Below, one piece after another: positions 1 to 64,000 of a DNA stretch of 64,000 nt. The position numbers and the translations under genes were made by a program. Source of the stretch: Candidatus Saccharimonadales bacterium (lineage in GTDB: Bacteria; Patescibacteriota; Saccharimonadia; Saccharimonadales; SZUA-47). The stretch is from positions 957 through 64,956 of the forward strand of contig JBBQVE010000008.1 of assembly GCA_038211855.1 (NCBI GenBank), given 5' to 3'. Under the pieces are notes generated by a model. The model ran no database searches and had not been told where the DNA came from. It worked only from the letters and a program-made list of their open reading frames with translations. The stretch's first letter is position 1, and every line of letters begins with the position of its first letter.

Positions 1-1
1 T

Positions 2-3000
2 TTCGCCTATCCTCGGTCGTGTCCACCAGCAAATCTTCAGGTACCGCTCGATGTAAACGGCAATCCGATGACGCAAACAAGCTATTCATATTCCTCTTTT
101 TACGGCGCAAGTTCGCCGACCAGTTTACAGGCGGATGTTAAGCTTGGATGTAGTGGTGGTAAGGGTCAGCTATTTGTTTATGACCTAGATTCTAATGATT
201 CCTCATTAGGTCAGAATCTAGTTCTATCGTTGAAAGATTCAAACGGAGGCAGTGTAAGCGTCAGTGATCAGGCTTTCATCACATCAATAGGTGGTGGTAA
301 TAACCAAGTCATTCCATTTCCGATACCTCAGCTACCACAATATGGCTATCCATCATTTAATTATGCTTCAGGGGTGAACTATACATTCAGAATTGACGGT
401 CTCTCCGTAAACAACGCATTCCAGATTCTTCCTACTTACTACCCTACAACGTGTGGGCCGCCACCAAGTTGCAACATTACGTCAATAGTTAATCTTACCC
501 GAGGTGGTAGTGCCTTCTATCCGAACGACCAAATAGGCTTCTATGTGGATCTTGCAAACATACCAGCTGGTGACCAAATGGGAGCGAACAGCTACGGAGC
601 AGATGGTAATGATCCAAACGCGGGAGTATATGGTAACTATTTGGTACCAGCGAATGGGGCGTATGTGAGAACGCCAGTGCCGTCGGGGAATACAAATGGA
701 TTCCTTGTGACAGGCGTGCAATACAACGGTTCAGGTGGCTATAGTGGCATAAATGCGCCGGGCAGTCCGGGAGGACCTTTCTCGTTCAACTGGGGAATTG
801 TGGGGTCAGCTTGGGAGAACTCGTGTAACTCATCGTTCTCGGTATCCGCACCGATGGTAACAATACAAGGCTCATTCTTGAATGCCGAAGATATATTCGC
901 AGATCGGTCTCCTTTTGCCGGTATCGGCGTGAACATAGGCTGTAATGGTGCAGTTAATATCGTTACCAATACCGTTGGTGATGGTAGCTTCAGATTTTCA
1001 ATAGCTCAGGGGGCAACCTTCTGTGTTTCGCCTGCGAGCCTGCCTGCTCATGCACTCGCCGCCTATACAAGGCCTTATGCAGTTGGATATGGTGGTAGTT
1101 GTCCGGGTTCTTATGGCAATTACAATCCGAACTACTGTGCGGCGGGCGGCAACGCCTACGTCGCTCAGACAGCCGGTGTCGACAACAATAATGGCTTTGA
1201 TCGTTGGTTTGGCAACGGGTCTACGTATGATTACGGGTATGATTTTGCCTTCGTCATTGCAGATACTGCCAGCTGTAGCGCCATGACGATTACCAACTTA
1301 CCCAGCCAAGCCTACCCCAACAATCTTTACCGTGTGACATACAGTTTTGTTAACACGGGCGGTAAAACGTGGATACCCGGTCAATGGAATTCCGGCTATC
1401 ATGGATGGAACTTCCCAGGCATTAATACGAATCACTACCTCAGTAATGGAAATCCTGGCTACGATCTGCGCATACCCGAACTAACTGGCGCAGTCGGACC
1501 GGGAGGTACTGCGACCTTCCAGCAGGATATTCAGACACCGAGCGTCTGGCCGGATGGGGCGAGCTATCCGTTGGAATACCGTATGGTGCGTGACGCTGGG
1601 CCACCGAATGGCAGTGGTGGCTATTGGTTCCCTGACGGTGGCAGTAATACCTGTGCGACGACGATCGGTGTAGGTCAGGGTCATCTGTTCGAGACTTTCA
1701 ATACAGCTAAAAATGTGTCCGGGCTGGTCGAGACCTGTCGCGGCCAAGTACGCACTGATCCAACTGCTTCTGGCGGTACAGGGGGCTGGTTCAGTTTTGT
1801 AGTCAGAAAAGACGATTACTTTTGTGTGCGGGCAGACACCAGCCTGATAGGTGCTTCGGACCGCGCAAACGTCTATCCATATGGTGAAGGGTACGGCACG
1901 ACCGGACCATGCGCGGCGGGAACATGGTGTTCTGGCGTGCCTTCATACGAGTGTCAAGGCATGACGCCGAATGTCGTTTGTGGCACTGCACCAAGACGCG
2001 TCAGCAGGCTAGGCTTTGATATCGGTCTTTCGACACAACCAATCGTTACATGTACGGGCATAGGTATTTCGGGCACGATTAACGTTGGCGATTCATATAA
2101 TGGTCCGGCTGGCGTGAGCAGTGGGGGTGGAACGAGATACGCAGCACCATCCGTGAATGGCACAGCTACAGCCGTAATTTCACCAGTCCCACCTGCAGGA
2201 GGACTAACGCCGACAAATACTAACTCAGGGGCTATTGTAGGCCTGGCGCAAGGTGGCACAGCTTCGACGGCACTAGCCCCACCAATAACCTTCACTCAGG
2301 CTGGTACCTATAATTTTGCTGGTAACTTCGCGTGGTCTGGTGGCGGCTATGGGTCAAGCGCTGGCTGCCCCAGCGCGTCGGTCATCGCGACAGAGACTCC
2401 ATACATGCGCTTTTACGGAAACGATATATCGGCTGGCTCTGGATTCAAGAATGTTGGCGGCACTTGCACGGGTGTTTCGACTGAGTCAATCATTACCAAA
2501 GCGCGGTTCGTGAACGGTGCCTACCGTGGATCTGGGACACAGCTTGGCGCATTTGCCAATGGCTCAATTGTTACAAATGGGTTCCTCACGCTTGCTCAAC
2601 AATCGGCTGACCCCGGATATACACCGACAATTAGAGCCTTTTCTAACATTGCAACGGCGCCCGGGCCTGGAAACTATGGTGCAAACGTCTGCGCGCCTGA
2701 TTACTGGAGCAGTCAGGATCCTACAAGGATTACTCTGAGGCCAGGCGGCACGATCTCTATAACTGGTCTTGGTAATGGGCAGTACAGCTATCCGAACGGG
2801 ACTATCATGACTTCAAGCAGTGTCAGTAATCGAATTGCAGTCTATATCGATGGTAATGTCGCCATAACGGACAACATTACCTCGGCATCCACCAGTTGGA
2901 CGGATGTTGCTCAGATCCCTTCGCTCTACTTGATTGTTCGCGGTAATATCTATATCTCCGCAAATGTCAGTCAGCTCGATGGCGTCTATGTAGCTCAGCC

Positions 3001-3337
3001 GAAGTCGGGTATAACTGACAGCGGGCGCATCTATACCTGTTCTGATGGAGCTTTCGCGACACCGAGCAATGCGACAATCGTCAGTGCCGGGGCCGGCGGC
3101 TGTGGCCAGAAGAACCTTGTCGTGAATGGTTCTTTCGTGGCACAACACGTGAACTTCTTGCGTACCAAGGGAACGCTACGGAACGGCGCAGTTGGTGGCG
3201 ATCCATTTACGAGCGCTAACATCGCCGAGATCTTCCGTTACACCCCTGAAACATATATGGCAACACCGCTCGCACCAAACCCGATTAACGGTAGTGGCGC
3301 ACTCGACTCCATCATCGGCCTCCCGCCGAGCCTTTAA
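2..3337 (+). CDS. Large G/S/N/T/Y-rich secreted or surface protein, 5'-partial, immediately upstream of pilM
   Basis: Track ORF 68..3337 (1089 aa), but the same frame has no stop back to nt 2. The first Met is not followed by a signal peptide, so the CDS probably begins left of the window. Composition is strongly biased with scattered Cys. The C-terminal third has beta-strand-like repeats (RIAVYIDGNVAITDNIT, LYLIVRGNIYISANVS). No enzyme motif recognised. Confidence 0.6.
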   Translation, partial: FAYPRSCPPANLQVPLDVNGNPMTQTSYSYSSFYGASSPTSLQADVKLGCSGGKGQLFVYDLDSNDSSLGQNLVLSLKDSNGGSVSVSDQAFITSIGGGNNQVIPFPIPQLPQYGYPSFNYASGVNYTFRIDGLSVNNAFQILPTYYPTTCGPPPSCNITSIVNLTRGGSAFYPNDQIGFYVDLANIPAGDQMGANSYGADGNDPNAGVYGNYLVPANGAYVRTPVPSGNTNGFLVTGVQYNGSGGYSGINAPGSPGGPFSFNWGIVGSAWENSCNSSFSVSAPMVTIQGSFLNAEDIFADRSPFAGIGVNIGCNGAVNIVTNTVGDGSFRFSIAQGATFCVSPASLPAHALAAYTRPYAVGYGGSCPGSYGNYNPNYCAAGGNAYVAQTAGVDNNNGFDRWFGNGSTYDYGYDFAFVIADTASCSAMTITNLPSQAYPNNLYRVTYSFVNTGGKTWIPGQWNSGYHGWNFPGINTNHYLSNGNPGYDLRIPELTGAVGPGGTATFQQDIQTPSVWPDGASYPLEYRMVRDAGPPNGSGGYWFPDGGSNTCATTIGVGQGHLFETFNTAKNVSGLVETCRGQVRTDPTASGGTGGWFSFVVRKDDYFCVRADTSLIGASDRANVYPYGEGYGTTGPCAAGTWCSGVPSYECQGMTPNVVCGTAPRRVSRLGFDIGLSTQPIVTCTGIGISGTINVGDSYNGPAGVSSGGGTRYAAPSVNGTATAVISPVPPAGGLTPTNTNSGAIVGLAQGGTASTALAPPITFTQAGTYNFAGNFAWSGGGYGSSAGCPSASVIATETPYMRFYGNDISAGSGFKNVGGTCTGVSTESIITKARFVNGAYRGSGTQLGAFANGSIVTNGFLTLAQQSADPGYTPTIRAFSNIATAPGPGNYGANVCAPDYWSSQDPTRITLRPGGTISITGLGNGQYSYPNGTIMTSSSVSNRIAVYIDGNVAITDNITSASTSWTDVAQIPSLYLIVRGNIYISANVSQLDGVYVAQPKSGITDSGRIYTCSDGAFATPSNATIVSAGAGGCGQKNLVVNGSFVAQHVNFLRTKGTLRNGAVGGDPFTSANIAEIFRYTPETYMATPLAPNPINGSGALDSIIGLPPSL

Positions 3338-3391
3338 CAGTTCAAAAAACGCCGCCCTAACAGTTGTTCTCATAATGCTTATGCTATATAC

Positions 3392-4441
3392 TTGAAACCA
3401 ATGGGTATCCTAACAGGCGCGACTGACTTCTTCGGTCTCGACATCGGTACCACCGCAATACGAGTCGTAGAGCTTCATGGGGGTGGGAAGGTGCGAGGTT
3501 TGGCCCGATACGGGCAACTTGCTATTGACCCGAAAATTTCTCAGAGTGACTCAAAAGCTGACGAGCAGAAGATGGTTCAGGCCATCCGCCAAGTGATTTC
3601 GGACGCCAAGATTACGTCACGCAACGTCGCGGTCGGTGTGCCAAGTGGCCGTACCTTTACCGCAGTTATTGATATTGATCGTTTGGCACCGAACGAACTC
3701 GCTAAAACAATCAAATACCAAGCTGATTCGCTGATTCCAACACCGCTGGCCGAAAGCAAAATTGACTGGGCTTTGCTCGGTGATTCACCAAAAGAAGCCA
3801 CCAAAGTCGAAATCTTACTCTCGAGTATTACGAATGACTTTATCGAAAAGCGCCTCGACATGTTGGAGTCAATCGGTCTCAACGTGATTGCCTTTGAACC
3901 GGAAAGCCTGGCACTGACCCGCGCACTCATGTCGCCTGATGCTGGTGCACCGCAGATGATTCTGGATGTTGGTAGCCGTGCCACCGACCTCGTGATTGCC
4001 ATGGGCGGAGCACCACGTTTGACGCGTTCAATCCCAACCGGCAGTGAAGCCCTGATTAAGGCTGCCATGCAGAACCTTGGTATTGACGAGACACAGGCCA
4101 CGCAGTTCGTCTTCAAGTTCGGCCTCAGCAAAGACAAGCTGGAAGGCCAGATTTATAATGCTATCAATGGTACAGTCGAGGTGTTATTTGCCGAAATCGA
4201 AAAGTCCATCAAGTTCTTCCTGACTCGCTATAACAATGCGAAGCTCGAACGCATCATTGTGACCGGCGGTGCTTCGGCATTACCGGAGTTCCCACTGGTG
4301 ATTGCCAATAAGTTTGGCCTCAGTGTTGAAATCGGCAACGCATGGCGCAATATTGCTTTTCCGGCTGACCGTCAGAATGAACTATTAAGCCTCTCGAACC
4401 ACTTTGGTGTTGCGGCAGGGCTCGCGGAAAGGATCGAGTAG
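3392..4441 (+). CDS. pilM: Type IV pilus assembly protein PilM (actin-like ATPase fold)
   Basis: 349 aa. N-terminal FFGLDIGTTAIRVVEL phosphate-binding motif typical of PilM/FtsA-like proteins. Followed directly by pilN-like and pilO-like genes. The track start is TTG; ATG at 3401 is an alternative. Confidence 0.85.
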   Translation: MKPMGILTGATDFFGLDIGTTAIRVVELHGGGKVRGLARYGQLAIDPKISQSDSKADEQKMVQAIRQVISDAKITSRNVAVGVPSGRTFTAVIDIDRLAPNELAKTIKYQADSLIPTPLAESKIDWALLGDSPKEATKVEILLSSITNDFIEKRLDMLESIGLNVIAFEPESLALTRALMSPDAGAPQMILDVGSRATDLVIAMGGAPRLTRSIPTGSEALIKAAMQNLGIDETQATQFVFKFGLSKDKLEGQIYNAINGTVEVLFAEIEKSIKFFLTRYNNAKLERIIVTGGASALPEFPLVIANKFGLSVEIGNAWRNIAFPADRQNELLSLSNHFGVAAGLAERIE

Positions 4442-4446
4442 GGCTT

Positions 4447-5163
4447 ATGATTCAATTCAACCTGCTACCAGATGTAAAACTCGATTATATCAAAACCAGA
4501 CGAACCAAGCGTCTTGTGGTCATTGTTTCGCTCACTGCCGCAGCTATTTCTTTAGCAGTACTTATTATTATGTTCCTGACCGTCCAAGTCGCCCAAAAGA
4601 AGCACCTGAATGACATTTCAAAGGACATTAAGACGCAAGAAAAAACTCTGACGTCGACAACTGACCTGAACAAGATTCTAACAATCCAGAATCAGTTAGG
4701 TAGCTTGCCAGCGCTTCATCAAGGGAAGCCAATCTCATCCCGTTTATTGGGATATAAAGATGATAAGGGCGTCGCGCAACCAGGGTATATTCAACAGGTG
4801 ACACCCGTACAAGCTAATATATCGAAGCTTGACGTAGACTTCGTGTTGGATTCAATAACGATTACCGGCTCGGCGGATGATCTCGCGATTGCTAACAAGT
4901 ATGCCGATACCCTGAAGTTTGCAACATTCACAAACAGTACGGTGACCAATGGCAAGCCGTTCACGAACATCGTTTCAACACTGAGTCGTGATGATAAGAA
5001 GGCGTCATTTATCCTGACGTTTAACTTTGATCCAGCCCTATTTTCGAATACCGAAACACCTATTTTGACTGTGCCAAAGATTACCAGTACAAGGTCGGAA
5101 ACCGAAAAACCTGAAGCAGTCTTCAAAGCGAGTACAACTGACAAAACAGGAGGCATAAGGTAA
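4447..5163 (+). CDS. pilN: Type IV pilus assembly protein PilN
   Basis: 238 aa. N-terminal IQFNLLP motif followed by a single TM (LVVIVSLTAAAISLAVLIIMF), as in PilN/fimbrial assembly proteins. Confidence 0.8.
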   Translation: MIQFNLLPDVKLDYIKTRRTKRLVVIVSLTAAAISLAVLIIMFLTVQVAQKKHLNDISKDIKTQEKTLTSTTDLNKILTIQNQLGSLPALHQGKPISSRLLGYKDDKGVAQPGYIQQVTPVQANISKLDVDFVLDSITITGSADDLAIANKYADTLKFATFTNSTVTNGKPFTNIVSTLSRDDKKASFILTFNFDPALFSNTETPILTVPKITSTRSETEKPEAVFKASTTDKTGGIR

Positions 5164-5837
5164 TGGCGGGCGTACCAGGACTTAGTGGCAAGCGACTCAT
5201 GATCGATAAGGCCAATGCCAGTATGATGATTGTGATCGGCATCACATCATTTATCGTCACATTCTCACTTATCGCTTGTAAGGTGCTGCTCTCACAGAGC
5301 GGCTACCAAACCCGAGTCATAAAAGAGAAAAATACAGCTCTGAAGCAGCTCAAGACAAACAACAAGAGTGTCGCAAGCCTCGTCAGTAGCTATAAGACAT
5401 TTGCTGAGGCACCAGTGAACGCTATAGATGGCAATCCAACGGGATCTAGTGCACGTGACGGCGATAACCCAAAGATCGTCCTCGATGCTTTACCAAGTAA
5501 ATATGACTTCCCAGGCCTTATCAGTTCGCTTGAAAAGGTTCTAAAAGACGGTGGCTATGCGATTGATTCAATTGGCGGTACAGATGATGAAATTGCTCAA
5601 CAGAGCGCTAACACAAGTGATCCGCAGCCTATTGAAATACCGTTACCGATTGGTGTTTCGACTGACTATGCTGGTGGCGAAAAGTTACTGCAGACGCTTG
5701 AAAAATCCATTCGGCCATTCTACGTGTCGCAACTGTCTCTCATAGCAGGTAGTAATCAGCTTCGCGTGACGATGACCACCAAGACATATTATCAGCCAGA
5801 AAAGACACTCAAGATTGGTACAAAGGTAGTGAAATGA
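5163..5837 (+). CDS. PilO-like pilus assembly membrane protein
   Basis: 224 aa with one N-terminal TM and then a coiled-coil-like segment. Its ATG overlaps the pilN stop (taATG). The call rests on position in the pilMNO order and on topology only. Confidence 0.55.
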   Translation: MAGVPGLSGKRLMIDKANASMMIVIGITSFIVTFSLIACKVLLSQSGYQTRVIKEKNTALKQLKTNNKSVASLVSSYKTFAEAPVNAIDGNPTGSSARDGDNPKIVLDALPSKYDFPGLISSLEKVLKDGGYAIDSIGGTDDEIAQQSANTSDPQPIEIPLPIGVSTDYAGGEKLLQTLEKSIRPFYVSQLSLIAGSNQLRVTMTTKTYYQPEKTLKIGTKVVK

Positions 5838-6097
5838 AGCAGAAAGATATAGCACTGATTGTCTTTATCGTTGTTGTAAGCGCTTTTATCTCTTATTTCC
5901 TAAGCGGCATTCTTATCTCTTCGCCAAAGAACCGCAAAGAAAGTGTTGAAGTCGTCGAGTCGATTAAAGCTGATTTCCCGACCGTCAGCCAGGATCCATA
6001 CAGCAAATTCTTCAATAAAGATGCCATCAACCCAACCCAGACCATTAAAATCGGTGGCGACTCTAACAGTAAGCCATTCAGTGGCTCAGGCCAATAA
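5834..6097 (+). CDS. Small single-pass membrane protein in the pilus operon
   Basis: 87 aa with an N-terminal TM (IALIVFIVVVSAFISYFLSGILI). 4-nt overlap with the upstream gene. No family recognised. Confidence 0.45.
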   Translation: MKQKDIALIVFIVVVSAFISYFLSGILISSPKNRKESVEVVESIKADFPTVSQDPYSKFFNKDAINPTQTIKIGGDSNSKPFSGSGQ

Positions 6098-6115
6098 GGC
6101 CCAAAAGGGAACAGT

Positions 6116-7897
6116 ATGAGCGTACTGTCATCTGCACTCCAGAAGCAGGTCGAAGACACCCTTATTAAAGATGGTGTCCTGACACCAGAAAAACTTCACA
6201 AACTACGCACTGATTCGTCAGCCAGAAGCATGCCGCTCTTTTCCTATCTCGTCGCCGAAGACGTCATTAACAACGAAACGCTGACCAAGACGATCGCCCA
6301 CGTTACAAAGGTGCCATATGTCAATTTGAGTGCTGCCCACATTGATCCAAAAATCCTCTCGCTTTTGCCAGAAGAAGTAGCGGAACGATATATGGCCGTG
6401 CCACTTGGCGAAATGCAGAATCGACTTGTTGTTGCCATGCTCGATTCCGACAACGTCCAAGCCGTCGACTTTTTAAGTAACAAAATCGGCCGTCCGCTGA
6501 AGGTCTACGCCGCCAGTGAAGAAGGTATCCGCCAGGTCTTGAAGCAGTACCAGATGGACCTCGACAAAGACGTGGCCGGTGTACTTGATACTGAGCAGCA
6601 GGAAATCGACCTAGCCAATGGAACGGCCGATGGTAAGAACATTAAAACCATCGTGCAGGATTCGCCAATCAGTAAGGCGCTCTCGACGATTTTGGAATAC
6701 GCCGCCAAAAACCGCGCCAGTGATATTCACATCGAACCGCTCGAGAAAGAACTCAAAATCCGCTGTCGTGTGGACGGCGTACTGCGTGAGATTATGAAGC
6801 TACCCAAGACAACAGAGGCACCGCTGGTGTCTCGCATCAAGATCTTGAGTAACTTGAAGATTGATGAGCACCGCATTCCACAGGATGGTAACTTTACGAT
6901 TCAAGTTTCCGACAAGGCGATTGACCTACGTATTTCTATCAGTCCAGTCGTGTGGGGTGAACAGGTCGTGATTCGTCTTTTGGACAAGAGCGGCACGTCG
7001 TTACACCTTGAGGACATGGGCTACCACGGGCGCGCGCTCCGGACCATCCGTGAAGGCCTGAAGCAGTCCAGCGGCATGGTCCTCACCAGTGGGCCGACCG
7101 GTTCCGGTAAATCCACTAGTTTGTACGCACTTCTTTCGGAAATAAAAAGCGACGAGATAAACATCGTCACTCTTGAGGATCCAGTTGAATATAAGATGAG
7201 CGGTATCAACCAGATTCAAGTGAATGCCGACGTTGGTCTAACGTTTGCCTCTGGACTGCGCTCGATCTTGCGTCAAGACCCGAACGTCGTCATGGTGGGA
7301 GAAATCCGCGATAAAGAAACTGCCTCGTTGGCGGTGCAGGCGGCTTTAACGGGCCACTTGGTGTTCAGCACGCTGCACACTAACAGCGCGGCCGGTATCT
7401 TGCCACGTTTACTCGATATGGGCATCGAACCGTTCCTGATTGCTAGCACGGTGCGTACGGTGATTGGCCAGCGACTGGTGCGACGTGTGGTGCCGGGCGG
7501 CGAAACGTATGAGAGCAGTGCACCTGATACAGCGGCGATCAAATCGGTGCTGGGGGCAATGTTGCCGCAAAGCGAAGCCGAACTCAAGGCCGCCTGTGAA
7601 GATTTGGGCTATCCAAGCTTGCCTCTTGCCACGCAAAACGCTTATACTTTAACCAAGGGCAAGGTAGACTCAGCGAGCCCCGATGGTTATAAGGGTCGGA
7701 TGGGACTGTATGAAGTCTTCAACATTAGTGGAAACGTTCAGGATTTAATCCTGAAACACGCCACAAGTGCTGAGATTCAGAAGGCCGCCGAAAGCAATGG
7801 CATGATAACCATGCGCCAGGACGGGTATCTCAAAGCGCTGGCCGGTGCCACCACAATTACAGAAGTAAACAGGGTGGCAGCAACCGATGCGGCATAA
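6116..7897 (+). CDS. pilB: Type IV pilus extension ATPase PilB (GspE family)
   Basis: 593 aa. Walker A GPTGSGKST, plus TLEDPVEY and LRQDPNVVMVGEIRD boxes. N-terminal GspE-N-like domain. Confidence 0.9.
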   Translation: MSVLSSALQKQVEDTLIKDGVLTPEKLHKLRTDSSARSMPLFSYLVAEDVINNETLTKTIAHVTKVPYVNLSAAHIDPKILSLLPEEVAERYMAVPLGEMQNRLVVAMLDSDNVQAVDFLSNKIGRPLKVYAASEEGIRQVLKQYQMDLDKDVAGVLDTEQQEIDLANGTADGKNIKTIVQDSPISKALSTILEYAAKNRASDIHIEPLEKELKIRCRVDGVLREIMKLPKTTEAPLVSRIKILSNLKIDEHRIPQDGNFTIQVSDKAIDLRISISPVVWGEQVVIRLLDKSGTSLHLEDMGYHGRALRTIREGLKQSSGMVLTSGPTGSGKSTSLYALLSEIKSDEINIVTLEDPVEYKMSGINQIQVNADVGLTFASGLRSILRQDPNVVMVGEIRDKETASLAVQAALTGHLVFSTLHTNSAAGILPRLLDMGIEPFLIASTVRTVIGQRLVRRVVPGGETYESSAPDTAAIKSVLGAMLPQSEAELKAACEDLGYPSLPLATQNAYTLTKGKVDSASPDGYKGRMGLYEVFNISGNVQDLILKHATSAEIQKAAESNGMITMRQDGYLKALAGATTITEVNRVAATDAA

Positions 7898-7927
7898 AGA
7901 AACAAGGACGAAAAAGGTGGCAATAGC

Positions 7928-9001
7928 ATGAGTGCACAGGGACAACCGCGGATCGAAATTCTTCTGGAAGAAGTGTTAAAGCACAAGGCATCGGACCTTC
8001 ACCTGCAGGTGGGACTCCCGCCAATGCTACGTGTCGACGGGGCATTAGAGCCGGTTGGCAGCGCTGATGTTCTGAATGAAGAAGCCGTTGAAACACTTGT
8101 GTTTGCGGTGCTTGATGAGGATCAGAAGCAAATTTTGCTCAAAGATAAAGAGTTTGACTTCAGCTTTGCCTTTGGCGACCTTGGCCGTTTTCGTGTGAAT
8201 GCCTTCCACGAGCGGGGTAACATTGCCGCTGCGTTGCGTCTGATTCCAAATGAAATTCTTTCGATTGAACAACTTGGTTTGCCGCCGGTTGTCAGTAAGT
8301 TTGCTGATTATCCTCGCGGTCTCGTTTTGGTCACCGGGCCAACTGGTTCTGGTAAATCAACGACGCTCGCTTCGATGATCAGTAAGATCAACCAAGAACG
8401 CGCCACGCATATTATTACAATTGAAGATCCGATTGAATTCACTCACAAATCTGCTAAGTCGGTGATTGTCCAGCGTGAAGTCCACTACGATACGTACAGC
8501 TTTAGTGCTGCCCTTCGAAGTGCACTGCGTCAGGATCCTGATGTCGTCCTGATCGGAGAAATGCGTGACCTTGAAACCATCTCCAGTGCAATCACAATCG
8601 CTGAAACCGGTCACTTGGTCTTTGCGACACTGCACACTAACAGTGCCGCACAGAGTATTGACCGTATGATTGATGTGTTTCCGCCGCACCAACAGCCGCA
8701 GATCCGCTCCCAGCTGAGCAATATACTGATGGCGATTTGCTCCCAGCGCTTGATACCGACCATTGGTGGTGGACGCATCGCGGCCGCCGAAATTTTGGTT
8801 GCGACGCCTGCCGTCCGTAATATCATTCGCGAAGGCAAAACTCACCAGCTCGAAGCTGTTATCCAAACTGGGGCCGACCATGGCATGCAGTCGATGGACA
8901 AGACGCTGGTCAACCTGATTCATGCTGGCACGATCACCTATGATGAAGCTCGTAACTTTGCAATTGATGTAGAGGAGCTCGACCGTCTGATGCGGTCGTA
9001 A
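7928..9001 (+). CDS. pilT: Twitching motility / pilus retraction ATPase PilT
   Basis: 357 aa. Walker A GPTGSGKSTT, TIEDPIEF, LRQDPDVVLIGEMRD, and the PilT-type AVRNIIREGK motif. Confidence 0.9.
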   Translation: MSAQGQPRIEILLEEVLKHKASDLHLQVGLPPMLRVDGALEPVGSADVLNEEAVETLVFAVLDEDQKQILLKDKEFDFSFAFGDLGRFRVNAFHERGNIAAALRLIPNEILSIEQLGLPPVVSKFADYPRGLVLVTGPTGSGKSTTLASMISKINQERATHIITIEDPIEFTHKSAKSVIVQREVHYDTYSFSAALRSALRQDPDVVLIGEMRDLETISSAITIAETGHLVFATLHTNSAAQSIDRMIDVFPPHQQPQIRSQLSNILMAICSQRLIPTIGGGRIAAAEILVATPAVRNIIREGKTHQLEAVIQTGADHGMQSMDKTLVNLIHAGTITYDEARNFAIDVEELDRLMRS

Positions 9002-9007
9002 TAGACG

Positions 9008-10225
9008 ATGTTAACGTTTACTTACACAGCGCGTGACCCGTCCAGCGGTCAAAAGATAAAAGCCGAGGTCAAGGCCGAGAATCAGCAAGCGGCGGCTCGC
9101 CTTATTCAAAAGGAGGGTTTAGCGCCGCTTGATATCAGCGTGAAAAATGCCGAAGGCAAAGGCATTAAAAAGATTTTCAACAGAGTAGCCACGAAGGATA
9201 AGGTCATCTTTTCGCGTCAGCTGAGTACGCTTATTAATGCCGGCCTTCCACTCGTTCAGTCATTAAGAAGTGTTGCCGCTCAGACGAAGAGCAAGCCGCT
9301 CCAGATTGTCATAGCTGGCATTATTAGCGACGTCGAGGCTGGTAAGTCAATGAGCGATTCGATTGGCAAGTATCCTAATGTCTTCAATCAAGTGTTTGTA
9401 AGTCTGATTGCAGCCGGTGAAACATCCGGAACGCTCGATTCCGCCCTCGAACGTCTTGCTAACCAGCAAGAAAAAGATGCCGAAATCGTAAGCAAAGTAC
9501 GCGGTGCTATGATCTATCCGGTAATCGTCCTGCTCGTCATGGCCGGTGTCGTCGGCTTCATGCTCGTGAGCGTGCTACCACAGGTTCAGACACTTTATAA
9601 TGGCCTACCAGGCACCCAGCTACCGGCGCTTACAAGGGTAATGTTGGCGATTTCCCAGTTCATAATCAAGCGGTGGTACTTTGTGCTTATCGCCCTTGGT
9701 ATCCTTAGTTTTATCGGCTCACGTTGGATTAAGACGCCTAGTGGTAAAGCTTTCCTTGATAAGGCTAAGATGCGTGCCTGGCCAGTCGGTCCGCTCTTCA
9801 TGAAGCTGTATATGGCACGATTTGCGCGCACCGGTACGACATTGGTGTCAACCGGGGTGCCATTGATTCAGATGTTGCAGATCACCGGCAAAGCAGTTGA
9901 TAACGTTCATATTCAGAAGTCTATCGACCGTGCAACAGAGCAGGTGAAGGGTGGAAAAGCACTGTCAGCAACACTAATGGGCGACCCGAACTTCCTCGAA
10001 CTCGTACCACAGATGCTAAAGATTGGGGAGGATTCTGGTGCGATCGAGCAGATGCTTGAAAAAACCGCCGATTACTTTGAAAAAGAAGTCGACAACCAGA
10101 TTAAAGCCATCTCGACGATTATAGAGCCTGTCCTGATGGTGGTACTTGGCGTTGTTGCGCTCACTATTGTCGCCGCTGTTTTGTTGCCGATTTATGGCCT
10201 GGTCGGCAAAAACGTTATCAAGTAG
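9008..10225 (+). CDS. pilC: Type IV pilus platform protein PilC (GspF family)
   Basis: 405 aa polytopic protein with two GspF-type repeats (LSTLINAGLPLVQSL and TLVSTGVPLIQML). Confidence 0.9.
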   Translation: MLTFTYTARDPSSGQKIKAEVKAENQQAAARLIQKEGLAPLDISVKNAEGKGIKKIFNRVATKDKVIFSRQLSTLINAGLPLVQSLRSVAAQTKSKPLQIVIAGIISDVEAGKSMSDSIGKYPNVFNQVFVSLIAAGETSGTLDSALERLANQQEKDAEIVSKVRGAMIYPVIVLLVMAGVVGFMLVSVLPQVQTLYNGLPGTQLPALTRVMLAISQFIIKRWYFVLIALGILSFIGSRWIKTPSGKAFLDKAKMRAWPVGPLFMKLYMARFARTGTTLVSTGVPLIQMLQITGKAVDNVHIQKSIDRATEQVKGGKALSATLMGDPNFLELVPQMLKIGEDSGAIEQMLEKTADYFEKEVDNQIKAISTIIEPVLMVVLGVVALTIVAAVLLPIYGLVGKNVIK

Positions 10226-10260
10226 TATTTTTACGACCCCAGTCATTTATAGATAAAGTC

Positions 10261-10289
10261 TTGCAATTTAAGTGCGTACTGCTTATGCT
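10261..10289 (+). promoter_or_regulatory. Sigma70-like promoter for the major pilin gene
   Basis: TTGCAA (10261..10266), exact 17-nt spacer, TATGCT (10284..10289), about 47 nt upstream of the pilin start. Confidence 0.45.
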
Positions 10290-10336
10290 TAATTCATACA
10301 AAGTATCTAACATACAAGTAAAGGGGCACCGGCTAC

Positions 10337-10897
10337 ATGTTAAACAAAGTACGAGAATTTAAAAAAGAGGCCAAAGGGGCGAAGGCTACCGGCTTTACTA
10401 TCATCGAAGTTATGATTGTGTTGGCAATCGCCGGCCTTATTATGGCAATCGTATTCGTGGCTATTCCACAGTTGCAGCGTAATACCCGCAACACAACTGC
10501 GAAAGATGTTTTGAACCGCGTAAAGGCCGAAATGGACTCGTATTCAACCAATAACAATGGTAACTATCCAAAAAACGTCGCTGAATTTGGTAACGTCGTT
10601 GGTGGTGCTGCAATTGCTGCTGGTACGAGCTTTACGAGTCACTATCTTAGTAACGTCGGCGTGACCGACCCTAAGACTGGTACGCCGTTCGGTTTCAACT
10701 TCATCGCTTCTGGTACCTTCACACTACCTATAGACGTAACCGCACCCGCAACTGCTCGTGTTGTTAACTACTACTACAACGCGAAGTGTTCGGGTGAGAC
10801 TGTCATTCTCGGTAGTGGTACTGCAGTCGCCTCTCGTAACTACGCAATGGCTGTCTACCTTGAGGGTGGCGCTATCTACTGCGCAGACAACCAGTAA
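10337..10897 (+). CDS. pilA: Type IV major pilin (prepilin with N-methylation motif)
   Basis: 186 aa. The leader ends in G, then FTIIEVMIVLAIAGLIMAIVF (G|FTIIE with Glu5). C-terminal Cys pair. Has its own promoter and a strong terminator. Confidence 0.85.
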   Translation: MLNKVREFKKEAKGAKATGFTIIEVMIVLAIAGLIMAIVFVAIPQLQRNTRNTTAKDVLNRVKAEMDSYSTNNNGNYPKNVAEFGNVVGGAAIAAGTSFTSHYLSNVGVTDPKTGTPFGFNFIASGTFTLPIDVTAPATARVVNYYYNAKCSGETVILGSGTAVASRNYAMAVYLEGGAIYCADNQ

Positions 10898-10916
10898 CCA
10901 TAGACTCGAGTATCCC

Positions 10917-10946
10917 AAAAACACCGCCTCCGGAGGCGGTGTTTTA
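10917..10946 (+). terminator. Rho-independent terminator after the pilin gene
   Basis: A-run, then a perfect GC-rich inverted repeat acaccgcctcc/ggaggcggtgt, then TTTT. Confidence 0.75.
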
Positions 10947-10965
10947 CTTGTAACGCGCTATAATC

Positions 10966-11778
10966 ATGCTCATGCATATACTTATCAGTGTTTACTTCTT
11001 CATCATCGGCCTTTGCTTCGGTAGCTTTGCGATGGCCACCGCTTGGCGTCTCAAGAAAAACAAACCTTTTGGTGGCACCCAACGCTCGGTTTGTGAGTAC
11101 TGTAAACATAAACTGGCGGGTAAAGACCTCGTGCCACTTTTTAGTTGGCTCTCTTTACGCGGCACATGTCGTTATTGTCACAAGAAGATCTCTATCGGGT
11201 TGCCGTTAGCAGAACTCGCAGGCGGACTTGTGTTTGCGCTTTCCTATCTGTGCTGGCCGGATGGCTTCGTCGGCTGGCTTCAGATTGCACGTTTTGCCTT
11301 ATGGAGCCTGAGCCTCATTCTCCTGCTTATCCTCTTCTTCTATGACCTTCAGTGGTATATCCTACCGAATAAAGTCATCTATCCGCTCTGGTATTTAAGT
11401 GCGACTGACTTTGCGCTCCGTTTTATGCAGAAGCCAAGTCTGCACACACTCCTATTGGGGCTAGGGGCGGTTGTCGTCGGCTCAGGACTGTTCTGGCTGT
11501 TTTACACGGTGTCTAAAGGTACATGGATAGGCTATGGCGATGTGCGGCTCGGTATCGCCATCGGTTTATTGATTGGTACACCGGTCATGGCAGCGATAGT
11601 CATATTTGCCGCTTCACTTATCGGGGTCGCTGTGGCTTTGCCGGGGCTGTTGAGCCGCAAACGCTCCCTCACGAGCCGACTGCCATTCGGTCCCCTTCTC
11701 ATAATCGGTCTTATTTTGGTCCGGCTTTTCGGACAAAAAGTTATAGATTGGTACACTGTCCATCTTTTGTTGATGTAA
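10966..11778 (+). CDS. pilD: Prepilin peptidase / N-methyltransferase PilD (peptidase A24)
   Basis: 270 aa polytopic protein. Cys-rich CEYCKHKL...CRYCHKKI zinc-ribbon segment after TM1. YGDVRLGIAIG and FGPLLIIG aspartyl-peptidase-type regions. Confidence 0.85.
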   Translation: MLMHILISVYFFIIGLCFGSFAMATAWRLKKNKPFGGTQRSVCEYCKHKLAGKDLVPLFSWLSLRGTCRYCHKKISIGLPLAELAGGLVFALSYLCWPDGFVGWLQIARFALWSLSLILLLILFFYDLQWYILPNKVIYPLWYLSATDFALRFMQKPSLHTLLLGLGAVVVGSGLFWLFYTVSKGTWIGYGDVRLGIAIGLLIGTPVMAAIVIFAASLIGVAVALPGLLSRKRSLTSRLPFGPLLIIGLILVRLFGQKVIDWYTVHLLLM

Positions 11779-11829
11779 CAGGGATAATACTCGTATCCCC
11801 CCGATTAAGCTTATGGTATACTCGAGAGT

Positions 11830-12765
11830 ATGATACAAGAGGGTGGCCCTGCAGGGTATACCATCATAGAGGTTATGGTTTTTTTGGCGATAACTGCTGT
11901 CCTCTTTCTGGCTGCAATCACGGCCATCGGCGGTCATCAGGCGCAGGTTCAGTTTTCGCAGGGAACACGTGATACCCAAAGCAAGATTGAAGAAGTGATC
12001 AATCAGGTTGCCAGCGACTCCTACCCAAATACACAAGACTTCTCGTGTACCGTCGCAAGCCCAAGTAGCCCACTTTCGCCACCGCTAATCAACCCGGGCG
12101 GTGATGTCCAAGGTACAAGCAACAAGTGTATATTCCTAGGAAAGGTGCTGCAGTTTACGACGTCCGGCGGCGCAGCTGGTGCGGTTGATTACAGGTTATT
12201 GAGCGTTGCCGGCCGCCGTACCAACAGTACAGGCCAAGAGGTTACCTCGCTCCAGGAGGCCCTCCCAACTCCCATAGACAGTTTTGGCCAGATTGGGCCG
12301 AATGTGACCGAAAAAAATATCCTTCAATTTGGCATAAAGGTCACGCGTATTATCGCGCCGGCTTTGCCATCGAGCAACGGTGTCTATCCGGCGCTCGCAA
12401 ACAATAATAAGTATTACGACACGATTGCATTCTTTAGCAGCCTTGCTAAATTCGATGCAAATACAGGTAGCTTGGCTTCTGGGGCGCAACATGTGAGTTT
12501 CGGAGTCGTTCCACCGCAGATAGTCGGCGCAATCGGCGTTAACACCGAAAATACTGCAATGAGCAACATCATAAACCTCACTGATCAAATACCGACACCG
12601 GTCGGCAAGAACTTAATAAAGATGAATCCGCCATACGGCATCGTCATATGCCTGGCTGATCAACAAAATAAGGAGAAGGCTATGTTAACTATTGGCGGTA
12701 ATGCGAGCCAGACGTCAGTCGCACTCAGTGGCGATGCAACCTATAGTACGGTGATATGCCCATGA
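11830..12765 (+). CDS. Minor pilin / pseudopilin
   Basis: 311 aa with N-terminal G|YTIIEVMVFLAITAVLFLAA prepilin motif (Glu5). Confidence 0.75.
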   Translation: MIQEGGPAGYTIIEVMVFLAITAVLFLAAITAIGGHQAQVQFSQGTRDTQSKIEEVINQVASDSYPNTQDFSCTVASPSSPLSPPLINPGGDVQGTSNKCIFLGKVLQFTTSGGAAGAVDYRLLSVAGRRTNSTGQEVTSLQEALPTPIDSFGQIGPNVTEKNILQFGIKVTRIIAPALPSSNGVYPALANNNKYYDTIAFFSSLAKFDANTGSLASGAQHVSFGVVPPQIVGAIGVNTENTAMSNIINLTDQIPTPVGKNLIKMNPPYGIVICLADQQNKEKAMLTIGGNASQTSVALSGDATYSTVICP

Positions 12766-13211
12766 AACGCACTCAACGCGGCGATACTCTTGTAGAAGTA
12801 ATGTTGGCAACTGCAGTCATCGGCTTGGTTATCGGCTCTTCATATGCCACGGCAACAAAAGCTTTGCGTACCGGCCGTTTTGCCCAAGAACAGACCGAAG
12901 CACTGAAGATTGCCGAAAGCGAGGTCGAAAAACTCAAATACATTGCCTCACTTGGTACATCGGCCACTGCTTCACAAAATATTTTCCCATCAGCACCAGC
13001 ACCATTCTGTATCGATGATACTTTCCAGGTACAACCGATCACAAACCTGAGTGCATGTGCTGGCCTTAATGGGCTCTACAGCCAACAGATTTCGTATACA
13101 GCTGTATCCATAGGTGCAACCGATACCTTCACGGTAGCAGTCACCTGGACACAGCAGGGCAGTGGTAATCAAGGTAACGTACAAATAGCATATCGGTTGC
13201 ACAGCAAGTAA
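12756..13211 (+). CDS. Minor pilin (PilV-like), atypical +1 residue
   Basis: 151 aa. Motif QRG|DTLVEVMLATAVIGLVIG has Glu5 retained but Asp at +1 instead of Phe/Met. Alternative ATG at 12762. Confidence 0.7.
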   Translation: MPMKRTQRGDTLVEVMLATAVIGLVIGSSYATATKALRTGRFAQEQTEALKIAESEVEKLKYIASLGTSATASQNIFPSAPAPFCIDDTFQVQPITNLSACAGLNGLYSQQISYTAVSIGATDTFTVAVTWTQQGSGNQGNVQIAYRLHSK

Positions 13212-13930
13212 TGAAGCGGTACAGACACTCCAGTAAAGGCTTCACCATCATCGAACTTCTGTTTGCGACTCTCGTGTTTTCAGTGGTGCTCCTGATGTGT
13301 TTGACGGCACTGGTCCAAATCGGCCGGCTCTATTACAAGGGCATTACTACTTCGCAGACGCAGGATGCGACACGGAGCATTCTCGATGAGATTTCGCAGG
13401 CAATCCAATTTACCGGTGACAGCGTTACCACGCCAAGCCTCGTAGCCGGTCCCGATATCCCTGTTACGGGTGGTTCGGCGACGGCAAATGCAATCGGGTT
13501 CTTTTGTATCGGCTCAACACGGTACAGCTACGTGATCGACCGCCAGCAAAGTGATAATCCAAGCACCAACGTTACGCTAGACAGGCAGATTCGACACGTC
13601 CTGTGGGCAGATGTCATGCCAGCCTGTGCCGGTGCGACGGGCATTGTACCAGCCAACCTGACACTCAGTAATCCAAGTCAAGGATCTCTGGGTACGAACG
13701 GCCGCGAGCTCGTCGGCGCAAACATGCGCATCAACCGACTAAAACTGATCAGCCTGTCGCCAGATAACTCCACTTGGCAGGTACAATTAAGCGTCGATTA
13801 CGGCGACGAAGACCTGCTGACTGTCTATCCAGAAGATTTAACACGCAAAGTTTGCAAAGGCTCACAAGTGGGGACGCAGTTCTGTGCGATTAGTGAGCTA
13901 AGCACAATCGTAAAAAGGCGTGTATTATGA
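13211..13930 (+). CDS. Minor pilin (PilW-like)
   Basis: 239 aa with KG|FTIIELLFATLVFSVVLLMCL prepilin motif. 1-nt overlap with the upstream stop (taATG). Confidence 0.75.
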   Translation: MKRYRHSSKGFTIIELLFATLVFSVVLLMCLTALVQIGRLYYKGITTSQTQDATRSILDEISQAIQFTGDSVTTPSLVAGPDIPVTGGSATANAIGFFCIGSTRYSYVIDRQQSDNPSTNVTLDRQIRHVLWADVMPACAGATGIVPANLTLSNPSQGSLGTNGRELVGANMRINRLKLISLSPDNSTWQVQLSVDYGDEDLLTVYPEDLTRKVCKGSQVGTQFCAISELSTIVKRRVL

Positions 13931-15009
13931 GAGGAGTGAATACGGTAAAACGCGGTGAAGAGGGTATGGTAGCCATTATTGTGGCGACGATCGTCATGGT
14001 GGTTATGACGCTGATTACGCTTGGCTTTGCCCGCCTGATGCAACGTGAACAGCGCCAAGCGCTTGATCAGTCACTCAGTACGCAGGCATTTTATGCTGCA
14101 GAATCAGGCGTCAATGACGTGGTGAGCTATATCCAAGACCCAACGCACGCTCCTGTCAGCAAACCAAATTGCGATGTATCAGCGAGCAATGGCACACCGT
14201 TTACGAACGGTACGATTTCTAGCAATTTAAGTGCCTCATACTCCTGCCTTATCATTAATCCGACTCCGTCCACCCTTGTATATTCACCGGGCCGTATTAC
14301 CGCCGACACGTCAACAACAGTACCGATCAAATCGTCGACCGGGGCAACAATCTCTGATGTTAAGCTTGCTTGGGATCCGTATCCAGCCATCTCGACCCCA
14401 ACACTCAATAACAGTATCTGTAGTGTATTACCGGTGAGTTTGCCGGCACTCAGTGCGTGGCCTGTAACCACACCGGGTATGATGCGTGTCGACTTGGTAC
14501 CAGTCGCTGCCGGCAGCTTTACAAGGGATTCACTTGCCAATGGCATGCTGAGTTTGTATCTGTATCCGGCGGGTGCCTGTGGAACGAGTTTGGCGACCCT
14601 TGGTGTCACCTCAACAGGTAGCATTGTTTTTGTAAACTGTACGTCAGGTACGGGCGCGCGTTTGTGCGAAGCCACCATCAAGACCGGTGCGACGCCAGCG
14701 CCAGCGTACTACTTGCGGATGCGGTCACTCTACCATAACTCCAGCGTGACGGTACGCATCTTCAATCTTGCCACCCAGCTCAATCTAGTTGGCGCGCAGA
14801 CAGAGGTAGATTCGACCGGCAAAGTGAATGACGTTATCCGCCGCATCCAGGTACGTGTACCGAACAATAAGAGTTATCCGGCACCGGAATTCGTCCTACA
14901 ATCAATGGACTCAGTTTGTAAGCAGTTAGCGGTGGCACCACCAAGCTCTGTCTTTGGCCTTTCATACGTTGTCGGCGGTACTGACACCCCCGGCAGTTGT
15001 AACTACTAG
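13927..15009 (+). CDS. PilX-like pilus assembly protein (pilin-like, no Glu5)
   Basis: 360 aa. N-terminal hydrophobic helix MVAIIVATIVMVVMTLITLGFARLMQREQRQALDQS...AFYAAESG resembles the PilX N-terminal domain. Last gene of the pilus operon. Confidence 0.6.
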   Translation: MRGVNTVKRGEEGMVAIIVATIVMVVMTLITLGFARLMQREQRQALDQSLSTQAFYAAESGVNDVVSYIQDPTHAPVSKPNCDVSASNGTPFTNGTISSNLSASYSCLIINPTPSTLVYSPGRITADTSTTVPIKSSTGATISDVKLAWDPYPAISTPTLNNSICSVLPVSLPALSAWPVTTPGMMRVDLVPVAAGSFTRDSLANGMLSLYLYPAGACGTSLATLGVTSTGSIVFVNCTSGTGARLCEATIKTGATPAPAYYLRMRSLYHNSSVTVRIFNLATQLNLVGAQTEVDSTGKVNDVIRRIQVRVPNNKSYPAPEFVLQSMDSVCKQLAVAPPSSVFGLSYVVGGTDTPGSCNY

Positions 15010-15924
15010 TTACTGAGTCTTGTCGTGAAACTTCTCGTGGATCGCTTTAAGGTGCGGATCGGTGACGTGGGTGTAAATCTGTGTAGTAGAGATGTTGCTA
15101 TGGCCCAACATGGCCTGCACACTGCGTAAATCGGCGCCGTTCATAAGGAGGTCGGTGGCAAAGCTATGGCGTAGTGTATGGGGTGACACGTGTTTGGTGA
15201 TGCCGCCTAGTAGGGCATAGCGGGCAATCAGCCGCTGGATGCTGCGAGCAGTCAGGCGGTAGAAGTTGCCACTGAGGTTGATCTGTTTGTTGCCGGAGTA
15301 GCGGATAAAGAGCGGACGTGCGTTGTCTTGGCGTTTTTCAAAGTAAGCATTGATCCAATCGGCCGCAACCTCGCTCACAAACACCGGTCGGTCTTTGTCG
15401 CCTTTGCCGCGCACCATAAACTCGCGGCGCTTCAAATTGACGTCTTCCCGGTTAAGATTAACAAGCTCTGAGACGCGCAGACCCGAGCTAAAAAGCAGTT
15501 CAAGAATTGCCCGGTCGCGGAGTCCCTGCAGCGTGTCGGTCTTTGGTTGTGAAAAGAGGGCTGCCAGCTCCTCAGTATTCAAAAACGTGACCTGCTTACG
15601 TGTGGCTTTGGCGAGTTCGATCTTGTCGGCGCTGATGGCCGGAATATCACGCTTGGCACAGAATTTTAAGAAGTTACGTAGTGCAATCAGGTGATAGTTC
15701 TGGGTGTTCTTTTGCAGTTCATCGCTGGTGTTCGTACCTAGTCGGTTCAACCACAGTCGAAATTTTCTGATTAGTTCTGGCGTTATGTCGGCCACTGTTA
15801 TATCACCACCAAAATCAAGTAGACGAGTCAGATAATGGTCGTAGTTTTGGATGGTTTTTTGCGAACGGCCTTGCTCAATCTCGAGATATTCGAGGTAATC
15901 AGTTTTTGCTTTCGCCAGTAACAT
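15010..15924 (-). CDS. xerC: XerC/XerD-family tyrosine recombinase
   Basis: 304 aa. N-terminal SAM-like core-binding domain. C-terminal HTLRHSFATDLL and LGHSNISTTQIYTHV (R-H-R-Y catalytic set). Its stop abuts the stop of the convergent pilX-like gene with no spacer. Confidence 0.85.
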   Translation of the reverse strand: MLLAKAKTDYLEYLEIEQGRSQKTIQNYDHYLTRLLDFGGDITVADITPELIRKFRLWLNRLGTNTSDELQKNTQNYHLIALRNFLKFCAKRDIPAISADKIELAKATRKQVTFLNTEELAALFSQPKTDTLQGLRDRAILELLFSSGLRVSELVNLNREDVNLKRREFMVRGKGDKDRPVFVSEVAADWINAYFEKRQDNARPLFIRYSGNKQINLSGNFYRLTARSIQRLIARYALLGGITKHVSPHTLRHSFATDLLMNGADLRSVQAMLGHSNISTTQIYTHVTDPHLKAIHEKFHDKTQ

Positions 15925-16038
15925 AAGCCTTATTGTACGACATGCAGACAGATTGTATACAAAATTATGTACTCGGCTCGCATCATCGCTCCCTATCTGT
16001 TAAAATAGGGGTAATTAAATAGGATTACACAAAAAATC

Positions 16039-16503
16039 ATGGAACGAACCCTTATCATTGCCAAGCCTGATGCGATCCAGCGCGGTTTGATCGGCGAAAT
16101 CATGTCCCGCTTTGAAAATAAGGGCCTTAAATTGCTCGGTATCAAGATGATGTCACTAGATAGCGCGATTCTCGCAGCTCATTACTCACATCTTACGGAC
16201 AAGCCGTTTTACGCTGGCCTCGAAGAATTCATGAAGAGCTCACCAGTTGTTGTCATGGCCTGGGAAGGCTTTGAGTGCGTCGCATCAGTCCGCACCCTTA
16301 TCGGCGCTACCAACCCTCGTGAAGCCCTCGCAGGCACGGTACGCGGTGATTATTCTATCGGTACCGGACGCAACTTGATTCACGCATCTGACAGTCCTGA
16401 AAACGGCATAGCCGAAATCGCTCGTTTCTTCACCAAAGAAGAACTCTTTCGCTACGACAAGTCAGAGTACATGCACATCTACGAGCCATACGAGCGCGGC
16501 TAG
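16039..16503 (+). CDS. ndk: Nucleoside diphosphate kinase
   Basis: 154 aa. Contains ERTLIIAKPDAIQRGLIGEI and NLIHASDS (active-site His). Confidence 0.95.
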   Translation: MERTLIIAKPDAIQRGLIGEIMSRFENKGLKLLGIKMMSLDSAILAAHYSHLTDKPFYAGLEEFMKSSPVVVMAWEGFECVASVRTLIGATNPREALAGTVRGDYSIGTGRNLIHASDSPENGIAEIARFFTKEELFRYDKSEYMHIYEPYERG

Positions 16504-16506
16504 AAC

Positions 16507-17130
16507 ATGCCTATCTGGCCACGTGTTAGTCGCAGCCAGTCCATGGGTTCTTTTGAGCGTGAGTTTCAGCGCCAAGAACAGAGAAAAGTAGCAAAACAGC
16601 TCTCGCCGTATCAGTATCTCGCACTTCTTTCAGGTGTTGTCGTCGGTGTGCCGATTGCTGGAGGTGTACTTGGTGTTCTGAGTGGACTACTCGTGGAGAA
16701 AATAAGCGATGCGCCGCATGAAGTCGCCGCACCACCCCACTACGACTTGAATATTCGCGGTGTCGCGCACCGATCTGATGGGATCATGGTAGAGTACCAA
16801 GCACTTGTGACAGAAGTATGCACTGATTTAACCGTTAGTGCCGCCACAGTAGTGCTCTCAGGTGAGCTCATTATCGGTGGTGCTGGGATCCAGGAAGGTG
16901 CTCATTTTAAGGATGTAATGGCCGACACGACCGCAACAGACTGCAACAATGCGATCAAAGAGGCTCGGGGTAACCTAAGCTATCAGAGTCCGATTGTACG
17001 AGCGGTTGGGCGTGTCGCAACGGACTACGATGGCGCTGAGTACAGTGTTTCGCAGGTCCTTGGTATTGTTCAAGATATGGGAACCTATGCGAACAGCGTG
17101 GAGCTTGTCATTCCGGATCTGCAATCTTAA
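16507..17130 (+). CDS. Hypothetical membrane-anchored protein
   Basis: 207 aa with one TM (LALLSGVVVGVPIAGGVLGVLSGLLV). No recognised motif. Confidence 0.5.
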   Translation: MPIWPRVSRSQSMGSFEREFQRQEQRKVAKQLSPYQYLALLSGVVVGVPIAGGVLGVLSGLLVEKISDAPHEVAAPPHYDLNIRGVAHRSDGIMVEYQALVTEVCTDLTVSAATVVLSGELIIGGAGIQEGAHFKDVMADTTATDCNNAIKEARGNLSYQSPIVRAVGRVATDYDGAEYSVSQVLGIVQDMGTYANSVELVIPDLQS

Positions 17131-17132
17131 TG

Positions 17133-17208
17133 TGGTGATCCGGGCAAGAGTCGAACCTGCAACCTTTTCCTTAGGACGGAACTGCTCTATCCATTGAGCT
17201 ACCGGACC
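17133..17208 (-). tRNA. tRNA-Arg (anticodon CCT)
   Basis: Hand-folded cloverleaf on the minus strand. Acceptor GGTCCGG/CCGGATC, anticodon loop GTCCTAA, T-loop TTCGACT, encoded CCA. Confidence 0.9.
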
Positions 17209-17273
17209 ACGTAAGCAGTAGTATACCTTCTTTTCTTTCGCCCCTAAACCATAACAGTTATAATAGGTGACAC

Positions 17274-17846
17274 ATGGACACACCGCAGAAATATTTTGCC
17301 GACCAGTACGACGATGAAGAAGTCCTGATGGTGTTCAATAAGCACCCTGTGGTCATGCGCAAAGGGCTGATTTTTGGCATGGTGGGGATCATGCTCGGCA
17401 CCATTCCATCGTTCATCAAGCCGGAGATGTCGGTGTTAGGCCTTGGCCTGCTCGGTGGCTTTGTGCTCGGGGGCTTGGTTTTTGCACCATTTTATGTGAA
17501 CTGGAAGTTCAGTGTCTACATTGTGACCGACCAGCGCCTCATCCAGATTACCCAGAAAGGTCTCTTCAAGCGCAGCGTCGTCGATCTCAATCTGAATCAA
17601 ATCCAGATGGTGAACTATGAAATCAACGGTTTTCAGGAGACGCTGCTTGGATTTGGTACAATTATGATACAAACGTACATGGGCGACTTGGTTGTTCACG
17701 ACGTTCACCACCCGGCTAAGATCCAGAAGAAGATCCTGCTGATACTTCGGGACAGAGGAATCGTTACGACGACCTTTCCAAAGGCAACAGTCCGCACGAA
17801 CGAGGAAATTGAAGAAGAACTAGACGAAGAGGACGATGAAGAATAA
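17274..17846 (+). CDS. Membrane protein with bacterial PH (YdbS/YdbT-like) domain
   Basis: 190 aa. Two TMs, then a bPH-like segment (IVTDQRLIQITQKGLFKRSVVDLNL). Acidic tail. TATAAT at 17259..17264 lies 9 nt before the ATG, so the mRNA is nearly leaderless. Confidence 0.65.
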   Translation: MDTPQKYFADQYDDEEVLMVFNKHPVVMRKGLIFGMVGIMLGTIPSFIKPEMSVLGLGLLGGFVLGGLVFAPFYVNWKFSVYIVTDQRLIQITQKGLFKRSVVDLNLNQIQMVNYEINGFQETLLGFGTIMIQTYMGDLVVHDVHHPAKIQKKILLILRDRGIVTTTFPKATVRTNEEIEEELDEEDDEE

Positions 17847-18903
17847 ATTTAAAAATCTGCGAGAAAAACGCAGTGCCAAAAAGGCCTTCAAAGCAGAGCA
17901 AGCCGACCGTTTGCCGCGCATTACCAATGAAACCGTAGCCTCACACCGTGAAGAGGTGCTTTCTGGCGCCCGAAAATACATCTATCCGCTCCAACACAGC
18001 AAGCATAAGGTGGTCGTCTTTACGACGACGCTGTTCATCATCGCGGTTCTCAGTTTTGCCTCATATTGTGTGATTGCTCTCTATAAGTTGCAGTCGACTT
18101 CGACGTTTGTGTACCGCGTCACGCAGGTCATACCATTGCCAATAGCCCGCGAAGGCACGCATTTTATTTCGTACGAGAACTATTTATTTGAACTGCGTCA
18201 CTACATGCACTATTACGAGACCGAACAAAAACTGAGCTTCTCGACTGACACCGGCAAGCAACAGCTCAACAGCTACAAACAAAGTGCCTTGCAGAAGGTT
18301 GATGATGACGCGCGGATCAAGCAGATTGCCAAAGAAAAGGGCATGAGTGTGTCTGACGGCGAAGTCGATGACCAAATTGCGCTGGCCCGCGAACAAAACC
18401 GCCTTGGTGGCAGCAGTCAGGTTTTCGAAGATGTGATTCGTGAGTATTACGGCTGGAGCTTGGGTGACTTTAAGCGCTCGCTGCGTTCCCAGCTGCTCGA
18501 AGAAAAAGTCAATGCTGCACTTGATACTGGTGCTTTGAGTCGAGCGGCGACCGCCGAAGCCGCCATAAAGTCAGGTACGTCGTTCGGAGATGTTGCCAAG
18601 ACGTACTCAGATGATGCCTCAACGCGGCCAAACGGCGGTGATCTCGGAGTTGTTGATGCGTCTAATACTGCTGCTTCGCCTCAAACAATCGAAGCATTGT
18701 TTAAGCTGAAAGCTGGTGAGGTCTCGCAACCAATCATCGTTAGTTATGACACTGGGTTTGCCTTTGAAATCCTACAGAATATTGACGGTGGTACCAGCAA
18801 AGCCAAAGCTGCCCACATCATCATCCGAATCAAAGACATCCATACGTACTTGAATGACCTCAAAGATAAACACCCAACTCGCCGCTACATCAGCGTCAAA
18901 TAA
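17836..18903 (+). CDS. Membrane-anchored parvulin-type peptidyl-prolyl isomerase (PrsA/SurA-like)
   Basis: 355 aa. N-terminal TM and a C-terminal PpiC-like motif YSDDASTRPNGGDLGVVD. Confidence 0.7.
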   Translation: MKNKFKNLREKRSAKKAFKAEQADRLPRITNETVASHREEVLSGARKYIYPLQHSKHKVVVFTTTLFIIAVLSFASYCVIALYKLQSTSTFVYRVTQVIPLPIAREGTHFISYENYLFELRHYMHYYETEQKLSFSTDTGKQQLNSYKQSALQKVDDDARIKQIAKEKGMSVSDGEVDDQIALAREQNRLGGSSQVFEDVIREYYGWSLGDFKRSLRSQLLEEKVNAALDTGALSRAATAEAAIKSGTSFGDVAKTYSDDASTRPNGGDLGVVDASNTAASPQTIEALFKLKAGEVSQPIIVSYDTGFAFEILQNIDGGTSKAKAAHIIIRIKDIHTYLNDLKDKHPTRRYISVK

Positions 18904-18906
18904 CTT

Positions 18907-19521
18907 TTAGTCTGTAATGTTACTGCCGATAAGCCGTTTTCGTAGGAAAACGAAACGTAGGCACACAATCAGAACGTAAATACTCGCTCCCTCCAAGACG
19001 CCCGCAACGATAATCGTTGGCACGCTACTGAAGGTTATTGGTGACAAGGCAGCAGCAAACACGTGTGTCAGATACGGCGTCATACTGCGGAGCAAAAAGA
19101 AGAGCCACACGATACTGGCAACAATCGCCACAAAGCGGATCAGGCCGCGCGCAATTGCCGTAAAAACCTCGCCACTACGGTCATAGCTGCGCGGTGTCAG
19201 GAAGCCATGCAAGGGCAGGCTGTCTTCGCGGTAGGCCTTGAAGACCGTTGCCACGAACCAAATCGCTAGATACACCAGGATACCGCACATCATCCACAGT
19301 ATGAACGTCAGAATCGTGGCCCAGCGAGGCGTGTCCAAGAACTTGAGGCGCACATCTATGAAATTTTTGGAAGTGGTACTAAAGAAGCTATAGTTGCGGA
19401 CATCATAGTCCCGGGCAGCACTGAGAATCACAATCACCACCAGTAGGCCAGCTCCTATGATACTAAGCGACACCATCTCGTAGACGGTTGGAATGTAGAT
19501 TCGCTGCGTACGCTTTGCCAT
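18907..19521 (-). CDS. Hypothetical polytopic membrane protein
   Basis: The track ORF runs to 19746, but that extension overlaps the divergent gene. Trimmed to ATG 19521 (MAKRTQRIY..., 204 aa, 4-5 TMs). Confidence 0.55.
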   Translation of the reverse strand: MAKRTQRIYIPTVYEMVSLSIIGAGLLVVIVILSAARDYDVRNYSFFSTTSKNFIDVRLKFLDTPRWATILTFILWMMCGILVYLAIWFVATVFKAYREDSLPLHGFLTPRSYDRSGEVFTAIARGLIRFVAIVASIVWLFFLLRSMTPYLTHVFAAALSPITFSSVPTIIVAGVLEGASIYVLIVCLRFVFLRKRLIGSNITD

Positions 19522-19592
19522 CACTAAAAAGTATATAGGAGTTTCGCTTATGCTACTATCTATAGGAGTATATAAACACGTGTTGGTAGGAT

Positions 19593-20897
19593 ATGTTATT
19601 CGGTAAAAAACGCTCATTGTATGGACGCCTGATCTTCTTAGTATTAGTAGTGGTGCCAGTGGTGATATGGCTCGTCGCAACAGGGGTAGGTACGCATTTT
19701 TCCACTGCTGGAAACATCCTGAAATCGATCGGCAAAGCTTGTGCATTTATGGGCTTCGCGACCTATTGTTTGCAGCCAGTACTAAGTATGCGGTTTTTTA
19801 TTGTAGAAAAGTTGTTCGGAGGTCTCGACAGCGTCTATTTACTCCATAAACAAGCGGGTAAACTAGCCTTCTACCTCATCTGCATCCATCCGATATTATT
19901 GGCGGCGGGTGGACTGCTAAATGGCGTCGGCTTCCTCGGTATTTGGAACTGGGAATCAGCGTCGGTGCTCATAGGTGTTTTTGCGCTGGTGTGCCTCATT
20001 CTACTGACGGGCTTTACGGTGTATGTACATACGAAACACCAAAAATGGGTGTATGTGCACCGCTTGTTCGGCTGGCTGCTTCCCGTCATCGTCCTACACG
20101 CGCTGCTTGCCAATGCGCAGATTACACATATTATCCCATTGTATATTTACATGTTGCTACTGGCAGAGATCGGCTTTGTATCGTTCCTGATCCGTTCGGT
20201 ATTTGGTATTTTTATTCATCGCTACCGCTATGTTGTTGCCGAAGTACTTACCGTCACCCCGGCAGTTACAGAACTAGTATTGAAGCCGACCGGTATTCCG
20301 ATGAACTACACACCTGGCCAGTTTGCCTATCTGACGCTTAAGAGTAAGGTTGTCGATAGCGAGCCGCATCCGTATTCATTCACGACCGCCAACAATGGTC
20401 CGTATATCCGCTTCGCTATAAAAAATCTTGGAGATGACAGTGCAAAGATGAAGTACATCACGCCAGGGACGCCGGCGCTGTTGGAGGGCCCGTATGGCAC
20501 GTTCTCACTGCATAATTCCAAGCGTGCCCAGCAGATCTGGATTGCCGGTGGGGTCGGCATCACCCCGTTCCTCGCCATGGCACGCTCGCTGAAGCCGGGC
20601 GATAAGCACCACATCCACCTGTTCTATGCGGCCGATAAGCTCGATGATGCTGTGTTTATGAGGGAGCTCATTGCAATTAGAAAAATGCTGCCTGATAACT
20701 TCGAATTCAATCTGGTAAATAAACAGTGGAGCGGCTTTGTAACTGCTGATGTTGTCGGTAAGAGCATTAAGAATTTTGCTGAAGCGGACTATTTTATCTG
20801 TGGCCCACCGGGCATGACAGCGGCGCTCAAAAAAGGCCTCACCGCCAAGGGAGTCAGTGAAGAGCACATCTTCAACGAAAATTTCTCAGTCATGTAA
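19593..20897 (+). CDS. Ferric-reductase/NOX-like membrane flavocytochrome (FRD TM domain + FAD/NAD(P)-binding domain)
   Basis: 434 aa. Six TM helices with His residues, then HPYSFTTA (FAD-binding RxYS/HPFT-type), GGVGITPF (NAD(P)H-binding) and a C-terminal CGPPGM. Confidence 0.75.
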   Translation: MLFGKKRSLYGRLIFLVLVVVPVVIWLVATGVGTHFSTAGNILKSIGKACAFMGFATYCLQPVLSMRFFIVEKLFGGLDSVYLLHKQAGKLAFYLICIHPILLAAGGLLNGVGFLGIWNWESASVLIGVFALVCLILLTGFTVYVHTKHQKWVYVHRLFGWLLPVIVLHALLANAQITHIIPLYIYMLLLAEIGFVSFLIRSVFGIFIHRYRYVVAEVLTVTPAVTELVLKPTGIPMNYTPGQFAYLTLKSKVVDSEPHPYSFTTANNGPYIRFAIKNLGDDSAKMKYITPGTPALLEGPYGTFSLHNSKRAQQIWIAGGVGITPFLAMARSLKPGDKHHIHLFYAADKLDDAVFMRELIAIRKMLPDNFEFNLVNKQWSGFVTADVVGKSIKNFAEADYFICGPPGMTAALKKGLTAKGVSEEHIFNENFSVM

Positions 20898-20905
20898 CAA
20901 TAATT

Positions 20906-22360
20906 ATGCCTATGCTTGCGCGCGAGCGTCATAGGTGTTTTTATAGTAGTAATATGGCAGCACCGGGACACTTCGAAATAGCTTTTCATCAGGACCTACT
21001 CAACGACATGGCGGTGATTTATCACGGCCAAGAAATAGTGGTTCTTGATAAGCCATTGCGTGTAGGACCAATCGAAACCGTCACGACATCGATTACTACA
21101 ACAGAGATGGTCGATGAATCAGACCTCCTAGGCTTGACCTCATCCGTTGAACTGCGTGAACCTCTAGACCAGCGTCGGCTTTCTGCTCAATTACATGGTC
21201 TATTGGCTCTCGATGGTGAATGCACAGTCGAAAGCCCTCTTAGATTGTTAACGCCACTAGGGCTCACGATAATTCGCAACACTATGATGGATGACAGCAT
21301 AAGTTATGTCGCTCCATCATTCGGCGGGCAGAGATGGACGGTCAATTCAGTTCGTCACCGGCCGATGGAGAGCGTAAACCATGCAGCTGATAAGATGGAT
21401 ATTGAAAGTCTGCTTAAGCAGCATTTATCTGTGTTGACGGGCTTAGTCAGAGTTATATTTGATACACAAAGTGTCCCTATCGATCAGATGGGACAGCTAC
21501 TTTTAGCTATGCCAGGTCGTGTACTCGAAGGGTTACCTCCAGAGGTACAGGCAGACGCATTTGAACAGTTCTTCGGTATTGACGATACGGTTGCAGAACT
21601 TCGTAAATTTGTAAAAATCGCAAAAAAAGACCCGGAGTTATTGGCGAAGCACAATGTTAAGCGCGCTCAAGCAGTTTTACTCTATGGTAAGTCCGGAACA
21701 GGAAAATCAGAACTTGCCGAGGCACTCGGTAAAGCTCTGGAAGCTGAAATCGTATACATGTCGATAGGTAATACATCAGGTATGGCAGTGGCGGAGTGGG
21801 CGCAAAAACTGAACAAATTCTTTGAAGATGCCTACACCAAACAAGAACCGGTCCTGATCATCGCCAACGAGATGGAAACACTTATAAGAAGTGGTAACTC
21901 CCAAGTGACCGATAATCTCACGGGAGTCTTAAAAAACCAATTTGAAACAATGAAGCTGCACCCACACGTTTATTTCATCGGTACTACGAACAACAAAGGG
22001 GCAATTGATCCTGATGTGCTGGTTCCTAAGCGTATACCGCTCCAACTCGAAATCAAGCCACCCGCCACGATAGAGGCTCGGAAAGCCGTCTTTTATCATT
22101 TCTTGGCACTTGCAGCTACACTTCTTGAACCCGATCCCGAGACCGATAGTATTGTGCAGACACTGATGCAGTATGATTGCACCGACTTTGCCACCAAAAC
22201 TGATGACTACACGGTTGGAGACATTCAGTCGATTTTTGAAGATGTTGCCCGTCGCCGACTTTTGAACGCCGAAGATGACGAATCGATGCTGACAAGGTTA
22301 TTCACGCCAAGTGAACTCAGTCAAGGTATCGAGCGCGCTAACAAGCAACGTACCGAGTAA
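20906..22360 (+). CDS. AAA+ ATPase with unknown 240-aa N-terminal domain
   Basis: 484 aa. Walker A LLYGKSGTGKSELAEALG. The Walker B region reads LIIANEMETL (Asn-Glu instead of Asp-Glu). Sensor-1 FIGTTNN. Confidence 0.75.
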   Translation: MPMLARERHRCFYSSNMAAPGHFEIAFHQDLLNDMAVIYHGQEIVVLDKPLRVGPIETVTTSITTTEMVDESDLLGLTSSVELREPLDQRRLSAQLHGLLALDGECTVESPLRLLTPLGLTIIRNTMMDDSISYVAPSFGGQRWTVNSVRHRPMESVNHAADKMDIESLLKQHLSVLTGLVRVIFDTQSVPIDQMGQLLLAMPGRVLEGLPPEVQADAFEQFFGIDDTVAELRKFVKIAKKDPELLAKHNVKRAQAVLLYGKSGTGKSELAEALGKALEAEIVYMSIGNTSGMAVAEWAQKLNKFFEDAYTKQEPVLIIANEMETLIRSGNSQVTDNLTGVLKNQFETMKLHPHVYFIGTTNNKGAIDPDVLVPKRIPLQLEIKPPATIEARKAVFYHFLALAATLLEPDPETDSIVQTLMQYDCTDFATKTDDYTVGDIQSIFEDVARRRLLNAEDDESMLTRLFTPSELSQGIERANKQRTE

Positions 22361-22413
22361 GAGCATTAAGTAATTAGATGGACAAAATAGCAATATTGTG
22401 CTAATGTTTAAAG

Positions 22414-23844
22414 ATGGAAACCGCTCCTCATCCTGTTCCTGTCGAAATTCCCGTGCCTTACGATGGTTATGATTATTCAAATTTAGGCCCAAAAAACATA
22501 TCCAGTGCGGATCCGGACTTCGACTATGGGGAAGTACCGCCTCAGCTACAGGCTCTCAATAAACTCACACAAACTCTCGAGGATAATCCTGATACCCACA
22601 CCGATGGTGGCTATATGCGTGCCCGCGGTTCTGCAGCGGTCCACGCCGCCATACGTCTCGCAATCGACGCCCAAGAAACAGATGGTCCAACTGACGAAAT
22701 AGTTGCAATAGAGTCTGCCATGCGGGCAACAAAACAGGCCTGGAATGCCATGAGCTTGACAGTCATGCAGGCCAGAAAAGAAGGTGACTTGACTCGTGCC
22801 GCCATGTGGGCGGAGCGTCTCAATGAGTCGATAGCAGAAGTGTATGTACTCCCAGAACATGATGCCGCCGCGCAAATGATAAGCCTTGAACTACAAAATA
22901 ACGAAAATGTTAAAGCAGTCTATGTAAAATATCTTGATATGAGCAAACTCACTGTGGCCGAAAGTAATCCTGAGGCCTCATTACCAATCGAAGAACGCTA
23001 TAAAGAAGCCTTTGCGCAGAAGCGTGCAATCATCTTAGAACGTTACGGCGAAACGCTTGATTTAATTCCGGAAGGTGACCGGATGTACAGTGCAGAGGAA
23101 GCAGCTGATGCAATAGAAGCAGTCCTAGAGCATCTACAGTTGAACGATAAAACTGTTGCCTGGGATAAGGTAAAGACGTATCGTGACGTTGATGAAAATG
23201 TTTTCTCAACCGATTCGAGCCTCAAAGGTGTGACAATTAATGTGCCAATGGCTGCCGAACCAATCTCTGCCAACAGACTCCGCGGTATGGTTGCCCATGA
23301 ACTCTTGAAGCATGCAGCAAGTGGTGCGAATGGTGCGGCAACTGGTGACGAGATGCAGGCACGTGGCATGCCGGGTTATCTCGGTTTTGAAGAGGGTGAT
23401 GCCATTAGTTCAGAGCTTGCCGTAAGTGGTGTTGCGGACGAAATCTTCGCCGATCGTTTCACAGATACAGCCATTGCGGCAGGTGTTATCGATGGTGAAC
23501 GCCGTTCACGTCCTGAGATGATTAAAATGGTTTACGAACGTGAAGCTGCTCGACAAAACACAACTGTTGAAAAGTTGAGTGAGGGCAGAAAAAGGGAACT
23601 GAACACGCATGTAGGTCGAATCTATGAAGGTGGTCCTGGCGATGAACATGTCGAAACGGCTGTTATCTTCGCAAAGGATGCTCAATATTGGGCTGGCGTC
23701 CTGAAGCACCTGACATGGTGGGAAGCTGGCATCAAAGCTGGTCGAACCCCTCAAGAACTCTATGATGAAGGCCGTAGGGGCAAGAATGACCTGACGCAGC
23801 CTGAGCATGTTGCATACCAAGCGCAATTTGCCGCGGCATCCTAG
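22414..23844 (+). CDS. DUF1704/MATCAP-like putative metallocarboxypeptidase
   Basis: 476 aa. VAHELLKHAASGANG (HExxxH-type) followed by GFEEGDAISSE (QEGLA-like). This is the pattern I recall for DUF1704 / tyrosine carboxypeptidase-like proteins. The call rests on motifs only. Confidence 0.5.
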   Translation: METAPHPVPVEIPVPYDGYDYSNLGPKNISSADPDFDYGEVPPQLQALNKLTQTLEDNPDTHTDGGYMRARGSAAVHAAIRLAIDAQETDGPTDEIVAIESAMRATKQAWNAMSLTVMQARKEGDLTRAAMWAERLNESIAEVYVLPEHDAAAQMISLELQNNENVKAVYVKYLDMSKLTVAESNPEASLPIEERYKEAFAQKRAIILERYGETLDLIPEGDRMYSAEEAADAIEAVLEHLQLNDKTVAWDKVKTYRDVDENVFSTDSSLKGVTINVPMAAEPISANRLRGMVAHELLKHAASGANGAATGDEMQARGMPGYLGFEEGDAISSELAVSGVADEIFADRFTDTAIAAGVIDGERRSRPEMIKMVYEREAARQNTTVEKLSEGRKRELNTHVGRIYEGGPGDEHVETAVIFAKDAQYWAGVLKHLTWWEAGIKAGRTPQELYDEGRRGKNDLTQPEHVAYQAQFAAAS

Positions 23845-23852
23845 TATATAAT

Positions 23853-24491
23853 TTAGACTCGTGGATCAACCGCACCGACTGCCAAGAGTTCAACGGATGG
23901 ATCGAGCGTCTGACGTATTTCTGTCAGAAGTTCAGGGCTTATCATAGTAGCATTTGAGCCAGCTACAAGACCCAACCTTATAATCACTGGCGTGATGACA
24001 CCGACTTTTGCAGGTGTGCGGTCTACCGCTCCTATTGTGCTACGAGCGTTTGCCTTCTCGCCAGCTATAAGCACGCCGTCCGCGTAGAAACCATTTGAAA
24101 CATCAGTCAATGCAGCTTCAATAGTAAGGGCGCGATTTTTCTTATGAAGGGAGAGTCTTGTGAGCCGTAATTTAACCGAATTTCTTGCGGACGCCTCCTC
24201 TAAGATTCCACGCTCAATTAAGTCGTCCGAGAGACGCATTATCTTGGCATGTGTAGCCAGGTCTTGAAAGCCGAGTCCATTTTTAGCACGTAATGCCACC
24301 CAATCATCGGTGCTAACATAGCTGACTCCTGGTAGTCGACGTGGTCTCAAGTGAGAGCTAGGCGGTAACTTTCGACGGAAATTTTTTATGAAGTCATGCA
24401 TCCATTCACTGGCTACCGGTCGTCCAAGAGAGGGCTCCAGATGTTGTTCCTGCGCAAAATTACTTTGTTCAGGGTTATATTGCATAGACAT
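23853..24491 (-). CDS. Hypothetical protein
   Basis: The track ORF extends to 24650, but that part overlaps the upstream SGNH gene. Trimmed to ATG 24491 (MSMQYNPEQ..., 212 aa). No motif recognised. Confidence 0.5.
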   Translation of the reverse strand: MSMQYNPEQSNFAQEQHLEPSLGRPVASEWMHDFIKNFRRKLPPSSHLRPRRLPGVSYVSTDDWVALRAKNGLGFQDLATHAKIMRLSDDLIERGILEEASARNSVKLRLTRLSLHKKNRALTIEAALTDVSNGFYADGVLIAGEKANARSTIGAVDRTPAKVGVITPVIIRLGLVAGSNATMISPELLTEIRQTLDPSVELLAVGAVDPRV

Positions 24492-24495
24492 AAAT

Positions 24496-25344
24496 CTAAT
24501 GAGCCCGCAAGGCGCTAATAATCTGTTTGCTAAGAGCTTTTTGACCCTCGGCCGTGGGGTGGTAGGGCGCTTTGTTGCTAAGCCCTTGGACCCATGGATC
24601 GGTCGTGCAGAGTTCGTGACCGCTGAAGTCAATTGGTATGTAGGTCGCAATGCTGTGCGCAGCGACGGCTGTCTGAATGGTCGTATTCAGTGTGGCTTGG
24701 AACTGCTTGCCCCATGCGAGCTCGCTGGCATCAATGCCGTTTAGGTCGGTACAGCCGGCACTCAAATTATTCGGGAAGACCTGATAATAACCCGTTACAA
24801 GCACCCGCGGCGCGTTGGTGGTGTAGTGAGATTGTAACTGCTCAAGTAGGGCATTCAGACTGGAGCTGACGGTGTTCAGACTAGCGGTAACCAGATCGCT
24901 ATCTTCGGCCGACCCGCACTCGGCGGTGTAGCATTTGCCCAGCACCTGAGTCCAATTGGCGTCGTTGGCACCAATTGTAAGGCTCACGAGCTTTGGGGTT
25001 GGCAGGGCAAAGAGTTGCGTCAGCTGCGGGTCAACTAATAAATTGTTCACGTCCTGTTTGCCGGCGATGCCCGCTGGTATGGTAGCGCCACTGCAGGCGA
25101 TATTCTTAAGACTGTAACTGAGTCCCGTAGCAACCTGATTGGCATATGATTGTTTGCTGCGCTCACAGGCGCTGGAATCGCTCGGCTCGTCCAACCCAAC
25201 CCCGGCGGCAACGGAATCACCAAGGGCAACGTATGAGCCCCTAGAGTCGGTACTTTTAGTTGATGGGGAAGTTTTATGCCTCGAAACCACTAGTCCAATA
25301 AGAATAGTAACTACCACAAGAGCGCTCACAATATATCTCTTCAC
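24496..25344 (-). CDS. Secreted SGNH/GDSL-family hydrolase
   Basis: 282 aa. N-terminal TM/signal (IVSALVVVTILIGLVV). Block I YVALGDSVAAGVG, block III TIGANDAN, block V region DPWVQ...YHPT. Confidence 0.75.
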   Translation of the reverse strand: MKRYIVSALVVVTILIGLVVSRHKTSPSTKSTDSRGSYVALGDSVAAGVGLDEPSDSSACERSKQSYANQVATGLSYSLKNIACSGATIPAGIAGKQDVNNLLVDPQLTQLFALPTPKLVSLTIGANDANWTQVLGKCYTAECGSAEDSDLVTASLNTVSSSLNALLEQLQSHYTTNAPRVLVTGYYQVFPNNLSAGCTDLNGIDASELAWGKQFQATLNTTIQTAVAAHSIATYIPIDFSGHELCTTDPWVQGLSNKAPYHPTAEGQKALSKQIISALRAH

Positions 25345-25456
25345 TGCTCTAAGTATAAACCACCAACGATACTTCAGGCTGGGATTGCAATCTTACCCCT
25401 GTAATGGTAAGATATCGAAACGTAGTGACAAACAATTTGAAATTACGATAACCACT

Positions 25457-25533
25457 GGGCTTGTGGTGTAGAGGCCTAACATGCCTCCCTGTCACGGAGG
25501 AGATCGCCGGTTCGAATCCGGTCAAGCCCGCCA
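25457..25533 (+). tRNA. tRNA-Asp (anticodon GTC)
   Basis: Acceptor GGGCTTG/CAAGCCC, anticodon stem CCTCC/GGAGG with loop CTGTCAC, T-loop TTCGAAT, encoded CCA. Confidence 0.92.
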
Positions 25534-25541
25534 ACTAAAGA

Positions 25542-25565
25542 GAGTCGCCTTGAGCGGCTCTTTTT
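25542..25565 (+). terminator. Terminator hairpin after tRNA-Asp
   Basis: gagtcgc-cttga-gcggctc (7 bp including one G-U) followed by TTTTT. Confidence 0.55.
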
Positions 25566-25610
25566 AGAGCCAGCCCCATTATCGCTCGAATTAGGCAGGT
25601 CTAAGCAAAT

Positions 25611-26255
25611 CTAGCGCCACATGGCATGACGCAGGATTGCTGCGGCTCTGTCGGCAACAGCTTCTTCAACTAGGATGATTTCTTCGTCGTGTGTGGCCGA
25701 GACGGCCTTAGCGTCTATGCCGTTTTCAGACAATACTAAGAGTGGATAGCTAATGCCGGCAACTTCTTGGCCGCTGACCCGCTCACGAGTAATCACGAGT
25801 CCGGTCAGGTTCACATCCTCTTCTTTATAATCACTACTTCCACCCAGCGCGAGGAATTTTTCACGCACGAATTTTTCCATCACCAGTACTACATCTGTAT
25901 CAGCTCGGATAACCGCAAAAAAGGGCGCATCGAGTGTTTCATCAGATTCGAGAGCCGCCAGTAGCTTAAAATATTTCACAGATGCAGGTGCGCGGAACAC
26001 TGATATGTTCGAGATAACCTTCACACCGCGCAATCGGCCGATGAGGTTAATCAATTTATCCTTGTCTCTGTAGTGTAACCGCTGCAAGGCGACTGCTATT
26101 GCACCGACGCTGACTTTTTCACCGATGGTAGCCGAAATCTCTGGCTCCATATAGCGCGCCAGGGCTTTGTAGTTAAACAGGCCAATTCTGAGTAATTTCG
26201 AAATAAAGGGGCTTTCGCGCATCTTATCTTCGACGTGCTCACTGACTGTTTTCAT
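25611..26255 (-). CDS. Hypothetical protein
   Basis: 214 aa soluble protein with no diagnostic motif. Confidence 0.55.
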   Translation of the reverse strand: MKTVSEHVEDKMRESPFISKLLRIGLFNYKALARYMEPEISATIGEKVSVGAIAVALQRLHYRDKDKLINLIGRLRGVKVISNISVFRAPASVKYFKLLAALESDETLDAPFFAVIRADTDVVLVMEKFVREKFLALGGSSDYKEEDVNLTGLVITRERVSGQEVAGISYPLLVLSENGIDAKAVSATHDEEIILVEEAVADRAAAILRHAMWR

Positions 26256-26363
26256 GGATTAATCGTATCATATGATACAAAAAGTAGATTTTCGTGTCTA
26301 TAATACAAACTTTGGATTTATTGGTCGGATTTCGGCAGAATATGCTCGTATAAGGAGTAGATT

Positions 26364-26720
26364 ATGATCACATACGAATTCTGTCAAGAAGTTATAACTG
26401 AGGTAATCGCACCATTGGCCGACATAATCGTCGCTAGAGAACTGGCCAAAGGCCGCCAAGGTAGACACATCGGTAGTCTGCTTATCGCTCAGTCAGTAAC
26501 GAAGGCGTCAGATATGAGCAACACGGACTACTACAGCCACCATGTTATTTACGAACACACCTTCGGTGATAACGAGATTGGCCCAGATCAGCTTGAGGAC
26601 GATACCTTTACGGTTGATATCGCCTATGCAGGCTTATGGTTCTGTCACGATTTGCAGCTTACCGAAGCAACCGCCTCTGTTCTGCAAGCTGACATAACAA
26701 GACGGGGTTTAGGGGATTAA
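26364..26720 (+). CDS. Small hypothetical protein, possible distant member of the local paralog family
   Basis: 118 aa. Good SD (taaggag, 7 nt before the ATG). The C-terminal IAYAGLWFCHDLQLTEATASVLQADI pattern resembles the VAVCGFES...AQGILASVI segment of the downstream paralogs. Confidence 0.5.
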   Translation: MITYEFCQEVITEVIAPLADIIVARELAKGRQGRHIGSLLIAQSVTKASDMSNTDYYSHHVIYEHTFGDNEIGPDQLEDDTFTVDIAYAGLWFCHDLQLTEATASVLQADITRRGLGD

Positions 26721-26725
26721 TATAA

Positions 26726-27331
26726 ATGATATGGGCAATTGATGGTCCCGGCGGAACCGGCAAGTCTACTTTGGCAGCGATGCTAGCGAAGGCTCAGGGG
26801 CTTGATCCGGAAAGACAAGTAATACACGGTGATCACTTCTTCGAACCAGCTGAGATGGGCGGTGATGTGGTGGCCGGTATACCAGCTGGCTTCAACTCTG
26901 GCCGGTTCATGCGTGAAGTCGGCAGCGCATTGCTGTCCGGCAGCGACATACAGGTTCGTGAGTACAATTACAAAGAAGACTACTTCATCGATCGACCGCA
27001 ACCCGACCGACGCCAGCCGATTATCATAGAAGGCATCAAGCTTCTGCAATTACCCATCAAGTGGGATGTAAAAGTCTGGGTTGATACGCCGCGAGAAGTG
27101 CGCGAGGAGCGATTTGTGCAGCGGCAAAGCAAGGATAGGCGAACAGCCATATCCGATCCTGTGCTTATTAGAGAACGCTTCCACCTCTGGGCTAATGATG
27201 CTGAAGCGTACGAGGAAAGCATCGATCCGCACCACAGCTCCGACATAATCGTCATCGATGGTATGGCGCCTGCGCACAAACAGTTCCTGCAACTTAGTCA
27301 GTTCCTGGTAGTGGCTACACTCGAAGCATAA
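26726..27331 (+). CDS. P-loop nucleoside/uridine-kinase-like protein
   Basis: 201 aa with Walker A IDGPGGTGKSTLAAMLA. Size and layout resemble the uridine kinase/PRK family. Confidence 0.6.
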   Translation: MIWAIDGPGGTGKSTLAAMLAKAQGLDPERQVIHGDHFFEPAEMGGDVVAGIPAGFNSGRFMREVGSALLSGSDIQVREYNYKEDYFIDRPQPDRRQPIIIEGIKLLQLPIKWDVKVWVDTPREVREERFVQRQSKDRRTAISDPVLIRERFHLWANDAEAYEESIDPHHSSDIIVIDGMAPAHKQFLQLSQFLVVATLEA

Positions 27332-27403
27332 CGCCAGTGCGAACGCAGTACCTGAAGTGCGAAATTCTGACAATTTGCACAATTTGCTATATGATAGGCA
27401 CTA

Positions 27404-27758
27404 ATGTACGACCCCGAAACAAACACGCTTATGGATGTTATAGCAAAGTTGCCAGAATCCTTAGCGCGTCCGCGTCAGAGATTTGATTATAGGGCAGTGC
27501 GCAATGGTAGCAATTGATGCCGTTTGGGTGAATGAGCAGGACGAAGTCAGAATTGATAGCTCAGCACCGCTGGTGGTAACCGAAGAAGCCGAAGAAGAGG
27601 CTGGAATGACTGAATTCGTCACAGTCGTTATGATGTCAGAAGGTATCGTCGTTGATGCTTTGCGCTCAGTCACATGCGAGCCGTTTGGCGTGCGTTTTAT
27701 GCAGCAGACTACTTCTAGCGCGATGTCCGATGAAGACTTTCAGCTTGATGAGATGTAA
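27404..27758 (+). pseudogene. Probable frameshifted member of the GlcG/DUF336-like paralog family
   Basis: A 37-codon ORF (ATG 27404, MYDPETNTLMDVIAKLPESLARPRQR...) stops at 27515..27517. A second frame (track ORF 27483..27758) carries IIGQCAMVAIDAVWV, which matches the VVIGS...YMAIDRVEAV core of the neighbours. Joined, the two give about 118 aa, the paralog size. Alternatively an intact 84-91 aa CDS. Confidence 0.35.
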
Positions 27759-27896
27759 GATGTTAAATGGGTTATTGCCGAAACGGAGCCTGATCGCGAG
27801 CCGCAGTCGACTTCTAACGAAGACTAACAACTGCTTATGCTTGCAAAGGTCGGCCCATACACTTACATTGAAAGGATAAACCAAACTGGAGCAACT

Positions 27897-28328
27897 ATGG
27901 CATCACCTCACCTCGATCCAAACCACTTTAATATTGGTGACTGTGTTGAACAACTTGCATTTGACCAATTAACAGATGTATCGATTACCATCCCTGAACA
28001 GTACGGCGTGGTGATTGGCTCGGTGTTTTCATCGGCCAAAGGACATCATTACATGGCCATTGACCGCGTGGAGGCTGTACCACCCGTCGCGTCAGGCGAA
28101 TTTTCAGAGAGTGTCTTCAATGCTTTTCAGCTGACTGGCAGTGCTGTAAAAAGGGACGGTCAAATCAATCAAGGCGGCGGTATTGCAAGCCATGATGATC
28201 GTATCGTAGCAGTATGCGGTTTTGAGTCATCAGCCATCAACCAAAGGGTCGCTCAAGGCATACTTGCTTCCGTGATCTTTATAGAAACTGATTTTGGTCT
28301 TGTTCATGAGGCGCCTGTAGAAGGGTAG
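27897..28328 (+). CDS. GlcG/HbpS (DUF336)-like small protein, paralog A
   Basis: Track ORF from 27837; ATG 27897 (MASPHLD...) is preferred. GHHYMAIDRVE and GGGIASHDDRIVAVCGFESSAINQRVAQGILASV resemble the GlcG pattern GG.P....G.IGAVGVSG...D..A.AA. Call made from memory of that family. Confidence 0.5.
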   Translation: MASPHLDPNHFNIGDCVEQLAFDQLTDVSITIPEQYGVVIGSVFSSAKGHHYMAIDRVEAVPPVASGEFSESVFNAFQLTGSAVKRDGQINQGGGIASHDDRIVAVCGFESSAINQRVAQGILASVIFIETDFGLVHEAPVEG

Positions 28329-28332
28329 AACA

Positions 28333-28704
28333 ATGCCAAGACTAGAAATAAGCCTCTGGGAAGTCAAAGACGTACTGCGTTGGCTTGAAAGTACTCAGCC
28401 GCGCTACACATTTTTTACACCCGGAAGCTTCGGTATCGTCATAGGTGTCGAAGAAGAGGTAGGCGGCGAATATGGCTTTCGGGCAATCAAGCGAATCGCA
28501 GACGGCGAACATGGCGGCCAGGCAATGCATGATGCTGAAGCTTTAGCTGGAATCGCAGCCAAAGAGGATGAAGATCTCGGTATGTATGCGTCCCGTGAGG
28601 GTTACGGTGTTGCGTCAACTGGTTTTGAGTCGGACAACCTCCTTGTTTCAAGTGCGATACTTGAGATTGTACTGGGAAGTACACCGACCACCTACAAAAT
28701 ATAA
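28333..28704 (+). CDS. GlcG/HbpS (DUF336)-like small protein, paralog B
   Basis: 123 aa. Aligns by eye with the upstream gene (FGIVIGVEEE.../YGVVIGSVFS...; GVASTGFESDNLLVSSAILEIV/VAVCGFESSAINQRVAQGILASV). Confidence 0.55.
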   Translation: MPRLEISLWEVKDVLRWLESTQPRYTFFTPGSFGIVIGVEEEVGGEYGFRAIKRIADGEHGGQAMHDAEALAGIAAKEDEDLGMYASREGYGVASTGFESDNLLVSSAILEIVLGSTPTTYKI

Positions 28705-28721
28705 AGGCGCAACGCGAGTTG

Positions 28722-28737
28722 TTTCTGCTATACTAAC
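28722..28737 (+). promoter_or_regulatory. Extended -10 promoter (TTTCTGCTATACTAAC) for the tRNA-Thr/tRNA-Gly pair
   Basis: TGC-TATACT lies 14 nt upstream of the tRNA-Thr 5' end. The identical 16-mer recurs at 30941..30956. Confidence 0.45.
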
Positions 28738-28748
28738 CTCTGTAATTT

Positions 28749-28824
28749 GCCGCCTTAGCTCAGTTGGTAGAGCGTTTCATTCGTAACGAAGAGGTCCGGG
28801 GTTCGAATCCCCGAGGTGGCTCCA
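28749..28824 (+). tRNA. tRNA-Thr (anticodon CGT)
   Basis: Acceptor GCCGCCT/AGGTGGC, anticodon loop TTCGTAA, T-arm CGGGG-TTCGAAT-CCCCG, discriminator T, encoded CCA. Confidence 0.9.
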
Positions 28825-28868
28825 AAATTGTTGTTTCTCCGCAAAGAATTCCGAAACTTTGCGAGCGA

Positions 28869-28942
28869 GCGGGTATAGTTTAGTGGCAGAATGTATCCTT
28901 CCCAAGGATGAGATGCGGGTCCGATTCCCGCTACCCGCACCA
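28869..28942 (+). tRNA. tRNA-Gly (anticodon CCC)
   Basis: Acceptor GCGGGTA/TACCCGC, anticodon loop TTCCCAA, T-arm GCGGG-TCCGATT-CCCGC, encoded CCA. Confidence 0.92.
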
Positions 28943-29002
28943 CAAACGAACGTAGTGCAAATAGGTTGCACAAAGTGCCACCAACGACTATAGTAAATTT
29001 AT

Positions 29003-29272
29003 ATGGCGACAACCCAAGGTATTAAACTCGATGATGAAACCCAAAAACGTCTTAAGGCTTTGGCGATTAAGCGTGATCGTTCACCACACTGGCTCATGCG
29101 CACCGCAATCGAAACCTACCTCAATCATGAAGAACAATACGAACTAGAAAAAAGTGAAGACCTGCGTCGTTGGCAGCAGTATGAATTGACGAACGAAGCA
29201 GTTGATCATAGTAAAGCTGCGATCTTGCTCGAACAACTGGCGCACGGCCAAACGGATTTATGGCAGCAGTAA
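29003..29272 (+). CDS. Ribbon-helix-helix antitoxin (ParD/CopG-like)
   Basis: 89 aa. N-terminal RHH pattern (IKLDDETQKRLKALAIKRDRSPHWLMRTAIETYL). Overlaps the downstream toxin gene by 13 nt. Confidence 0.65.
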   Translation: MATTQGIKLDDETQKRLKALAIKRDRSPHWLMRTAIETYLNHEEQYELEKSEDLRRWQQYELTNEAVDHSKAAILLEQLAHGQTDLWQQ

Positions 29273-29541
29273 AATGGTTACCCGAAGCACTTGGTGATAT
29301 CGAGCGACTACATGCTTTTTTGTACGAAAAAAGTCCCAAGGCCGCAGCTGGCGCTGCACAGACAATTTTAAGCGCCGGTTCGTTGTTGCAAACAAATCCT
29401 CGAATCGGCCGTCCAATGTCTGATGAGACCGATAGGCGGGAACTTTTTGCTACCTATGGCGCTGGTGCACATGTCCTCAGATATAAACTAGTCGGCGAAG
29501 ACCCCTTCATTATACGTGTATGGAACAATCGAGAACAATGA
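29260..29541 (+). CDS. RelE/ParE-family toxin
   Basis: 93 aa. WLPEALGDIERLHAFL...NPRIGRP...RELF...YVLRYKL...IIRVWNNRE is the typical ParE/RelE layout. Confidence 0.7.
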   Translation: MAAVKWLPEALGDIERLHAFLYEKSPKAAAGAAQTILSAGSLLQTNPRIGRPMSDETDRRELFATYGAGAHVLRYKLVGEDPFIIRVWNNREQ

Positions 29542-29744
29542 ACAGCGTAAGAACGATTTTTGGTATCATAGGGACATGCTCGTTTATCCAGCCAATCCAC
29601 AGACTATTTCTTGGCAGAGACGTCTTACTCCTTGAAAACCTCGTCAATCTGGATAAGATAGCTGGCAAAAGCTTTAGGCTCTACGCCTTTCCGCTAAACT
29701 TCGACCTCGAAGCCACCCCAGCCCGTGTCGTCGCTGAACTATAA
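29520..29744 (+). pseudogene. Possible C-terminal relic of a cyclase / kynurenine-formamidase-family gene
   Basis: Only the last 45 codons (29613..29744) look protein-like. GRDVLLLENLVNLDKIAGKSFRLYAFPLNFDLEATPARVVAEL resembles the conserved C-terminus (..ENL.NL..L....F.....PLK..G.DGSP.R..A) of cyclase-family proteins, which are about 210-260 aa. There is no upstream remainder. Confidence 0.3.
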
Positions 29745-30931
29745 TGAAGCCGTCTCGAATGAAAATATCTGAGAATTCCATCACAAAACGCCTCTTGATG
29801 ATGAAATTTGCCAGTGAATGTATCCCAATTTACGGGGTCTTTACAATCATGTTTGGCGACCGTGGCGGAGTAGGTGCCGCCGGCATTGGATTCATCCTCG
29901 CCATTGGCTTTGTGTTGGCAATCCTGTTTGAGATTCCAACCGGTATTTTTGCCGATAAAGTTCCCCGAAAGTATGTCTTACAGATAGCGGCGGCCAGCAA
30001 AGGTTTTGGACCACTGACATGGCTGCTGTTTCCATCACTCTGGGGGTTTGTTGGCGGAACCGCCTTCTTTGCGCTCGGTACAGCGCTTGAATCGGGAGCA
30101 CTCCAAGCCTACCTCTATGGAACTCTCGGGACAGAAAACAAAAAGGCTTTTGGAAAGTTCTGGAGCCGCATGACAGCTATGGTCATGGTTTCTTATAGTA
30201 TTGCCTATGCGCTTGCAACACTCATTGGTGTGAACTACCCACTGTTGCTCGTTTTGAGCACGCTATCATGCGTGATTGCTATTTCTATAGGTTCAACTTT
30301 ACCGAAAGACACGATTATAACTGGGGTCGAGGTGAAACCAAAGATATTTGCCAGTGCCATAGGGCACATCGCCAAATCGCGCGATTTGATCCGACTCCTC
30401 ATGGGTTCAATCCTGATAATTGCGCTGGCTGACATGATGATTGAGTACATGGCGTTGTATTATCATCAGTTGGGTGTGCCGACGCGTTTTGTATCCTCAA
30501 TCTTTATTCCCGGCAACTTTCTTGGGGCAGCTTTGTTTTGGACGATGCATTCGTGGGAAGGCTTTCTTAACAAAAATAAGGTTTTGCTACTCCTCGGCTT
30601 TACTCTACTTTTCGTCAGTACCATCAACGCACCCCTAGGAATTGCGCTCGCCGGCTTTATCATCTTCTCGAGGATGATTCGCGTTTTACAGGTTCAGTTT
30701 GAATCGAACATCCAGCATCTTGCCAGCGACGAGGCTCGCGCCACCATCACCTCGATCGGAGCATTTATATCCAAACTGGCGACGGCGGGTGCCGTGCTGG
30801 CAATCGGCCTATCGGCGCACAATAACACGATCATCTGGCCGTTTCGCATCGCGTTGTTGGTAGGCGTGGCCATATTTATTATGATTCAGCTGGCGTTCCG
30901 CCTAAGAGATTCCCGCGCTGCGAACCGCTAA
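29744..30931 (+). CDS. MFS-type transporter
   Basis: 395 aa with about 11-12 TMs. The loop FADKVPRKYV after TM2 fits the MFS motif-A position. Confidence 0.7.
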   Translation: MKPSRMKISENSITKRLLMMKFASECIPIYGVFTIMFGDRGGVGAAGIGFILAIGFVLAILFEIPTGIFADKVPRKYVLQIAAASKGFGPLTWLLFPSLWGFVGGTAFFALGTALESGALQAYLYGTLGTENKKAFGKFWSRMTAMVMVSYSIAYALATLIGVNYPLLLVLSTLSCVIAISIGSTLPKDTIITGVEVKPKIFASAIGHIAKSRDLIRLLMGSILIIALADMMIEYMALYYHQLGVPTRFVSSIFIPGNFLGAALFWTMHSWEGFLNKNKVLLLLGFTLLFVSTINAPLGIALAGFIIFSRMIRVLQVQFESNIQHLASDEARATITSIGAFISKLATAGAVLAIGLSAHNNTIIWPFRIALLVGVAIFIMIQLAFRLRDSRAANR

Positions 30932-30940
30932 AATCAGCAT

Positions 30941-30956
30941 TTTCTGCTATACTAAC
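30941..30956 (+). promoter_or_regulatory. Extended -10 promoter (TTTCTGCTATACTAAC) giving a leaderless mRNA
   Basis: Same 16-mer as at 28722. TATACT ends 7 nt before ATG 30961, so the predicted TSS falls at or next to the start codon. No SD is present. Confidence 0.4.
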
Positions 30957-30960
30957 TCCT

Positions 30961-31200
30961 ATGAGTCAAGATGAATTCACAAAGCTTTTCAAATATATGT
31001 CTGAGCGTTTTGACACTGTTGATGCGCAGTTTAGTAAGGTTACAAGTCGTTTTGACGGGCTAGAAAAAATGGTTGATAAAGTAATAAAGAACCAAGATAT
31101 AGATGGGGATGAGCGACTTATTATGGGCCATCAACTAGACAGACTAGACCGCTGGGTTCACGATCTGGCAGACAAAATCGGCTACAAACTCACCATTTAA
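30961..31200 (+). CDS. Small coiled-coil hypothetical protein
   Basis: 79 aa, helical and charged. No motif recognised. Confidence 0.5.
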   Translation: MSQDEFTKLFKYMSERFDTVDAQFSKVTSRFDGLEKMVDKVIKNQDIDGDERLIMGHQLDRLDRWVHDLADKIGYKLTI

Positions 31201-31203
31201 GCA

Positions 31204-31569
31204 ATGAAGATTCCTAAACACTTTTTTCATGACCGTGCGGTACTCGCTTTCGTGGGAATCAACACTGTACTGACGCTGTTCTCGCTCATGTACATATTTT
31301 TTGGTGTCTTGCAGAGCGTCAATACAACACAAATTATTCAACACCGTGATATTTTCTCGGCTCGGGCCAGCGCTGATACGAGCGGCTCGATTAACGAGTT
31401 CCGTTACTACGCACTTTTCATATTTTTGCAGTATGTCTTTGGCCTGTTGCTCAGCATTCGTGTGTACGTGCACCGGCGGGTTCTCTCTGTTGCGATCTTG
31501 GCTGGCGTGAGCTATCTAACGATTCTCGCCATAATTGTCGTTAACTTACTGCACCTGCAACGAGGCTAA
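31204..31569 (+). CDS. Hypothetical membrane protein
   Basis: 121 aa with 3-4 TMs. Tightly packed between the neighbouring genes. Confidence 0.5.
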   Translation: MKIPKHFFHDRAVLAFVGINTVLTLFSLMYIFFGVLQSVNTTQIIQHRDIFSARASADTSGSINEFRYYALFIFLQYVFGLLLSIRVYVHRRVLSVAILAGVSYLTILAIIVVNLLHLQRG

Positions 31570-31571
31570 CC

Positions 31572-33191
31572 ATGAGAGTCCAAGACATTGAGATTCCGCA
31601 ACCTGCTGACCGACATGGCTGGTATCGTTTTTATGAAATTCTACCCGGCGCCCTGAGCTGGACGGTGATTATTCTGCCATTTTTGTTGGCTTTCGTGAGC
31701 ATCACCGCCTCGGCTGCTATCATGATTGCCTATCTGTTGATGTGGTTCATTCGGGCCATCGTTTTGAACGTTCGGGTCATACAGAGCTACAACTTGCTCG
31801 TCGAACATCAGAAGATTAACTGGCAAGCCCTCATCGATGATGTACAGAAGGGTGAGGCGACACATCCTTCGGCCCCAAAATGGCACGCTGCCAATCTGGC
31901 GCGTATCGCTCGTACCCCCAACGGCATCGATCCGCGTGAGACGGTGCACGCCGTAGTCATTGCAACATATAACGAAACTAGGGAAATTCTCGAACCGACC
32001 GTCAAAGCCGTGCTCGACAGCGACTTTGACCATAAAAAAATTATTCTGGTGATTGCTTACGAAGGACGTAATGGTGCACCTGCCGAAAAGCCTGTCCTCG
32101 ACTTGATCAGAGAATATGGTGATAAGTTTGCTTTTGCGATTGCCACCAAACACCCGCTGACCGATGGTGAAGTCAAGGGCAAAGGTGGCAACATTACGTT
32201 TGCCGGATACAAGTTGGCGGAACTTGTGAAACAACAGGGCATCGACCCCTCGAAAGTGCTTGTGACGACACTCGATTCCGATAACCGCCCGCACAAGAAG
32301 TACCTGGCCGGCCTTACGTATGTCCACAGCGTCTGCCATGATCCAAAACACCTCTCGTTCCAGCCGGCGCCGATGTTCACGAACAATATTTGGGATGCAC
32401 CGGCGTTGATGCGCGTGATCGCTACCAGTAACTCATTTTGGATGCTAGTGCAGGGCACGCGCCAACATATGTTGCGCAACTTTTCGTCACACTCTCAGCC
32501 GCTCGATGCGCTGATTGAAATGAATTTTTGGAGCACGCGTACAATCGTGGAAGACGGCCACCACTTCTGGCGTAGCTACTTCCGCTTTAACGGCCACCAC
32601 GAGGTCATTCCAATCTTCCTCCCGATCTACCAAGACGCCGTACTCGCCAAGGGGTATCGTCGCACCCTCAAGGCGCAGTTTATCCAGATCCGCCGCTGGG
32701 CGTGGGGTGCTTCCGACGTCGCTTATGTGGCCAAAAACACCTATTTTTATAAGAATGATAAGCTGAACAAAACCGATGCGACCTTCAAGTTTCTGCGCCT
32801 CCTCGAAGGCCATGTCAGTTGGGCAACGAGTCCGTTAATTTTGTTGTACGGTGCCTTTGTGCCGAGCCTTCTTTATCATAAGAACCTGCTGGCCAACCAG
32901 CTGCCGTTCATCGCCAGTAACATCGAGCGGATTGCCCTCGCCACCATCCTCTTGTCTTTGTATATGAGCTTTAAGATCCTACCGCCAAAACCCGCTCGTT
33001 ACAAGCACACACGCACCTTCTGGATGATCGTGCAGTGGATCCTTCTGCCGGTCACCACTCTCTGCTACAGCGCTGCTGCAGCCATCTACTCGCAAACTCG
33101 TCTGATGTTCGGCCATTACATTGGTTCATTCGACGTCACCGAGAAGGCTGTCAAAACCGCCGATGGCGACACGATCACTTCGGAGAAGTAA
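31572..33191 (+). CDS. Membrane-embedded family-2 glycosyltransferase (processive synthase-like)
   Basis: 539 aa. VVIATYNE, TTLDSDN (D,D,D motifs) and QIRRWAWG (QxxRW), with flanking TM helices. Confidence 0.8.
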   Translation: MRVQDIEIPQPADRHGWYRFYEILPGALSWTVIILPFLLAFVSITASAAIMIAYLLMWFIRAIVLNVRVIQSYNLLVEHQKINWQALIDDVQKGEATHPSAPKWHAANLARIARTPNGIDPRETVHAVVIATYNETREILEPTVKAVLDSDFDHKKIILVIAYEGRNGAPAEKPVLDLIREYGDKFAFAIATKHPLTDGEVKGKGGNITFAGYKLAELVKQQGIDPSKVLVTTLDSDNRPHKKYLAGLTYVHSVCHDPKHLSFQPAPMFTNNIWDAPALMRVIATSNSFWMLVQGTRQHMLRNFSSHSQPLDALIEMNFWSTRTIVEDGHHFWRSYFRFNGHHEVIPIFLPIYQDAVLAKGYRRTLKAQFIQIRRWAWGASDVAYVAKNTYFYKNDKLNKTDATFKFLRLLEGHVSWATSPLILLYGAFVPSLLYHKNLLANQLPFIASNIERIALATILLSLYMSFKILPPKPARYKHTRTFWMIVQWILLPVTTLCYSAAAAIYSQTRLMFGHYIGSFDVTEKAVKTADGDTITSEK

Positions 33192-33192
33192 T

Positions 33193-34023
33193 ATGATTAA
33201 ACACCCTATGGCTGAGCGACTGGCAGAGTATGTACCACCTGGAGCGGTGGCAGAAACATTTGTGTATGGATCGCTCGCAATTGGCGTGCTTGAATCAGTC
33301 CGAAGAAGAAGCAAGAATCCGATTGTAACGGTTGGTACGGGCTTCGCATTTGGTACTGTTGGTGCGGTCCTCAACACCGTGATTAATCATCGTAGTGGGG
33401 CGCATCATTCGCCTCGTTTAAAAGATTGGGTGCATAAATCAGGACGTATTGCCCAGTCATTTTTAACAGGGATTGATGTGCCAACTACTGTTCCCGAGCA
33501 CAAGATCCATCACGCACACACTGATCAGCAACTTGACCCACATTCTCCTGTGAATGAGGGTCGGGTAGGTGTCGGTGTTCATCTCATCGAGCTCATCAAG
33601 ACATATGACGAAGAACATCACGATGCAGTCGTTCGCCATCAGGATGTGCGAAGCCACCCAATGTGGTCAGACAATAAGATGTACACCGCACTCGGTATCG
33701 CCGGCACGCACTTCTTCGCCGGAAAAGCCCTTGGACTTCCACTCTCGCATAGGCTTATATCAGCAGGGCTGCACATAAGTACTATCTATATTCAGGACGC
33801 GACATTTACGGCCGATTCACACGCAGACGGTCATACCCAAGACGTTCCACTTACTCCACTAACTAATATTATTCCGGGAGGAGAGGGGGATCACTTACAC
33901 CATCATAAACATCCGCTTGATCCTAGGCATTCAAAGTTTGATTCAGGGCATGTTGCCATTAGGGCACTCGAAATGATGGGCTTAGCCAACCCTCATCCTA
34001 CGGATCCAGCCTGGGCTGCGTAA
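33193..34023 (+). CDS. Acyl-CoA/acyl-lipid desaturase-like di-iron membrane protein
   Basis: The track ORF starts at 33121 inside the upstream gene. ATG 33193 is preferred (276 aa). Three His boxes: NHRSGAHH, HKIHHAHTDQQLDPHSP and GEGDHLHHHKHP. These match the delta-9 desaturase pattern HRxxxH / HRxHHxxxDxxxDPH / GEGxHxxHHxxP. Confidence 0.65.
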   Translation: MIKHPMAERLAEYVPPGAVAETFVYGSLAIGVLESVRRRSKNPIVTVGTGFAFGTVGAVLNTVINHRSGAHHSPRLKDWVHKSGRIAQSFLTGIDVPTTVPEHKIHHAHTDQQLDPHSPVNEGRVGVGVHLIELIKTYDEEHHDAVVRHQDVRSHPMWSDNKMYTALGIAGTHFFAGKALGLPLSHRLISAGLHISTIYIQDATFTADSHADGHTQDVPLTPLTNIIPGGEGDHLHHHKHPLDPRHSKFDSGHVAIRALEMMGLANPHPTDPAWAA

Positions 34024-34027
34024 TATT

Positions 34028-34423
34028 TTACGACGTGCGTGCTTTGTAGACGGCGGCGGCAGTTTTATCAAACCGGCCTAAAACCTGCAGGGCGGTTTTT
34101 TTAATTTCGTTGGCAGGAATGATTGCTTCGTTTTTGGCGAGCAGCTTTTGCAAGATGGTGTCGCGCAGGGCTGCAGCGTCTGTCACGGCGGTTTTTCTAT
34201 GCTTGAGGGCTTCGTAAAGGCTGATTAACAGGGTTTCAGCCTGTAACTCGTGTATCGAATCGTCCTTGGAAACACGGTAGGCTGAGCGGCTTTCTGGGGC
34301 CTCCACGGTGGTCCAGAGCGCACCGCAATCCAAACATTCACGACGGCGCCATACGCTGTTAGTGCGTTTTTGCAGTCGGGAGTTTGTAACATGGCTTTTG
34401 CGGCCACAATATATGCATACCAT
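34028..34423 (-). CDS. nrdR: NrdR-like transcriptional repressor (zinc ribbon + ATP-cone)
   Basis: 131 aa. CIYC...RRRECLDCGALWTT zinc ribbon at the N-terminus, then an ATP-cone-like helical segment. Confidence 0.6.
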   Translation of the reverse strand: MVCIYCGRKSHVTNSRLQKRTNSVWRRRECLDCGALWTTVEAPESRSAYRVSKDDSIHELQAETLLISLYEALKHRKTAVTDAAALRDTILQKLLAKNEAIIPANEIKKTALQVLGRFDKTAAAVYKARTS

Positions 34424-34496
34424 GTCAACATAGTGTCATACTGGAAGAGAAAATGCTAGTGGATAAACTCCCTAAAACCAGGGTATAACTGCTAGA

Positions 34497-34922
34497 ATGA
34501 TAGATATGAGCGATGTAGCTGACTGTCCATTCTGCAATCTAAAAGAGAGAGTCCTACTGCAAAACGATCTGGCAGTAGCTTTTTTGAGTGATCCGCGTAA
34601 AGTGAAAGGCCACATGCTGGTGACATCGAAGCGGCACATCGAAAAGCCTTGGGAGGTCACATCAGAAGAGTTACAGGCCGTATATGGCTTGATTAACGAC
34701 ATTGAGCAACGTTTAGAAGGTAAACTCGGTGTCGGCTTCGATATTCGCCAAAATTATCGCCCGTTTCTTGAAGAAACTCGCCTGACAGTCCGCCACATTC
34801 ATTTCCATGTGATCCCACGCAGTAAATACGATCATATATATGAAGTAGCCGAACATTTTGATACGGTGTTATTCGAGAAATTAACAGATCAGGAACGCGA
34901 AGAAGTCACGAAACTTTTCTAA
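34497..34922 (+). CDS. HIT-family nucleotide hydrolase/transferase
   Basis: 141 aa with histidine triad HIHFHVIPR and an N-terminal CPFC. Confidence 0.85.
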   Translation: MIDMSDVADCPFCNLKERVLLQNDLAVAFLSDPRKVKGHMLVTSKRHIEKPWEVTSEELQAVYGLINDIEQRLEGKLGVGFDIRQNYRPFLEETRLTVRHIHFHVIPRSKYDHIYEVAEHFDTVLFEKLTDQEREEVTKLF

Positions 34923-34958
34923 ACAAAAAGAGGGCCACGTCTTTCGACGTAGCCCTCT
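34921..34958 (-). terminator. Rho-independent terminator oriented for the minus strand
   Basis: 13-bp stem agagggc.acgtc / gacgt.gccctct with a GAAA/TTTC loop. On the minus strand it is followed by TTTTTGTTT; on the plus strand no T-tract follows. Confidence 0.6.
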
Positions 34959-34972
34959 AGTCATTCGTCCAC

Positions 34973-35101
34973 TTAAGCTGCTTCCGCAGATATCTGAGGA
35001 CGAACTCGTCGGATTCGCTGACGAAGTGGTTCTGCCGAAGTTAATTCCTCGTAAAACAACTTAAACTCGTCGAGCGTACTCGGGTTGTTACTCAAACTCA
35101 C
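34973..35101 (-). CDS. Small ORF (40-42 aa) below the track cutoff, with its own promoter, SD and terminator
   Basis: GTG 35101 or TTG 35095, preceded by GAAGGTGA. Peptide (V/M)SLSNNPSTLDEFKLFYEELTSAEPLRQRIRRVRPQISAEAA. Stop 34973..34975 lies 15 nt before the terminator stem. Consensus promoter sits 65 nt upstream. Confidence 0.4.
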   Translation of the reverse strand: MSLSNNPSTLDEFKLFYEELTSAEPLRQRIRRVRPQISAEAA

Positions 35102-35172
35102 CTTCGCGTGGACTTGCAAGCGTCAATAACCACCCGGTCTCGCAAACACGCGCCTCTCTGATTAACACGCTT

Positions 35173-35201
35173 ATGTTAACATATCACAAGCATTTTGTCA
35201 A
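35173..35201 (-). promoter_or_regulatory. Near-consensus sigma70 promoter on the minus strand
   Basis: Read on the minus strand: TTGACA (35201..35196), exact 17-nt spacer, TAACAT (35178..35173). Lies 56 nt downstream of the stop of the 198-aa gene. Confidence 0.5.
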
Positions 35202-35256
35202 GGTAACGCTTGATGCTTACAGAGGTGGTCGTAGCAAATTCTACATAGATTACAGA

Positions 35257-35853
35257 TTAAAATTCTGGGATGTCAATTTTAGTAAGATCGATTGCTTTGA
35301 AAAAATCTATGGCGAATCTGCGACCAGTTCCATTTTTTGCGGAGTGAAGCGGTCTTTTAGAGGCCATTCTGTCCAGATTGTTTAAGGCAAGCACATCTCC
35401 TACGGCCGCATGTGATTGTTTATACGAACCATGATGCTTGATGCCAAGTCGCCATCCCCCATACGTATAATCCACTTCACCAGTTGCGACAACGATGAAG
35501 CTGATACCTGGCGCAACCATGCCATCTCTGTGAGGCTGAATACCATGCATTTTAACGCCAACCTGTATAACATGTGAAAAATCTCCTGCCTTTTGTGTCG
35601 CCATAGCTCCAAGTCTTTCTAGCACTAGCTGTGAATGTGTATAGGGTTTTTCTGCATCAAATAGACCTGCGATTGTCACATCAATGAGCCCAGGGTTATG
35701 TCGCCCACCCGGGATAATCCGGTCGGAGCCTCTTACGAGCTCTGTATTGAATCTGTTCATCTCCTCAGGAGTAAATACCGAGCGAAGCAAGTCTGCACGG
35801 CCTCTATTGGGTAGGGCATGCATGAGTGGAGGATTCAACAAGACGTCGGTCAT
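35257..35853 (-). CDS. Hypothetical protein, possibly 2OG-Fe(II)-oxygenase/AlkB-like
   Basis: 198 aa. PHRDG (HxD), a later His and a C-terminal GRRFAIDFF vaguely resemble the AlkB-type facial triad plus Arg. This is a weak call. Confidence 0.4.
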   Translation of the reverse strand: MTDVLLNPPLMHALPNRGRADLLRSVFTPEEMNRFNTELVRGSDRIIPGGRHNPGLIDVTIAGLFDAEKPYTHSQLVLERLGAMATQKAGDFSHVIQVGVKMHGIQPHRDGMVAPGISFIVVATGEVDYTYGGWRLGIKHHGSYKQSHAAVGDVLALNNLDRMASKRPLHSAKNGTGRRFAIDFFKAIDLTKIDIPEF

Positions 35854-35903
35854 TACTAGGAATTGTAAACCCGATTTACGAGGTTTGCAATCGTGCTATA
35901 ATT

Positions 35904-36995
35904 ATGTCTTATATGCATCTTTTTAAAACAACAGGAACTTTTGGTGAATTTGGACGTGTGGGTGAGTTTAAAACCCGCCGTGGAATCGTCAAAACACCGA
36001 CTTTTATGCCAGATGGCACGCGTGGGGCGGTGAAGTGCCTGACGCCTGAACAGGTCTATGGAACAGGGGTGCAGGTGGTGCTCAACAACACCTATCATTT
36101 GCATTTGGCACCCGGAGAAGAGACAGTGGCGGCACTTGGCGGTGTCCATGGCTTTGGCCGCTGGGACGGCCCGATTCTGACCGATTCCGGCGGGTTTCAA
36201 GTGTTTAGTTTGAGCAAACTTCGTAAAATTACCGAAGAGGGCGTCAAATTTAAGCATCCTATAACCGGTGAAATGCGCTTCATTAGCCCCGAAATCTCCA
36301 TTCAGGTCCAATTGAAGCTAGGTGCAGATATGATCGTCGCATTCGACCATTTGACCGGTTTGGATGACGATTCGCGCAAGGATACGCTGGAAGCTTTTGA
36401 GCGAACACATCGATGGTTGGCGCGCTGCGTGATTGAATTCAAAAAGTTGACTCAAGATATGCCGGTAGGTGAACGACCACTGTTATTTGGCGTTGTTCAG
36501 GGCGGATTAGACTTGGAGTTGCGCCGCAAATCTTTGGAAATCGTGCAGGCATCGGATGTCGATGGCATCGCAATTGGGGGCCTAAGCGTTGGTGAAACCC
36601 GCGAGGAAATGTTCACCGTCTTGAAGGCTTTGGCGCCGCTGTACGACCCAAACCGACCACGCTTTTTGCTGGGAGTCGGCACGCCGGAGGACCTGCACTT
36701 TGCCTACGAACAGGGCATTGATATGGCCGACTGCGTGTTGCCAACCAGAAACGCCCGTCATGCTACTGTATGGACAACCGGTGACGCCAAAATCCACTTA
36801 ACGAATGAGAAATATACCAAGGATCCCGAGCCGATCATGGTTGGTTGTGACTGTTACGCTTGTGCGCACGACTTTAGTAAAGCCTTTTTACGACATCAGT
36901 TCAAGGTCGGTGAGCCACTGGCTGGCAGTCTCGCTAGCATCCACAACCTCCGTTATTTGACGCGCATCTGCGACGAGTATCGCGCTCTTTCCTGA
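35904..36995 (+). CDS. tgt: tRNA-guanine transglycosylase (queuine tRNA-ribosyltransferase)
   Basis: The track ORF starts at 35826 and overlaps the divergent gene. ATG 35904 is preferred (363 aa). LTDSGGFQVFSL, FGVVQGG, and zinc site CDCYAC...H. Confidence 0.9.
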   Translation: MSYMHLFKTTGTFGEFGRVGEFKTRRGIVKTPTFMPDGTRGAVKCLTPEQVYGTGVQVVLNNTYHLHLAPGEETVAALGGVHGFGRWDGPILTDSGGFQVFSLSKLRKITEEGVKFKHPITGEMRFISPEISIQVQLKLGADMIVAFDHLTGLDDDSRKDTLEAFERTHRWLARCVIEFKKLTQDMPVGERPLLFGVVQGGLDLELRRKSLEIVQASDVDGIAIGGLSVGETREEMFTVLKALAPLYDPNRPRFLLGVGTPEDLHFAYEQGIDMADCVLPTRNARHATVWTTGDAKIHLTNEKYTKDPEPIMVGCDCYACAHDFSKAFLRHQFKVGEPLAGSLASIHNLRYLTRICDEYRALS

Positions 36996-37004
36996 GTGCG
37001 ACTA

Positions 37005-37757
37005 TTATTTGTGCTTCGCAATTGACAGGACAGCCTGCATCGCTCGGTGGTCGGAGTTAATTTTGAGCAAATGACTGCGTATTTCGGTGAAACCTCTTGT
37101 CATTAAAGCATCGAGCTGGGCGTCTTTGATTCCGATTCGCCTGAGGTAGTTATGCTTCGTTTCGCTCAAGATCACGGTTGGATCCGTCACACCGACTTGT
37201 TTCAGATTTGATGCAGTCGCCAAGTTTCTGTCGACTTTTCTCGGGCCTGGATAATGATTTCCATCGCTGCCATAAATGAGCAGGCCTTCAGGATATTCAC
37301 GAGTTAGTACTTGAGAGGTGGTTTTGACTTGTCGAATGCGTGAACGGTAGCGTACAAAGACGATTGGGTGACCGGTGGCAGCAGCAATTTTGTTACCGTC
37401 GTTATCTGTTAAATGAGCAACAAGTAAGCTGCGTTTGCGCAGGCGAGGGTTAAAGCCCATTGCTTCAGCGCGGTTGGCAATTTTACTCCTTGGTTGGACC
37501 TCGTAGCTTTCCGAACCTGCCACACGAAACTTATCAGATACGGCGACCGCCAAACCCGCCTCTTCATCGATAGCGGCTATCTTAAGACCAATACGTCCCA
37601 AATTAGCTTCAACTTGGCCCTGATCAATCTTAAGGACTTCTTGCAGGAGTAAAATATCGGTTCCGGCAAAATCCTGTGTTGTTTCAGGGGTCGCAATCGC
37701 CTGGTTGTAATGGGTATTGGCCGTGGTGACAGTGAATTGATCGGCTTCGCCCGTCAT
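37005..37757 (-). CDS. Endonuclease/exonuclease/phosphatase (EEP) family protein
   Basis: DILLLQEV near the N-terminus and a C-terminal SDHRAM. Start trimmed to ATG 37757, which shares 1 nt with the upstream stop (TAATG). Confidence 0.7.
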   Translation of the reverse strand: MTGEADQFTVTTANTHYNQAIATPETTQDFAGTDILLLQEVLKIDQGQVEANLGRIGLKIAAIDEEAGLAVAVSDKFRVAGSESYEVQPRSKIANRAEAMGFNPRLRKRSLLVAHLTDNDGNKIAAATGHPIVFVRYRSRIRQVKTTSQVLTREYPEGLLIYGSDGNHYPGPRKVDRNLATASNLKQVGVTDPTVILSETKHNYLRRIGIKDAQLDALMTRGFTEIRSHLLKINSDHRAMQAVLSIAKHK

Positions 37758-38167
37758 TAATGGTTGCCATCTGCATCGGGCCAAGGGTAGGGCATCAGCT
37801 CTGAAATCGGTACGAATTTTAGCTCGCCGTCTTCTTCGAGAATAATCTGGACATCGATGCGAGAGCGGACGGCGCTTTCCCAGATGAGTTGTTTGCAGAT
37901 ATGGCAGTTTGGACCGGTGATAGCCACGATATCTTTTTCACCATGGGTGGCGGCGATGGCAAGCGCGGTAGCTTCGGAGCGCATGGTCAGGGTTTGGGTG
38001 TCGGACTGGTAAGAGACGCCTTCATAAATGTTGCCAGCTTTCGTGAGCACACAGACGGCAAAGCCGTTGCCAGCCTCTGGATAAGTGTTTTTTAGGGCTA
38101 GTTTGGCACGCTCCAGCATCTGTCGGGCGATTTTCTCATTCACGAGAAGTTTCTGCATTGGTTTCAT
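37757..38167 (-). CDS. Cytidine-deaminase-fold protein with a substituted first zinc ligand
   Basis: Aligns by eye to Cdd: FAVCVLTKAGNIYEGV (..ALLTKDGKVY.G), PNCHICKQ (PCGACRQ). The catalytic C/H-A-E reads R-S-E (TMRSEATAL). Start taken at MKPMQKLL. Confidence 0.55.
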   Translation of the reverse strand: MKPMQKLLVNEKIARQMLERAKLALKNTYPEAGNGFAVCVLTKAGNIYEGVSYQSDTQTLTMRSEATALAIAATHGEKDIVAITGPNCHICKQLIWESAVRSRIDVQIILEEDGELKFVPISELMPYPWPDADGNH

Positions 38168-38218
38168 GCTCAAAGTATAACAAATTAAAAAGCCCACCTT
38201 ACGGTGAGCTGTTTAATT

Positions 38219-38295
38219 TGGTGGGCCCTGGAGGATTCGAACCTCCCACCTCCACAACGTCAATGTGGCGCTCTAGCCAAATGAGCTAAGAGCCC
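38219..38295 (-). tRNA. tRNA-Val (anticodon GAC)
   Basis: Minus strand. Acceptor GGGCTCT/AGGGCCC, anticodon stem CCACA/TGTGG with loop TTGACGT, T-arm GGAGG-TTCGAAT-CCTCC, encoded CCA. Confidence 0.92.
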
Positions 38296-38484
38296 AGGTA
38301 ACAGGGATGAAGTATAGCTGATTCAGGGGTGATTTTCAAGATAGCTTGAATATATACCGCATATGATATAAAAAACCAAGCGCTAGCAGGATAATCATAG
38401 TGGAAAAGTGGCTGTGTAAATGTGTACAAAATTACGTCAATTATCGACTAGCATTAAACCGCTAGCATGATGTATACTAAGCGA

Positions 38485-38555
38485 GGTTGGGTTTTGAAAG
38501 GTGTTTCACCTTTAGCCGGTCGTCCTTATTTGCGAGAAAGGATGACCGGCTTTTA
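38485..38555 (+). ncRNA. Candidate ~70-nt transcript: two hairpins ending in a terminator-like stem plus U-tract
   Basis: TATACT (38473..38478) lies upstream. 7-bp hairpin 38497..38513. 14-bp hairpin 38514..38551 followed by TTTT-ACG-TTT. No credible ORF. Confidence 0.25.
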
Positions 38556-38589
38556 CGTTTAGCCGGACGTGACAAAACAACAGAGGCGG

Positions 38590-38786
38590 TGTATCATATA
38601 ACAGAGTAAAGACGCGGCCTCACCACCCGTACCAGCTCCGCCACTACTGGTAAGCACAGGCGTAAAAAGGAACTTGCACGAGTTAAAGACTTTGGTGGAA
38701 CCGTCCGGATCCAAACATCCAGACCCAAGGCGCTTACGACTGATAATGTACGACACGTACGTTGCCAATCGTTAGCGCCTTTTTAT
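38590..38786 (+). promoter_or_regulatory. T-box riboswitch leader (Thr-type) controlling the NUDIX-thrS operon
   Basis: Antiterminator: helix A1 CUUUGG (38690..95) / CCAAGG (38725..30), 7-nt bulge UGGAACC (38696..38702), helix A2 GUCCGGA / UCCAGAC. The competing terminator 38727..38781 (AAGGCGCUUACG / CGUUAGCGCCUU) is followed by a U-tract to 38785. Conserved-looking AGAGUA lies at 38603. TATCAT -10 lies at 38592. Confidence 0.7.
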
Positions 38787-38809
38787 ATGTAAAGCCGCGG
38801 AGGCAAAAA

Positions 38810-39232
38810 ATGAGTGAATATGAAACCAATATGGTCGTCGTCGCTTTCTTAGTTCGAGGTGGTAAAATTTTCATTGCCAAACGCGCCAAGACCAAAATGT
38901 TCTTTCCTGATCGCTACGAACTTGTCGGTGGTCATGTTGATATGGGCGAGCAGCCCGAAGAAGCATTGCAGCGCGAACTCCGCGAAGAGATCAACCTCGA
39001 AGTTACAGTCGGCAATCCAGTTGGTGCTTTTACTTTTGAACAGAATGGCGAGTTCAAAATAGAAATAGCCTACTTCTGCTATCCAATAGACGGGACCGAG
39101 CCGACACTGAACCCTGACGATCACAGCGAGTCGCGCTGGATCGGCCAGGGCGAACTAGACAAATTCGAGAAGGAAGATGAAGAAACTGAGCTGTTACGAA
39201 AAGCATTCAAACTACTAGAAGGAGAAAAATAA
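38810..39232 (+). CDS. NUDIX hydrolase
   Basis: Track ORF from 38762. ATG 38810 is preferred (SD ggagg 8 nt upstream). Nudix box GGHVDMGEQPEEALQRELREEINL. Its stop overlaps the thrS ATG (taATG). Confidence 0.8.
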   Translation: MSEYETNMVVVAFLVRGGKIFIAKRAKTKMFFPDRYELVGGHVDMGEQPEEALQRELREEINLEVTVGNPVGAFTFEQNGEFKIEIAYFCYPIDGTEPTLNPDDHSESRWIGQGELDKFEKEDEETELLRKAFKLLEGEK

Positions 39233-41064
39233 TGAGCGATCAAGATAAACTTAAAGCCCAGCGTCACAGCCTCGCTCACATCATGGCGTATGCCGTGCAG
39301 ACACTCTGGCCAGAAGCCAAGTTTGGCGTCGGGCCAGTCGTCGAGAACGGCTTTTATTACGATATCGACCTCGGTGAGACTAAGATTTCCGAAGAAGACT
39401 TCAAAAAGATCGAAACAGCTATGCGCCAAATTATCAATAAAGACTATCCGTTTGAGCAGTTCAACCTGCCCGTAAAAGAAGCTTTGGATTGGGCCAAGAA
39501 GAACAAGCAGCCATATAAAGAAGAGCTGTTAAACGACCTGATGCGCGCCGGCACGACCAGCGCCAAAGATTTGGATGGCGCCGAACTTGGCTTGCCAAGC
39601 GGTGACAGCAAAGTCGAAGACGTGTCTTTTTATAAGTGTGGCGACTTTACCGACCTTTGTCGTGGTCCACACGCGCCATCAACTGGCAAGACGGGTGCCT
39701 TCAAGCTGATGCGCATCGCCGGCGCCTACTGGCGCGGCAAAGAGGGTAATCCGCAGATGCAGCGCCTGTATGGTGTCGCATTTGATACAAAAGAGCAGTT
39801 GGCTGCCCACCTCACTATGCTCGAAGAAGCCAAAAAGCGCGATCACCGGAAGCTAGGTGTAGAGCTCGACCTTTTTACATTCTCAGATTTAGTAGGCCCT
39901 GGGCTTCCGTTATTTACACCTCGTGGTACTACAATTCGCACCCAACTCGAAACTTTTTCGCAGGAGTTACAGCAAGCTGGCGGCTACGAACGCGTCTGGA
40001 TTCCTCACATTTCGAGAAGTGAACTGTACAAAGTCTCTGGTCACTACGACAAATACCCAGAACGATTCATGGTAAGTAGTATCGAAAGTGATGATGAGTT
40101 CATGATGAAGCCAATGAACTGCCCACATCACTCCCAGATCTACGCTAGCAAATCACGAAGTTACCGCGATTTGCCTATTCGTTATATGGAAAACACCACG
40201 ATTTATCGTGATGAGAAGCACGGTGAGCTGCACGGCTTAAGTCGCGTCCGCGCTATTTCCCAAGATGACTCACATGCTTTTGTACGCCCTGACCAGATCA
40301 AAGACGAACTTTCCAGCATTATGGGTATGGTTCGAGACATGTATGCGATTCTCGGTCTTGAATGGCACGCAGTACTCAGTTTGCGAGATGATTCCGACAA
40401 GTATCTTGGTGATGAGAAAATTTGGAAAACAGCCGAAAAAGCTTTACGCGAAGTATTGATCGAGCAGAACGTTGAGCATACCATCGGAGAAGGTGATGCA
40501 GCCTTTTACGGCCCTAAGATCGATATTATGGTCCGTGATGGTCTTGGCCGAGAATGGCAGTGTGCAACAGAGCAGCTCGATTTTGTCCAACCAGAACGAT
40601 TTGGCTTAGAGTATATCGATGAAAAAGGCAATAAACAACGACCGGTCATGGTGCATAAGGCTCTTTTGGGTAGCGTCGAGCGCTTCATGAGCGTCTACAT
40701 CGAGCATACTGCTGGTCGCTTCCCAGTCTGGGTAGCGCCAGAACAGATCCGAATTTCCAGCGTTAACCAAGAAAAAGCCACGCTTGATTTCGTGGCAAAA
40801 CTCCGCGAAGAAGCCATCAAACACGACCTTAGAGTCGTCGTTGATAATGGCAACGAATCAGTCGGCAAAAAGATTCGCGACGCCGAAAAAGCCAAGGTGC
40901 CGTACATGTTGGTGGTTGGCGAAAAAGAGATTGAATCAGGCGATGTGACGCCTCGTATCAGAGGTGATTTACAGGTCCAGGAGCCTCAAGCAATGCCTTA
41001 CGAGAACTTCTTTAAATCGGTCAGAAACGAGGCCAAAAGCCGTGTCAGCCGGAGCAGTTTGTAG
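39232..41064 (+). CDS. thrS: Threonyl-tRNA synthetase lacking the N-terminal TGS domain
   Basis: 610 aa. Starts directly at the editing-domain motif RHSLAHIMAYAVQTLWP...GPVVENGFYYD. Class II motifs present (FRDE-like YRDEKHGELHGLSRVR, GEGDAAFYGPKID). Confidence 0.95.
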   Translation: MSDQDKLKAQRHSLAHIMAYAVQTLWPEAKFGVGPVVENGFYYDIDLGETKISEEDFKKIETAMRQIINKDYPFEQFNLPVKEALDWAKKNKQPYKEELLNDLMRAGTTSAKDLDGAELGLPSGDSKVEDVSFYKCGDFTDLCRGPHAPSTGKTGAFKLMRIAGAYWRGKEGNPQMQRLYGVAFDTKEQLAAHLTMLEEAKKRDHRKLGVELDLFTFSDLVGPGLPLFTPRGTTIRTQLETFSQELQQAGGYERVWIPHISRSELYKVSGHYDKYPERFMVSSIESDDEFMMKPMNCPHHSQIYASKSRSYRDLPIRYMENTTIYRDEKHGELHGLSRVRAISQDDSHAFVRPDQIKDELSSIMGMVRDMYAILGLEWHAVLSLRDDSDKYLGDEKIWKTAEKALREVLIEQNVEHTIGEGDAAFYGPKIDIMVRDGLGREWQCATEQLDFVQPERFGLEYIDEKGNKQRPVMVHKALLGSVERFMSVYIEHTAGRFPVWVAPEQIRISSVNQEKATLDFVAKLREEAIKHDLRVVVDNGNESVGKKIRDAEKAKVPYMLVVGEKEIESGDVTPRIRGDLQVQEPQAMPYENFFKSVRNEAKSRVSRSSL

Positions 41065-41685
41065 GTGTCAGAAAAGCTAGGCTCGAAGAAGATAATCGCT
41101 GTTGATATAGATGATGTTTTATCTCGTTCATCAGAGGTGATTATTCAGTTTGGTAACGAACGGTTCAATATCAACCTCAGTCAAGAAGACTTGACCGAGG
41201 ATCTGTCAGAAATGTGGCAAATAAGCCGTGAAGAAGCTGAAGAGACTTGGGTTGAATATCTCGCGAACGGTGCCATGGAACGCTATGATGTTGTGCCAGA
41301 AGCAAGGGATGCGCTGCATAAACTCAGAGCAGATTACACGCTCATTGCTGTAACTTCGCGTCGCAAGGTGCTCATGGACATATCCCAAAAGTGGTTAGAC
41401 GCGAACTATCCAGGCTGCATAGATAAACTAGTGTGTGCACAGATCTATGGGGAGGGAAAGCAAGATGCTCATCTGTTAACGAAGGCTGAGGTCTTACAGG
41501 AACTTGGCGCAGAATTTCTGATTGATGATCAGCCGAAACATTGTATTGGAGCGGCCTCCGTTGGAGTAAAAGCTGTACTCTTTGGCGGTTATCCTTGGAA
41601 TAGAGACGTTGATATTCCAAAAAGCGTTGTGCGCTGCAATAACTGGCCGTCGGTCGTGGAATATTTTGATGGCCAACGCGGATAA
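41065..41685 (+). CDS. HAD-superfamily 5'(3')-deoxyribonucleotidase-like phosphatase
   Basis: 206 aa with a GTG start directly after the thrS stop. HAD motif I IAVDIDDVLS. Later ITSR and DDQP motifs. Confidence 0.6.
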   Translation: MSEKLGSKKIIAVDIDDVLSRSSEVIIQFGNERFNINLSQEDLTEDLSEMWQISREEAEETWVEYLANGAMERYDVVPEARDALHKLRADYTLIAVTSRRKVLMDISQKWLDANYPGCIDKLVCAQIYGEGKQDAHLLTKAEVLQELGAEFLIDDQPKHCIGAASVGVKAVLFGGYPWNRDVDIPKSVVRCNNWPSVVEYFDGQRG

Positions 41686-41995
41686 ACAATTCGCTGAGAG
41701 GGTATATGCGCTTGTTGCCCAGATACCGAAGGGTAGGGTGATGACGTATGGCCAGATTGCGGCCTTGTGTGGCAGTGCGAAGGCTTCGCGCATCGTTGGA
41801 GGGATTGCGCACTTTGGACCACCAGATTTGCCGTGGCAACGCGTCGTCAACAAAAGGGGCGGCTTGGCGGCAGGTTATTACGGGGGTCGGGCCGGGCAAA
41901 AGCGTGACCTAGAGGCTGAAGGCATTGAAGTCCTTGGCGACGAAGGCAGCTACCACGTAAATGTGACTGAGTTTCTATGGCAACCAGGTGTGTAA
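41669..41995 (+). CDS. Alkyltransferase-like (ATL/MGMT-family DNA-binding) protein
   Basis: Start trimmed to MANADKQFAERVY (108 aa). IPKGRVMTYGQIA and LPWQRVV are present: Trp replaces the acceptor Cys of PCHRV, as in ATL proteins. Confidence 0.7.
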   Translation: MANADKQFAERVYALVAQIPKGRVMTYGQIAALCGSAKASRIVGGIAHFGPPDLPWQRVVNKRGGLAAGYYGGRAGQKRDLEAEGIEVLGDEGSYHVNVTEFLWQPGV

Positions 41996-42590
41996 TCAGA
42001 TGAATTTATCGGCCTTCCTCGCAATTAGCTCCGGAATAATGCAGCTGGGAGCTCATATACCGATTTTAATGGGTATTTTTAAGGGCCGGACGAAGCCTAG
42101 TTCCACCGCAACCGGCATATGGACATTCGTTAGTTTTGCACTGCTTGCCAGTTCTTATTCCACTGGTGTACGTACGAATTTGCCGTTTTTGATTGCTGGC
42201 TGTCTGTCAACTACAACTGTTTTTCTATTGTCACTCAAATACGGCTACAGAAGGTGGTCGATCATTGATCCTCTCTGTATAATTTTAGGTGCGGTGAGCC
42301 TGATTGCATGGGCCTTAACCAGGCAGGCGAGCTATGCAGTCTATCTGTTGACGTTATTAGATTGGATTGCTATCTTGCCAGTTATTTATAAAAGTTGGTA
42401 TGATCCGAAAACGGAAAACAAGCTCGGTTGGTCGATTAACTTGATCGCCACTATCCTCCTAGTGCTTTCTATCCGCGATTGGCGGCTCGTCACGGTCGTC
42501 GTGGCGTTTACGCAAATCGCTCACTCTATTATTATTAACACCCTCATTCGACTTCCGACTCACCATAACAAACCGATTGGTACCATATGA
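41988..42590 (+). CDS. Hypothetical polytopic membrane protein
   Basis: 200 aa with about 6 TMs. Alternative start at 42000. Confidence 0.5.
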   Translation: MCNQMNLSAFLAISSGIMQLGAHIPILMGIFKGRTKPSSTATGIWTFVSFALLASSYSTGVRTNLPFLIAGCLSTTTVFLLSLKYGYRRWSIIDPLCIILGAVSLIAWALTRQASYAVYLLTLLDWIAILPVIYKSWYDPKTENKLGWSINLIATILLVLSIRDWRLVTVVVAFTQIAHSIIINTLIRLPTHHNKPIGTI

Positions 42591-43447
42591 ACGTAAAAAC
42601 ATTGTTTATTGTGGGGCCGACGGCCAGTGGTAAGACAGCTTTGGCGCTGCAGTTGGCCGAAGAACTCGGCGGGGAAATCATCTGTGCTGATTCGCGGACG
42701 ATTTATAAAGGCTTGGATGTGGCGACGGCGAAGCCATCAAAGGCTGAGCGTGCACATATTGCTCATTATGGTCTCGATTTAATTTCTCCAGACCAGAAGT
42801 ACAGTGCCGGGAAGTTCCAAAAGGACGCCCGTGGCTGGCTCGAAGCAATCCACAACAAAAACAAAATCGCTTTGGTGGTTGGCGGTACCGGCCTTTACAT
42901 CGACGGATTGTATTACAACTTCACTTTCAATGAGGCTTATGATGAAGCATTGCGCGCCGAGCTAGAGTCCAAATCAATCGAAGAATTACATGACTACATG
43001 GCAGACCGTTCCATTGCCTTGCCAGAAAACAGCAAAAACAAACGCTACCTAATTCGATCAATCGAACGCGGCGGCGAACTAGGCGGGAAGGGTGATCCAT
43101 TGCCGGATTCGCTGATAGTTGGCTTGCTGCCAGAACGAGAAATTTTGGACGACAGAATCCGCCTGCGCGGCCATGCCATGATTGCTGCCGGTGCTTTGGA
43201 AGAAGCCGAACAGTTGTTTGAACACTATGGCTATGACGTGCCAGCGGCTTCCGCGCCATTTTATAAAGCTTTTGCACCATATTGCCGTCATGAGGCTGAT
43301 GTAGACAGTTGTTTGGAGCGTTTCTATCTGAACGACCGGCAATTATCGAAGCGTCAAATCACTTGGTTCAAGCGTAATTCAGACATTTATTGGTTCGAAA
43401 CTGCCACCAAAGCGAGTGAATTTGTTCATTCTGCAATTAAGCGCTGA
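42587..43447 (+). CDS. miaA: tRNA dimethylallyltransferase
   Basis: 286 aa. GPTASGKTALALQLAEELGGEIICADSRTIYKGLDVATAKP. Confidence 0.9.
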   Translation: MNVKTLFIVGPTASGKTALALQLAEELGGEIICADSRTIYKGLDVATAKPSKAERAHIAHYGLDLISPDQKYSAGKFQKDARGWLEAIHNKNKIALVVGGTGLYIDGLYYNFTFNEAYDEALRAELESKSIEELHDYMADRSIALPENSKNKRYLIRSIERGGELGGKGDPLPDSLIVGLLPEREILDDRIRLRGHAMIAAGALEEAEQLFEHYGYDVPAASAPFYKAFAPYCRHEADVDSCLERFYLNDRQLSKRQITWFKRNSDIYWFETATKASEFVHSAIKR

Positions 43448-43496
43448 CGGTTGACAGCCTTCTTTGGTACAATAGGAGCACGAAGGGTAGAGTTTC

Positions 43497-44117
43497 ATGA
43501 TTGAACAATTGTTCGGAAGTAAGACACGCGTCAAACTGTTATATCTCTTTTTCGGCAATCCGAACCGGCCTTTTTATGTCCGCGAGATTACCCGCAAAGT
43601 CGATGAACAAATTAATTCGGTCCGTCGCGAACTCGGCAATCTGCTGAGCATCGGCATCATCAGTTCGGACACCTCCAATAACAAGCTCTATTACGAAGTC
43701 AGTCAGACCTATGAATTCTTCAAGCCGTTATCGCAAATTTTTGGCAACGCACCGGTGACGGGTGAGGCCAGTGAAGACACGATCGGTGCGACGCTCGAAT
43801 CTGCTACTGCCAAATACTGGCAGACGGCCGGTAACCTTGAACTGATCGTCTACACGGGCGTCTTCACGCGCGATCAGCATGCTGGCGTCGACGTGATGTT
43901 GGTGGGTGATGTGAATCGCCCCGCCGTTCAGAAACTGATTGAGGGGCTCGAGAAGCAAGAAGGCAAGGAGCTGCGCTATACTGTCATGGACAGTGAGCAG
44001 GCACAGTACCGCAGTCAGATCAAAGACCGTTTTTGGGCCGACTTAGTGGATGCAAAAAAACAGATTATTCTGGATAAAAAGGGTTATTTTAAACAAAAGG
44101 AAACAGAGGAAGTTTAA
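43497..44117 (+). CDS. Winged-helix (ArsR-like) DNA-binding protein
   Basis: 206 aa. N-terminal LFGSKTRVKLLYLFFGNPNRPFYVREITRKVDEQINSVRRELGNL. Confidence 0.55.
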   Translation: MIEQLFGSKTRVKLLYLFFGNPNRPFYVREITRKVDEQINSVRRELGNLLSIGIISSDTSNNKLYYEVSQTYEFFKPLSQIFGNAPVTGEASEDTIGATLESATAKYWQTAGNLELIVYTGVFTRDQHAGVDVMLVGDVNRPAVQKLIEGLEKQEGKELRYTVMDSEQAQYRSQIKDRFWADLVDAKKQIILDKKGYFKQKETEEV

Positions 44118-44118
44118 G

Positions 44119-44751
44119 ATGGATATCGAGTTTTTTGGTGCAAATTGTGTGCGTTTAACCACAAAAAAGGCTTCAGTTGTGGTTGATGACAACCTGCCGC
44201 ACATCGGTGGCAAGAGTATCACCAGGCCGAGCGATGTGACGGTGAGCACACAGGACGTGCTGGCTGTTGCCGCGAGCGACCAGCTCGCTATTAAAACGCC
44301 AGGTGAGTTCGAGGTCATGAATGTATCCGTTCATGGCATTGCAGCCCGCGCGCATACTGATCAACCTGGTCAGATGACCGCCACGATGTACAAGTTCATT
44401 GGCGATGACAGCCACATTTTGGTGACCGGCCATATTTACCCAGAACTCGACGACAAACAGCTCGAAGCCATCGGCCGTGTTGATGTCTTGATTATCCCGG
44501 TGGGCGGCAACGGCTACACACTTGATCCACTCGGTGCGCTCAAAATCATCCGTAAAATCGAGCCAGGTGTTGTGATCCCAACCCAGTACACCGTGACGGG
44601 CCTTAATTATGAAGTGCCAGCACTGTCCCTTGAAGATGCCATTCAAAACCTCGCTATGCAGCCAAAAGACGAGCCGATCGACAAGCTCAAAGCTAAGGAC
44701 GTCACGATCGGTGAATCCACGTCTTTGGTCATCGTTCAAAGTTACAAATAA
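44119..44751 (+). CDS. Metallo-beta-lactamase-fold hydrolase (UPF0173-like)
   Basis: Start trimmed to MDIEFFGANCVRL (210 aa). Contains ILVTGHIYPE and DVLIIPVGGNGYTLDP. Confidence 0.6.
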   Translation: MDIEFFGANCVRLTTKKASVVVDDNLPHIGGKSITRPSDVTVSTQDVLAVAASDQLAIKTPGEFEVMNVSVHGIAARAHTDQPGQMTATMYKFIGDDSHILVTGHIYPELDDKQLEAIGRVDVLIIPVGGNGYTLDPLGALKIIRKIEPGVVIPTQYTVTGLNYEVPALSLEDAIQNLAMQPKDEPIDKLKAKDVTIGESTSLVIVQSYK

Positions 44752-44764
44752 CAGATAGAAGTTA

Positions 44765-44797
44765 TAAAAAAAGCGGCTCCACGGAGCCGCTTTTTTT
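44765..44797. terminator. Bidirectional rho-independent terminator
   Basis: A7-aagcggctcc-acg-gagccgctt-T7, between convergent genes (MBL-fold + and rpmB -). Confidence 0.8.
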
Positions 44798-44809
44798 ACG
44801 GAGAGCTGA

Positions 44810-45001
44810 CTAGACCAGCAGGCCTTTTTTCTTCAGTGTGCGGATGGCTTGGGTTGAGATTTTGACTCGCACTTTGCGGCCATCAACCATCAGTGTTTTC
44901 TTCTGAAGATTTGGCTTCCAGACCTTTTTGGTACGGCGCAAAGAGAAACTGACATTGTTGCCATACTGTTTGCCTTTACCGGTGAGTTCGCATTTCATCA
45001 T
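44810..45001 (-). CDS. rpmB: 50S ribosomal protein L28
   Basis: MMKCELTGKGKQYGNNVSFSLRRTKKVWKPNLQKK... Start trimmed from 45025 to 45001. Confidence 0.9.
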   Translation of the reverse strand: MMKCELTGKGKQYGNNVSFSLRRTKKVWKPNLQKKTLMVDGRKVRVKISTQAIRTLKKKGLLV

Positions 45002-45084
45002 AACGTTGGTCCTAAAATTTAACAATTGAAGTTAATTATACCTTTTCACCCCTTATAAGTCAACGAGCAAGGTATACTAGGAGT

Positions 45085-45705
45085 ATGTCGAATGGCTTTA
45101 GCTTGCAAGAAATCATCATCTTCCTGGGCGTTTTGTTCTTTTCTACGTCTTTGCATGAGCTGATGCACGCTTTGGTGGCGTACAAGTTGGGTGACGATTT
45201 GGCGCATTCCCGCGGCCGGATTTCGCTCAACCCGATGGCTCACATTGACCCGTTTTTGACCATCCTTCTACCGCTGGGAATGCTACTGCTCGGTATACAG
45301 CCGATCATGGCCGCCAAGCCGGTGCCGATTAATGGGTCGCGTCTGACCGAAGCTGAGATGGCGTTGGTCGGTGTGGCTGGCCCGCTCACTAATTTGGCAC
45401 TGGCCATCATTGCCGGTGGTATTTTGCGAGTCACGAACTTTGGTGGTCTCGCCTTTGCTATTGTCTCGGCGTTTCTCTTCCTTAATATCGCTTTGTTTGT
45501 GTTTAATATGATCCCGTTCCCGCCGCTCGATGGTTCACGCGTACTGTACGCCTTTGCGCCCGAGTCAGTCCAGCGGGTCATGCAACAGATTGAAGGCTTC
45601 GGTATCTTTGGGGTGATTATCTTGATTACCGTTTTCTCTTCGACTCTGAGTCCGCTACTAGGATCAATCGAGGATCACCTGATACGTCTACTATCGGGGC
45701 GTTAG
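45085..45705 (+). CDS. Site-2 protease family (M50) zinc metalloprotease
   Basis: 206 aa polytopic protein with HELMHALVA (HExxH) and NMIPFPPLDGSRV. Confidence 0.75.
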   Translation: MSNGFSLQEIIIFLGVLFFSTSLHELMHALVAYKLGDDLAHSRGRISLNPMAHIDPFLTILLPLGMLLLGIQPIMAAKPVPINGSRLTEAEMALVGVAGPLTNLALAIIAGGILRVTNFGGLAFAIVSAFLFLNIALFVFNMIPFPPLDGSRVLYAFAPESVQRVMQQIEGFGIFGVIILITVFSSTLSPLLGSIEDHLIRLLSGR

Positions 45706-45757
45706 TGTCGTGCCGCAAAAGCTATTTGGCGAGAACTATCCCGGCCTTCTATACTAA

Positions 45758-45925
45758 GGGGAGCTAGCGCTGGGTAGAAATATGATTTTCTGGATACGAA
45801 AATCAAGGGAGCCACTTTAGGCCGCGACCTTGGTTGCGGTACAGCAGCTCCCACCTTGCGTTTATGCCGGGTAAATCATTCTATCCGCCGGTCTGCTTCG
45901 GTAGATCGGCCGCTAGCCTTTTTTG
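45758..45925 (+). ncRNA. Unclassified structured RNA / long structured 5' leader fused to tRNA-Pro
   Basis: Promoter-like TTGGCG-N18-TATACT (45726..45755). No credible ORF. Hairpins at 45784..45804, 45822..45839 (CUUG loop, nested in GGGAGC/GCUCCC 45807..45852) and 45887..45910 (UUCG loop). End-to-end helix GCUAGCG (45763..69) / CGCUAGC (45911..17). U6 tract at 45919..45924. Confidence 0.35.
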
Positions 45926-46001
45926 CGGGGATTGGCGCAGTTGGTAGCGCGCGCGGCTGGGGGTCGCGAGGTCGTGAGTTCAAGTCTCGCATCCCCGACC
46001 A
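45926..46001 (+). tRNA. tRNA-Pro (anticodon GGG)
   Basis: Acceptor CGGGGAT/ATCCCCG, anticodon stem CGCGG/TCGCG with loop CTGGGGG, T-arm GTGAG-TTCAAGT-CTCGC, encoded CCA. Confidence 0.9.
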
Positions 46002-46020
46002 TCATGTATACTTAGTGCTT

Positions 46021-46608
46021 ATGAATTCCTACGATGCAATTGTTATTTTAGGCTCGCAGCCTGATCCTGACACATGGCAGTTTCCGTCGTATATCTATGA
46101 TTGCTTGCAGCGTGCCAAATTAGTATACGATGAGGGCACTGCACCGCTTATTATCACCTCTGGAAAGTGGAGTATTGCACTCGAAAACAAAGGCATAAAA
46201 CAACCATTCCGTGAATGCGATTTGGCGGCCAACTACCTGAAACTCATCGGTATGCCAGAAGACAAAATCCTCAAGGAGGGTGAGTCGAAAGACACCATTA
46301 GTAATCTCTATTACCTAAAGACTGAGCTGTTCAAGCCGCGCGCCATGCAGCGACTTTTGTTCGTGGTGGCAGATTTTCGGGTACCAAGGCTCAAATTTTT
46401 GTGTGAACGTATCTTGGGATCTGATCACAAAGTAGAGTTTGCGTCGCTTGCTGCAGAGATAAGTGAGTCGTATGACGAGCCAAACACCATGAAGGTTCAA
46501 AAAGAGTTCCTCGAACCGATGAAAACGGGTAATCATGAATGGCTGGCTGACAAATTTTACAGCGCGCCGATGTATAAATATTGGGCAGAACACGACAAGA
46601 AGCTATGA
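46021..46608 (+). CDS. DUF218 (YdcF/ElyC-like) domain protein
   Basis: The track ORF starts at 45856 across tRNA-Pro. Trimmed to MNSYDAIVILGSQPD (195 aa). Contains PLIITSGKWS and GESKDTISN. Confidence 0.65.
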   Translation: MNSYDAIVILGSQPDPDTWQFPSYIYDCLQRAKLVYDEGTAPLIITSGKWSIALENKGIKQPFRECDLAANYLKLIGMPEDKILKEGESKDTISNLYYLKTELFKPRAMQRLLFVVADFRVPRLKFLCERILGSDHKVEFASLAAEISESYDEPNTMKVQKEFLEPMKTGNHEWLADKFYSAPMYKYWAEHDKKL

Positions 46609-47120
46609 AGATTTTGATTACTGGTAGCCCAGGGTCCGGCAAGTCAGCTGTCGCTTATGCCTTAAAAGTCGCCGGCTATGCTTCATATGATGGCGAAGAA
46701 GTGCAGGGTCTTATTCGGCTTGAGGTAAAAGCAACGAGCGAGCCAGCAGACTGGCCGGGCGGACACATTGACTGGAATTACTATGCCTGGAACATCCAAA
46801 AAGACGTTTTAAAGGATTTATTAGCTACACATCAGGATGTATTTTTAGCCCTTACCGCGAGTAATATCGACGACTTTTTACCTCTCTTTGACAAAGTGTT
46901 GGTGCTTTCCGTTCCCGACGATGAACTTAGCAGACGACTACGGGCACGTACGACGCACGAATATGGTCAAGACGACGCTGACATAACGCGATGGGTGCGG
47001 CACAACCAAAAGGTGCTAAGCAGCTATATAGAAAAAGGTGCTATTTTCATTGATAACTCGGGTGTTCTAGATATAACTGTAAGCGGTATACTAGAGCTGT
47101 GGAACAATACAAACAATTAA
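46605..47120 (+). CDS. P-loop kinase-like protein (adenylate/shikimate-kinase fold)
   Basis: Start at MKILITGSPGSGKSAVAYAL, an ATGA overlap with the upstream stop. 171 aa. Confidence 0.55.
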   Translation: MKILITGSPGSGKSAVAYALKVAGYASYDGEEVQGLIRLEVKATSEPADWPGGHIDWNYYAWNIQKDVLKDLLATHQDVFLALTASNIDDFLPLFDKVLVLSVPDDELSRRLRARTTHEYGQDDADITRWVRHNQKVLSSYIEKGAIFIDNSGVLDITVSGILELWNNTNN

Positions 47121-47914
47121 AATTTGAGCATCAGCAGGCCTTAGATATTCGGTCGGGGCGTAAGTCGGCAACTTTTCGATTCTTTGATGACAAGAACATT
47201 CGTGTAGGTGACTCCCTCGAAATCATTGATAAGGTCGAAAGCGATAATCCGGCATCATGGCAGAAAATCGGTACGATACGCGTCACGGAAGTCCTCGAAA
47301 AACTCGTGCAAGATATTTATGCCGGTGACTGGGCGGGTACCGAAACGTATTCAAATTTAGAAGACTTCTTGCAGACCATGCGCGATCTATACAAGCAGCC
47401 AATCGAACTCCAAACGCCCCTGAAAATCATCCGTTTTACGTTTGAACCTTACCAAAAGCCGTTAGCGTTTTTGAATGAAGGGCAGGACGCAGGTCAGCTT
47501 CCAGACGAAGTAAAACTCTACGCTGATGGCGGTTCGCGTGGCAATCCTGGGCCTTCAGCCGGTGGCTTTATCATCCTCGATATGAACGATGTGGTGCTGC
47601 GAGCCAGTAGTAAATTCTTAGGTATCACCACCAACAACCAAGCCGAATATCACGCCCTCAAAGGCGGTCTAGAACTCTGCCATAAAGATCACGCCAAAGT
47701 AGTGCATGTGTATATGGATTCGCTACTCGTCGTAAACCAGATGAAAGGCATTTTTAAAGTTAGTAATAGGGAACTCTGGCCAATTCATGACGCCATTAAA
47801 AAAAATGCTGAACAGTTCAAGTCTGTGCAATTTACCCATGTACCTCGTGAACTGAATCGTCTCGCTGATGCCGAAGTTAACAAAGCCCTCGACGCCATCA
47901 AAGCAGAGAATTAG
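47099..47914 (+). CDS. rnhA: ASCH-like domain fused to RNase HI
   Basis: 271 aa. The C-terminal half carries LYADGGSRGNPGPSAGG, NNQAEYHAL, VYMDSLLVVNQM and NRLADAEVN (DEDD set). The N-terminal ~120 aa (IRSGRKSATFRFFDDKNIRVGD) is ASCH/PUA-like. Confidence 0.8.
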   Translation: MEQYKQLKFEHQQALDIRSGRKSATFRFFDDKNIRVGDSLEIIDKVESDNPASWQKIGTIRVTEVLEKLVQDIYAGDWAGTETYSNLEDFLQTMRDLYKQPIELQTPLKIIRFTFEPYQKPLAFLNEGQDAGQLPDEVKLYADGGSRGNPGPSAGGFIILDMNDVVLRASSKFLGITTNNQAEYHALKGGLELCHKDHAKVVHVYMDSLLVVNQMKGIFKVSNRELWPIHDAIKKNAEQFKSVQFTHVPRELNRLADAEVNKALDAIKAEN

Positions 47915-47928
47915 GGTATACTGTAAAG

Positions 47929-48295
47929 GTCTGCCACGTGGCTTATCGCGTGCCGCAAGGTACGAGGAAAGTCCGGGCCGCATAGGGGAAGACAGTTGCT
48001 AACGGCAACCGGGAGCAATCCTATGGAAAGTGCCACAGAAACGACACTGCCCACTGCTTCTGCAAAGAAGTAAGAGCGATGGTGAAAAGAGTGGGGTAAG
48101 AGCCCACATGTTGTGCAGGTGACTGCATGATACGGTAAACCCTGTCTGCTGCAAGGAGATATGTCAACAATAGGTCCCCGCCGTTGGCAGATCATAAGAT
48201 CCGCTCGATCCTCGGAGCAATCCGAGGGCTAGATAGATGATAAGCCGACCGGTGTAAAAGCCGGCTGACAAAACCCGGCTTATAGCGTGACAGAC
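47929..48295 (+). ncRNA. rnpB: RNase P RNA, bacterial type A
   Basis: GAGGAAAGTCCGGGC, ACAGAAACGAC, GGTAAGAGCCCAC and ACAAAACCCGGCTTAT universal blocks. P1 pairing gtctgccacg / cgtgacagac. Confidence 0.9.
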
Positions 48296-48297
48296 AC

Positions 48298-48326
48298 TAA
48301 AAAACCTCCTACAAAGGAGGTTTTTT
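48298..48326. terminator. Bidirectional terminator between rnpB and rplT
   Basis: A-run-aacctcct-acaa-aggaggtt-T6. Confidence 0.8.
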
Positions 48327-48343
48327 AGTTCACAAAAATCTCT

Positions 48344-48688
48344 TTATTTAGTTGCAGCTTTGAGGACGGCTTCAAAAGCAGCCGGTTCATTGACGGCAAG
48401 TTCAGCCAAAACCTTACGGTCGAGGTCGATCTTGGCGTCTTTCAGGCCTTTGATTAAGGCACTATAAGTAACACCATGGATGCGGGCTGCGGCATTGATA
48501 CGGGCGTTCCACAATTGGCGGAACGTTCGCTTGCGCTCACGGCGGTCGCGGTGGGCATTCTCAAGAGCCTTAATAAGACTCTGGCGACCACGCTTAATAC
48601 TGACACGGTTACTGTGGGTAAAGCCTTTGGTGCCTTTGCGGATCTTATTGTGGCGGGCGCGGCTGGTGACACCTCTCTTGACTCTCAT
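48344..48688 (-). CDS. rplT: 50S ribosomal protein L20
   Basis: [23 protein letters not shown]... Confidence 0.95.
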
Positions 48689-48885
48689 TATTTGGCTCCT
48701 AAGCGTAGTTTCATATTCTTCGCTGTCTTTCCGGTGATGGTCGACAGGCCGGCAAACGTTCGCTTGCGGCTCTTGCTTTTGTGCTCCAGCAAATGATTGC
48801 CTGAAGCGTTACGGCGCATGACTTTACCGTTCTTGGTGATACGAATGCGGTCTTTGGTGCCGCTATGCGTTTTTAGTTTTGGCAT
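48688..48885 (-). CDS. rpmI: 50S ribosomal protein L35
   Basis: [25 protein letters not shown]... Confidence 0.9.
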
Positions 48886-49399
48886 TGTTGGTACTCCTTA
48901 TGACGAATCCTAATTGTTTGCCGGCGAATTGTGGTTGTTGGTCGACGCCGATGGTATCTCCGAAACTTTCGATGATACGGTCGGCGAGCTTAAACCCAAT
49001 TTCTTTGTGAGCCAGTTCGCGTCCACGGTAGACAACCATTATCTTTACTTTGTGGCCAGCATCGAGAAATTCAGTAATCTTTCTTCGCTTGACCTCAAGG
49101 TCGTTGTCGCTAATCTTCAAGCCGAACCGCATTTGCTTCACATCAAAAGTTTTGGCACTGCGTTTGTTCTTCTGCAGCTGCTTGGTCTTCTGGTAGTTGT
49201 ACTTGCCCCAATCGATGATCTTGGCGACTGGCGGACTCGCGTCAGGGGAAATTTCGACTAAGTCGAGCTCGGCGGCACGGGCGGCTGATAAAGCTTCCTC
49301 GCGGCTAAGCACCCCTAATTGCGATCCGTCTTCACCGATCACACGGATTTGCTGGGCACGGATTGACTCGTTGATACGAGTGAATTTGTTAATGGTCAA
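48863..49399 (-). CDS. infC: Translation initiation factor IF-3
   Basis: 178 aa containing INESIRAQQIRVIGEDGSQLGV. Non-AUG (TTG) start preceded by GGGAG. Classic infC-rpmI-rplT order. Confidence 0.92.
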   Translation of the reverse strand: MTINKFTRINESIRAQQIRVIGEDGSQLGVLSREEALSAARAAELDLVEISPDASPPVAKIIDWGKYNYQKTKQLQKNKRSAKTFDVKQMRFGLKISDNDLEVKRRKITEFLDAGHKVKIMVVYRGRELAHKEIGFKLADRIIESFGDTIGVDQQPQFAGKQLGFVIRSTNNAKTKNA

Positions 49400-49480
49400 T
49401 GACTCCCACGGCGCTTACTTTTTATTCCTCATGATTTTAACAGATTGACCACCGAATGACAAGGGGGCAGAGCACATTGT

Positions 49481-49816
49481 TTAAAAGTACCAAGGTGACG
49501 CGTTGAGCGACGCCAGGGTCATAAAGTAAATTAGGACGACAGTGAGAATGAGAGTCAAGACCAGAAGACCAACTGCGCCAGCAATACTCCAGCCCAGTCG
49601 TTCTTTTTTGCTCCTCAGATAACGCGCAAGGAGAAATAACAAAATTACTCCCCAGACAGCAGAGGTAACGTTCGTTGCATGATTAGCACGTAGTTGGTCG
49701 TTAGATGGCGAAGTCAATGGGTTGATACGCGTCCAGTCGTTGAGAATGACGAGCCACATAAGTTGCGCCCCGAGGAGGAAAGGTGGAATTATTCTGGCTA
49801 CCGTGCGACGCTTCAT
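49481..49816 (-). CDS. Hypothetical membrane protein
   Basis: 111 aa with 3 TMs. Confidence 0.5.
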   Translation of the reverse strand: MKRRTVARIIPPFLLGAQLMWLVILNDWTRINPLTSPSNDQLRANHATNVTSAVWGVILLFLLARYLRSKKERLGWSIAGAVGLLVLTLILTVVLIYFMTLASLNASPWYF

Positions 49817-49821
49817 TACAG

Positions 49822-51339
49822 TTATAGTAACAGGCTTTTTGGTCGATATTGCAAAGCTTCGCCGATATGGGCGGTGGTGATGACTTTGCTTTGTTCTAAG
49901 TCGGCAATCGTACGAGCGATTTTGATGGTTTTGAGATAGACGCGTGCCGACAGCTGTAATTTAGCGGCGGCGGTGTTCAGTAGGGCTTCGGCGGTTGTCT
50001 CGAGCTGCGCTAATGCTTTGATTTGGCGCGTAGAAGCTGAAGCATTCAATGTCTCATTATTTTTGTAGCGGACGGCCTGAGCGGCTCGTACGCGTTCCAC
50101 GACCGAACGCAAACGAGTACTGTCAGTCTGAGCTGTGTTGTTTTTGAGTAAACCGTCATGTTCGACCGCATCGACCGTCAGATGAATATCGATACGGTCT
50201 TGGATTGGGCCTGAAATCTTTTTGTTGTAGTGCTGGATTTGTGCAGCCGTGCAGGTGCATTCATGTGAGCTACCCAGGTAACCACAGGGACATGGGTTGC
50301 GAGTTGCGACCAGCATGAACTTGGCAGGGAATTCCACTGTTTCTCGGGCGCGGGCGACGCTGATGATGCCATCTTCGAGCGGCTGACGGAGTGCTTCAAT
50401 CGTAGAACGGCGAAACTCCGGTAGCTCGTCCAAAAACAACACGCCGCCATTGGCCATGGTAATTTCGCCCGGCTTTGGATTGCCGCCGCCGCCAATAATC
50501 GCCATGTCACTGGCACTGTGATGGGGTGACCGAAAAGGCCGTTTGTAGATAACACCAAGTGGTTCTTTGGTACCGAGACTGTGCAAATGGGTGATTTGTA
50601 GGGCCTCCTCACGAGAGAGGCCTGGCAGTAGTCCGGGCAGTGTGCGCGCCAACATGCTCTTGCCCATGCCCGGCGGCCCGCTAAACAAGATATTATGTCC
50701 ACCTGCTGCAGCAATCAATATCGCTCGTTTGGCTCGCTCTTGGCCGACGACCTCGGCAATGTCGACTTCAACCCGCTCTTGTTGGGCCGGCGCTTCATAC
50801 CAGCCGGCATCAGTTTCGATGAGATCTAGTGGATCTGCGCCCGTAAAATGCAGGTAAAGTTGCTTGAGCGAAGTAATTGGTAACACGGTGAGTTTTGGCA
50901 CAAGTCGGGACTGCGACAAGTTTCCTTCCGGGACGACCATTACTGTCATGCCAGCTTTACGGGCAGCCAATAGTTTGCCAACGATGCCGCGGATTGGATG
51001 CACAGTACCATCAAGGCCAAGTTCACCAAAAAACGCTGTTTCGGCAGGACAAGTAATGGCTTTAGTTGCCTTCAGAAGAGCAGCGGCAATCGCCACGTCG
51101 AAACTACTGCCAAGTTTCTGTAGATCAGCCGGTGCTAGGTTGATTGTCACGCGCTTTTTTGGAAATTGCAGATCAGAGCTACTAAACGCCGCCCGCAGAC
51201 GTTCTCTTGATTCGTCGACGGATTTGTTGGTCATACCGACAACGGTGACGTTCGGTAACCCGTTCGTTATGTGACATTCTATGTCGATTAGCAGCCCTTC
51301 GCCACCGACAATCTGCACAGAGTGTGTCTTAGAGCTCAT
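49822..51339 (-). CDS. comM: ComM/YifB Mg-chelatase-like AAA+ protein
   Basis: 505 aa. N-terminal Lon-like domain, Walker A GPPGMGKSMLA, LFLDELPEF, and a Cys cluster CPCGYLGS..HECTC. Confidence 0.88.
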   Translation of the reverse strand: MSSKTHSVQIVGGEGLLIDIECHITNGLPNVTVVGMTNKSVDESRERLRAAFSSSDLQFPKKRVTINLAPADLQKLGSSFDVAIAAALLKATKAITCPAETAFFGELGLDGTVHPIRGIVGKLLAARKAGMTVMVVPEGNLSQSRLVPKLTVLPITSLKQLYLHFTGADPLDLIETDAGWYEAPAQQERVEVDIAEVVGQERAKRAILIAAAGGHNILFSGPPGMGKSMLARTLPGLLPGLSREEALQITHLHSLGTKEPLGVIYKRPFRSPHHSASDMAIIGGGGNPKPGEITMANGGVLFLDELPEFRRSTIEALRQPLEDGIISVARARETVEFPAKFMLVATRNPCPCGYLGSSHECTCTAAQIQHYNKKISGPIQDRIDIHLTVDAVEHDGLLKNNTAQTDSTRLRSVVERVRAAQAVRYKNNETLNASASTRQIKALAQLETTAEALLNTAAAKLQLSARVYLKTIKIARTIADLEQSKVITTAHIGEALQYRPKSLLL

Positions 51340-51419
51340 GCCGTTGCCCAGCCTTCAGGAAAGAAGGGCCAGCAGCAGGGCACGATTAATTTGATTTTTG
51401 GGCGCTTACTAAGACTCAT
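51336..51419 (-). CDS. Small upstream ORF (27 aa; 40 aa if started at 51458) translationally coupled to comM
   Basis: GGGAG (51431..51427) lies 7 nt before ATG 51419. Its stop TGA 51338..51336 overlaps the comM ATG 51339..51337 (ATGA). comM has no SD of its own and its frame closes 6 codons upstream. Peptide MSLSKRPKIKLIVPCCWPFFPEGWATA. Confidence 0.4.
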   Translation of the reverse strand: MSLSKRPKIKLIVPCCWPFFPEGWATA

Positions 51420-51735
51420 ATGAGTACTCCCTAAATTAGATTTGATTGTGTAGAACATACCGCCTTTTGCAGTAGGTGATCGCATCATTACACATGGACT
51501 TTGGCTACTGCAAGCACAAGCGTTTCAAGGAGTGAGAAAAATTACAGGGAAAGTAAAAGGCCCCAGCCTTTTTATTAGATGGAGCCCCTTACTTTTGTAG
51601 TTTTTTTGTCTTGTATTTTAGGTTTTTGCCTGACGCACCCGACCATTTGTTTGAATGGAACAACGGCTTGCGAGAAGCCGTTGTTACAGATGCGTTTTTA
51701 TTTTTGAGCACTTTTTTTATTCAAGTGCTATGCAT

Positions 51736-51764
51736 ATCCTACAAAGCATTAGCGCTGAAGTCAA
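51736..51764 (-). promoter_or_regulatory. Candidate promoter for the sORF-comM transcript
   Basis: Read on the minus strand: TTGACT (51764..51759), 17-nt spacer, TAGGAT (51741..51736). It would give a ~300-nt structured 5' UTR. Confidence 0.35.
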
Positions 51765-52350
51765 CAACAATTTTTAAGATTTTCTACCCACCAGGCAACT
51801 TTTCTACATCGAACGTTTTACATACTGCAAGATCCTATCTGATAAAACATTAGAAAAACCTGAATTGGTACGATACGGCTGGTGAAAAATTCCTCCAAAA
51901 AAAGTATTTTTTGTTTGTCAAAAACTGCAGACGAGCCATAAAACTTGAACTACTTTGTATTGATAGGCACGCATTGGCCACCATCACACCCACTTCCAGC
52001 GACCGCGGCACTCACTGCAAGCGTTTCCAATGATTCTTCCATGAATGTACAGAAAAACCGCACACAGCGGTCATGATTGTTGCAACGCAACAGCTGAGGC
52101 CTCCTTAGGAGAAATCATAAAATCGCTCCAATAGTGGCGAGCCTTGCTGCTGCTTGCGACGAGCCAAGTCTCCAGGAGGGGGCTTTGCGATACCCGTTTG
52201 CAGTAAGTAGGGCAACAAGCAGCATGCTTACTATATGTATGCAGTTTTTAAGCGAAATAGGGGTACTTCACATATAGTTACTGATGTTAAAAAAGCAACT
52301 TTATATATTATTAAATTATAGATCTGTAACTCCTTAATACAGTGTTGGTA
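51765..52350. other. ORF-free segment containing a ~190-nt element closed by a long-range helix
   Basis: No ORF of 60 aa or more. ACTGCAAGCG (52014..52023) pairs with CGTTTGCAGT (52195..52204). Nested helices at 52030..52040/52108..52118, 52058..52070 and 52079..52091. Strand and function unknown. Confidence 0.3.
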
Positions 52351-52575
52351 TGCTATTTATTACAACGTAAATTTGCATAAATAAGTATTGCTATTTTTAA
52401 ATATGTATGCTAATAATAGTGGAGTCAGGAAAAAACATAAAAACAATAAATATATCGTTCTTCTCGGCCTTAAAGCCCCGAAGAGCGGTCAGTCACACCA
52501 GCGGGAAGCAACTGCCTAATAGTTAATTTATAGCGGCGGATTTGCTTCCCCTGGTTCCTAGAATCTCCTTTGTAG
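52351..52575 (+). promoter_or_regulatory. AT-rich triple extended -10 region plus structured leader upstream of the ATPase operon
   Basis: TGCTATTTAT (52351), TGCTATTTTT (52389) and TGCTAATAAT (52408) resemble the TGCTATACT promoters seen elsewhere in the window. Hairpins at 52460..52485 and 52503..52550 (9-bp GGGAAGCAA/TTGCTTCCC base). Confidence 0.35.
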
Positions 52576-52611
52576 AAATTGTGCCTAGGGTATGGGCACA
52601 ATTTTTATTTT
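52576..52611 (+). terminator. Intrinsic terminator 12 nt before the start codon of the next gene
   Basis: 10-bp stem aaattgtgcc / ggcacaattt, 8-nt loop, then TT-A-TTTTT. ATG at 52623. Confidence 0.55.
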
Positions 52612-52622
52612 TGTGAGAAGAT

Positions 52623-52970
52623 ATGATAAGAGTTATGAATAGAAAACGTCTCACCATCTTTGTTATCAGTCTGTTGGTCTTCTTGGTGTTCATCCTGACA
52701 ACTTCACCGTATCGTTTGCCACTTATCCTTATAGTCGTACCTGGAGCCGCTTTTATTATTGCCGTTCACAGCATCTTGTCGCTGTCTGCGGATAAGGTAC
52801 CTATCCAGCCAAAAGCTGCCCGCAGCCTCGTTACTGTCCTGACGATCATCTTATCGGTGCTTGCTGTCTTACTCTCGGTCGGGCAGCTGACCTTCCGTGA
52901 TTTTGCGTTATTGCTAGCACTGGCATTATTCGGCATGTTTTATTTGTCGCGTATGGGAGATAAAGGATGA
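52623..52970 (+). CDS. Small 4-TM membrane protein
   Basis: 115 aa with four hydrophobic helices. No SMR or CrcB signature seen. Confidence 0.55.
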   Translation: MIRVMNRKRLTIFVISLLVFLVFILTTSPYRLPLILIVVPGAAFIIAVHSILSLSADKVPIQPKAARSLVTVLTIILSVLAVLLSVGQLTFRDFALLLALALFGMFYLSRMGDKG

Positions 52971-53019
52971 TGCAAAAAAGCGACAAGTCTTTCTACTTTT
53001 AAGCAGTTACTTTATACTT

Positions 53020-53436
53020 ATGACTATGGAACCGCAGGAAACGAAGTCAGAAAATTTTGAACTGCCGCACCCGTCAGGTGGGGCTACACCAGAGATGGGG
53101 ACTGGCTCGCCGGAGCATGGGGCAGCACCGGAACAACACAGTGCGCCAGGGGCCGGCGATCCGGCTGGCACGGCAACGGCTGCAATGACTGCCGCACCCG
53201 ATCCGCTCACGGTGCTCGGCAGTACGACGCCATCGACGCACACTATCTCTGGTCACGCTGCTGGACTCACAGCTGAGGATGCCGATCTTATTGAAAAAAC
53301 GTGGGTAGAGAAAGCCAAGCAAATCGTAGCGCAGACACACGGCGACCCCTATACGCAGAACAATGAAATCAATAAGGTGAAGGCCGATTACATCAAAAAA
53401 AGGTACAATAAAGATATTAAGCTCGCAAGTGAATAA
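53020..53436 (+). CDS. Hypothetical protein with a disordered P/A/G-rich N-terminus and a helical C-terminus
   Basis: 138 aa with C-terminal DADLIEKTWVEKAKQIVAQTHGDPYTQNNEINKVKADYIKKRY. Confidence 0.5.
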   Translation: MTMEPQETKSENFELPHPSGGATPEMGTGSPEHGAAPEQHSAPGAGDPAGTATAAMTAAPDPLTVLGSTTPSTHTISGHAAGLTAEDADLIEKTWVEKAKQIVAQTHGDPYTQNNEINKVKADYIKKRYNKDIKLASE

Positions 53437-53476
53437 GGCCGGAAAAGAGCGCAGCTCTAAGGTGTAAAATAAGACT

Positions 53477-56400
53477 ATGCCCACGTTACTCATCATACTT
53501 ATGGTTATCGTCCTCGTACTTTGTATCGGGGGGTTCATTGCGTTCCTCCACGTGCGCAAACTGTGGCGCGAGCAGAAGAACTTTGAGCGCGGCCTCAAGA
53601 TGGTGCCGCTGCTTATTCACTTGCCACCGCAGAGTGATGACACCGAAATCGGCCAGCGCGACGCTCGTGACGTTATGGACGAAACAATCAGTAAAGCGCA
53701 GGTGCTGTATAACATTATCGCTAGCACCGTGCAGAAGGGCTTTAAGACTAAGTTTTATGGCCAACGACACTTCGCTTTTGAAATCGTCGGTGCCAAAGGC
53801 TTCGTCCACTTTTATGCCGCTGTACCAGTCGCTTTAGTTGATGTTGTGACGCAGGCTGTGGTGAGTGCATACCCAACCGCACGACTTGAAGAAGTCGCTG
53901 AGCATAACATTTTTAGTCCGGTCGGAAAGATAACGGCGACGATTGGCGGCGAGCTGGTTCTGAAAGAGAACTTTGCGTACCCAATTGCCACCTACCAAGT
54001 GATCAAGCGTGACACCATGCAATCGATTCTGAACGCCCTCTCAACACTCGAAAAAGAGGACGGCGCTGGCATCCAGATTCTGATGCGTCCGGCCGATGCC
54101 TCGTGGCGCAAACACGCGCTTTCGGTTGCCATGAAGAAGCGCAAAGGCAAAGATAAAAAGAAGGGCGCCTCGGCCTTTGGCGGCTACTTGCGCCAGATTA
54201 TCTATGCTATCTCCAAACCTCCAGAAGACAAAGGGAAGGGTGACGAGCATTCGCTTTCTGGCGTCGATCAATCAATGGTTGATTCGATCGAGGAGAAGAC
54301 CAAGTATCCAGGGTATGAGGTGCTGATCCGCGTCGTGGCGTCTTCTAATATCAGTCAGCGTGCCCAGGCAGTTTTGAGTAACATCGTCGCTACTTTTGCT
54401 TTGTTTGACGCCCCTGGCAGTAACGGCTTCAAGTACACCAGCGCCAAAGATATTGATTCTTTTGTGACAGCTTACATCATGCGTTTCTTCCCGCCAGAGC
54501 AGACTAAAACGATTTTGAACGCCGTCGAACTTGCGACGCTGTTCCACTTTCCGGATCAGAGTGGTGTGCCAACCAGCCAGCTCGAACGCCAAGCTTCCAA
54601 GCAAGTCGATGGACCGCGCAACGTCCCTGACGAAGGCTTACTGCTCGGCTACAACGTTTTCCGTGGCGCCAAGAAGGCCATCCGTTTGGCACAGAATGAT
54701 CGTGCTCGTCACATGTACGTGGTGGGGCAGACTGGTACTGGTAAATCGACCTTTCTTGAGAACTTAGCGCTGCAGGATATGCTGGCTGGCGAAGGCTTTG
54801 CCTTTATTGATCCGCACGGCGACACGGCTGAAAAACTACTCAGTATGGTGCCAAAGGAACGCACCGAGGACGTAATCTATTTCTGCCCGGCAGATATGGA
54901 CTATCCGATCGGCCTTAATCTGTTTGAGTTCCACTCCCCTGAACAAAAAGACTTCCTGATTCAGGAAGCCATCAACATGCTGTATAAACTTTATGACCCG
55001 CAGCACCAAGGTATTATTGGGCCACGCTACGAGCACTGGTTCCGTAATGCCGCGCTCACCATCATGGCTGATCCAGAAGGCGCCACATTTATCGATATTC
55101 CAAAGGTCTTTACCGACGCCAAATATGCAAAACAGAAGCTGGAATTCGTCACCGACCAGACCGTGCAGGATTTTTGGAACAAAGAAATGGCCTCCACCAG
55201 CGATTATCACAAAAGTGAAGTGTTAGGGTGGTTCGTCAGTAAGTTTGGTGCCTTCTTGAGTAACGAAATGATGCGCAATATCATTGGCCAGACCAAAAGC
55301 TCATTTGACCTGCGTGAAATCATGGATCAGAAGAAAATCCTGCTGGTGAACCTTTCTAAGGGCCGTACCGGCGAACTAAACAGCAAGCTGCTTGGTATGA
55401 TCTTCGTCATGAAATTCCAGGCGGCTGCCATGAGTCGCGCCAGTATTCCGGAAAGCGAACGTGTCGACTTCTGTCTGTACGTTGATGAGTTTCAGAACTT
55501 TAGTACTGACAGCTTCGCGACCATCATGTCCGAAGCCAGAAAGTATCACCTCAACTTGATTGTGGCCAACCAGTTTACGACCCAGTTGAGCGAAGAAATC
55601 CGCGATGCAGTCTTTGGAAACATGGGTACGATTGTGGCCTTCCGTATCGGTCAGAACGATGTTGATTCTTTGACCAAATACTTCCAGCCACTGTTTGATG
55701 GTGACGACCTGCTTCGTGTGCCTAACTATAATGCTGTTGTCCGTACGTTGATTGGCGGCGTCCCAACTCAGCCGTTCAGCATGACTGGCTTGCCGCCACT
55801 TGGGACGCCGAACAAGGGCTTGGGCGATGCGCTCAAACAGCTTTCTGCCGCTAAGTATGGCCGTCCAAAGTCAGTTGTCGAAAGTGAGATTTTTGAACGT
55901 TTGGCAACCAAGGATGATAATCCTGCTGCCGGCCCCACGCAACCGCCACGTGCCGGCAGTATGCCGTCAGCTGCTGCGCCACCAGCGCCAAAGCAACCTG
56001 CCAACTTCTTGGATGATTGGTTGAATAAAAAGCAGACGAACAGCTTCAAGGCGCCAAGCTCACCGTTCAAGCAGCCAGCCACGCCCGCCGGAGCACCAGC
56101 CCCGATCGTAGCAGCCCCTGTCGCGGCCCCACGGCCTCTTCAGCCAGCTCCACAAGCACAAGCGGTTCAGATGCCTGCTGCCGATGATTTGCCCGTCTTA
56201 GAGCCTTATGTGCCGCCAGCCGCCGCCGTTGCCGCCGCCACGCCACCAATGCCACAGGCAGTCAGTTCTTCGACGCAGCCGACACAAGGCACTACGACCT
56301 CTATTCCGGCACCAGACCTTACTGTCGATGACATTGTCGATCACCCGTATCAAGAGCCTTTGGCGCCGAAGCTTACTTCACCCGATGAAGGCGTGCTCCT

Positions 56401-56482
56401 GCTTCGCCAATCAGGCGACAATAAACCCAATGAACACACCGAGATCAAAATCGACCAAGACGGCAAGTTCAATAACGAGTAG
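53477..56482 (+). CDS. Membrane-anchored FtsK/HerA/VirD4-superfamily P-loop ATPase (T4SS coupling-protein-like)
   Basis: 1001 aa. N-terminal TM. Walker A VVGQTGTGKSTFLEN and Walker B FCLYVDEFQNF. TraD/VirD4-like GTIVAFRIG. C-terminal ~220 aa is P/A/Q-rich low complexity. Confidence 0.7.
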   Translation: MPTLLIILMVIVLVLCIGGFIAFLHVRKLWREQKNFERGLKMVPLLIHLPPQSDDTEIGQRDARDVMDETISKAQVLYNIIASTVQKGFKTKFYGQRHFAFEIVGAKGFVHFYAAVPVALVDVVTQAVVSAYPTARLEEVAEHNIFSPVGKITATIGGELVLKENFAYPIATYQVIKRDTMQSILNALSTLEKEDGAGIQILMRPADASWRKHALSVAMKKRKGKDKKKGASAFGGYLRQIIYAISKPPEDKGKGDEHSLSGVDQSMVDSIEEKTKYPGYEVLIRVVASSNISQRAQAVLSNIVATFALFDAPGSNGFKYTSAKDIDSFVTAYIMRFFPPEQTKTILNAVELATLFHFPDQSGVPTSQLERQASKQVDGPRNVPDEGLLLGYNVFRGAKKAIRLAQNDRARHMYVVGQTGTGKSTFLENLALQDMLAGEGFAFIDPHGDTAEKLLSMVPKERTEDVIYFCPADMDYPIGLNLFEFHSPEQKDFLIQEAINMLYKLYDPQHQGIIGPRYEHWFRNAALTIMADPEGATFIDIPKVFTDAKYAKQKLEFVTDQTVQDFWNKEMASTSDYHKSEVLGWFVSKFGAFLSNEMMRNIIGQTKSSFDLREIMDQKKILLVNLSKGRTGELNSKLLGMIFVMKFQAAAMSRASIPESERVDFCLYVDEFQNFSTDSFATIMSEARKYHLNLIVANQFTTQLSEEIRDAVFGNMGTIVAFRIGQNDVDSLTKYFQPLFDGDDLLRVPNYNAVVRTLIGGVPTQPFSMTGLPPLGTPNKGLGDALKQLSAAKYGRPKSVVESEIFERLATKDDNPAAGPTQPPRAGSMPSAAAPPAPKQPANFLDDWLNKKQTNSFKAPSSPFKQPATPAGAPAPIVAAPVAAPRPLQPAPQAQAVQMPAADDLPVLEPYVPPAAAVAAATPPMPQAVSSSTQPTQGTTTSIPAPDLTVDDIVDHPYQEPLAPKLTSPDEGVLLLRQSGDNKPNEHTEIKIDQDGKFNNE

Positions 56483-56599
56483 ATACTATTTTTTGTGCGT
56501 GGGACGGAAACTTAGGATAAGCAGCAAAAATATCACTGATCGTTCGAAGGTGTTTATTGTACGTTGGTAAGCCGTTTTTCGGGCGCAGCCGCGCTCATC

Positions 56600-57175
56600 T
56601 TATGCAGAATGTTTATTGCGTATGAGGGCACGAACAACGAGTTCGACAGCCATGCCACCGACGAAACCACCGACGAATAACAAAATGAATACCAGATAGT
56701 TATAGCGGAAGCCGCTGTGCTTACTGACGTATAGCAAAATTGAACTACCAAGCAGTGCTGCAATGCCACCACCGAGAACACCCGATGGGCGAGCGACGGT
56801 TGGCGCAGCAGCTTCGCTCATCTTCTCAACAACTGGTTGGTGGATGACTTTACTCAATGTTTTAGCAGGTGCGCTCATCTGACGTCGAGCGTTGTTGAGT
56901 GAGCGTCTGAAGCCCATCTGCTTGAGTTCGCTACTGATGTAGGTTGCGGCAGGGGTGTTCTCGCCGGCGGCTTCGCCCTTGCTGTAGTCCTCTTTGCTGA
57001 TGGCTTTGGTGTCGACATCGGCTTTGATTGATTCCAGCACTTCCTCATCGTGGGTCTCGGTATCAGCCTCAGCGCGCCGCTTGAGAGCGTTCAGATGCTC
57101 GCGGGCGGCTTCAGTAGTGCCCTCAACGGGTGCTAGTTTTTCGTGCTTTGGTGCGTGTCCATGTACTTCGCTCAT
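56600..57175 (-). CDS. Hypothetical membrane protein (acidic N-terminal half, two C-terminal TMs)
   Basis: 191 aa. ATGA overlap with the upstream LPXTG gene. Confidence 0.5.
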   Translation of the reverse strand: MSEVHGHAPKHEKLAPVEGTTEAAREHLNALKRRAEADTETHDEEVLESIKADVDTKAISKEDYSKGEAAGENTPAATYISSELKQMGFRRSLNNARRQMSAPAKTLSKVIHQPVVEKMSEAAAPTVARPSGVLGGGIAALLGSSILLYVSKHSGFRYNYLVFILLFVGGFVGGMAVELVVRALIRNKHSA

Positions 57176-59217
57176 GCGATGCCTCCTGTTGGTGCGTATT
57201 CGACTTTAATTAGTTCAAGTTCGCGGGCCAGCAGGCGACTGCGGGCAAAGAAGTAGCCGACAATCATGGTGACGGCAAAGCCGAAGACCACACTGGTGCC
57301 AGGACCGGTGTTCGGCAGGGCAGTCGTGACGGTTTCGATACATTTAGAGCCGCCACAAGGCAAGTTAACGGTGACAGTTGTCCCATAGACGTTTACCATC
57401 TTTAAATCGTACGTACCGGCGTCAGAAGATGACACAGGCGTACCGGGGATGACATCTTTGACCTTGACTGTGATGTGATTTTCAATTGTCTCGCCAGCTT
57501 TGATAGTAGCCGCTGGCCACGAAACGACCTTTGTCTGCTCGTTGATCTTACCCCCATGAAGGTCAACTACATCGGAATAATCAAGAATATCAATGATAGA
57601 TTCATCAACGACAAAGTCTTTCTGGGTCAATTTGTTCGAAACATTTGTCGTGATAAGGGTGTATTCGAGCGTATCACCGGCTTTAGCGGTCTTGCCGTCA
57701 AAGTTCGTATCTTTTTGGGTTGGATTCGCGACTTTCTTTTGCTTCACGATTTTGGCAACGCACGACTTATCATCTGATTGCACGAGTGGGTTCTCGAGAC
57801 ACGGCTTACATTTTGGGTTATCCAGAAAGATCGTTTTATCAGAGGTACAAGGCACGGGCTCAGGAGTAATCTTGATAGCTTTCTGACAGGCAGTGGCAGT
57901 CTTCTGACCAAGAGAAGTCTCGGCGTAAAGGATGGTCGTATAGCTGCCGTCTTTTGCGTAGGTGTGCGTGATGTCATCGGTCGTCTTGAAGTTAGTGAGC
58001 TTACCATTGTTATCGCCAAAGTCCATATTGTAACTATTTATTGTGGCGCCATATTGGCCGGTGGCTCTGGCCGTGAAATGCACCACAGTTTTAACCTGAT
58101 AGGTGTCACTGGAAGTTTGTAAAAGGTCGCAAGAGGCGATTGGTTCTTTGCAATCACCACTCGTTGCGGGCAGATTGGTTTTGCCGGCAACCGTACATAG
58201 TGGCGTTGGAGCGGGTGTTGGGGTTGGAGCTGGCGTAGGTGCTGGGGTTGGCGTTGGGGTGACAACAGGTTTTGGACAGTTAAAGTTAACTGAGCGGCCA
58301 CTGCCGCCTGTGAGCAGGGCATAGTTGCTGCCACGGTCGGTCACATAGACCCATACCTGATGGGCGTGGCCATCATCTCGGAGTGGCCCGCCGTTCCAAA
58401 CATACCCCACCTCCGCAGGAATTCCGAGAGAAGCTTGGACGTCTGGTCGTGTCTGATTGGCCTGCACTTCGAAATAATCTTTATTAGCGACCGCACCGGA
58501 GAAGGCCGGCTTATCAACATAAATATGCACAAAGCGTTGGTTGCCATTGTTGTAGGCCCAACCGTAGATGATGTTACAGTCAGATCCATCAACAAAGCCC
58601 GATGGTTGAGGGGCTGGCGTCGGTGTTGGTTCGTTAAGATCAATGACCGGGTTCCCACAAGCCAGAATGATCATTTTGATCTTGCCGCATGTTTCGCGTG
58701 GACAAAACAGTACCGGTACAAGGTTGAGCCCTGGGAAAGTTGAGGTAAAGTCGTGCTGGAAGATAGGTGCGTTATATTCGCTGCTGGTAATCATGACGCT
58801 GGTTTCTCCAGCGCTGTTATTAGCACCACGTCCAGCCGTTAACAGATGGCGTTTACCGTCGCGGGCATCCTGGGCTTTATCGACATTCGTCATCTGCATC
58901 TTGGTAGCAATATCGTCACGGCTGATGCCAAAGTGCGTGTAGACAGACTGTACAAAGGGGCTTTCATCGTATTTTGCTAAGACGCCTTCACGGCTCGCTG
59001 CAAAACTGCCTTGAATAATGTTGCGATCCGAAGAAGCGAGGGTTGGCTGAGGTGGCGCAATCACAGCGATCATCTGGATCACCATCGCAAAAGCAACAAA
59101 GGCAAAGCCCAAGCGACGTAGGGTTGACTCCTGTTTGGCGCGTTTGGCATAAAAAGACACCTGACCGATCAAACTAGGGTTGAAGGGCAGGTTGGATATG
59201 AGTTTTCTGAAGTTCAT
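57172..59217 (-). CDS. LPXTG-anchored surface protein with PKD-like and DUF11/CARDB-like domains
   Basis: 681 aa. N-terminal TM/signal. PT-rich linker. PKD-like YNMDFGDNNG...THTYAKDGSYT. C-terminal LPNTGPG followed by a hydrophobic helix and RSR. Confidence 0.75.
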   Translation of the reverse strand: MNFRKLISNLPFNPSLIGQVSFYAKRAKQESTLRRLGFAFVAFAMVIQMIAVIAPPQPTLASSDRNIIQGSFAASREGVLAKYDESPFVQSVYTHFGISRDDIATKMQMTNVDKAQDARDGKRHLLTAGRGANNSAGETSVMITSSEYNAPIFQHDFTSTFPGLNLVPVLFCPRETCGKIKMIILACGNPVIDLNEPTPTPAPQPSGFVDGSDCNIIYGWAYNNGNQRFVHIYVDKPAFSGAVANKDYFEVQANQTRPDVQASLGIPAEVGYVWNGGPLRDDGHAHQVWVYVTDRGSNYALLTGGSGRSVNFNCPKPVVTPTPTPAPTPAPTPTPAPTPLCTVAGKTNLPATSGDCKEPIASCDLLQTSSDTYQVKTVVHFTARATGQYGATINSYNMDFGDNNGKLTNFKTTDDITHTYAKDGSYTTILYAETSLGQKTATACQKAIKITPEPVPCTSDKTIFLDNPKCKPCLENPLVQSDDKSCVAKIVKQKKVANPTQKDTNFDGKTAKAGDTLEYTLITTNVSNKLTQKDFVVDESIIDILDYSDVVDLHGGKINEQTKVVSWPAATIKAGETIENHITVKVKDVIPGTPVSSSDAGTYDLKMVNVYGTTVTVNLPCGGSKCIETVTTALPNTGPGTSVVFGFAVTMIVGYFFARSRLLARELELIKVEYAPTGGIA
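58200..58265 (-). repeat. Low-complexity Pro/Thr/Ala linker-coding tract inside the LPXTG gene
   Basis: Iterated ggNgtt/ggNgct units on the plus strand, encoding PTPTPAPTPAPTPTPAPTP. Confidence 0.6.
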
Positions 59218-59296
59218 TTTCCCCCTCGATACGTTTAGACTACTTAACTGTACTTATGGTTATTTAACCACGCTTTTGCTTATTCTCGCAACAGCG

Positions 59297-61375
<2,079 letters not shown>

Positions 61376-61376
61376 T

Positions 61377-64000
61377 ATGGACGAAGATACAACAGTGAAT
61401 GACGAACAGAATGAGGAACAGGCGTTTGATGAATCAACCAACCCAGGCATGATACCAACGCCTGATCAAGTAGAGTCCCAGGCGCCGGCTCCTAAAACTG
61501 AAGCCATGGACGATAAAGTCCGCCAGCGCATCGACATTAACCCTGACGCCAACGCCGCAGAACAGACGCACAGCAAAACGGTCGAGTACCGCACCGTTGA
61601 AGACGTCATGGAAGATAGCTATTTGCGTTATAGCATGAGCGTTATTGTCTCTCGTGCCCTGCCTGACGTCAGGGATGGTATGAAACCAGTGCATCGCCGC
61701 ATCATGTACACCATGAACCGCGACGGCCTGCGTTCCAGCAGCAAACACCGTAAGAGCGCCAATGTGATTGGTGCCGTGATGGGTGACTACCACCCGCATG
61801 GCGACGCCTCAATTTATGATGCTATGGTGCGTATGGCCCAGCCGTGGAGCATGCGCTATATGCTCGTCAATGGGCAGGGTAACTTTGGTAGTATGGACGG
61901 CGATCCACCAGCTGCCATGCGTTATACCGAGGCCAAAATGGCGCGGATTGCCGACGAACTTTTAGTCGATATCGATAAAGAAACTGTTGATTTCCGTGAG
62001 AACTACGACGGCCGCCTGACCGAGCCATCAGTTTTGCCAGCTAAATTGCCGAACCTACTCCTGAACGGTCAGCTCGGTATTGCCGTTGGTATGGCTACCA
62101 ACATTCCGCCGCATAACCTCAGTGAACTGATCGATGCCACCGTCGAACTTATCGATAACCCTGAAGCCACTTTGGACGACCTGCTCAAGCACGTCAAAGG
62201 GCCAGACTTCCCAACTGGAGGCATTGTTTATGGGCAAGAATCACTCCGTAACGCCTATGCTACCGGTCGTGGTGGCATTGTCACGCGCGGCATCGCCGAA
62301 ATCGTTGATGGTGACAAAAATAACCGCCAAGCGATTATTATCACCGAAATTCCTTACGGCTTAAACAAGGCCTCGCTCATCGAGAAAATCGCCGATCTCT
62401 ATAAAGAGAAGAAAATTGCTGGTTTGAGCGACATCCGTGATGAGTCTGCTCGTGGGAACGTGCGTATCGTCATTGACCTCAAAAAAGATGCGTATCCTAA
62501 AAAGTTACTCAATCAACTTTACAAGTTGACGCCATTACAGCAGTCCTTCCACTACAACATGCTGGCGCTTATTGATGGCATCCAACCGCGCGTCTTGGGC
62601 CTGCAAGAGATCTTGCAGGAGCATATCAAGCACCGTCAGGTCGTGGTGCGCCGTCGTACCGAATACGAACTGCGTAAGGCCAAAGAACGCGCCCACATTC
62701 TGGAAGGGCTCAAAATCGCCCTCGACCACATCGACGAAGTGATTGCCACCATCCGCTCTTCAGAAACCACCGATGAGGCCCAGATAAAGTTGATGGAGAA
62801 GTTCAAACTCTCCGAAATTCAGGCCAAAGCTATTTTGGCGATGCAACTGCGCACCTTGGCTGGGTTGGAGCGCAAGAAAATCGAAGACGAACTGGCCGAA
62901 CTGGTCAAACTCATCACAGAACTCGAAGGCATCTTGGCTGACCCCAAGAAGATTCTTGCCATTATCCGTGAAGAAATGCTCGAGCTCAAAACCAAGTATG
63001 GCGACGAACGCAAAACGCGCATTGTTCCGCAGGAACTTGGCAAGTTTAGTGAAGAAGAACTGATACCAGAGGAACAAATCGTTGTGACGATGACATCAGC
63101 TAACTACATCAAGCGCAGTCTGACATCAGAGTATAAAAAGCAGGGCCGTGGCGGCAAGGGTCGCCGTGGAATGACGACTCGCGAAGAGGATGTCATTGAA
63201 CACCTTGTCATGGCTTCGACGCATGATTACATCTTATTCTTTACCGATAAGGGCCGCGTGTTCCGCCTGAAAGCCTACGAAATTCCGGCGTCTTCGCTGA
63301 CCGCAAAAGGTATCGCCGTTGTTAACTTGCTGCAATTGCAGCCCGAAGAAGTCGTTACCTCGATTATTACGATGCCATCTAAAGCAATCGATGGCTTCCT
63401 GTTTATGTGTACCACCCGTGGTGTCGTCAAAAAGACCGCCCTCGAGGCCTACCAGAACGTCCGCCAGACCGGCCTCATCGCTATCAACCTTGATGAAGGA
63501 GACAAGCTGCGCTGGGTCCACCGCACCACTGGCAAAAACGAAATCGTCATCTCGACATTGCTCGGCCAGGCTATTCGCTTTGGCGAAGGTGATGTCCGCG
63601 CCATGGGCCGTGTCAGTCGCGGTGTCCGCGGTATCCGCCTCCGCGCCGGCGACGAAGTCATTGGTATGGACGTCGTCCAAGATGACTCCAGTATCTTTGT
63701 CATTAGTGAATCAGGCTACGGCAAACGCACCAAAATCGCTCAGTTCACGCCGCACGCCCGTGGCGGCGTCGGTATCCGTTCGGCCGTCGTCAACACCAAG
63801 ACCGGCAAGCTGATCGGTGTCGCAACGCTGACAGAAACACTCAACGAAGTCATCATCATCAGTCGTGAGGGCCAGACCATCCGCCTGGGCCTCGATAAGA
63901 TTCCTGAGCTTGGCCGCGCCACACAAGGTGTCCGGATTATGCGTTTGAACGATAAAGATGCAGTTGTCTCGATTGCGCTGGTTGACTCCACGGTCGAGCC
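61377..64000 (+). CDS. gyrA: DNA gyrase subunit A, 3'-partial (runs off the window)
   Basis: Not in the ORF track because there is no stop within the window. ATG 61377 lies 1 nt after the gyrB stop. The translation contains [49 protein letters not shown] and [10 protein letters not shown]. Confidence 0.95.

Follow-up and report, generated by a model that had tools for sequence, protein, structure and literature searches.

A leader upstream of thrS in a Saccharimonadales contig is very probably a minimal tRNA-Thr-responsive T-box transcription attenuator

The whole stretch of DNA analyzed here (64,000 nucleotides, hereafter the window) carries a leader region in front of a NUDIX hydrolase gene and thrS. 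The first-pass annotation had read this region as a T-box-type leader with an unusually short Stem I, controlling NUDIX-thrS through competition between a terminator and an antiterminator. The locus raises the question of whether a leader this small is a tRNA-responsive switch and, if so, which of its nucleotides read the tRNA. As described below, conserved and covarying elements support the general reading, and the position of the Specifier has had to be revised. Nucleotides 38604 to 38784 form the 5' leader of an operon comprising NUDIX, thrS and probably NT5C, which is set out as follows.

38569..38597, + strand: promoter-like site, sigma-70-like, with GTGACA, a 17-nt spacer and TATCAT
38799..39232, + strand: Shine-Dalgarno sequence GGAGG and NUDIX hydrolase gene (Pfam PF00293, E 1e-17)
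38799-38803, + strand: the Shine-Dalgarno GGAGG itself, 15 nt 3' of the U-tract and outside both folds
38810-39232, + strand: NUDIX ORF, with its ATG at 38810 and its stop at 39230-39232
39232..41064, + strand: thrS, threonyl-tRNA synthetase (Pfam tRNA_SAD, tRNA-synt_2b and HGTP_anticodon)
41065..41685, + strand: NT5C-family 5'-nucleotidase ORF, beginning directly after the thrS stop

The 5' end of the transcript is predicted at about 38604 from the GTGACA-17 nt-TATCAT promoter-like site. At the other end of the NUDIX gene, the stop of NUDIX and the start of thrS overlap in the sequence TAATG (39230-39234), just as the junction had been read earlier (taATG). The ThrRS had also been described as lacking an N-terminal TGS domain, and the Pfam domain search indeed returns none. 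The NT5C-family ORF probably shares the operon with thrS. By its ThrRS protein, the window belongs to the Saccharibacteria (TM7, Patescibacteria). For comparison, we assembled 80 Saccharibacteria thrS loci, the ThrRS proteins of which are 58-74% identical to that of the window. A NUDIX gene lies between leader and thrS in none of the 80, which makes the arrangement unique to the window and rules out NUDIX-thrS synteny as a conserved unit.

The output half of the leader can be read directly, and consists of an antiterminator and an intrinsic terminator.

38688..38731, + strand: antiterminator (A1, bulge, A2 and loop), the MFE fold of the segment alone
38690-38695 / 38725-38730, + strand: A1 helix, CUUUGG / CCAAGG, with one G.U
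38696-38702, + strand: T-box bulge UGGAACC, between A1 and A2
38703-38709 / 38718-38724, + strand: A2 helix, GUCCGGA / UCCAGAC, with one C-A mismatch
38710-38717, + strand: antiterminator loop, 8 nt
38727..38784, + strand: intrinsic terminator, stem 38727-38734 / 38774-38781, with an inner hairpin
38780-38784, + strand: U-tract, 25 nt before the NUDIX ATG

Direct reading and folding agree with the A1 helix, the UGGAACC bulge, the A2 helix and the 8-nt loop of the original description. Folded alone, 38688-38731 adopts the antiterminator as its MFE structure (-11.1 kcal/mol), and an additional A1 pair, G38688-C38731, forms across the bulged A38689. The terminator (38727-38781) is a GC-rich hairpin of dG -29.4 kcal/mol followed by UUUUU. 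Nucleotides 38727-38731 are common to the 3' strand of A1 and the 5' strand of the terminator, and the two folds are mutually exclusive. The terminator at 38727..38781, with its share in the A1 3' strand, had been proposed before and is recovered by folding; two details are amended, in that the U-tract had been extended to 38785, one nucleotide too far, and its distance from the NUDIX ATG had been given as 24 nt. Shine-Dalgarno sequestration is not seen as an output of the window leader, in which 38799-38803 belongs to neither fold.

If these elements are under selection, they should recur in front of related thrS genes, and conservation upstream of orthologous thrS had been named as a check from the start. 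It is strong. In about 55 of the 80 loci, GGUGGAACC occurs 80-450 nt upstream of thrS, between visibly covarying helices. The layout common to these leaders begins with a -10 box and continues as AGC NNU GA N - GYGG - NNU(C/A)ACNA(A/C) - CCRC - N GA GCU, after which come YCGU...ACGUWA, a second helix that crosses the YCGU...ACGUWA pairing, a linker rich in purines that may or may not include a hairpin, the antiterminator and the terminator. We built a covariance model from a MAFFT alignment of the leaders of 29 relatives, with the window left out. The model matches the window at 38604-38733 over all 134 positions with 61.5 bits (E~1e-15, from a rough calibration), and the runner-up in the 64 kb, with filters off, reaches 9.5 bits. 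The same element is found upstream of thrS in 57/80 Saccharibacteria loci, and among these true matches the window has the lowest score, the others ranging from 65 to 115 bits.

The pairing data point in the same direction. Across the 29 relatives, 94.4% of the cells in the C-stem, Stem I, stem a, inner A1 and A2 are paired, compared with 27-39% for slid partners. The covariation score is 0.45 versus at most 0.11, with compensatory changes in 15/18 pairs, again with the window left out. When helix b is added for the 25 short-type leaders, window included, 83.9% are paired against 24-36% in the controls. Because the relatives are phylogenetically related, shuffle statistics of this kind overstate significance. 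For the output half, A1 and A2 covary among the aligned relatives; in the 29-relative alignment, from which the window was left out, compensatory changes are present in 5/5 A2 pairs and the bulge is invariant. A U-tract terminator that starts inside the 3' strand of A1 is present in 53/55 leaders.

The existing Rfam model does not recover this family. A search with RF00230, which had been suggested as a check, gave no match in the whole window at the gathering threshold and none in 38296-38900 even at E<=10; it likewise gave none in the leaders of 14 relatives. The best RF00230 match among the relatives, in locus L074, scores 13.1 bits against a gathering threshold of 93 (E 0.91). This alignment covers the Stem IIA/F-box, AGUG-Stem III-AA and T-box segments, and, although partial, it supports homology of the 3' half of the leader. 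The missing RF00230 match, which had been listed beforehand as a ground for rejecting the T-box reading, is a failure of sensitivity and not a refutation.

The pattern GGTGGNACCR has 5 matches in the window where 0.6 would be expected. The other four copies were rejected as T-boxes, as each is embedded in a long ORF-like stretch, where it reads as codons of the Gly-Gly-Thr type, and has no terminator or leader; nor does any of them score with the family model. Among the related loci, the five with the closest thrS genes (L001-L005) have no T-box, which indicates that the element is dispensable in this clade, although the AACAGAGGTG-N-TATAAT promoter motif is still present in them. The GCAGGUGGAAUUCUGCC in L001 was considered as a T-box remnant and ruled out, being part of a different conserved small transcription unit.

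The decoding half of the leader was placed by the model alignment and by pairing in the relatives.

38605..38637, + strand: ultrashort Stem I with putative K-turn
38605-38607 / 38635-38637, + strand: K-turn C-stem, AGU / GCU
38608-38610, + strand: 3-nt K-turn bulge, AAA
38614-38617 / 38627-38630, + strand: Stem I helix, 4 bp, GCGG / CCGU
38618..38626, + strand: Specifier loop, 9 nt, CCUCACCAC
38622-38624, + strand: Specifier ACC, followed by the conserved purine A38625

Stem I is thus as unusually short as had been supposed, consisting of 4 bp and a 9-nt loop. The C-stem is paired in 96% and Stem I in 97-98% of cases across the relatives, with compensatory changes, and the hairpin at 38614-38630 is conserved and covarying in more than 50 of them. 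The family consensus of the K-turn, AGC-NNU-GA...GA-GCU, is that of a textbook K-turn. The window has AGU-AAA-GA...CA-GCU, in which G38611-A38612 stand opposite C38633-A38634; the 2n position is thus C (C33) against a consensus G, and there is one extra A. The same departure from the consensus, C at 2n, is found in two relatives, L028 and L058. The AGAGUA at 38603..38608, which had been singled out as conserved-looking, is retained as a part of the 5' strand of the K-turn. A TANNNT hexamer is found in 49/55 related leaders, its end lying 2-12 nt (mostly 6-7) short of the position where the model begins. With -10-like hexamers so near, a long Stem I has no room, and as the transcript is predicted to begin at the K-turn, there is no distal Stem I platform.

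The loop triplet of the hairpin is a threonine codon throughout. Among 54 leaders it reads ACC in 44, ACG in 5, ACU in 4 and ACA in 1, and the base that follows is A in 53 of them and G in the remaining one. The A and C of the Specifier are invariant and variation is confined to the third base, as expected for a four-codon family. The finding of only Thr codons is not to be over-read, as ACN is a full codon box and the AC is invariant. We also scanned metagenomes with the Stem I/K-turn pattern, the triplet being left as NNN. Even with the triplet unconstrained, the 25 contigs returned carry ACC (21) or ACU (4) at this position, and thrS lies directly downstream in 22 of the 25.

Between the K-turn and the antiterminator, the alignment reveals a pseudoknot and a linker.

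38639..38677, + strand: H-type pseudoknot in the Stem IIA/B position, formed by crossing stems a and b
38639-38642 / 38659-38662, + strand: stem a, CGCC / GGCG
38660-38665, + strand: F-box-like GCGUAA, overlapping the 3' strand of stem a
38650-38654 / 38673-38677, + strand: stem b, GUAAG / CUUGC, in the register of the alignment
38678..38689, + strand: purine-rich linker, ACGAGUUAAAGA (family consensus AAGAGUAAAAG)

Stem a is 89-91% paired, with compensatory changes in 3/3 pairs, and takes the forms CGU/ACG, CGC/GCG, CAU/AUG, GGC/GCC and CGG/CCG within the family. Its 3' strand is followed by UWA, giving ACGUUA, ACGUAA or GCGAUA where the window has GCGUAA. Stem b connects the large loop of stem a with sequence 3' of the F-box, which is the topology of Stem IIA/B; it is about 71% paired, and 8/9 pairs covary in the short subgroup. 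A duplex-energy test lends stem b modest support overall (mean z -1.2, p<=0.05 in 18/54 leaders). In the window, stem b has 5 bp with one G.U and a duplex energy no different from that of shuffles, and its placement there follows from the register of the alignment. Both helices exceed in length those of the canonical 21-nt pseudoknot. A separate Stem II hairpin was not found, just 1 nt separating the K-turn from stem a. Helix b has a conserved AGA/GA internal loop in which we recognized no S-turn consensus, although it could be an analogue of the Stem II S-turn.

Stem III is likewise not found in the window or the short subgroup, where only ACGAGUUAAAGA or its consensus AAGAGUAAAAG lies between pseudoknot and A1; about half of the family, the window included, is without it. 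At the same site, the longer subgroup has RAGUG, a Stem III hairpin and AAG. From its sequence, the linker consensus AAGAG-U-AAAAG looks like RRRNG-(Stem III)-AA minus the hairpin. The first-pass annotation had noticed neither the pseudoknot, with its F-box-like element, nor the fact that Stem III is absent.

One tRNA-Thr gene is present in the window.

28749..28824, + strand: tRNA-Thr(CGU), discriminator U, encoded CCA, ending GGC-U-CCA

The discriminator U had been reported for this gene and is confirmed. Its anticodon, CGU, reads ACG, and reads neither ACU nor ACC. In the window and 105 loci, we found CGU isoacceptors only and no tRNA-Thr(GGU), the cognate of the ACC Specifier; tRNA-Thr(CGU) was used as a proxy for its discriminator. 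All 26 tRNA-Thr genes found (window plus loci, 23 + 3, all CGU) end in U-CCA. The bulge base opposite the discriminator is A in 55/55 genome-locus leaders, three of which vary at the last bulge position (UGGAACA). These data support the match between the UGGA of the bulge and a U discriminator that had been noted at the outset. The match is not strict: three near-identical metagenome leaders have a UGGGACC bulge, which would need a G.U wobble with a discriminator U, and the tRNA-Thr(CGU) beside one of them keeps discriminator U.

The sequence elements of the leader are conserved and covary, its two folds exclude each other and it is tightly linked to thrS. On these grounds we consider it very probable that this is a functional tRNA-Thr-responsive T-box transcription attenuator of minimal architecture. 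The departures of the window from the family consensus could also be taken to mean that it has begun to decay, leaving a T-box-derived leader that is now a constitutive leaky terminator, deaf to tRNA. Its model score is the lowest among the true matches, its K-turn is non-consensus and its A2 helix carries a mismatch; in addition, the leader is gone from the closest thrS relatives, and in the window an inserted, foreign NUDIX gene now follows it. However, the changes in the helices are compensatory and not destructive, as seen in stem a (CGCC/GGCG versus consensus CGU/ACG), Stem I (GCGG/CCGU) and the C-stem (AGU/GCU). Nothing has been lost from the Specifier loop, the bulge or the overlap of A1 with the terminator, and the K-turn variant is shared with L028 and L058. 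We therefore regard a relic as improbable.

Far less probable still is the placement of Stem I originally put forward, in which UACCAG/CUGGUA (38630-38652) forms the helix and the Specifier is ACU-A, in the 3' part of the 11-nt loop. Such a hairpin is able to form in the window sequence, and its ACU does encode Thr and has an A after it. Yet the corresponding columns are 24% paired in 25 leaders, against 25.9% when shuffled and 32-45% when slid, and show no covariation. The hairpin would also consume the 3' strand of the conserved Stem I, the C-stem of the K-turn and stem b of the pseudoknot, and it is the hairpin at 38614-38630 that is conserved, covaries and has the invariant AC-N-A in its loop. 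The ACU Specifier thus gives way to the ACC at 38622-38624. E. coli thrS is autoregulated through binding of ThrRS to its leader, and that precedent, together with the lack of a Stem I elbow platform and of a recognizable Stem II S-turn, which makes a protein cofactor conceivable, might suggest that ThrRS or another protein operates the conserved hairpin and that the T-box-like bulge is incidental; but the loop displays the codon ACC and not an anticodon mimic (GGU, CGU or UGU), and the UGGAACC bulge, F-box-like element, K-turn and antiterminator/terminator switch are T-box hallmarks conserved together, so that we give this explanation next to no credence.

By analogy with characterized T-boxes, on which the following scheme is modeled (PMC7583486), the window leader would bind tRNA, sense its charge and permit read-through. 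The ACC and the A that follows it, in the 9-nt loop of Stem I, would be presented to the anticodon of tRNA-Thr(GGU). By default, the far more stable terminator (-29 vs -11 kcal/mol) would form, and transcription would end 25 nt before the NUDIX gene. When tRNA-Thr is uncharged, its 3' UCCA could pair with U38696-G-G-A38699 of the bulge. This pairing would stabilize the antiterminator and sequester 38727-38731, allowing RNA polymerase to read into NUDIX-thrS-NT5C, and charged tRNA-Thr would be unable to stabilize the antiterminator in this way.

Known T-boxes have been divided into two kinds. The transcriptional kind has a long Stem I that grips the tRNA elbow and captures tRNA quickly during transcription, and the other, translational and actinobacterial, has a short Stem I for which a Stem II S-turn compensates (PMC7583486, PMC7778990, PMC11297988). 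The window leader shares several features with classical T-boxes. Its Specifier, a codon with a purine after it, corresponds to the aaRS under control; Stem I is closed by a K-turn, a putative one in the case of the window; an F-box lies in a pseudoknot of the IIA/B type; A1 and A2 are separated by UGGNACC, the N of which matches the discriminator of the tRNA; and an intrinsic terminator excludes the antiterminator. The leader differs from classical T-boxes in having no distal Stem I, AG bulge or distal-loop platform for the tRNA elbow, in presenting the Specifier in a terminal loop where theirs is in an internal loop, and in having neither a separate Stem II hairpin nor, in the subgroup of the window, a Stem III. 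Unlike classical T-boxes, it also escapes RF00230, which scores nothing in the window and stays far below its gathering threshold on the best relative.

The class II ileS T-boxes of M. tuberculosis and N. farcinica have a truncated Stem I of about 30 nt with a K-turn and an apical Specifier loop (PMC7583486, PMC7778990, PMC10651847). They have in common with the window leader the ultrashort Stem I, the apical Specifier, a downstream F-box pseudoknot and a preference for C at the third codon position. Class II ileS leaders, however, depend on an elongated, S-turn-bearing Stem II in order to bind tRNA with so short a Stem I (PMC7583486), whereas here the pseudoknot adjoins the K-turn directly with no such hairpin in between, and the decoding module measures about 74 nt compared with 99 nt in N. 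farcinica. Their output is sequestration of the Shine-Dalgarno sequence, and that of the window leader is a terminator with a U-tract; they serve Ile and ileS in Actinobacteria, and the leaders described here serve Thr and thrS in Saccharibacteria. The glyQS T-boxes also combine transcriptional control with the absence of a Stem II hairpin. In contrast to the window leader, they have a long Stem I with an elbow-binding platform and a Stem III, lack the IIA/B pseudoknot and form a GC-rich codon-anticodon pair. In its decoding half the leader thus resembles the actinobacterial class II ileS T-boxes, and in its output half, with a terminator, it is of class I.

In the freely accessible literature that we searched, we found no report of a T-box for Saccharibacteria, Patescibacteria, CPR or TM7, nor of a native riboswitch for this CPR lineage; an earlier T-box description may exist elsewhere. 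We put forward, as a tentative proposal that we hold at somewhat less than even confidence, that Saccharibacteria carry an undescribed class of T-box. Its members would be transcription-attenuating leaders of about 130 nt, specific for tRNA-Thr, with neither an elbow platform nor an S-turn hairpin and, in about half of them, no Stem III, and an enlarged IIA/B-type pseudoknot or a protein partner would substitute for what is missing.

If true, this would break the rule that ties a short Stem I to translational control, to Actinobacteria and to a required Stem II, and among natural transcriptional switches that sense tRNA the leader would be the smallest, and would come from a CPR lineage. The combination of a short Stem I with a terminator, in the absence of a Stem II hairpin, raises the question of how tRNA can be captured quickly and specifically with few contacts. 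With about 130 nt, the family would offer structural biologists and RNA engineers a small scaffold of natural origin. It would also expose a blind spot of RF00230-based annotation, and hence of TBDB-type catalogues. In the window itself, a NUDIX hydrolase is placed under apparent tRNA-Thr control, which is an unusual T-box target. For the organisms concerned, the family would extend T-box regulation to ultrasmall, episymbiotic Patescibacteria that import the amino acids of their hosts.

Directly 5' of the window's T-box promoter, a conserved and separate small transcription unit is present; it is found in at least 18 related loci, whether the T-box is present or absent. The unit contains repeated ACTAGC boxes and has TATACT as its -10 (38473-38478). 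Its RNA is approximately 75 nt long, starts with (A)GGYGARGUUUUG, and folds into a small hairpin followed by a strong terminator hairpin, the loop of which, UGCGAGA, is invariant. Compensatory changes are seen in 11 of the 13 pairs of this terminator stem. An Rfam scan of the region 38296-38900 (E<=10) returned no match to the unit, which we consider a candidate sRNA.

Features of the window
38437-38554, + strand: small transcription unit
38507-38547 and about 51655-51690: UGCGAGA-loop module, capping other terminator-like hairpins
38747-38755 and 15934-15942: AUUGU(G/A)CGACA-type motif
47930-48298, + strand: bacterial RNase P RNA class A (Rfam scan, score 215.7 bits)

The window also carries six tRNA genes, with CCA encoded in all those checked.

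The UGCGAGA loop is the conserved part of a hairpin module, UUGAAUAY-NNUGCGAGA-RUAUUUAA, that some 20 T-box leaders carry within their terminators, among them those of the related Saccharibacteria thrS loci L006, L009, L012, L016, L027, L036, L045, L047, L049, L059, L065, L069, L070 and L074. The 8-mer by itself shows no enrichment in the window (7 matches vs 5 expected). A second motif, AUUGU(G/A)CGACA, is shared by the antiterminator A2 loops of L026, L027, L065, L069, L074 and L075, and the inner loop of the terminator in the window has it as well (UGUACGACA). The A2 loop is itself enlarged by 60-110 nt in L015, L023, L034, L041, L043, L060, L071 and L076, and matches to the covariance model at these loci are 165-221 nt long, as compared with the usual 120-150 or so. 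These insertions recall the lineage-specific 'stem Sa' insertions of staphylococcal glyS T-boxes (PMC9177973).

In the long subgroup, which comprises the leaders with a Stem III hairpin, the -10-like TATAAT or TATACT lies between the two arms of a perfect inverted repeat, GATGTGT...ACACATC, within its loop and 30-45 nt 5' of the K-turn (L006, L027, L028, L041, L043, L069, L070, L074 and L076). The repeat is preceded by AGGTGARGTTTTG, the 5' motif of the candidate sRNA described above. One possibility is that the repeat is an operator covering the promoter; another is that the long-subgroup leaders start further upstream.

About a quarter of the Saccharibacteria thrS loci have no T-box (L001-L005, L011, L018, L019, L021, L025, L029-L032, L040, L042, L051, L055, L057, L062 and L066), including the five nearest to the window's ThrRS. 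Because the promoter motif AACAGAGGTG-N-TATAAT is retained immediately 5' of thrS at several such loci (as seen in L004, L011, L032 and L062), the sequences suggest that the leader has been lost cleanly, more than once.

A bulge variant, UGGGACC, occurs together with the Specifier ACU in three near-identical metagenome leaders (L084, L087 and L094). The tRNA-Thr(CGU) adjoining the L087 leader still has U as its discriminator; leaders of this type would therefore require a G.U wobble.

Finally, the interval between T-box and thrS has acquired inserted genes. The window has a NUDIX hydrolase here (38810-39232), an arrangement shared by none of the 80 relatives, and in L033 the same place is taken by a GNAT-like ORF (3472-4011); in L052, L056 and L058 the spacing from terminator to thrS is 340-360 nt. 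The NUDIX and GNAT-like genes inserted between T-box and thrS represent T-box cargo out of the ordinary.

Follow-up and report, generated by a model that had tools for sequence, protein, structure and literature searches.

The 1283-nt gap at positions 51340-52622 is, with a probability that we put at roughly two in three, a compound, divergently transcribed control region kept by a family-level lineage of Saccharimonadales-like Patescibacteria. It would then be neither a single large RNA nor a dead gene, and each of its ends would carry a previously undescribed conserved folded RNA: element A on the minus strand, next to comM, and element B on the plus strand, next to an operon for a VirD4/TrwB-like ATPase.

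The window is a 64,000-nt stretch of DNA from a Candidatus Saccharimonadales bacterium. In a greedy ORF map of it the median intergenic gap was 40 nt, and 51340-52622 was the largest gap (ORFs of at least 100 aa), which confirms the ORF desert in otherwise tightly packed DNA that an earlier, sequence-only reading had described. When the cut-off is lowered to at least 60 aa, the sole frame interrupting the gap is the T-rich 80-aa frame at 51611-51853, already named then as the single exception. The statement that no other ORF of this size occurs holds, but 84 nt at the left edge (51336-51419) code for a 27-codon uORF. GC content is 0.29 at 52200-52500 compared with 0.49 window-wide, so the sharp drop reported earlier is real, and the flanking genes are as they had been named: comM to the left and, to the right, an operon whose 1001-aa protein is weakly similar, in the P-loop region, to coupling ATPases of the TraD/VirD4/TrwB type.

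At the equivalent site, all syntenic relatives that were found (ComM identity 56-80%) have a gap of 0.9-1.6 kb; in a close relative, contig P0003 (ComM 73%), it measures 1592 bp. The gene order gyrA-gyrB-PKD-19x aa-DUF8128-13x aa-11x aa-(gap)-comM-infC-rpmI-rplT was kept in all relatives fetched. Within the gap, conservation was limited to two blocks, one at each end; the region is thus conserved in relatives at its two ends but not in its central ~470 nt. The comparative sample is 10 species from one lineage. A metagenome search returned two loci only, a ComM search of genome contigs returned only relatives of at most 45% identity, all without elements A and B, and DNA-pattern searches of viral contigs gave no matches.

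Scanning 51340-52622 against Rfam 15 at gathering thresholds gave no match, and the E-value mode returned only chance-level hairpin matches of at most 24 bits, compared with gathering scores of 50-100. The loci of four relatives likewise gave no match to A or B, and the remark that the region could not be assigned to a known family therefore stands for the window and for its relatives. The suggestion of structured RNAs or long leaders was right in that two covarying elements lie at the ends, but these elements and their promoters cover only about half of the desert. The features of the gap and its flanks are as follows; promoters, transcription start sites (TSSs) and termination sites are predictions throughout. 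The promoter-like boxes on both strands and the terminator abutting the next gene (52574-52613), both pointed out in the earlier reading, are present and are kept in relatives.

49822-51339, minus strand: comM/YifB, a competence helicase gene and the left flank of the gap
51336-51419, minus strand: 27-codon uORF MSLSKRPKIKLIVPCCWPFFPEGWATA, whose TGA stop overlaps the comM ATG (ATGA)
51420-51540, minus strand: lineage-specific stretch that separates the uORF from the element A terminator, with a hairpin at 51467-51513
51513-51508 and 51490-51485, minus strand: candidate proximal comM promoter, TTGCAG and TAATGA with a 17-nt spacer, a weak match
~51541-51764, minus strand: element A overall, consisting of promoter, 76-nt two-hairpin core, variable spacer and terminator
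51541-51595, minus strand: predicted element A terminator, a hairpin (51550-51595) and then CCUUUUACUUU
51596-51654, minus strand: element A spacer, variable, A/C-rich and G-poor, with a semi-conserved GAYACAAAAACUA motif (alignment A4)
51655-51730, minus strand: element A core, a 76-nt RNA domain of H1, A-rich linker and H2
51659-51685, minus strand: H2, an 11-bp stem with a CUCGC loop
Between H1 and H2, minus strand: conserved A-rich linker CAAAAAUAAAAACGCAUCUGU
51707-51729, minus strand: H1, a 7-9-7 inverted repeat
51736-51764, minus strand: predicted promoter PA, -35 TTGACT (51764-51759), 17-nt spacer, -10 TAGGAT (51741-51736)
51800-51808, minus strand: degenerate DnaA-box position TGTAGAAAA, two mismatches from TGTGGATAA
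51809-52282 (~470 nt), no strand: unconserved central spacer
52283-52366, plus strand: upstream control region of PB, with two short conserved islands (10 species aligned on the B core)
52283-52299, plus strand: island GATGTTAAAAAAGCAAC, a TGTTA-N3/4-TAACA palindrome in relatives
52357-52366, plus strand: island TTATTACAAC, conserved upstream of PB
~52388-52613, plus strand: element B overall, consisting of promoter, two-hairpin RNA and intrinsic terminator
52388-52417, plus strand: predicted promoter PB, -35 TTGCTA (52388-52393), -10 TAATAAT preceded by TG(C)
52423-52450, plus strand: A-rich 5' segment of the B leader, the P0 hairpin region
52451-52563, plus strand: element B core of P1, linker and P2
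52456-52487, plus strand: P1
52483-52495, plus strand: invariant linker GAGCGGUCAGUCA
52498-52554, plus strand: P2
52574-52613, plus strand: predicted B terminator, AGAAAUUGUGCC-UAGGGUAU-GGCACAAUUU plus UUAUUUUUG
52635-52970, plus strand: first operon gene, a small membrane protein for which no family match was found
Right flank, plus strand: a 115-aa gene, a 138-aa gene and a 1001-aa protein

The left and right ends lie on opposite strands and would belong to different transcription units, which the first reading had overlooked; nor had it picked up the DnaA boxes or the coupled small uORF.

Element B and the ATPase operon

The order PB, leader, terminator, start codon is found in 10 of 10 species. 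On the 10-species alignment (A5), 92.5% of the cells in the predicted helices of B were paired, compared with 35-50% in slid controls, and 15 of the 35 pairs were changed on both sides (1-7 in the controls). RNAalifold likewise gave 35 pairs, 14 of them with compensatory changes, and the observed score was reached by none of 500 shuffles. About 35 cells are G.U pairs, which fixes the strand as plus. The fold z-score of the element was -5.9. A covariance model of B (R1) found one match per locus, with scores of 75-123 bits, and the relative with ComM at 56% identity was matched at 75 bits (E = 2e-17). Distal P2 is also conserved in sequence (AAUAGU and GCGGAUUU). The P0 hairpin, with its A-rich loop, was seen in 8 of 10 species, either as UCAGC...GCUGA or, in the relative L029, as GUAAG...CUUAC; its 3' arm has been lost in the window and in L022.

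PB takes the form TATTGCT...TGTGCTA(A/T)AAT in relatives and TTGACA-17-TAGGGT in L029 (read by eye), and the predicted TSS in the window is at ~52423-52426. The two islands upstream of it are putative protein-binding sites; weak blastn islands were also seen in this upstream region. At the other end of the element, a hairpin followed by a U-tract is present in 10 of 10 species, built from at least five different stem sequences. In the window this terminator ends 9 nt before the ATG at 52623 and about 21-22 nt before the conserved ATG at 52635. The latter (MNRKR...) is probably the true start of the first operon gene, and a start context of the form (A/G)TGAAYARAAAA is kept across relatives. 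Besides this small membrane protein, the three-gene operon encodes a protein of 138 aa and a VirD4/TrwB-like DUF8128 ATPase of ~1000 aa. The ATPase is highly conserved, with 68-91% identity in a set of more than 100 Saccharibacteria proteins. It is one of the 'orphan' homologues of coupling proteins, a widespread group without a clear role (PMC12102498).

We regard element B as most likely a riboswitch-type transcription attenuator. From PB, a promoter of the sigma-70 type, a leader of ~190 nt would be made, comprising the A-rich 5' segment, the two covarying hairpins and a terminator placed before the ribosome-binding site (RBS) of the operon. The P1/P2 domain would sense a ligand or a protein and thereby control attenuation in a riboswitch-like manner. 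No promoter-like site was found after the terminator in the window, L022, L016, L017, L023 and L029 (6 of 10 species); with no promoter between terminator and start in the window and these five relatives, the operon would be expressed only via read-through. A good promoter-like site does follow the terminator in L019, and weak ones do in L026 and L027; in these three species B could be a free-standing sRNA.

The resemblance of B to riboswitches and attenuating 5' leaders lies in its location in a sense 5' UTR, in its covarying multi-helix domain with invariant joining nucleotides, and in a terminator immediately before the RBS with no promoter after it in the six species named. It differs from riboswitches in that neither an Rfam 15 match nor a conserved antiterminator was found, and the DUF8128 ATPase operon is not a known riboswitch regulon. 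In minimum free energy (MFE) folds of full B leaders, P1, P2 and the terminator coexist, and neither these folds nor inspection by eye revealed a conserved antiterminator, kissing-loop or pseudoknot pairing. Since no conserved alternative pairing was found, the switching step is unsupported. If the sensor function holds, the ligand of B would reveal the signal that controls the ATPase.

Element A beside comM

The 76-nt core of element A is 91-99% identical to the window in eight of nine relatives and 80% identical in L015. The same comparisons gave 57-67% identity for comM DNA, and the essential RNase P RNA was 67-75% identical in the two relatives where it was comparable. All stem cells of H1 and H2 in the alignment are paired (162/162). 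The changes within the stems are four double (compensatory) ones and three single ones to U.G, which pair only on the minus strand; this covariation rests on three variant species, L015, L017 and L027. The fold z-score was -8.2, and a covariance model of the element (R2) found one copy per locus. Stems as nearly invariant as these are unusual for a purely structural RNA constraint and would also fit protein-bound DNA palindromes.

The core is framed by predicted signals that bound a short non-coding unit in all species. PA looks like a strong promoter and matches the consensus at 9-10 of 12 positions in every species; it is kept in all relatives as TTGACA/T-17-TAGGAT, with L029 having TTGACA-17-TAAGAT and a different spacer. 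The core downstream of this divergent spacer in L029 is almost identical, so that conservation starts at the predicted TSS (~51729-51730). At the other end, a hairpin and U-tract occupy the terminator position in 10 of 10 species with differing stem sequences, and, from the A-tract on the opposite side of the hairpin, the terminator looks bidirectional. A closing helix, whose 3' strand ACGCAUC lies in the variable spacer and pairs with GAUGCGU-like partners, is predicted in 7 of 10 species with shifts in register.

Coding explanations of this segment were rejected. The 80-aa frame is interrupted by 1-nt indels in L015, L022 and L026 and by a stop codon in L015, and it runs antisense to the ultraconserved core. 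The 40-aa ORFs over the core on either strand suffer from indels and a stop codon, and they show no synonymous variation.

We consider element A to be most likely a separate small-RNA unit beside comM's own promoter. PA would produce a small RNA of ~185 nt, nearly invariant in its first 76 nt, which may act in trans or bind a protein and may possibly be under the control of DnaA. Enterobacterial trans-acting sRNAs of the RybB/OmrA type have a conserved 5' domain, a variable middle and a terminator hairpin. Element A resembles them in having its own promoter, conservation from +1, a single-stranded A-rich linker, a variable middle and an intrinsic terminator. It differs in that its conserved part is 76 nt long and includes two stems, far beyond a seed, and in that no target was detectable in the window: the best pairing of the A linker with the translation-initiation regions of the 64 kb was -12.7 kcal/mol, compared with a shuffled mean of -13.6. 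ACAAAAA/CAAAAAC, considered as a shared protein site of both leaders, was not distinctive across the window.

The alternative that fares best makes element A a cis-acting 5' leader of comM, an attenuator or riboswitch with PA as the main comM promoter and the terminator as a regulated checkpoint mirroring that of B; we think this possible, though not probable. Element A does lie upstream of comM in the same orientation in 10 of 10 species, the order of promoter, conserved domain, terminator and gene is that seen in B, and in six species the comM start follows the terminator at a distance of only 35-55 nt. Synteny of the whole region is conserved, however, so the linkage of A and comM is not independent evidence, and near-invariant stems are atypical for riboswitch aptamers. 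In the window, moreover, 120 nt and the coupled uORF intervene between the terminator and comM. Finally, comM appears to have a weak promoter of its own that overlaps or follows the A terminator. A promoter-like TTGCAA-17-TACATT (8/12 consensus, a weak match) lies within or after the terminator hairpin in six species, and analogues occur in the window, in L022 and in L029 (TTGGAA-18-TACAAT), so that comM need not depend on PA. With A as a separate unit, comM could still be modulated, through read-through from A or because A occludes the comM promoter.

The ATGA overlap between the uORF stop and the comM start suggests translational coupling of the two. The SD and start context of the uORF, GGGAGTACTCATATGAGT, matches the comM start context of the relatives L015 and L022. 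Compared with L014, the closest relative (ComM 80% identical), the uORF carries seven substitutions, six of them synonymous and one non-synonymous, and no indels, and the remaining two frames of 51336-51419 contain stops. This pattern suggests selection on the uORF, which in the window and in L014 would be translated and coupled to the start of comM. The neighbouring stretch at 51420-51540 aligns with L014 only, at ~85%.

In its position ahead of comM-infC-rpmI-rplT and in its final terminator, A follows the logic of the Bacillus-type L20 leader (RF00558). Reportedly, L20-mediated attenuation of infC-rpmI-rplT was described by Choonee et al. in 2007. Element A has no RF00558 match, and infC, downstream of comM, starts with AUU and is preceded by a conserved promoter of its own, TTGTCA-17-TGTTAAAAT, so A does not head the infC-rpmI-rplT operon. 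An L20-leader analogue is ruled out on these two grounds.

A further likeness is to the drum, skipping-rope, DUF3800-I and FuFi-1 motifs described in 2017 (PMC5737381), with which A shares its short length, an unusually high number of invariant nucleotides, a Rho-independent terminator and a fixed gene neighbourhood. It has no sequence or structure in common with them, the Rfam scans being negative, and unlike them it has so far been seen in one Saccharimonadales-like lineage only. The only TM7-specific motif named in that study, lysM-TM7, is unrelated to A.

The central spacer

The ~470 nt between the two units would be a neutral spacer that evolves fast and tolerates insertions in other species. 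When the central regions of six species were compared by blastn and tblastx, no significant similarity emerged, and the fold of the central part is not more stable than that of shuffled sequence (z = -1.8 and -0.7). The helices and 'shared arm' repeats that had been singled out here on first reading are not conserved.

Decayed mobile DNA had also been suggested for the gap on first reading. That ~51809-52282 is what is left of a gene, or of mobile DNA once inserted there, would fit the presence, at the equivalent position, of an intact 232-aa HAD hydrolase gene in L015 and of small called ORFs in L026 and L028, as well as the GC content of 0.46-0.53 at 51900-52200, which is near the coding level. 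We nevertheless judge this reading unlikely. The negative tblastx comparison of the six central regions argues against a decayed protein gene, and a decayed HAD gene in particular is ruled out, as tblastn of the L015 HAD protein against the gap found nothing. The ten longest stop-free stretches of the central part had no Pfam match at E values up to 1, blastn of the central part against plasmids and phages found no match, and there were no terminal inverted or direct repeats beyond chance. A reduced genome can thus carry a long gap that is not a single large RNA; here, about half of the gap would be neutral spacer.

Operators, DnaA boxes and wider meaning

The conserved hairpins could in principle be DNA rather than RNA, namely palindromic operators for dimeric proteins situated just downstream of PA and PB, but this we consider very improbable. 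H1 (7-9-7) and H2 (11-5-11) are indeed perfect inverted repeats with almost invariant arms, they lie where repressors typically bind, at about +2 to +75 relative to PA, and symmetric changes in half-sites may imitate covariation. DNA symmetry is broken, however, by the three single-arm changes in A, each of which gives U.G when read on the sense strand but A.C on its complement. The helices of B contain bulges and internal loops besides the ~35 G.U cells, and the double changes (15/35 pairs) span 110 nt, far beyond the size of an operator. Linkers that are not palindromic are conserved equally, and A and B each end in an intrinsic terminator on their own strand.

Upstream of PA, a perfect DnaA box (TGTGGATAA) is present in seven of nine relatives, ~36 nt from the -35 element and at a fixed offset. 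L022 has the variant TGTGGAAAA and L029 has TTATACACA in inverted orientation, while L017 and L023 have three relaxed-consensus boxes in tandem; no consensus box was found in the window. The dnaA and sda promoters of Bacillus subtilis are regulated by DnaA. The arrangement in the relatives, with one to three consensus boxes in the same orientation upstream of the PA -35, is like that of such promoters; it differs in that the box of the window is degenerate, with two mismatches, and that of L029 is inverted. Control of PA by DnaA is what these boxes would suggest.

That the gap is instead oriC, or a DnaA-titrating or -reactivating locus (datA/DARS-like) with AT-rich 52230-52450 as an unwinding element, is hardly credible: although most exact relaxed-consensus DnaA boxes of each 10-20-kb locus in the relatives fall in the gap, an AT-rich segment is present and gyrB and gyrA are 7 kb away, there are only one to three boxes per relative, directly upstream of PA and at a fixed offset from it as for a transcription-factor site, the window is without a consensus box, the AT-rich segment is where the conserved promoter PB lies, cumulative GC skew climbs monotonically through the window without turning at 52 kb, and dnaA is absent from the window and from the relatives' loci, none of whose frames contains a DnaA signature motif. 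The skew, the box count and the absence of dnaA rule out oriC itself.

Taken further, A and B may represent new Saccharibacteria-specific RNA classes, with A, made from a DnaA-box promoter, connecting its DNA-processing neighbours, the comM helicase and the VirD4-like translocase, with replication or DNA status, and B acting as a new metabolite riboswitch that gates the T4CP-like ATPase operon. We offer this joint reading as speculation and rather doubt it as a whole. In this picture A, constrained in sequence more strongly than RNase P RNA, might for instance sequester a protein or modify RNA polymerase, and the metabolite of B would plausibly be nucleotide-related, in bacteria unable to synthesise nucleotides themselves.

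Gene regulation in Patescibacteria is unexplored, and riboswitches would be useful as tools for inducible expression (PMC11665869). Against this scant knowledge, the locus provides two concrete RNA elements in a Saccharibacteria lineage. Regulatory sRNA candidates in Saccharibacteria were not found in the literature searched, and if A is a regulator it would be among the first to be described there.

Element A was also compared with 6S RNA, a candidate that was rejected: there is no RF00013 match in the gap, and A folds as separate hairpins, not as a rod of ~180 nt with a central bubble. A sub-threshold 6S candidate was seen elsewhere in the relative L029.

An ORF-free gap conserved in the lineage

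When ORFs are mapped mechanically across the window, the median intergenic gap is 40 nt, and the longest gap at an ORF cut-off of at least 100 aa is the 1283 nt at 51340-52622. When frames of at least 60 aa are allowed, the sole interruption is an 80-aa frame (51611-51853). The GC content is 0.29 around 52200-52500, against 0.49 for the whole window. The sequence-only reading had described this ORF desert in a tightly packed window, its single exception and a GC drop at about 52240-52440, and all three points were borne out. The flanking genes are:

49822-51339, - strand: comM/yifB, left flank
right flank, + strand: genes for a 115-aa membrane protein, a 138-aa protein and a 1001-aa protein (DUF8128 ATPase, 53477-56482)

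Relatives of the 1001-aa protein carry Pfam DUF8128, and the protein itself is weakly similar, in the P-loop region only, to TraD/VirD4/TrwB/DotL coupling ATPases.

The relatives are contigs with ComM homologues at 56-80% identity, and two further loci came from a DNA-pattern scan of metagenomes. The gene order gyrA-gyrB-PKD protein-19x aa-DUF8128 ATPase-13x aa-11x aa-[gap]-comM-infC-rpmI-rplT is kept in all of them, with a gap of 0.9-1.6 kb in all but L015, where a 232-aa HAD hydrolase gene lies inside it. Because synteny and gap are both kept, the desert is a real and conserved feature of a lineage that has Candidatus Saccharimonadales as its named neighbours. In pairwise blastn of the gaps, conservation was limited to two blocks, which lie at opposite ends. 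On the comparative evidence, about half of the desert is predicted to consist of two new structured RNA elements, one per strand, with promoters, plus a tiny coupled upstream ORF (uORF); the rest is spacer.

Rfam 15 matches in the window are confined to RNase P RNA and six tRNAs. The gap and the loci of four relatives gave only chance hairpin matches, even in a permissive scan of the gap, in keeping with the sequence-only reading, which could assign it to no family. No description of either element was found in the literature searched, where the sole TM7-specific motif in a survey of 224 motifs is lysM-TM7 (PMC5737381). Next in size among the window's ORF-free gaps is 23845-24495 (651 nt), which is also without an Rfam match. 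One relative, L029, has a sub-threshold 6S RNA match adjoining a tRNA (10849-10984, - strand; 34 bits against a gathering score of 46); the equivalent stretch of the window (45500-46200) gave none.

Element B, a probable riboswitch-like leader of the operon

The right-hand block, element B, has the following features, the promoter and terminator being predicted:

52283-52299: conserved island upstream of promoter PB, a TGTTA-N3/4-TAACA-like palindrome
52357-52366: conserved island upstream of PB, TTATTACAAC
52388-52393, + strand: PB -35, TTGCTA, conserved in alignments
~52411-52417, + strand: PB -10, TG-extended TAATAAT, conserved in alignments
52456-52487, + strand: hairpin P1
52483-52495, + strand: invariant linker GAGCGGUCAGUCA
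52498-52554, + strand: long hairpin P2, internal loops conserved in sequence
52574-52613, + strand: terminator (hairpin plus U-tract), in every species, stem sequence variable

After PB comes an A-rich 5' segment, which in 8 of 10 species folds into a small hairpin, P0. RNAalifold predicted 35 pairs, 14 with compensatory changes. Across the alignment of 10 species 92.5% of cells are paired, compared with 35-50% once partners are shifted by 1-3 columns, and 15 pairs are changed on both sides, compared with 1-7 in the shifted controls; the covariation score was reached by none of 500 shuffles. About 35 cells are G.U, and the RNA is therefore that of the + strand. The window sequence folds with z = -5.9. 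The covariance model matched every locus exactly once, down to the most distant relative (ComM 56%; 75 bits), and had no match in distant CPR loci or at any other place in the window.

The downstream gene probably has its conserved start at ATG 52635 (MNRKR...), four codons past the first ATG (52623), so that the terminator ends ~21 nt upstream of it. This terminator abutting the next gene, and promoter-like boxes on both strands, had been picked out from the sequence; all are kept in relatives. Since no promoter-like site follows the terminator in the window, L022, L016, L017, L023 or L029, the operon would have to be transcribed through it, the same architecture as that of a riboswitch or protein-dependent attenuator. 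Interpretation of element B as a riboswitch-like leader is well supported. No conserved antiterminator pairing was found in the element, and the switch itself is something we infer. The two islands look like protein-binding sites. In L022 an exact relaxed DnaA box (TTTTCCACA) occupies the position of the second.

Element A and the comM upstream region

The left-hand block, element A, and the sequence between it and comM comprise:

51808-51800, - strand: degenerate DnaA box TGTAGAAAA
51764-51736, - strand: promoter PA, TTGACT-17-TAGGAT, conserved in all species
51730-51655, - strand: 76-nt core (hairpin H1, linker CAAAAAUAAAAACGCAUCUGU, hairpin H2), starting six nt downstream of PA
51595-51541, - strand: terminator (hairpin plus U-tract), in every species, after a variable A/C-rich spacer
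51513-51485, - strand: candidate comM promoter, TTGCAG-17-TAATGA
51419-51336, - strand: 27-codon uORF, in the window and its closest relative, L014

In 8 of 9 relatives the core matches the window at 91-99% identity, against 57-67% for comM DNA in the same comparisons and 67-75% for RNase P RNA, for which only two relatives were comparable. In L029 the PA spacer differs yet the core is 97% identical; conservation therefore starts at the predicted transcription start. Stem cells are paired in 162 of 162 cases; L015 and L027 contribute four double (compensatory) changes, and each of three single changes yields U.G on the - strand where the opposite strand would have A.C. This pattern, from three variant species, favours an RNA transcribed in the same direction as comM over a pure DNA palindrome. 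H2 has an 11-bp stem and a CUCGC loop, a closing helix around it is predicted in 7 of 10 species, and the window RNA folds with z = -8.2. ORFs overlapping the core on either strand are broken in relatives by 1-nt indels or a stop codon. The independent Logan contigs L001 and L014 both stop at window 51684, within the perfect H2 palindrome, which looks like an assembly break from the inverted repeat.

Element A would be an unusually invariant small RNA, and we favour a discrete species of ~185 nt, with a possible secondary link to comM by read-through or promoter occlusion. That it is instead a comM attenuator is the less likely alternative. In six species its terminator hairpin holds a promoter-like TTGCAA in the loop, with a 17-nt spacer and TACATT just past the U-tract, and L029 has TTGGAA-18-TACAAT; since such motifs recur in or after the terminator across species, comM probably has its own promoter. 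An L20-type leader is ruled out, as infC, downstream of comM, is served by a strongly conserved promoter of its own (TTGTCA-17-TGTTAAAAT) with a short leader, and begins at AUU (ATT) (window 49400-49480, - strand; equivalents in L014-L027). Between comM and this promoter lies a 111-aa hydrophobic ORF (49481-49816, - strand), also in the identical contig L001 and absent from every relative's locus examined, where the spacer is 125-360 nt.

The uORF lies between the element A terminator and comM, with a TGA stop that overlaps the ATG of comM. Window and L014 differ in it at seven positions, six synonymous and one non-synonymous, so the uORF appears to be under selection and translated. The SD and start context match those of comM in other species, pointing to 84 nt duplicated or inserted at the comM 5' end.

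A perfect TGTGGATAA stands at a fixed offset, ~36 nt upstream of the PA -35, in 7 of 9 relatives; the L022 version is TGTGGAAAA. Variants of the DnaA-box arrangement are:

L017 9783-9820 and L023 5728-5765: three relaxed-consensus boxes in a row
L029 6667-6675: TTATACACA, inverted orientation

Of the exact boxes in each 10-20-kb locus, most lie in this region, and the simplest reading is that PA would be a DnaA-regulated promoter. An oriC was rejected: the boxes are too few, the cumulative GC skew does not turn at the gap and no dnaA is nearby.

The central spacer and the DUF8128 ATPase

The ~470 nt between the elements (51809-52282) are unconserved: no nucleotide or translated similarity was found among species, no Pfam, plasmid or phage match was obtained, and folding is no better than for shuffled sequence. 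Of the origins proposed from the sequence, structured RNA or leaders gained support from covariation in both elements, and decayed mobile DNA did not. Less probably, the segment may be a fully decayed gene. Its content differs by species:

L015 8963-9661: HAD hydrolase gene
L026 5512-5736: 74-aa ORF
L028 4879-5073: 64-aa ORF

Insertions seem to be tolerated here, between the two divergent promoters, and the segment is best seen as neutral spacer plus an insertion-tolerant site. It contains a terminator-like hairpin, ACCGC-UGUGU-GCGGU plus UUUUUCUGU (52056-52072, - strand), and, ~35 nt upstream of it and also on the - strand, a perfect AAGGAGG; relatives keep neither.

Across more than 100 Saccharibacteria proteins (best 120 matches) the DUF8128 ATPase keeps 68-91% identity, compared with 52-80% for ComM, and its gene may belong to the Saccharibacteria core and possibly be essential. 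The protein is similar to the VirD4-like coupling-protein homologues of Patescibacteria, which are widespread there and mostly distant from virB4 (PMC12102498).

Follow-up and report, generated by a model that had tools for sequence, protein, structure and literature searches.

Clustered copies of a 12-nt motif and two conserved non-coding units in the comM spacer of a Saccharibacteria-like genome

The DNA analysed here, a stretch of 64,000 nt to which we refer as the window, derives from a genome of the CPR/Saccharibacteria-like type with a G+C content of ∼49%, and the nearest named homologues of its ComM (YifB) protein are found in Candidatus Saccharimonadales and Paceibacterota MAGs. A gene-free spacer of 1,283 nt (51340-52622) separates two divergent units, the comM side on the minus strand and a DUF8128/TraG-like operon on the plus strand (Table 1). 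An initial annotation of the same sequence had described four inverted-repeat arms in the order X1-Y1...Y2-X2, with X1 and Y1 forming a local hairpin and Y2 and X2 closing a larger element with nested helices inside. All of its coordinates proved correct, the four arms are present, and all of them are housed in the spacer. The observation is confirmed, while the interpretation attached to it is partly supported, as set out below.

Table 1. Genes, conserved blocks, motif copies and predicted structures in and around the spacer (window coordinates)
Feature	Position	Strand	Description
comM	49822-51339	-	left of spacer; followed by 111-aa ORF, infC, rpmI, rplT
Micro-ORF, 27 codons (MSLSKRPKIKLIVPCCWPFFPEGWATA)	51336-51419	-	stop overlaps comM ATG (ATGA)
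Arm X1, TTTGCAGTAGGT	51466-51477	-	minus-strand reading ACCTACTGCAAA, perfect copy of ACNTACTGCAAR
Arm Y1, ACTGCAAGCacaaGCGTTTC (ACTGCAAGC-acaa-GCGTTTC)	about 51507-51527	+	looser 12-mer copy at 51503-14
Block A	51541-51764 (about to 51776)	-	conserved non-coding; between Y1 and Y2
Block A promoter	51764-51736	-	TTGACT-17-TAGGAT; invariant TTGAC(A/T)-17-TAGGAT in relatives
Block A parts		-	hairpin AGCACTT..AAGTGCT; hairpin AACAACGGCTT-CTCGC-AAGCCGTTGTT; A-rich tract; terminator hairpin 51550-51595
Extra copy, ACATACTGCAAG	51820-51831	+	perfect 12-mer; ∼60 nt upstream of Block A -35 element
Lineage-specific segment	51893-52275		homology to L057 undetectable; identity 0.3-0.45 inside
Outer inverted repeat, left arm AAAAACTGCAGAC	51920-51932	+	ACTGCA core; 13 nt, 92% complementary with 52237-52249
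Y2/X2-closed domain, 199 nt	52010-52208	+	closing helix P1 52010-23/52195-208
Arm Y2, ACTGCAAGCGTTTC	52014-52027	+	one-mismatch 12-mer copy at 52010-21
Predicted domain helices	CCGC hairpin 52058-70; 21-bp helix 52077-52100/52141-52162; 10-bp hairpin 52163-52188	+	minimum-energy fold
Arm X2, TTTGCAGTAAGT	52197-52208	-	perfect 12-mer copy
Outer inverted repeat, right arm GTATGCAGTTTTT	52237-52249	-	ACTGCA core
Block B	52388-52612 (conserved from about 52354)	+	directly before 115-aa ORF and DUF8128 operon
Block B parts	promoter 52388-52417; core 52450-52561; terminator 52572-52608	+	promoter TTGCTA-18-AATAAT; ∼190-nt structured leader/sRNA
115-aa membrane ORF	from 52623	+	right of spacer; followed by 138-aa ORF and 1001-aa DUF8128/TraG-like ATPase

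At the comM end of the spacer, the micro-ORF and the stretch carrying X1 and Y1 together form an insertion found only in the window and in contig L014. The nearest relative spanning X1/Y1 (ComM 80% identical), L014 covers the left 345 nt of the spacer only. Relative to L014 the micro-ORF shows one replacement and six synonymous third-position changes, so it is probably translated. A small-protein gene as the content of the spacer was rejected, as 0 of 10 spacer ORFs are present in a collection of 15 billion proteins; tblastx of the spacer cores against each other likewise gave no match for the window. A 46-aa ORF on the minus strand, preceded by AAGGAGG, matches only one protein, with Cys-rich repeats, and that marginally (E 5e-5). 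Several origins of the spacer DNA can also be set aside: the HAD protein of relative L015 finds nothing in the spacer by tblastn (E 4.4), which argues against a HAD-hydrolase pseudogene; a DnaA-box cluster and a GC-skew turn, expected of a replication origin, are both absent; and neither blastn of phage and plasmid collections nor a search for exact 20-mers shared with viral contigs returned a match.

The lineage-specific segment is not an assembly artefact. Logan contig L056, an independent assembly of the same sample, matches 51701-53538 exactly and crosses the segment unbroken with 0 mismatches, which implies that the sequence is real and that no repeat of it of at least 31 nt occurs in that sample. 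In three samples (L013, L014, L056 and L057) contigs end repeatedly at 51684 and 51701, and the near-identity of Block A among co-occurring species would best account for them.

A synteny scan of the genome collection yielded only relatives that are at most 44% identical and have a different gene order, and related spacers were gathered via homologues of ComM (63-80% identity) and of the 115-aa ORF. Nine were obtained, every one of which keeps a gene-free gap of 0.9-1.6 kb, and alignment divides the spacer into three zones, Block A, Block B and a core between them. Block A reaches a nucleotide identity of 82-93% where the ComM protein of the relatives is 63-71% identical, with compensatory change at 10 of 35 pairs, including in its second hairpin. 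A single TGTGGATAA upstream of Block A is kept in L015-L018 and L022 and is degenerate in the window. Block B is predicted to adopt a two-domain structure, and in stability it ranks first among the 638 windows of 200 nt scanned across the 64 kb (z -8.5). Among ten sequences, compensatory changes were observed at 13 of 38 Block B pairs, 94.5% of cells are paired compared with ∼40% in slid controls, and the observed level of covariation was reached by no shuffle. The promoters of the two blocks are the only ones found by the promoter scan of the spacer, and neither block matches a family in Rfam 15, in the window or in the relatives. These comparisons give good support to Blocks A and B as candidates for new RNAs of Saccharibacteria, either cis-regulatory or small.

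The core, in which the Y2/X2 domain falls, behaves very differently from the two blocks. It is present in 9/9 related spacers at a length of 300-900 nt, is unalignable among all lineages, even between the close pair L018 and L022, and in L015 holds a HAD hydrolase gene. Comparison with the nearest relative, L057, delimits the replaced stretch: Block A is 93% identical, homology remains high to 51780 and patchy to ∼51892, is at random level over 51893-52275 and resumes at 52279, and the well-aligned windows on either side (51841-51892 and 52279-52318) show an identity of 0.6-0.95. The unalignable segment therefore corresponds roughly to the nested inverted-repeat domain, whose outer arms lie at 51920 and 52249. 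In the same place L057 carries a 194-nt foldback with arms of 14 nt, 166 nt apart, that is stable on both strands (z -5.6) and has no sequence similarity to the domain in the window. The cores of the other relatives contain neither a structured window nor a G+C-rich inverted repeat.

The arms are copies of a 12-mer, ACNTACTGCAAR, with an 8-nt core TACTGCAA. Beyond the four arms described initially, the core sequence recurs at 51820-31, 51920-32 and 52237-49. Among all 8-mers in the 64-kb window, TACTGCAA alone occurs in at least four copies in any 800 bp, and five of the nine window copies of ACTGCAAR fall in 51466-52204. At up to one mismatch, ACNTACTGCAAR is found nine times where 2.2 copies are expected, a count reached in 0 of 100 shuffles. 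Seven ACTGCA cores lie in both orientations from 51468 to 52240, around the spacer's only two strong promoters, with spacings of 40, 317, 99, 91, 184 and 42 bp that show no clear phasing; at the level of 6-mers, several others do as well as this cluster of seven. The polarity of the two pairs is opposite, with the motif tails pointing outward (heads inward) in X1-Y1 and the heads outward in Y2-X2. Single copies of ACNTACTGCAAR, perfect or near-perfect, are found elsewhere in the window at 31425, 34552 and 28950. In the spacers of L015-L018, L022 and L059 the motif was not found, so that any regulation by it would be lineage-specific. Two known classes of short motif do not fit: a DNA uptake sequence would be far denser than the four perfect copies seen in 64 kb, and a sigma-54 promoter would require, besides the TTGCA that is present, the GG at -24 that is missing.

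The local hairpin of X1 and Y1 is borne out at 9-10 bp. It is positioned inside the minus-strand comM leader, and its stability alone equals that of shuffled sequence (z -0.2 and -0.7). Its arms are better kept than the sequence between them: relative to L014, 2 of 34 arm positions have changed against 12 of 29 in the intervening loop. The Y1 arm bases are identical (17/17), X1 has a single A-to-G change that leaves a U.G pair on the minus strand, and both arm substitutions preserve pairing on the minus strand only. On that strand the TTGCAG hexamer of Y1 resembles a -35 element and belongs to a weak promoter-like sequence adjoining comM (TTGCAG-18-AATGAT), whose -10 region is bracketed by X1 and Y1; the extended -10-like TGn-AATkAT between the arms is retained in L014. 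Constraint on the arms may reflect protein binding, and would be equally well explained by a hairpin of the comM leader RNA, since the substitutions are wobble-compatible on the minus strand.

The second helix, said to enclose ∼170 nt, was likewise recovered: Y2 and X2 form an inverted repeat of 14 nt (86% complementarity) whose arms are 171 nt apart. All three helices proposed to nest inside it are present in the sequence, namely ATGATTCTTCC/GGAGAAATCAT (52030-40/52108-18; nine Watson-Crick pairs, one G.U and one mismatch), CCGC-acaca-GCGG (52058-70) and GTTGC-aac-GCAAC (52079-91). In the minimum-energy fold only the CCGC hairpin is retained, and the other two are replaced by a 21-bp helix and a 10-bp hairpin. 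The predicted fold is a multi-branch (four-way) junction with four inner helices, and its 21-bp helix contains no copy of the motif. On the plus strand it reaches -80.2 kcal/mol (z -4.0), which none of 200 shuffles equalled; on the minus strand the z-score is -1.8, and the plus strand is 7.5 kcal/mol more stable. When 638 windows of 200 nt were scanned over the whole 64 kb, the plus-strand window at 52010 ranked sixth (z -5.65), behind five windows that include Block B and RNase P. A z-score below -4 occurs in about 2% of all scanned windows, and the domain belongs to the top 1-2%. The centroid fold is nearly the same as the minimum-energy fold, and the 21-bp helix and the hairpin at 52163-52188 are predicted with a pair probability of ∼1 in contexts of 200, 400 and 600 nt. 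The closing helix P1 has a probability of at least 0.9 at 200 and 400 nt and of 0.6 at 600 nt, and the outer inverted repeat that encloses the domain is paired in the 400-nt and 600-nt folds. The predicted pairing includes seven G.U pairs versus two A.C mismatches, an excess that mildly favours the plus strand, and the domain has a G+C content of 48% against 32-40% in the spacer.

Neither of the conserved transcription units includes the domain. No promoter at a score of at least 9/12 was found for it on either strand, and no terminator passes the scan; as both conserved promoters point away from it, the domain would need a weak promoter of its own. Inspection by eye picks out a weak promoter-like TTGTCA-16-CATAAA (51915-51942) and a terminator-like GCATGC..GTATGC-AGTTTTT (52224-52250). 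A search of 50500-53500 against the Rfam 15 families, among them 6S RNA, group II intron domains, HEARO and riboswitches, returned nothing at the gathering score, and at E≤1 only two chance-level matches elsewhere in the spacer. No second copy of the domain exists in the 64-kb window, which represents about 6% of the genome if its size is roughly 1 Mb, as is assumed for such organisms. The domain lacks a homologue in all relatives, and with it any homologue bearing compensatory changes; nor is it a paralogue of Block B, as model R1, run with filters off, matches Block B alone. The Y2/X2 element is, by these comparisons, an evolutionary orphan. Uniqueness to the locus and absence of conservation thus characterise Y2/X2, and not X1/Y1. 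That the two pairs are copies of a repeated RNA module, as the initial annotation had suggested among other readings, is not supported: X1/Y1 lies in the minus-strand leader while Y2/X2 folds best on the plus strand outside both units, and the pairs share the 12-nt arm only, in opposite polarity.

The reading that we favour, with a probability of roughly 0.35, is that the arms constitute a site array for a single DNA-binding protein. The copies of ACNTACTGCAAR would be the recognition sites of a single putative sequence-specific protein, placed in either orientation across the regulatory spacer of the divergent comM-infC-rpmI-rplT and DUF8128/TraG-like units. X1 and Y1, bracketing a -10 region, would correspond to a classic operator layout, and the remaining copies, which precede the two conserved promoters by 60-200 bp, would be further sites. 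The pairing of opposed copies would be a by-product of their orientation, and the stable Y2-X2 fold may be lineage-specific filler DNA in a hypervariable core and not a conserved RNA gene. Both the binding of a protein to the motif and its regulated target we infer; they are suggested by the recurrence of the motif near promoters and by the conservation of the X1/Y1 arms above that of their loop in L014. The opposite polarity of the two pairs also fits independent sites and not copies of one bounded element, and isolated copies elsewhere in the window are as expected of a regulon motif. The position of the Y2/X2 domain beyond both transcription units, its want of a promoter and its absence from the relatives likewise agree with this reading. 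As the elements are confined to a lineage and lie in a fast-changing stretch, protein-binding sites or foldback DNA are likelier than a conserved RNA gene. An array of operators does not, however, explain the Y2-X2 fold, with its z-score of -4 to -5.6, its motif-free 21-bp helix and its excess of G.U pairs.

Alternatively, 51893-52275 may consist of one or two nested insertions bounded by inverted repeats in a recombination-prone core, with 51920-32/52237-49 as the outer and 52010-23/52195-208 as the inner pair, the ACTGCA arms as terminal inverted repeats (TIRs) of one family and the fold as simple self-complementarity. MITE-like relics of this kind, also raised in the initial annotation, are possible but somewhat doubtful. 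Consistent with an insertion, the loss of homology to L057 roughly matches the nested inverted-repeat domain, the equivalent site in L057 holds an unrelated 194-nt foldback, and the core is unalignable in all relatives and holds the HAD gene in L015; moreover, the domain has no promoter, the arm sequence is restricted to the two lineage-specific stretches of the spacer, and terminal inverted repeats are present (14 nt, 86%; 13 nt, 92%). However, no target-site duplication flanks either repeat (gcggc/ACTC...AAGT/agggc and ttgtc/AAAAAC...GTTTTT/aagcg), no other copy of the domain occurs in 64 kb, the unbroken L056 means that no stretch of at least 31 nt is repeated in that sample, and no transposase or recombinase was seen among the neighbouring genes examined. 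Given their opposite polarity, X1-Y1 and Y2-X2 cannot both derive from a single element bounded by TIRs. The branched, strand-favouring fold also differs from a plain hairpin, and the X1/Y1 arms are under constraint.

The fold and its strand preference would be explained if 52010-52208 on the plus strand, possibly extending over ∼51948-52250, encodes a lineage-specific sRNA whose terminal helix happens to reuse the motif. The z-scores of -4.0 (200 shuffles) and -5.65 (rank 6 of 638), the agreement of centroid and minimum-energy folds, inner-helix probabilities of ∼1 in every context, seven G.U against two A.C, the 7.5 kcal/mol advantage of the plus strand, the elevated G+C content and the promoter-like and terminator-like sequences seen by eye all point in this direction. 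We nevertheless consider such an RNA unlikely, as neither a promoter nor a terminator passes the scan, the domain has no homologue, no Rfam match and no kinship with Block B, relatives are unstructured at the equivalent place except for the strand-symmetric, unrelated foldback of L057, and ∼2% of windows reach a z-score below -4. It is unlikely to a similar degree that repeats and fold arose without function, by chance or by template-switch 'quasipalindrome' mutation. Complete turnover of the core among all relatives, an X1/Y1 hairpin no stabler than shuffles and the several 6-mers that match the ACTGCA cluster would agree with neutral drift; against it, no other 8-mer of the window clusters in this way, the 12-mer excess was seen in 0 of 100 shuffles, the X1/Y1 arms were kept while their loop diverged, the fold ranks in the top 1-2% of windows, and the core persists in 9/9 spacers although CPR genomes are compact. 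A more elaborate scheme, which we regard as very improbable, would combine these elements: Y2/X2 would be a recently born lineage-specific sRNA whose closing helix is made of the operator that also flanks the comM-proximal promoter, and protein and RNA together would couple the competence/translation unit comM-infC-rpmI-rplT to the DUF8128/TraG-like secretion unit. The core, between the two conserved leader RNAs, would then serve as a nursery for new elements that give way to one another, a picture suggested by the unrelated foldback of L057.

Comparison with known systems places the favoured array of protein-binding sites closest to the operator arrays of divergent promoter regions, in which one transcription-factor site recurs, often in inverted pairs that bracket a promoter, and with which it shares a 12-nt motif present 5-7 times in both orientations over ∼800 bp around two divergent sigma-70-type promoters, and one inverted pair that brackets a -10-like element and has conserved arms but an unconserved spacer between them. 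It differs in that the sites here are putative, sister lineages are without the motif and regular phasing is lacking. MITEs and foldback elements of the Correia/NEMIS, RUP, BOX and ERIC kinds resemble the segment in their size of ∼200-330 bp, non-coding and self-complementary character, TIRs of 13-14 nt, intergenic location and presence or absence by lineage, whereas here there is no target-site duplication, no dispersed copy in 64 kb, no partner transposase among the neighbours, a branched strand-biased fold and an inconsistent polarity of the arm pairs. The X1-Y1 pair recalls REPIN/REP doublets in having two short inverted motif copies and a variable loop; REPINs, however, are dispersed, number tens to hundreds of copies and are accompanied by a RAYT transposase gene, while all the clustered copies here share one spacer. 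An inverton of the fimS type is suggested by the fact that the Block A promoter would be enclosed by X1 or Y1 on one side and Y2 or X2 on the other, but the Logan contigs L013, through X1/Y1, and L056, through Y2/X2, are collinear with no alternative junction, although minor variants may exist, and no recombinase is found among the neighbouring genes examined. With ∼200-nt sRNAs (6S RNA, the retron msr-msd and Rfam families) the domain shares its length, the 10-14 bp of its closing helix and a stable interior with several helices. The predicted four-way junction is not the rod with a central bubble of 6S RNA, and a retron is discounted because the inverted repeat is followed not by a reverse transcriptase gene but by the 115-aa ORF, the 138-aa ORF and the DUF8128 ATPase. 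A riboswitch or cis-leader also conflicts with the position of the domain, which lies 5' of the conserved promoter serving the downstream operon (52388-52417), while the promoter of Block A points in the other direction, away from the domain.

Saccharibacteria-like CPR genomes are compact and, to our knowledge, almost no regulatory RNAs have been described in them. By itself, the cluster of inverted repeats would at best give a little-studied phylum one more orphan, be it an operator set, a foldback element or an sRNA. More useful is the layout of the spacer, in which one deeply conserved non-coding unit upstream of comM-infC-rpmI-rplT (Block A) and another upstream of the DUF8128/TraG-like operon (Block B) flank a core that differs completely between lineages. 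If the 12-mer is truly an operator, it would be among the first cis-regulatory motifs proposed for the group.

The strongest fold in the window lies in Block B, the conserved non-coding unit on the operon side of the hypervariable spacer core, where fold stability relative to shuffled sequence (z = -8.5) is the highest of all 200-nt windows in the 64 kb. A 115-aa ORF and the DUF8128/TraG-like operon follow directly 3' of this block, which is also present in L015-L018, L022 and L057-L060, contigs covering related spacers. Compensatory changes are seen at 13 of 38 pairs across 10 sequences, the string GAGCGGTCAGTCA is invariant, a loop AATAGT..TTATA is present, and no Rfam family corresponds to the block.

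Features of the spacer, of a related contig and of the arm motif elsewhere in the window (window coordinates unless a contig is named)
Feature	Position	Strand	Content
Block A	51541-51776	-	promoter, hairpins, A-rich tracts, terminator
Block B	52388-52612 (core 52450-52561)	+	conserved promoter, ~190-nt structured RNA, intrinsic terminator
27-codon ORF	51336-51419	-	MSLSKRPKIKLIVPCCWPFFPEGWATA
Convergent arm-motif pair	34369-34380 and 34552-34563		TTTGCAGTCGGG ... TCCTACTGCAAA
Foldback of L057	198-391		near-perfect, 194 nt

Block A, on the comM side, lies upstream of comM-orf-infC-rpmI-rplT and is also found in L014-L018, L022, L057 and L059, with a nucleotide identity of 82-93% as against 63-71% identity for ComM itself. 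Its promoter (TTGACa-17-TAGGAT) is invariant; the first hairpin is AGCACTT..AAGTGCT, and another, AACAACGGCTT-CTCGC-AAGCCGTTGTT, carries compensatory changes. A search of Rfam gave no match for this block. In five relatives, a conserved string that stops at the Block A -10 element, GCTTTGTAGGAT, is preceded at a distance of ~60 nt by a perfect DnaA box, TGTGGATAA (L015 4716, L016 4663, L017 4706, L018 4728 and L022 3229). The counterpart in the window (~51803) is degenerate, TGTAGAAAA, and that in L057 reads TGTGGAAAA. Positions 51684 and 51701, both within Block A, are common end or start points of the Logan contigs L013, L014, L056 and L057, from three samples. The assembly graph was probably broken here because exact Block A stretches of at least 31 nt are common to co-occurring species.

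At the start of comM, a 27-codon ORF preceded by the Shine-Dalgarno sequence AGGGAG overlaps the comM ATG with its TGA stop. Since comparison with L014, one of the nearest relatives, gives six synonymous changes and one replacement, this ORF probably encodes a real, uncalled micro-protein; the more distant relatives lack it.

The 12-mer motif behind the arms recurs in the window as a perfect single copy (31425-31436) and as a further convergent pair with 171 nt between its arms, each copy falling within the 5'-terminal part of a flanking ORF and the pair bracketing a short divergent intergenic region (34424-34496). The L057 foldback (z = -5.6 for either strand) has 14-nt terminal arms and an inner 24-nt hairpin of 88% complementarity; the foldback shares its location in the hypervariable core with the window's Y2/X2-closed domain, and the two sequences are unrelated. 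Strong folds also occur in another gene-free stretch of ~500 nt adjoining tRNA-Val (38300-38810; + strand at 38410, z = -5.0; - strand at 38610, z = -6.6), which contains terminator-like hairpins and has no Rfam match at gathering score, and an unusually good fold (59210-59409, + strand, z = -5.5) lies immediately 5' of gyrB, which starts at 59402.

Block A may, speculatively, be an autoregulatory leader of the ribosomal-protein or IF3 type, and Block B is a candidate for a new riboswitch-like leader or sRNA.

Follow-up and report, generated by a model that had tools for sequence, protein, structure and literature searches.

The 6S RNA gene ssrS, situated upstream of ygfA in Escherichia coli, is an example of a small RNA (sRNA) gene with fixed synteny, which may in part be co-transcribed with its neighbour. 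OLE RNA is a large ncRNA encoded beside the membrane-protein gene oapA, and it forms a membrane RNP. Structured RNAs are also involved in processive antitermination, of which HK022 put, Bacillus EAR and lambda nut or the rrn boxA-Nus system are known examples. To our knowledge, the regulation of the epibiotic lifestyle in CPR bacteria is still largely unknown. No validated small RNAs have been reported for the saccharibacterium TM7x (2022 transcriptome preprint, 10.1101/2022.03.25.485537), and the RNA considered here was not found described in the literature on sRNAs, riboswitches and ncRNAs of Saccharibacteria and Patescibacteria.

The locus belongs to a window of 64,000 nucleotides, the whole stretch of DNA analysed, from a Candidatus Saccharimonadales bacterium. 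It occupies a gap of 1.28 kb, poor in ORFs, that separates a divergent comM-like gene (49822-51339, minus strand) from an operon of three genes, which spans 3.9 kb, encodes a small membrane protein with four transmembrane segments (4-TM), a 138-aa protein and an ATPase, and is followed by convergent genes. An earlier note on this DNA had read the stretch ahead of the operon as a riboswitch-like leader with tandem promoter boxes, two hairpins and a terminator. Folding and comparison with relatives point instead to a structured RNA of ~190 nt placed before the VirD4-like ATPase operon in Saccharibacteria, which is previously undescribed (Table 1). Moderate confidence is given to the reading of this element as an autonomous structured sRNA, the terminator of which would also insulate a separately started, leaderless operon. 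At the sequence level, the features of an sRNA gene are all present, namely its own promoter, its own terminator and the lack of an ORF.

With ssrS and 6S RNA the locus would share a strong promoter, a structured ncRNA of ~190 nt, a 3' end before a same-strand gene and a neighbourhood conserved across the taxon; it differs in that the window RNA is devoid of the closing stem and bubble, and the Rfam 6S models give no match. The likeness to OLE lies in the placement of a structured ncRNA gene immediately upstream of a small multi-pass membrane-protein gene, and the relatives of ~400 nt described below match the "large ncRNAs" in size and complexity. On the other side, no match of sequence or structure is found in Rfam, the 111-aa membrane protein has no family in Pfam or NCBIfam, and the taxon is a different one. 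The formation of an RNP by the window RNA is a pure conjecture. More generally, the Rfam 15 covariance models gave no match in 52420-52612, either at gathering thresholds or at E ≤ 10 with permissive filters, which agrees with the statement of the earlier note that no known aptamer could be recognised; none was obtained in the homologous region of a relative (L031). RNase P RNA, tmRNA and rRNA were detected by Rfam elsewhere in the same loci.

Table 1. Predicted features of the intergenic region and the adjacent operon, in window positions.
Feature	Position	Strand	Particulars
comM-side promoter and leader	51659..51764	-	-35 TTGACT 51764-51759; -10 TAGGAT 51741-51736 (promoter scan)
comM-side leader elements		-	hairpin 51730-51706; A-box CAAAAAUAAAAAC 51706-51694; hairpin 51685-51659
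-35 hexamer TTGCTA	52388..52393	+	promoter scan; TTGACA or TTGACT there in relatives
Extended -10 TGCTAATAAT (TGC-TAATAA-T)	52408..52417	+	family consensus (TGC|TAG)TAnnnT; identical in L132
Predicted RNA start	52422..52425	+	from the -10 position and the family spacing of 7-9 nt to the first conserved RNA element
A-rich box AAAAAACAUAAAAACAA	52430..52446	+	degenerate copy of the family box CAAAAACAAAAAC
P1 hairpin	52456..52487	+	CGUUCUUC..GAAGAGCG, loop CUUAAA; in the MFE fold
Linker GGUCAGUCA	52487..52495	+	single-stranded, invariant; columns invariant in alignment A1
P2 long hairpin	52497..52555	+	conserved GA/CA bulge (GCGG-AU-UU); A/U-rich apical loop with AAUAGUU
Tail UCCUAGAAUCUCC	52556..52568	+	paired with the 5' end GGAGUCAGGA (52421-52430) in the MFE fold
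Intrinsic terminator	52572..52612	+	stem 52572-52608, core 52576-52603, T-tract to 52612
-10-like TATGAT	52622..52627	+	7 nt ahead of ATG 52635; putative promoter of a leaderless operon mRNA
First operon gene, small membrane protein, 111 aa	52635..52970	+	revised start
VirD4/TraD-like ATPase, 1001 aa	53477-56482	+	third operon gene, after the 138-aa protein

The predicted promoter of the RNA is of the sigma-70 type and near-consensus, and its arrangement, TTGAC(A/T)-17-TAnnnT, is kept in 95 of 119 relatives; the closest relative, L132, has TTGTAA-17-TAATAA. Three TGCTA boxes had been proposed as tandem promoter elements, and only the one at 52408 holds as the conserved extended -10, while that at 52389 overlaps the -35 hexamer and that at 52351 falls outside the conserved promoter. 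A palindromic operator, TGTA-N-TACA, was also considered upstream of the -35 and dropped, being present in 8 of 94 sequences only. Within the family, a 5' hairpin named P0 (GUAAG...CUUAC, with variant stems) follows the -10 after 7-9 nt and presents CAAAAACAAAAAC as its loop. Its stem attains at least 5 bp in 86 of 100 sequences and at least 6 bp in 55, against 17.8 ± 3.5 after shuffling. The 3' strand of P0 is absent in the window and in L132.

From promoter to terminator, the RNA unit has a predicted length of 187 nt (family median 189). The plus strand of 52420-52625 reaches an MFE of -74.8 kcal/mol compared with -47.4 ± 4.5 for 200 dinucleotide shuffles (z = -6.07), none of which folded as well, and the minus strand of the same region gives a weaker fold (z = -4.4). 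Moreover, the conserved G-U pairs are compatible with the plus strand alone, one pair being G-U in 99 of 100 sequences and another U-G in 26 of 100. Across 100 sequences, compensatory changes were registered in 20 of 30 pairs. The double-change cells number 355 where shuffles give 135 ± 12, and sliding the partners lowers the covariation score from 0.31 to 0.065 at most. Taken with the z-score of the fold, this covariation supports P1, P2 and the terminator as real structures. The hairpins that the earlier note had placed at 52460..52485 and 52503..52550 thus correspond to P1 and P2 of the MFE fold, and the conservation and covariation that it had proposed to look for upstream of orthologous operons were found. 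Its terminator core at 52576..52603 was likewise recovered, by scan and fold, within a longer stem.

When relatives are folded individually, P1 is a single hairpin in 110 of 117 (110 distinct sequences, median 12 bp) and P2 in all 117 (median 22 bp). Compensatory changes affect all seven pairs of the P1 inner helix, whereas the P1 loop is dispensable, as short variants of P1 with unrelated loops occur. At the inner-helix pairs of P2, 24-36 double changes per 100 sequences were counted and 94.6-99.7% of the cells remain paired. In 36 of the 80 genome loci fetched through the ATPase, the 9-mer GAGCGGTCA, which begins at 52483 in the window, is found once, on the plus strand and with its relative position unchanged, the ATPase following 0.9-1.2 kb downstream. 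A search for a complement or a local base-pairing target of the invariant linker gave none. The tail may pair with the 5' end in the lineage of the window, on the strength of two sequences, since the pairing is kept in L132 with one A-to-G change that yields a G-U pair. The overall architecture is a row of independent local hairpins (P0, P1, P2 and the terminator), in which no multi-helix junction or pseudoknot was detected. As had been noticed before, there is no convincing ORF downstream of the promoter boxes: the window RNA contains none, and in the relatives the longest closed ORF has a median of 13 codons, with no conserved ORF. We infer that ~52423-52612 acts as RNA.

Ahead of the orthologous operon, P1, P2 and a terminator are found again in more than 150 loci of Saccharibacteria. 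When the region was compared by BLAST and nhmmer with the 80 loci fetched through the ATPase alone, both hairpins were found upstream of the operon, and a covariance model built from 21 sequences gave exactly one match per locus in 23 loci (62-113 bits), with no second copy in the window. A pattern describing the RNA alone retrieved 120 metagenomic contigs; every one of those with at least ~1.1 kb of downstream sequence carries homologues of the 138-aa protein and the ATPase on the same strand, and on contigs that reach far enough upstream, comM is usually divergent at -0.3 to -1.8 kb. The pattern fixes GAGCGGTCAGTC, AAGCGC and GCGSATTT, so that invariance at these motifs is partly by construction in the metagenomic set; the independent genome set gives the same invariance. 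In all loci, homologous small hydrophobic proteins follow the RNA, which is always on the plus strand relative to the operon and present in one copy per locus. Strict synteny of this kind is also expected of a cis-regulator, a point that speaks against an sRNA gene.

The family is predicted to span the class Saccharimonadia, with members among environmental Saccharimonadales and host-associated Nanosynbacteraceae-like genomes (L044, L053-L056), and the clade of the window, in which the RNA usually stands opposite comM, has its minimal form plus a terminator. In a distant clade, 300-400 nt separate P1 from the promoter ahead of it. Host-associated members (L038, L044 Nanosyncoccus, L053, L055, L056) have a multi-hairpin RNA of ~400 nt with the same elements, namely P1 and, behind it, the linker (GUGAAGCGGUCAA), the loop CAAUAGUU of P2 and the GGAU bulge. 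These ~400-nt versions feature at least 7 helices; their consensus is made up of local hairpin domains, to which a long-range helix of 6 bp is added with weak support.

In the window, the terminator stem counts 16 bp and closes a loop of 5 nt (-19.6 kcal/mol), and terminator scan and fold place UUUUUAUUUUU behind it; with the U-tract TTTTTATTTTT behind the stem, its letters have the marks of an intrinsic (Rho-independent) terminator. Compared with L132, the stem includes a compensatory change from U-A to C-G. A terminator of unrelated sequence begins 8-32 nt past P2 in 78 of 117 relatives and a T-rich tail lies directly behind P2 in 14 further ones, under a strict filter which missed several more terminators. 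From such a position ahead of the start codon, the earlier note had concluded that read-through is conditional, by attenuation, a riboswitch or a protein-dependent antiterminator. Across the 78 sequences, the 5' arms of the terminators and their dinucleotide-shuffled versions pair equally well with the upstream RNA (median duplex energy -8.7 kcal/mol native against -8.8 shuffled, median z = 0.00, z < -2 in 3 of 78).

It is accordingly very improbable that the element is a riboswitch for a metabolite or ion with the terminator as expression platform. A structured RNA and terminator before a same-strand operon, with invariant nucleotides that are unpaired (the linker, the P2 bulge and the AAUAGUU loop), are what such a riboswitch or attenuator would show, and the variation of the region behind P2 between lineages also recalls riboswitch expression platforms. 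However, the alternative of terminator and antiterminator is missing, the hairpins stand in a row in which the linker has no detected partner, the P1 loop can be dispensed with, and no known riboswitch class is matched in Rfam even at E ≤ 10. Furthermore, the downstream genes are neither metabolic nor transporter genes, and the operon probably has its own, apparently leaderless start. The inference of a riboswitch or attenuator in the earlier note is not supported, and a terminator just ahead of a start codon need not signify attenuation.

On the other side of the gap, the divergent comM-like gene is preceded by a minus-strand promoter with the spacing TTGACT-17-TAGGAT and a leader in which the box CAAAAA(U/C)AAAAAC, the same as that of the RNA, stands between two hairpins. 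This region was recognised as "element A" (51646-51745), whose identity across at least 20 loci amounts to 80-95% and which has invariant columns in alignment A4; a 40-aa ORF at 51655-51777 within it is better read as the minus-strand promoter and leader. In ~100 loci, the 11-mer AAAACAAAAAC occurs essentially only in the comM leader on the minus strand and in P0 of the RNA on the plus strand, and this restriction makes it likely that the two share a factor through the A-rich box. A general 5'-UTR signal was considered and rejected for the box: its other matches in the window lie inside a miaA-like coding region, which argues for its specificity to the divergent comM/RNA pair.

The mirroring of the A-rich box on both sides of a divergent promoter region would also suit an element acting as DNA, either oriT-like or single-strand-initiation hairpins for the VirD4-like machinery or operators for transcription factors. 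The vicinity of a coupling-protein homologue and the inverted repeats, typical of oriT, fit in with this explanation, which is nevertheless extremely improbable: a consensus promoter and an intrinsic terminator flank the element in the correct orientation, the long stems covary across loops of 20-80 nt and the G-U pairs can function on one strand only. In addition, patescibacterial T4SS loci have been reported to be devoid of key conjugation components (PMC12102498).

As regards the start of the operon, ATG 52623, proposed in the earlier note, is AGG in L132 and thus not conserved. ATG 52635 is kept in the alignment of the window, L132 and L124 (ATG, ATG and GTG, with a protein beginning MN(R/K)K...) and is most likely the start codon. 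A -10-like hexamer precedes it by 6-7 nt in all three (TATGAT in the window, TAGGAT-7-ATG in L132, TACTAT-6-GTG in L124), which suggests that the operon is probably started as a leaderless mRNA, downstream of 52611. The note itself had named a transcription start downstream of 52611 as evidence against its proposal, and by that criterion the attenuator reading would fail on this comparison. In 36 of 103 relatives, TANNNT ends 5-9 nt ahead of the first ATG; local shuffles give 18.9 ± 3.8, none of the 500 reaching the count, and Shine-Dalgarno (SD)-like motifs before the start are not enriched. Boxes at a comparable distance are kept elsewhere: CGTA(G/A)A(A/C)T at 6-8 nt from the ATG in one subclade, TATAGT, TATAAT or TACAAT at 6-8 nt from the start codon in the distant clade, and TGnTATAAT at 6 nt from the ATG in host-associated clades (TGATACAAT in L055). 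The same layout is observed at other genes of the window (TACAAT-7-ATG, TATACT-6-ATG and TATAAC-7-ATG). The TATGAT of the window has neither a -35 nor a TG extension, which weighs against the sRNA reading, as does the lack of correlation between the presence of a terminator and that of a -10 (Fisher p = 0.39).

The main rival to an sRNA gene, less probable but serious, is that the RNA is a cis leader whose hairpins and/or A-rich box recruit a protein or act on the polymerase, leading to factor-dependent read-through of the put, EAR, nut/Nus or LoaP type; protein-dependent antitermination had also been listed in the earlier note. Most transcription of the operon would then come from the strong promoter ahead of the RNA, and the polymerase would pass the terminator in certain conditions. 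As in those systems, hairpins are found just after a strong promoter and before a terminator, and an antiterminator hairpin can be dispensed with, which fits the null result for complementarity. The sole near-consensus promoter of the region is that of the RNA, and few relatives (6 of 113) have a full -35/-10 promoter between P2 and the ATG; the RNA is always adjacent to the operon in a constant orientation, and the A-rich box of the comM leader suggests a shared RNA-binding factor. Some lineages also speak for this rival. A subclade (L006, L007, L086, L128, L169, L198) has an SD, GGAGG or AGGGA, 17-25 nt past the U-tract and no -10-like box, so that transcription of its operon apparently relies on polymerases coming from the RNA promoter, which speaks against an sRNA. 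In roughly a tenth of the relatives, an ORF begins 9-37 nt after P2 with no separate terminator, and in the host-associated clades an obvious U-tract terminator was not seen; both observations likewise count against an sRNA.

The long RNAs of the distant clade often carry CCUUAACAAUU, similar to their own rrn boxA GAACUUUAACAAUUUG, and boxA-like 7- and 8-mers occur in 10-13% of the family leaders, mainly in that clade, against a background of ~1%. No boxA-like sequence is present in the window RNA, which sets it apart from the known antitermination systems. A lambda-type boxA had been considered in the CGCUCUU of P1, where the resemblance is superficial: the motif lies within a paired region, and related genomes have (G)AACUUUAACAAUUU as their rrn boxA. 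Transcripts of the window that passed the terminator would have no usable SD, as AAGAG and GAGAAG are merely 2 nt from the candidate ATGs, and the -10/leaderless layout, kept in at least four clades, would give the operon a start of its own. Moreover, none of the antitermination RNAs in Rfam, put and EAR included, is matched, and a short operon of three genes is unlike the typical targets of processive antitermination.

The predicted ATPase is a distant VirD4/TraD-like coupling-protein (T4CP) homologue. It matches the TraG-D_C, AAA_22, DUF87 and TraD/VirD4 models weakly and below all curated family cut-offs, which corrects the VirD4/HerA-like assignment of the earlier note. Hundreds of relatives were retrieved, the best of which belong to Saccharimonadales MAGs and are 63-72% identical. 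According to a 2025 survey, VirD4 homologues of Patescibacteria are mostly encoded apart from virB4, and that of S. epibionticum ML1 is not essential (PMC12102498).

Under the sRNA reading, the promoter would drive an RNA with putative limits at ~52423 and ~52612, which would consist, in this order, of an A-rich 5' segment, P1, the linker, P2 and the strong intrinsic terminator. The main tasks of the latter would be to form the 3' end of the RNA and to insulate the weak promoter behind it, from which the operon would initiate separately, as a leaderless mRNA beginning at ATG 52635. Such an RNA would be highly expressed and the representative of a new Saccharibacteria-wide family. Conservation is highest in loops, in a bulge and in the single-stranded linker, which makes the binding of a protein or complex its probable mode of action. 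For its target, a connection to the adjacent ATPase operon and to comM is the most plausible, the latter because the divergent comM leader carries the same A-rich box. Neither a trans target nor a binding protein was identified for the RNA, which counts against this reading.

A more far-reaching proposal, and an unlikely one, is that a large structured ncRNA of 190-450 nt exists throughout Saccharibacteria, with the window RNA as its minimal form, and would act as scaffold, cofactor or substrate-mimic partner of the adjacent membrane machinery, made up of the 4-TM protein, the 138-aa protein and the orphan ATPase, with CAAAAACAAAAAC tying the operon post-transcriptionally to comM. If true, this would be an RNA-centred module for the uptake or transfer of DNA in epibiotic CPR bacteria. 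Independently of it, the locus is a concrete sRNA candidate with strong comparative support in Saccharibacteria, homologues of which appear to be present in clades with cultivated, genetically tractable members, and the gene model is corrected to a probably leaderless operon with its start at 52635.

Some known classes of RNA were considered and rejected. A tRNA-like or tmRNA-like 3' end is not sustained by the sequences behind P2, with NCCA in 50 of 117 only and CC[AU] in 73 of 117, and a standard tmRNA is encoded elsewhere in sister loci. The folds show no GNRA-capped helix-8 motif as in SRP RNA, and the end-paired rod with a large central bubble of 6S RNA does not appear, also in the ~400-nt consensus. 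Elsewhere, the window encodes an RNase P RNA and six tRNAs.

A conserved element lies on the side of the plus-strand RNA, the one upstream of the ATPase operon, that faces the divergent comM-like gene, and it retains 80-95% identity in at least 20 loci. It comprises a minus-strand promoter and leader, and the latter has an A-rich 13-mer in common with the 5' end of the plus-strand RNA. A 40-aa ORF overlapping the element on the plus strand (51655-51777) is probably spurious. Between the leader and a 50-aa ORF (51488..51336, minus strand) stands a long hairpin, which could be the terminator of a minus-strand small RNA, a mirror of the plus-strand unit; an Rfam search of this hairpin returned nothing beyond weak, chance-level matches.

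Features between the comM-like gene and the plus-strand RNA
Feature	Position	Strand	Details
Divergent promoter and leader	within 51646-51764	minus	TTGACT-17-TAGGAT; directed toward comM
Leader order, comM-side element		minus	hairpin, then CAAAAAUAAAAAC, then hairpin AACAACGGCUU..AAGCCGUUGUU
Long hairpin	51549-51595		AAAGUAAAAGGCCCCAGCC..GGAGCCCCUUACUUU; T/A tracts flank it on both strands
Small hairpin	52057-52071		inside the inter-promoter spacer

The two divergent promoters are separated by about 620 nt (51765-52387; GC approximately 0.39-0.40) which are non-conserved, contain no ORF and found no match by BLAST against the 80 genome loci. In compact relatives, by comparison, the spacer is apparently only about 90-150 nt long.

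At the 5' end of the plus-strand RNA, nucleotides 52421-52430 (GGAGUCAGGA; GGGGUAAGGA in L132, the closest relative) are pairable with the tail following hairpin P2 at 52556-52568 (UCCUAGAAUCUCC and UCCUAGAAAACUCC, respectively). The window and L132 both lack the stem of the 5' hairpin P0, and the pairing, supported by these two sequences only, would enclose P1 and P2 within a multiloop.

The long RNA carries CCUUAACAAUU in six related loci (L021, L023, L031, L033, L036 and L039, the last with GCUCUUUAAU), some 40-80 nt past its inferred start. Because this sequence closely resembles the boxA of the same genomes' own rrn leaders, GAACUUUAACAAUUUG, it suggests that the long untranslated RNA is protected by Nus-factor loading. 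The short version of the RNA in the window lacks this boxA-like sequence.

In the distant clade, six loci (L022, L030, L031, L033, L036 and L043) have a same-strand cluster of several stable-RNA genes, in which the new RNA, tmRNA and RNase P RNA all fall within about 5 kb. The VirD4-like operon comes next, and 16S rRNA lies approximately 11 kb beyond it. The window has RNase P RNA 4 kb upstream, and no tmRNA was detected there.

Judging from its gene starts, the window's genome seems to use both leaderless and SD-led initiation. The first genes of the operons starting at 15924, 17274, 34497 and 45085 lack a clear SD and carry TACAAT, TATAAT, TATAAC or TATACT at 6-9 nt upstream of the ATG, although the spacer at 45085, AGGAGT, itself resembles an SD. 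SDs of the GGGG/GAGG type precede the starts at 6116, 10337, 57172-59217 (minus strand) and 59402. The 138-aa gene of the ATPase operon may likewise have a leaderless start: a TATACT hexamer (53013-53018) lies 7 nt upstream of its second ATG (53026), the annotated ATG (53020) being just 1 nt past the hexamer.
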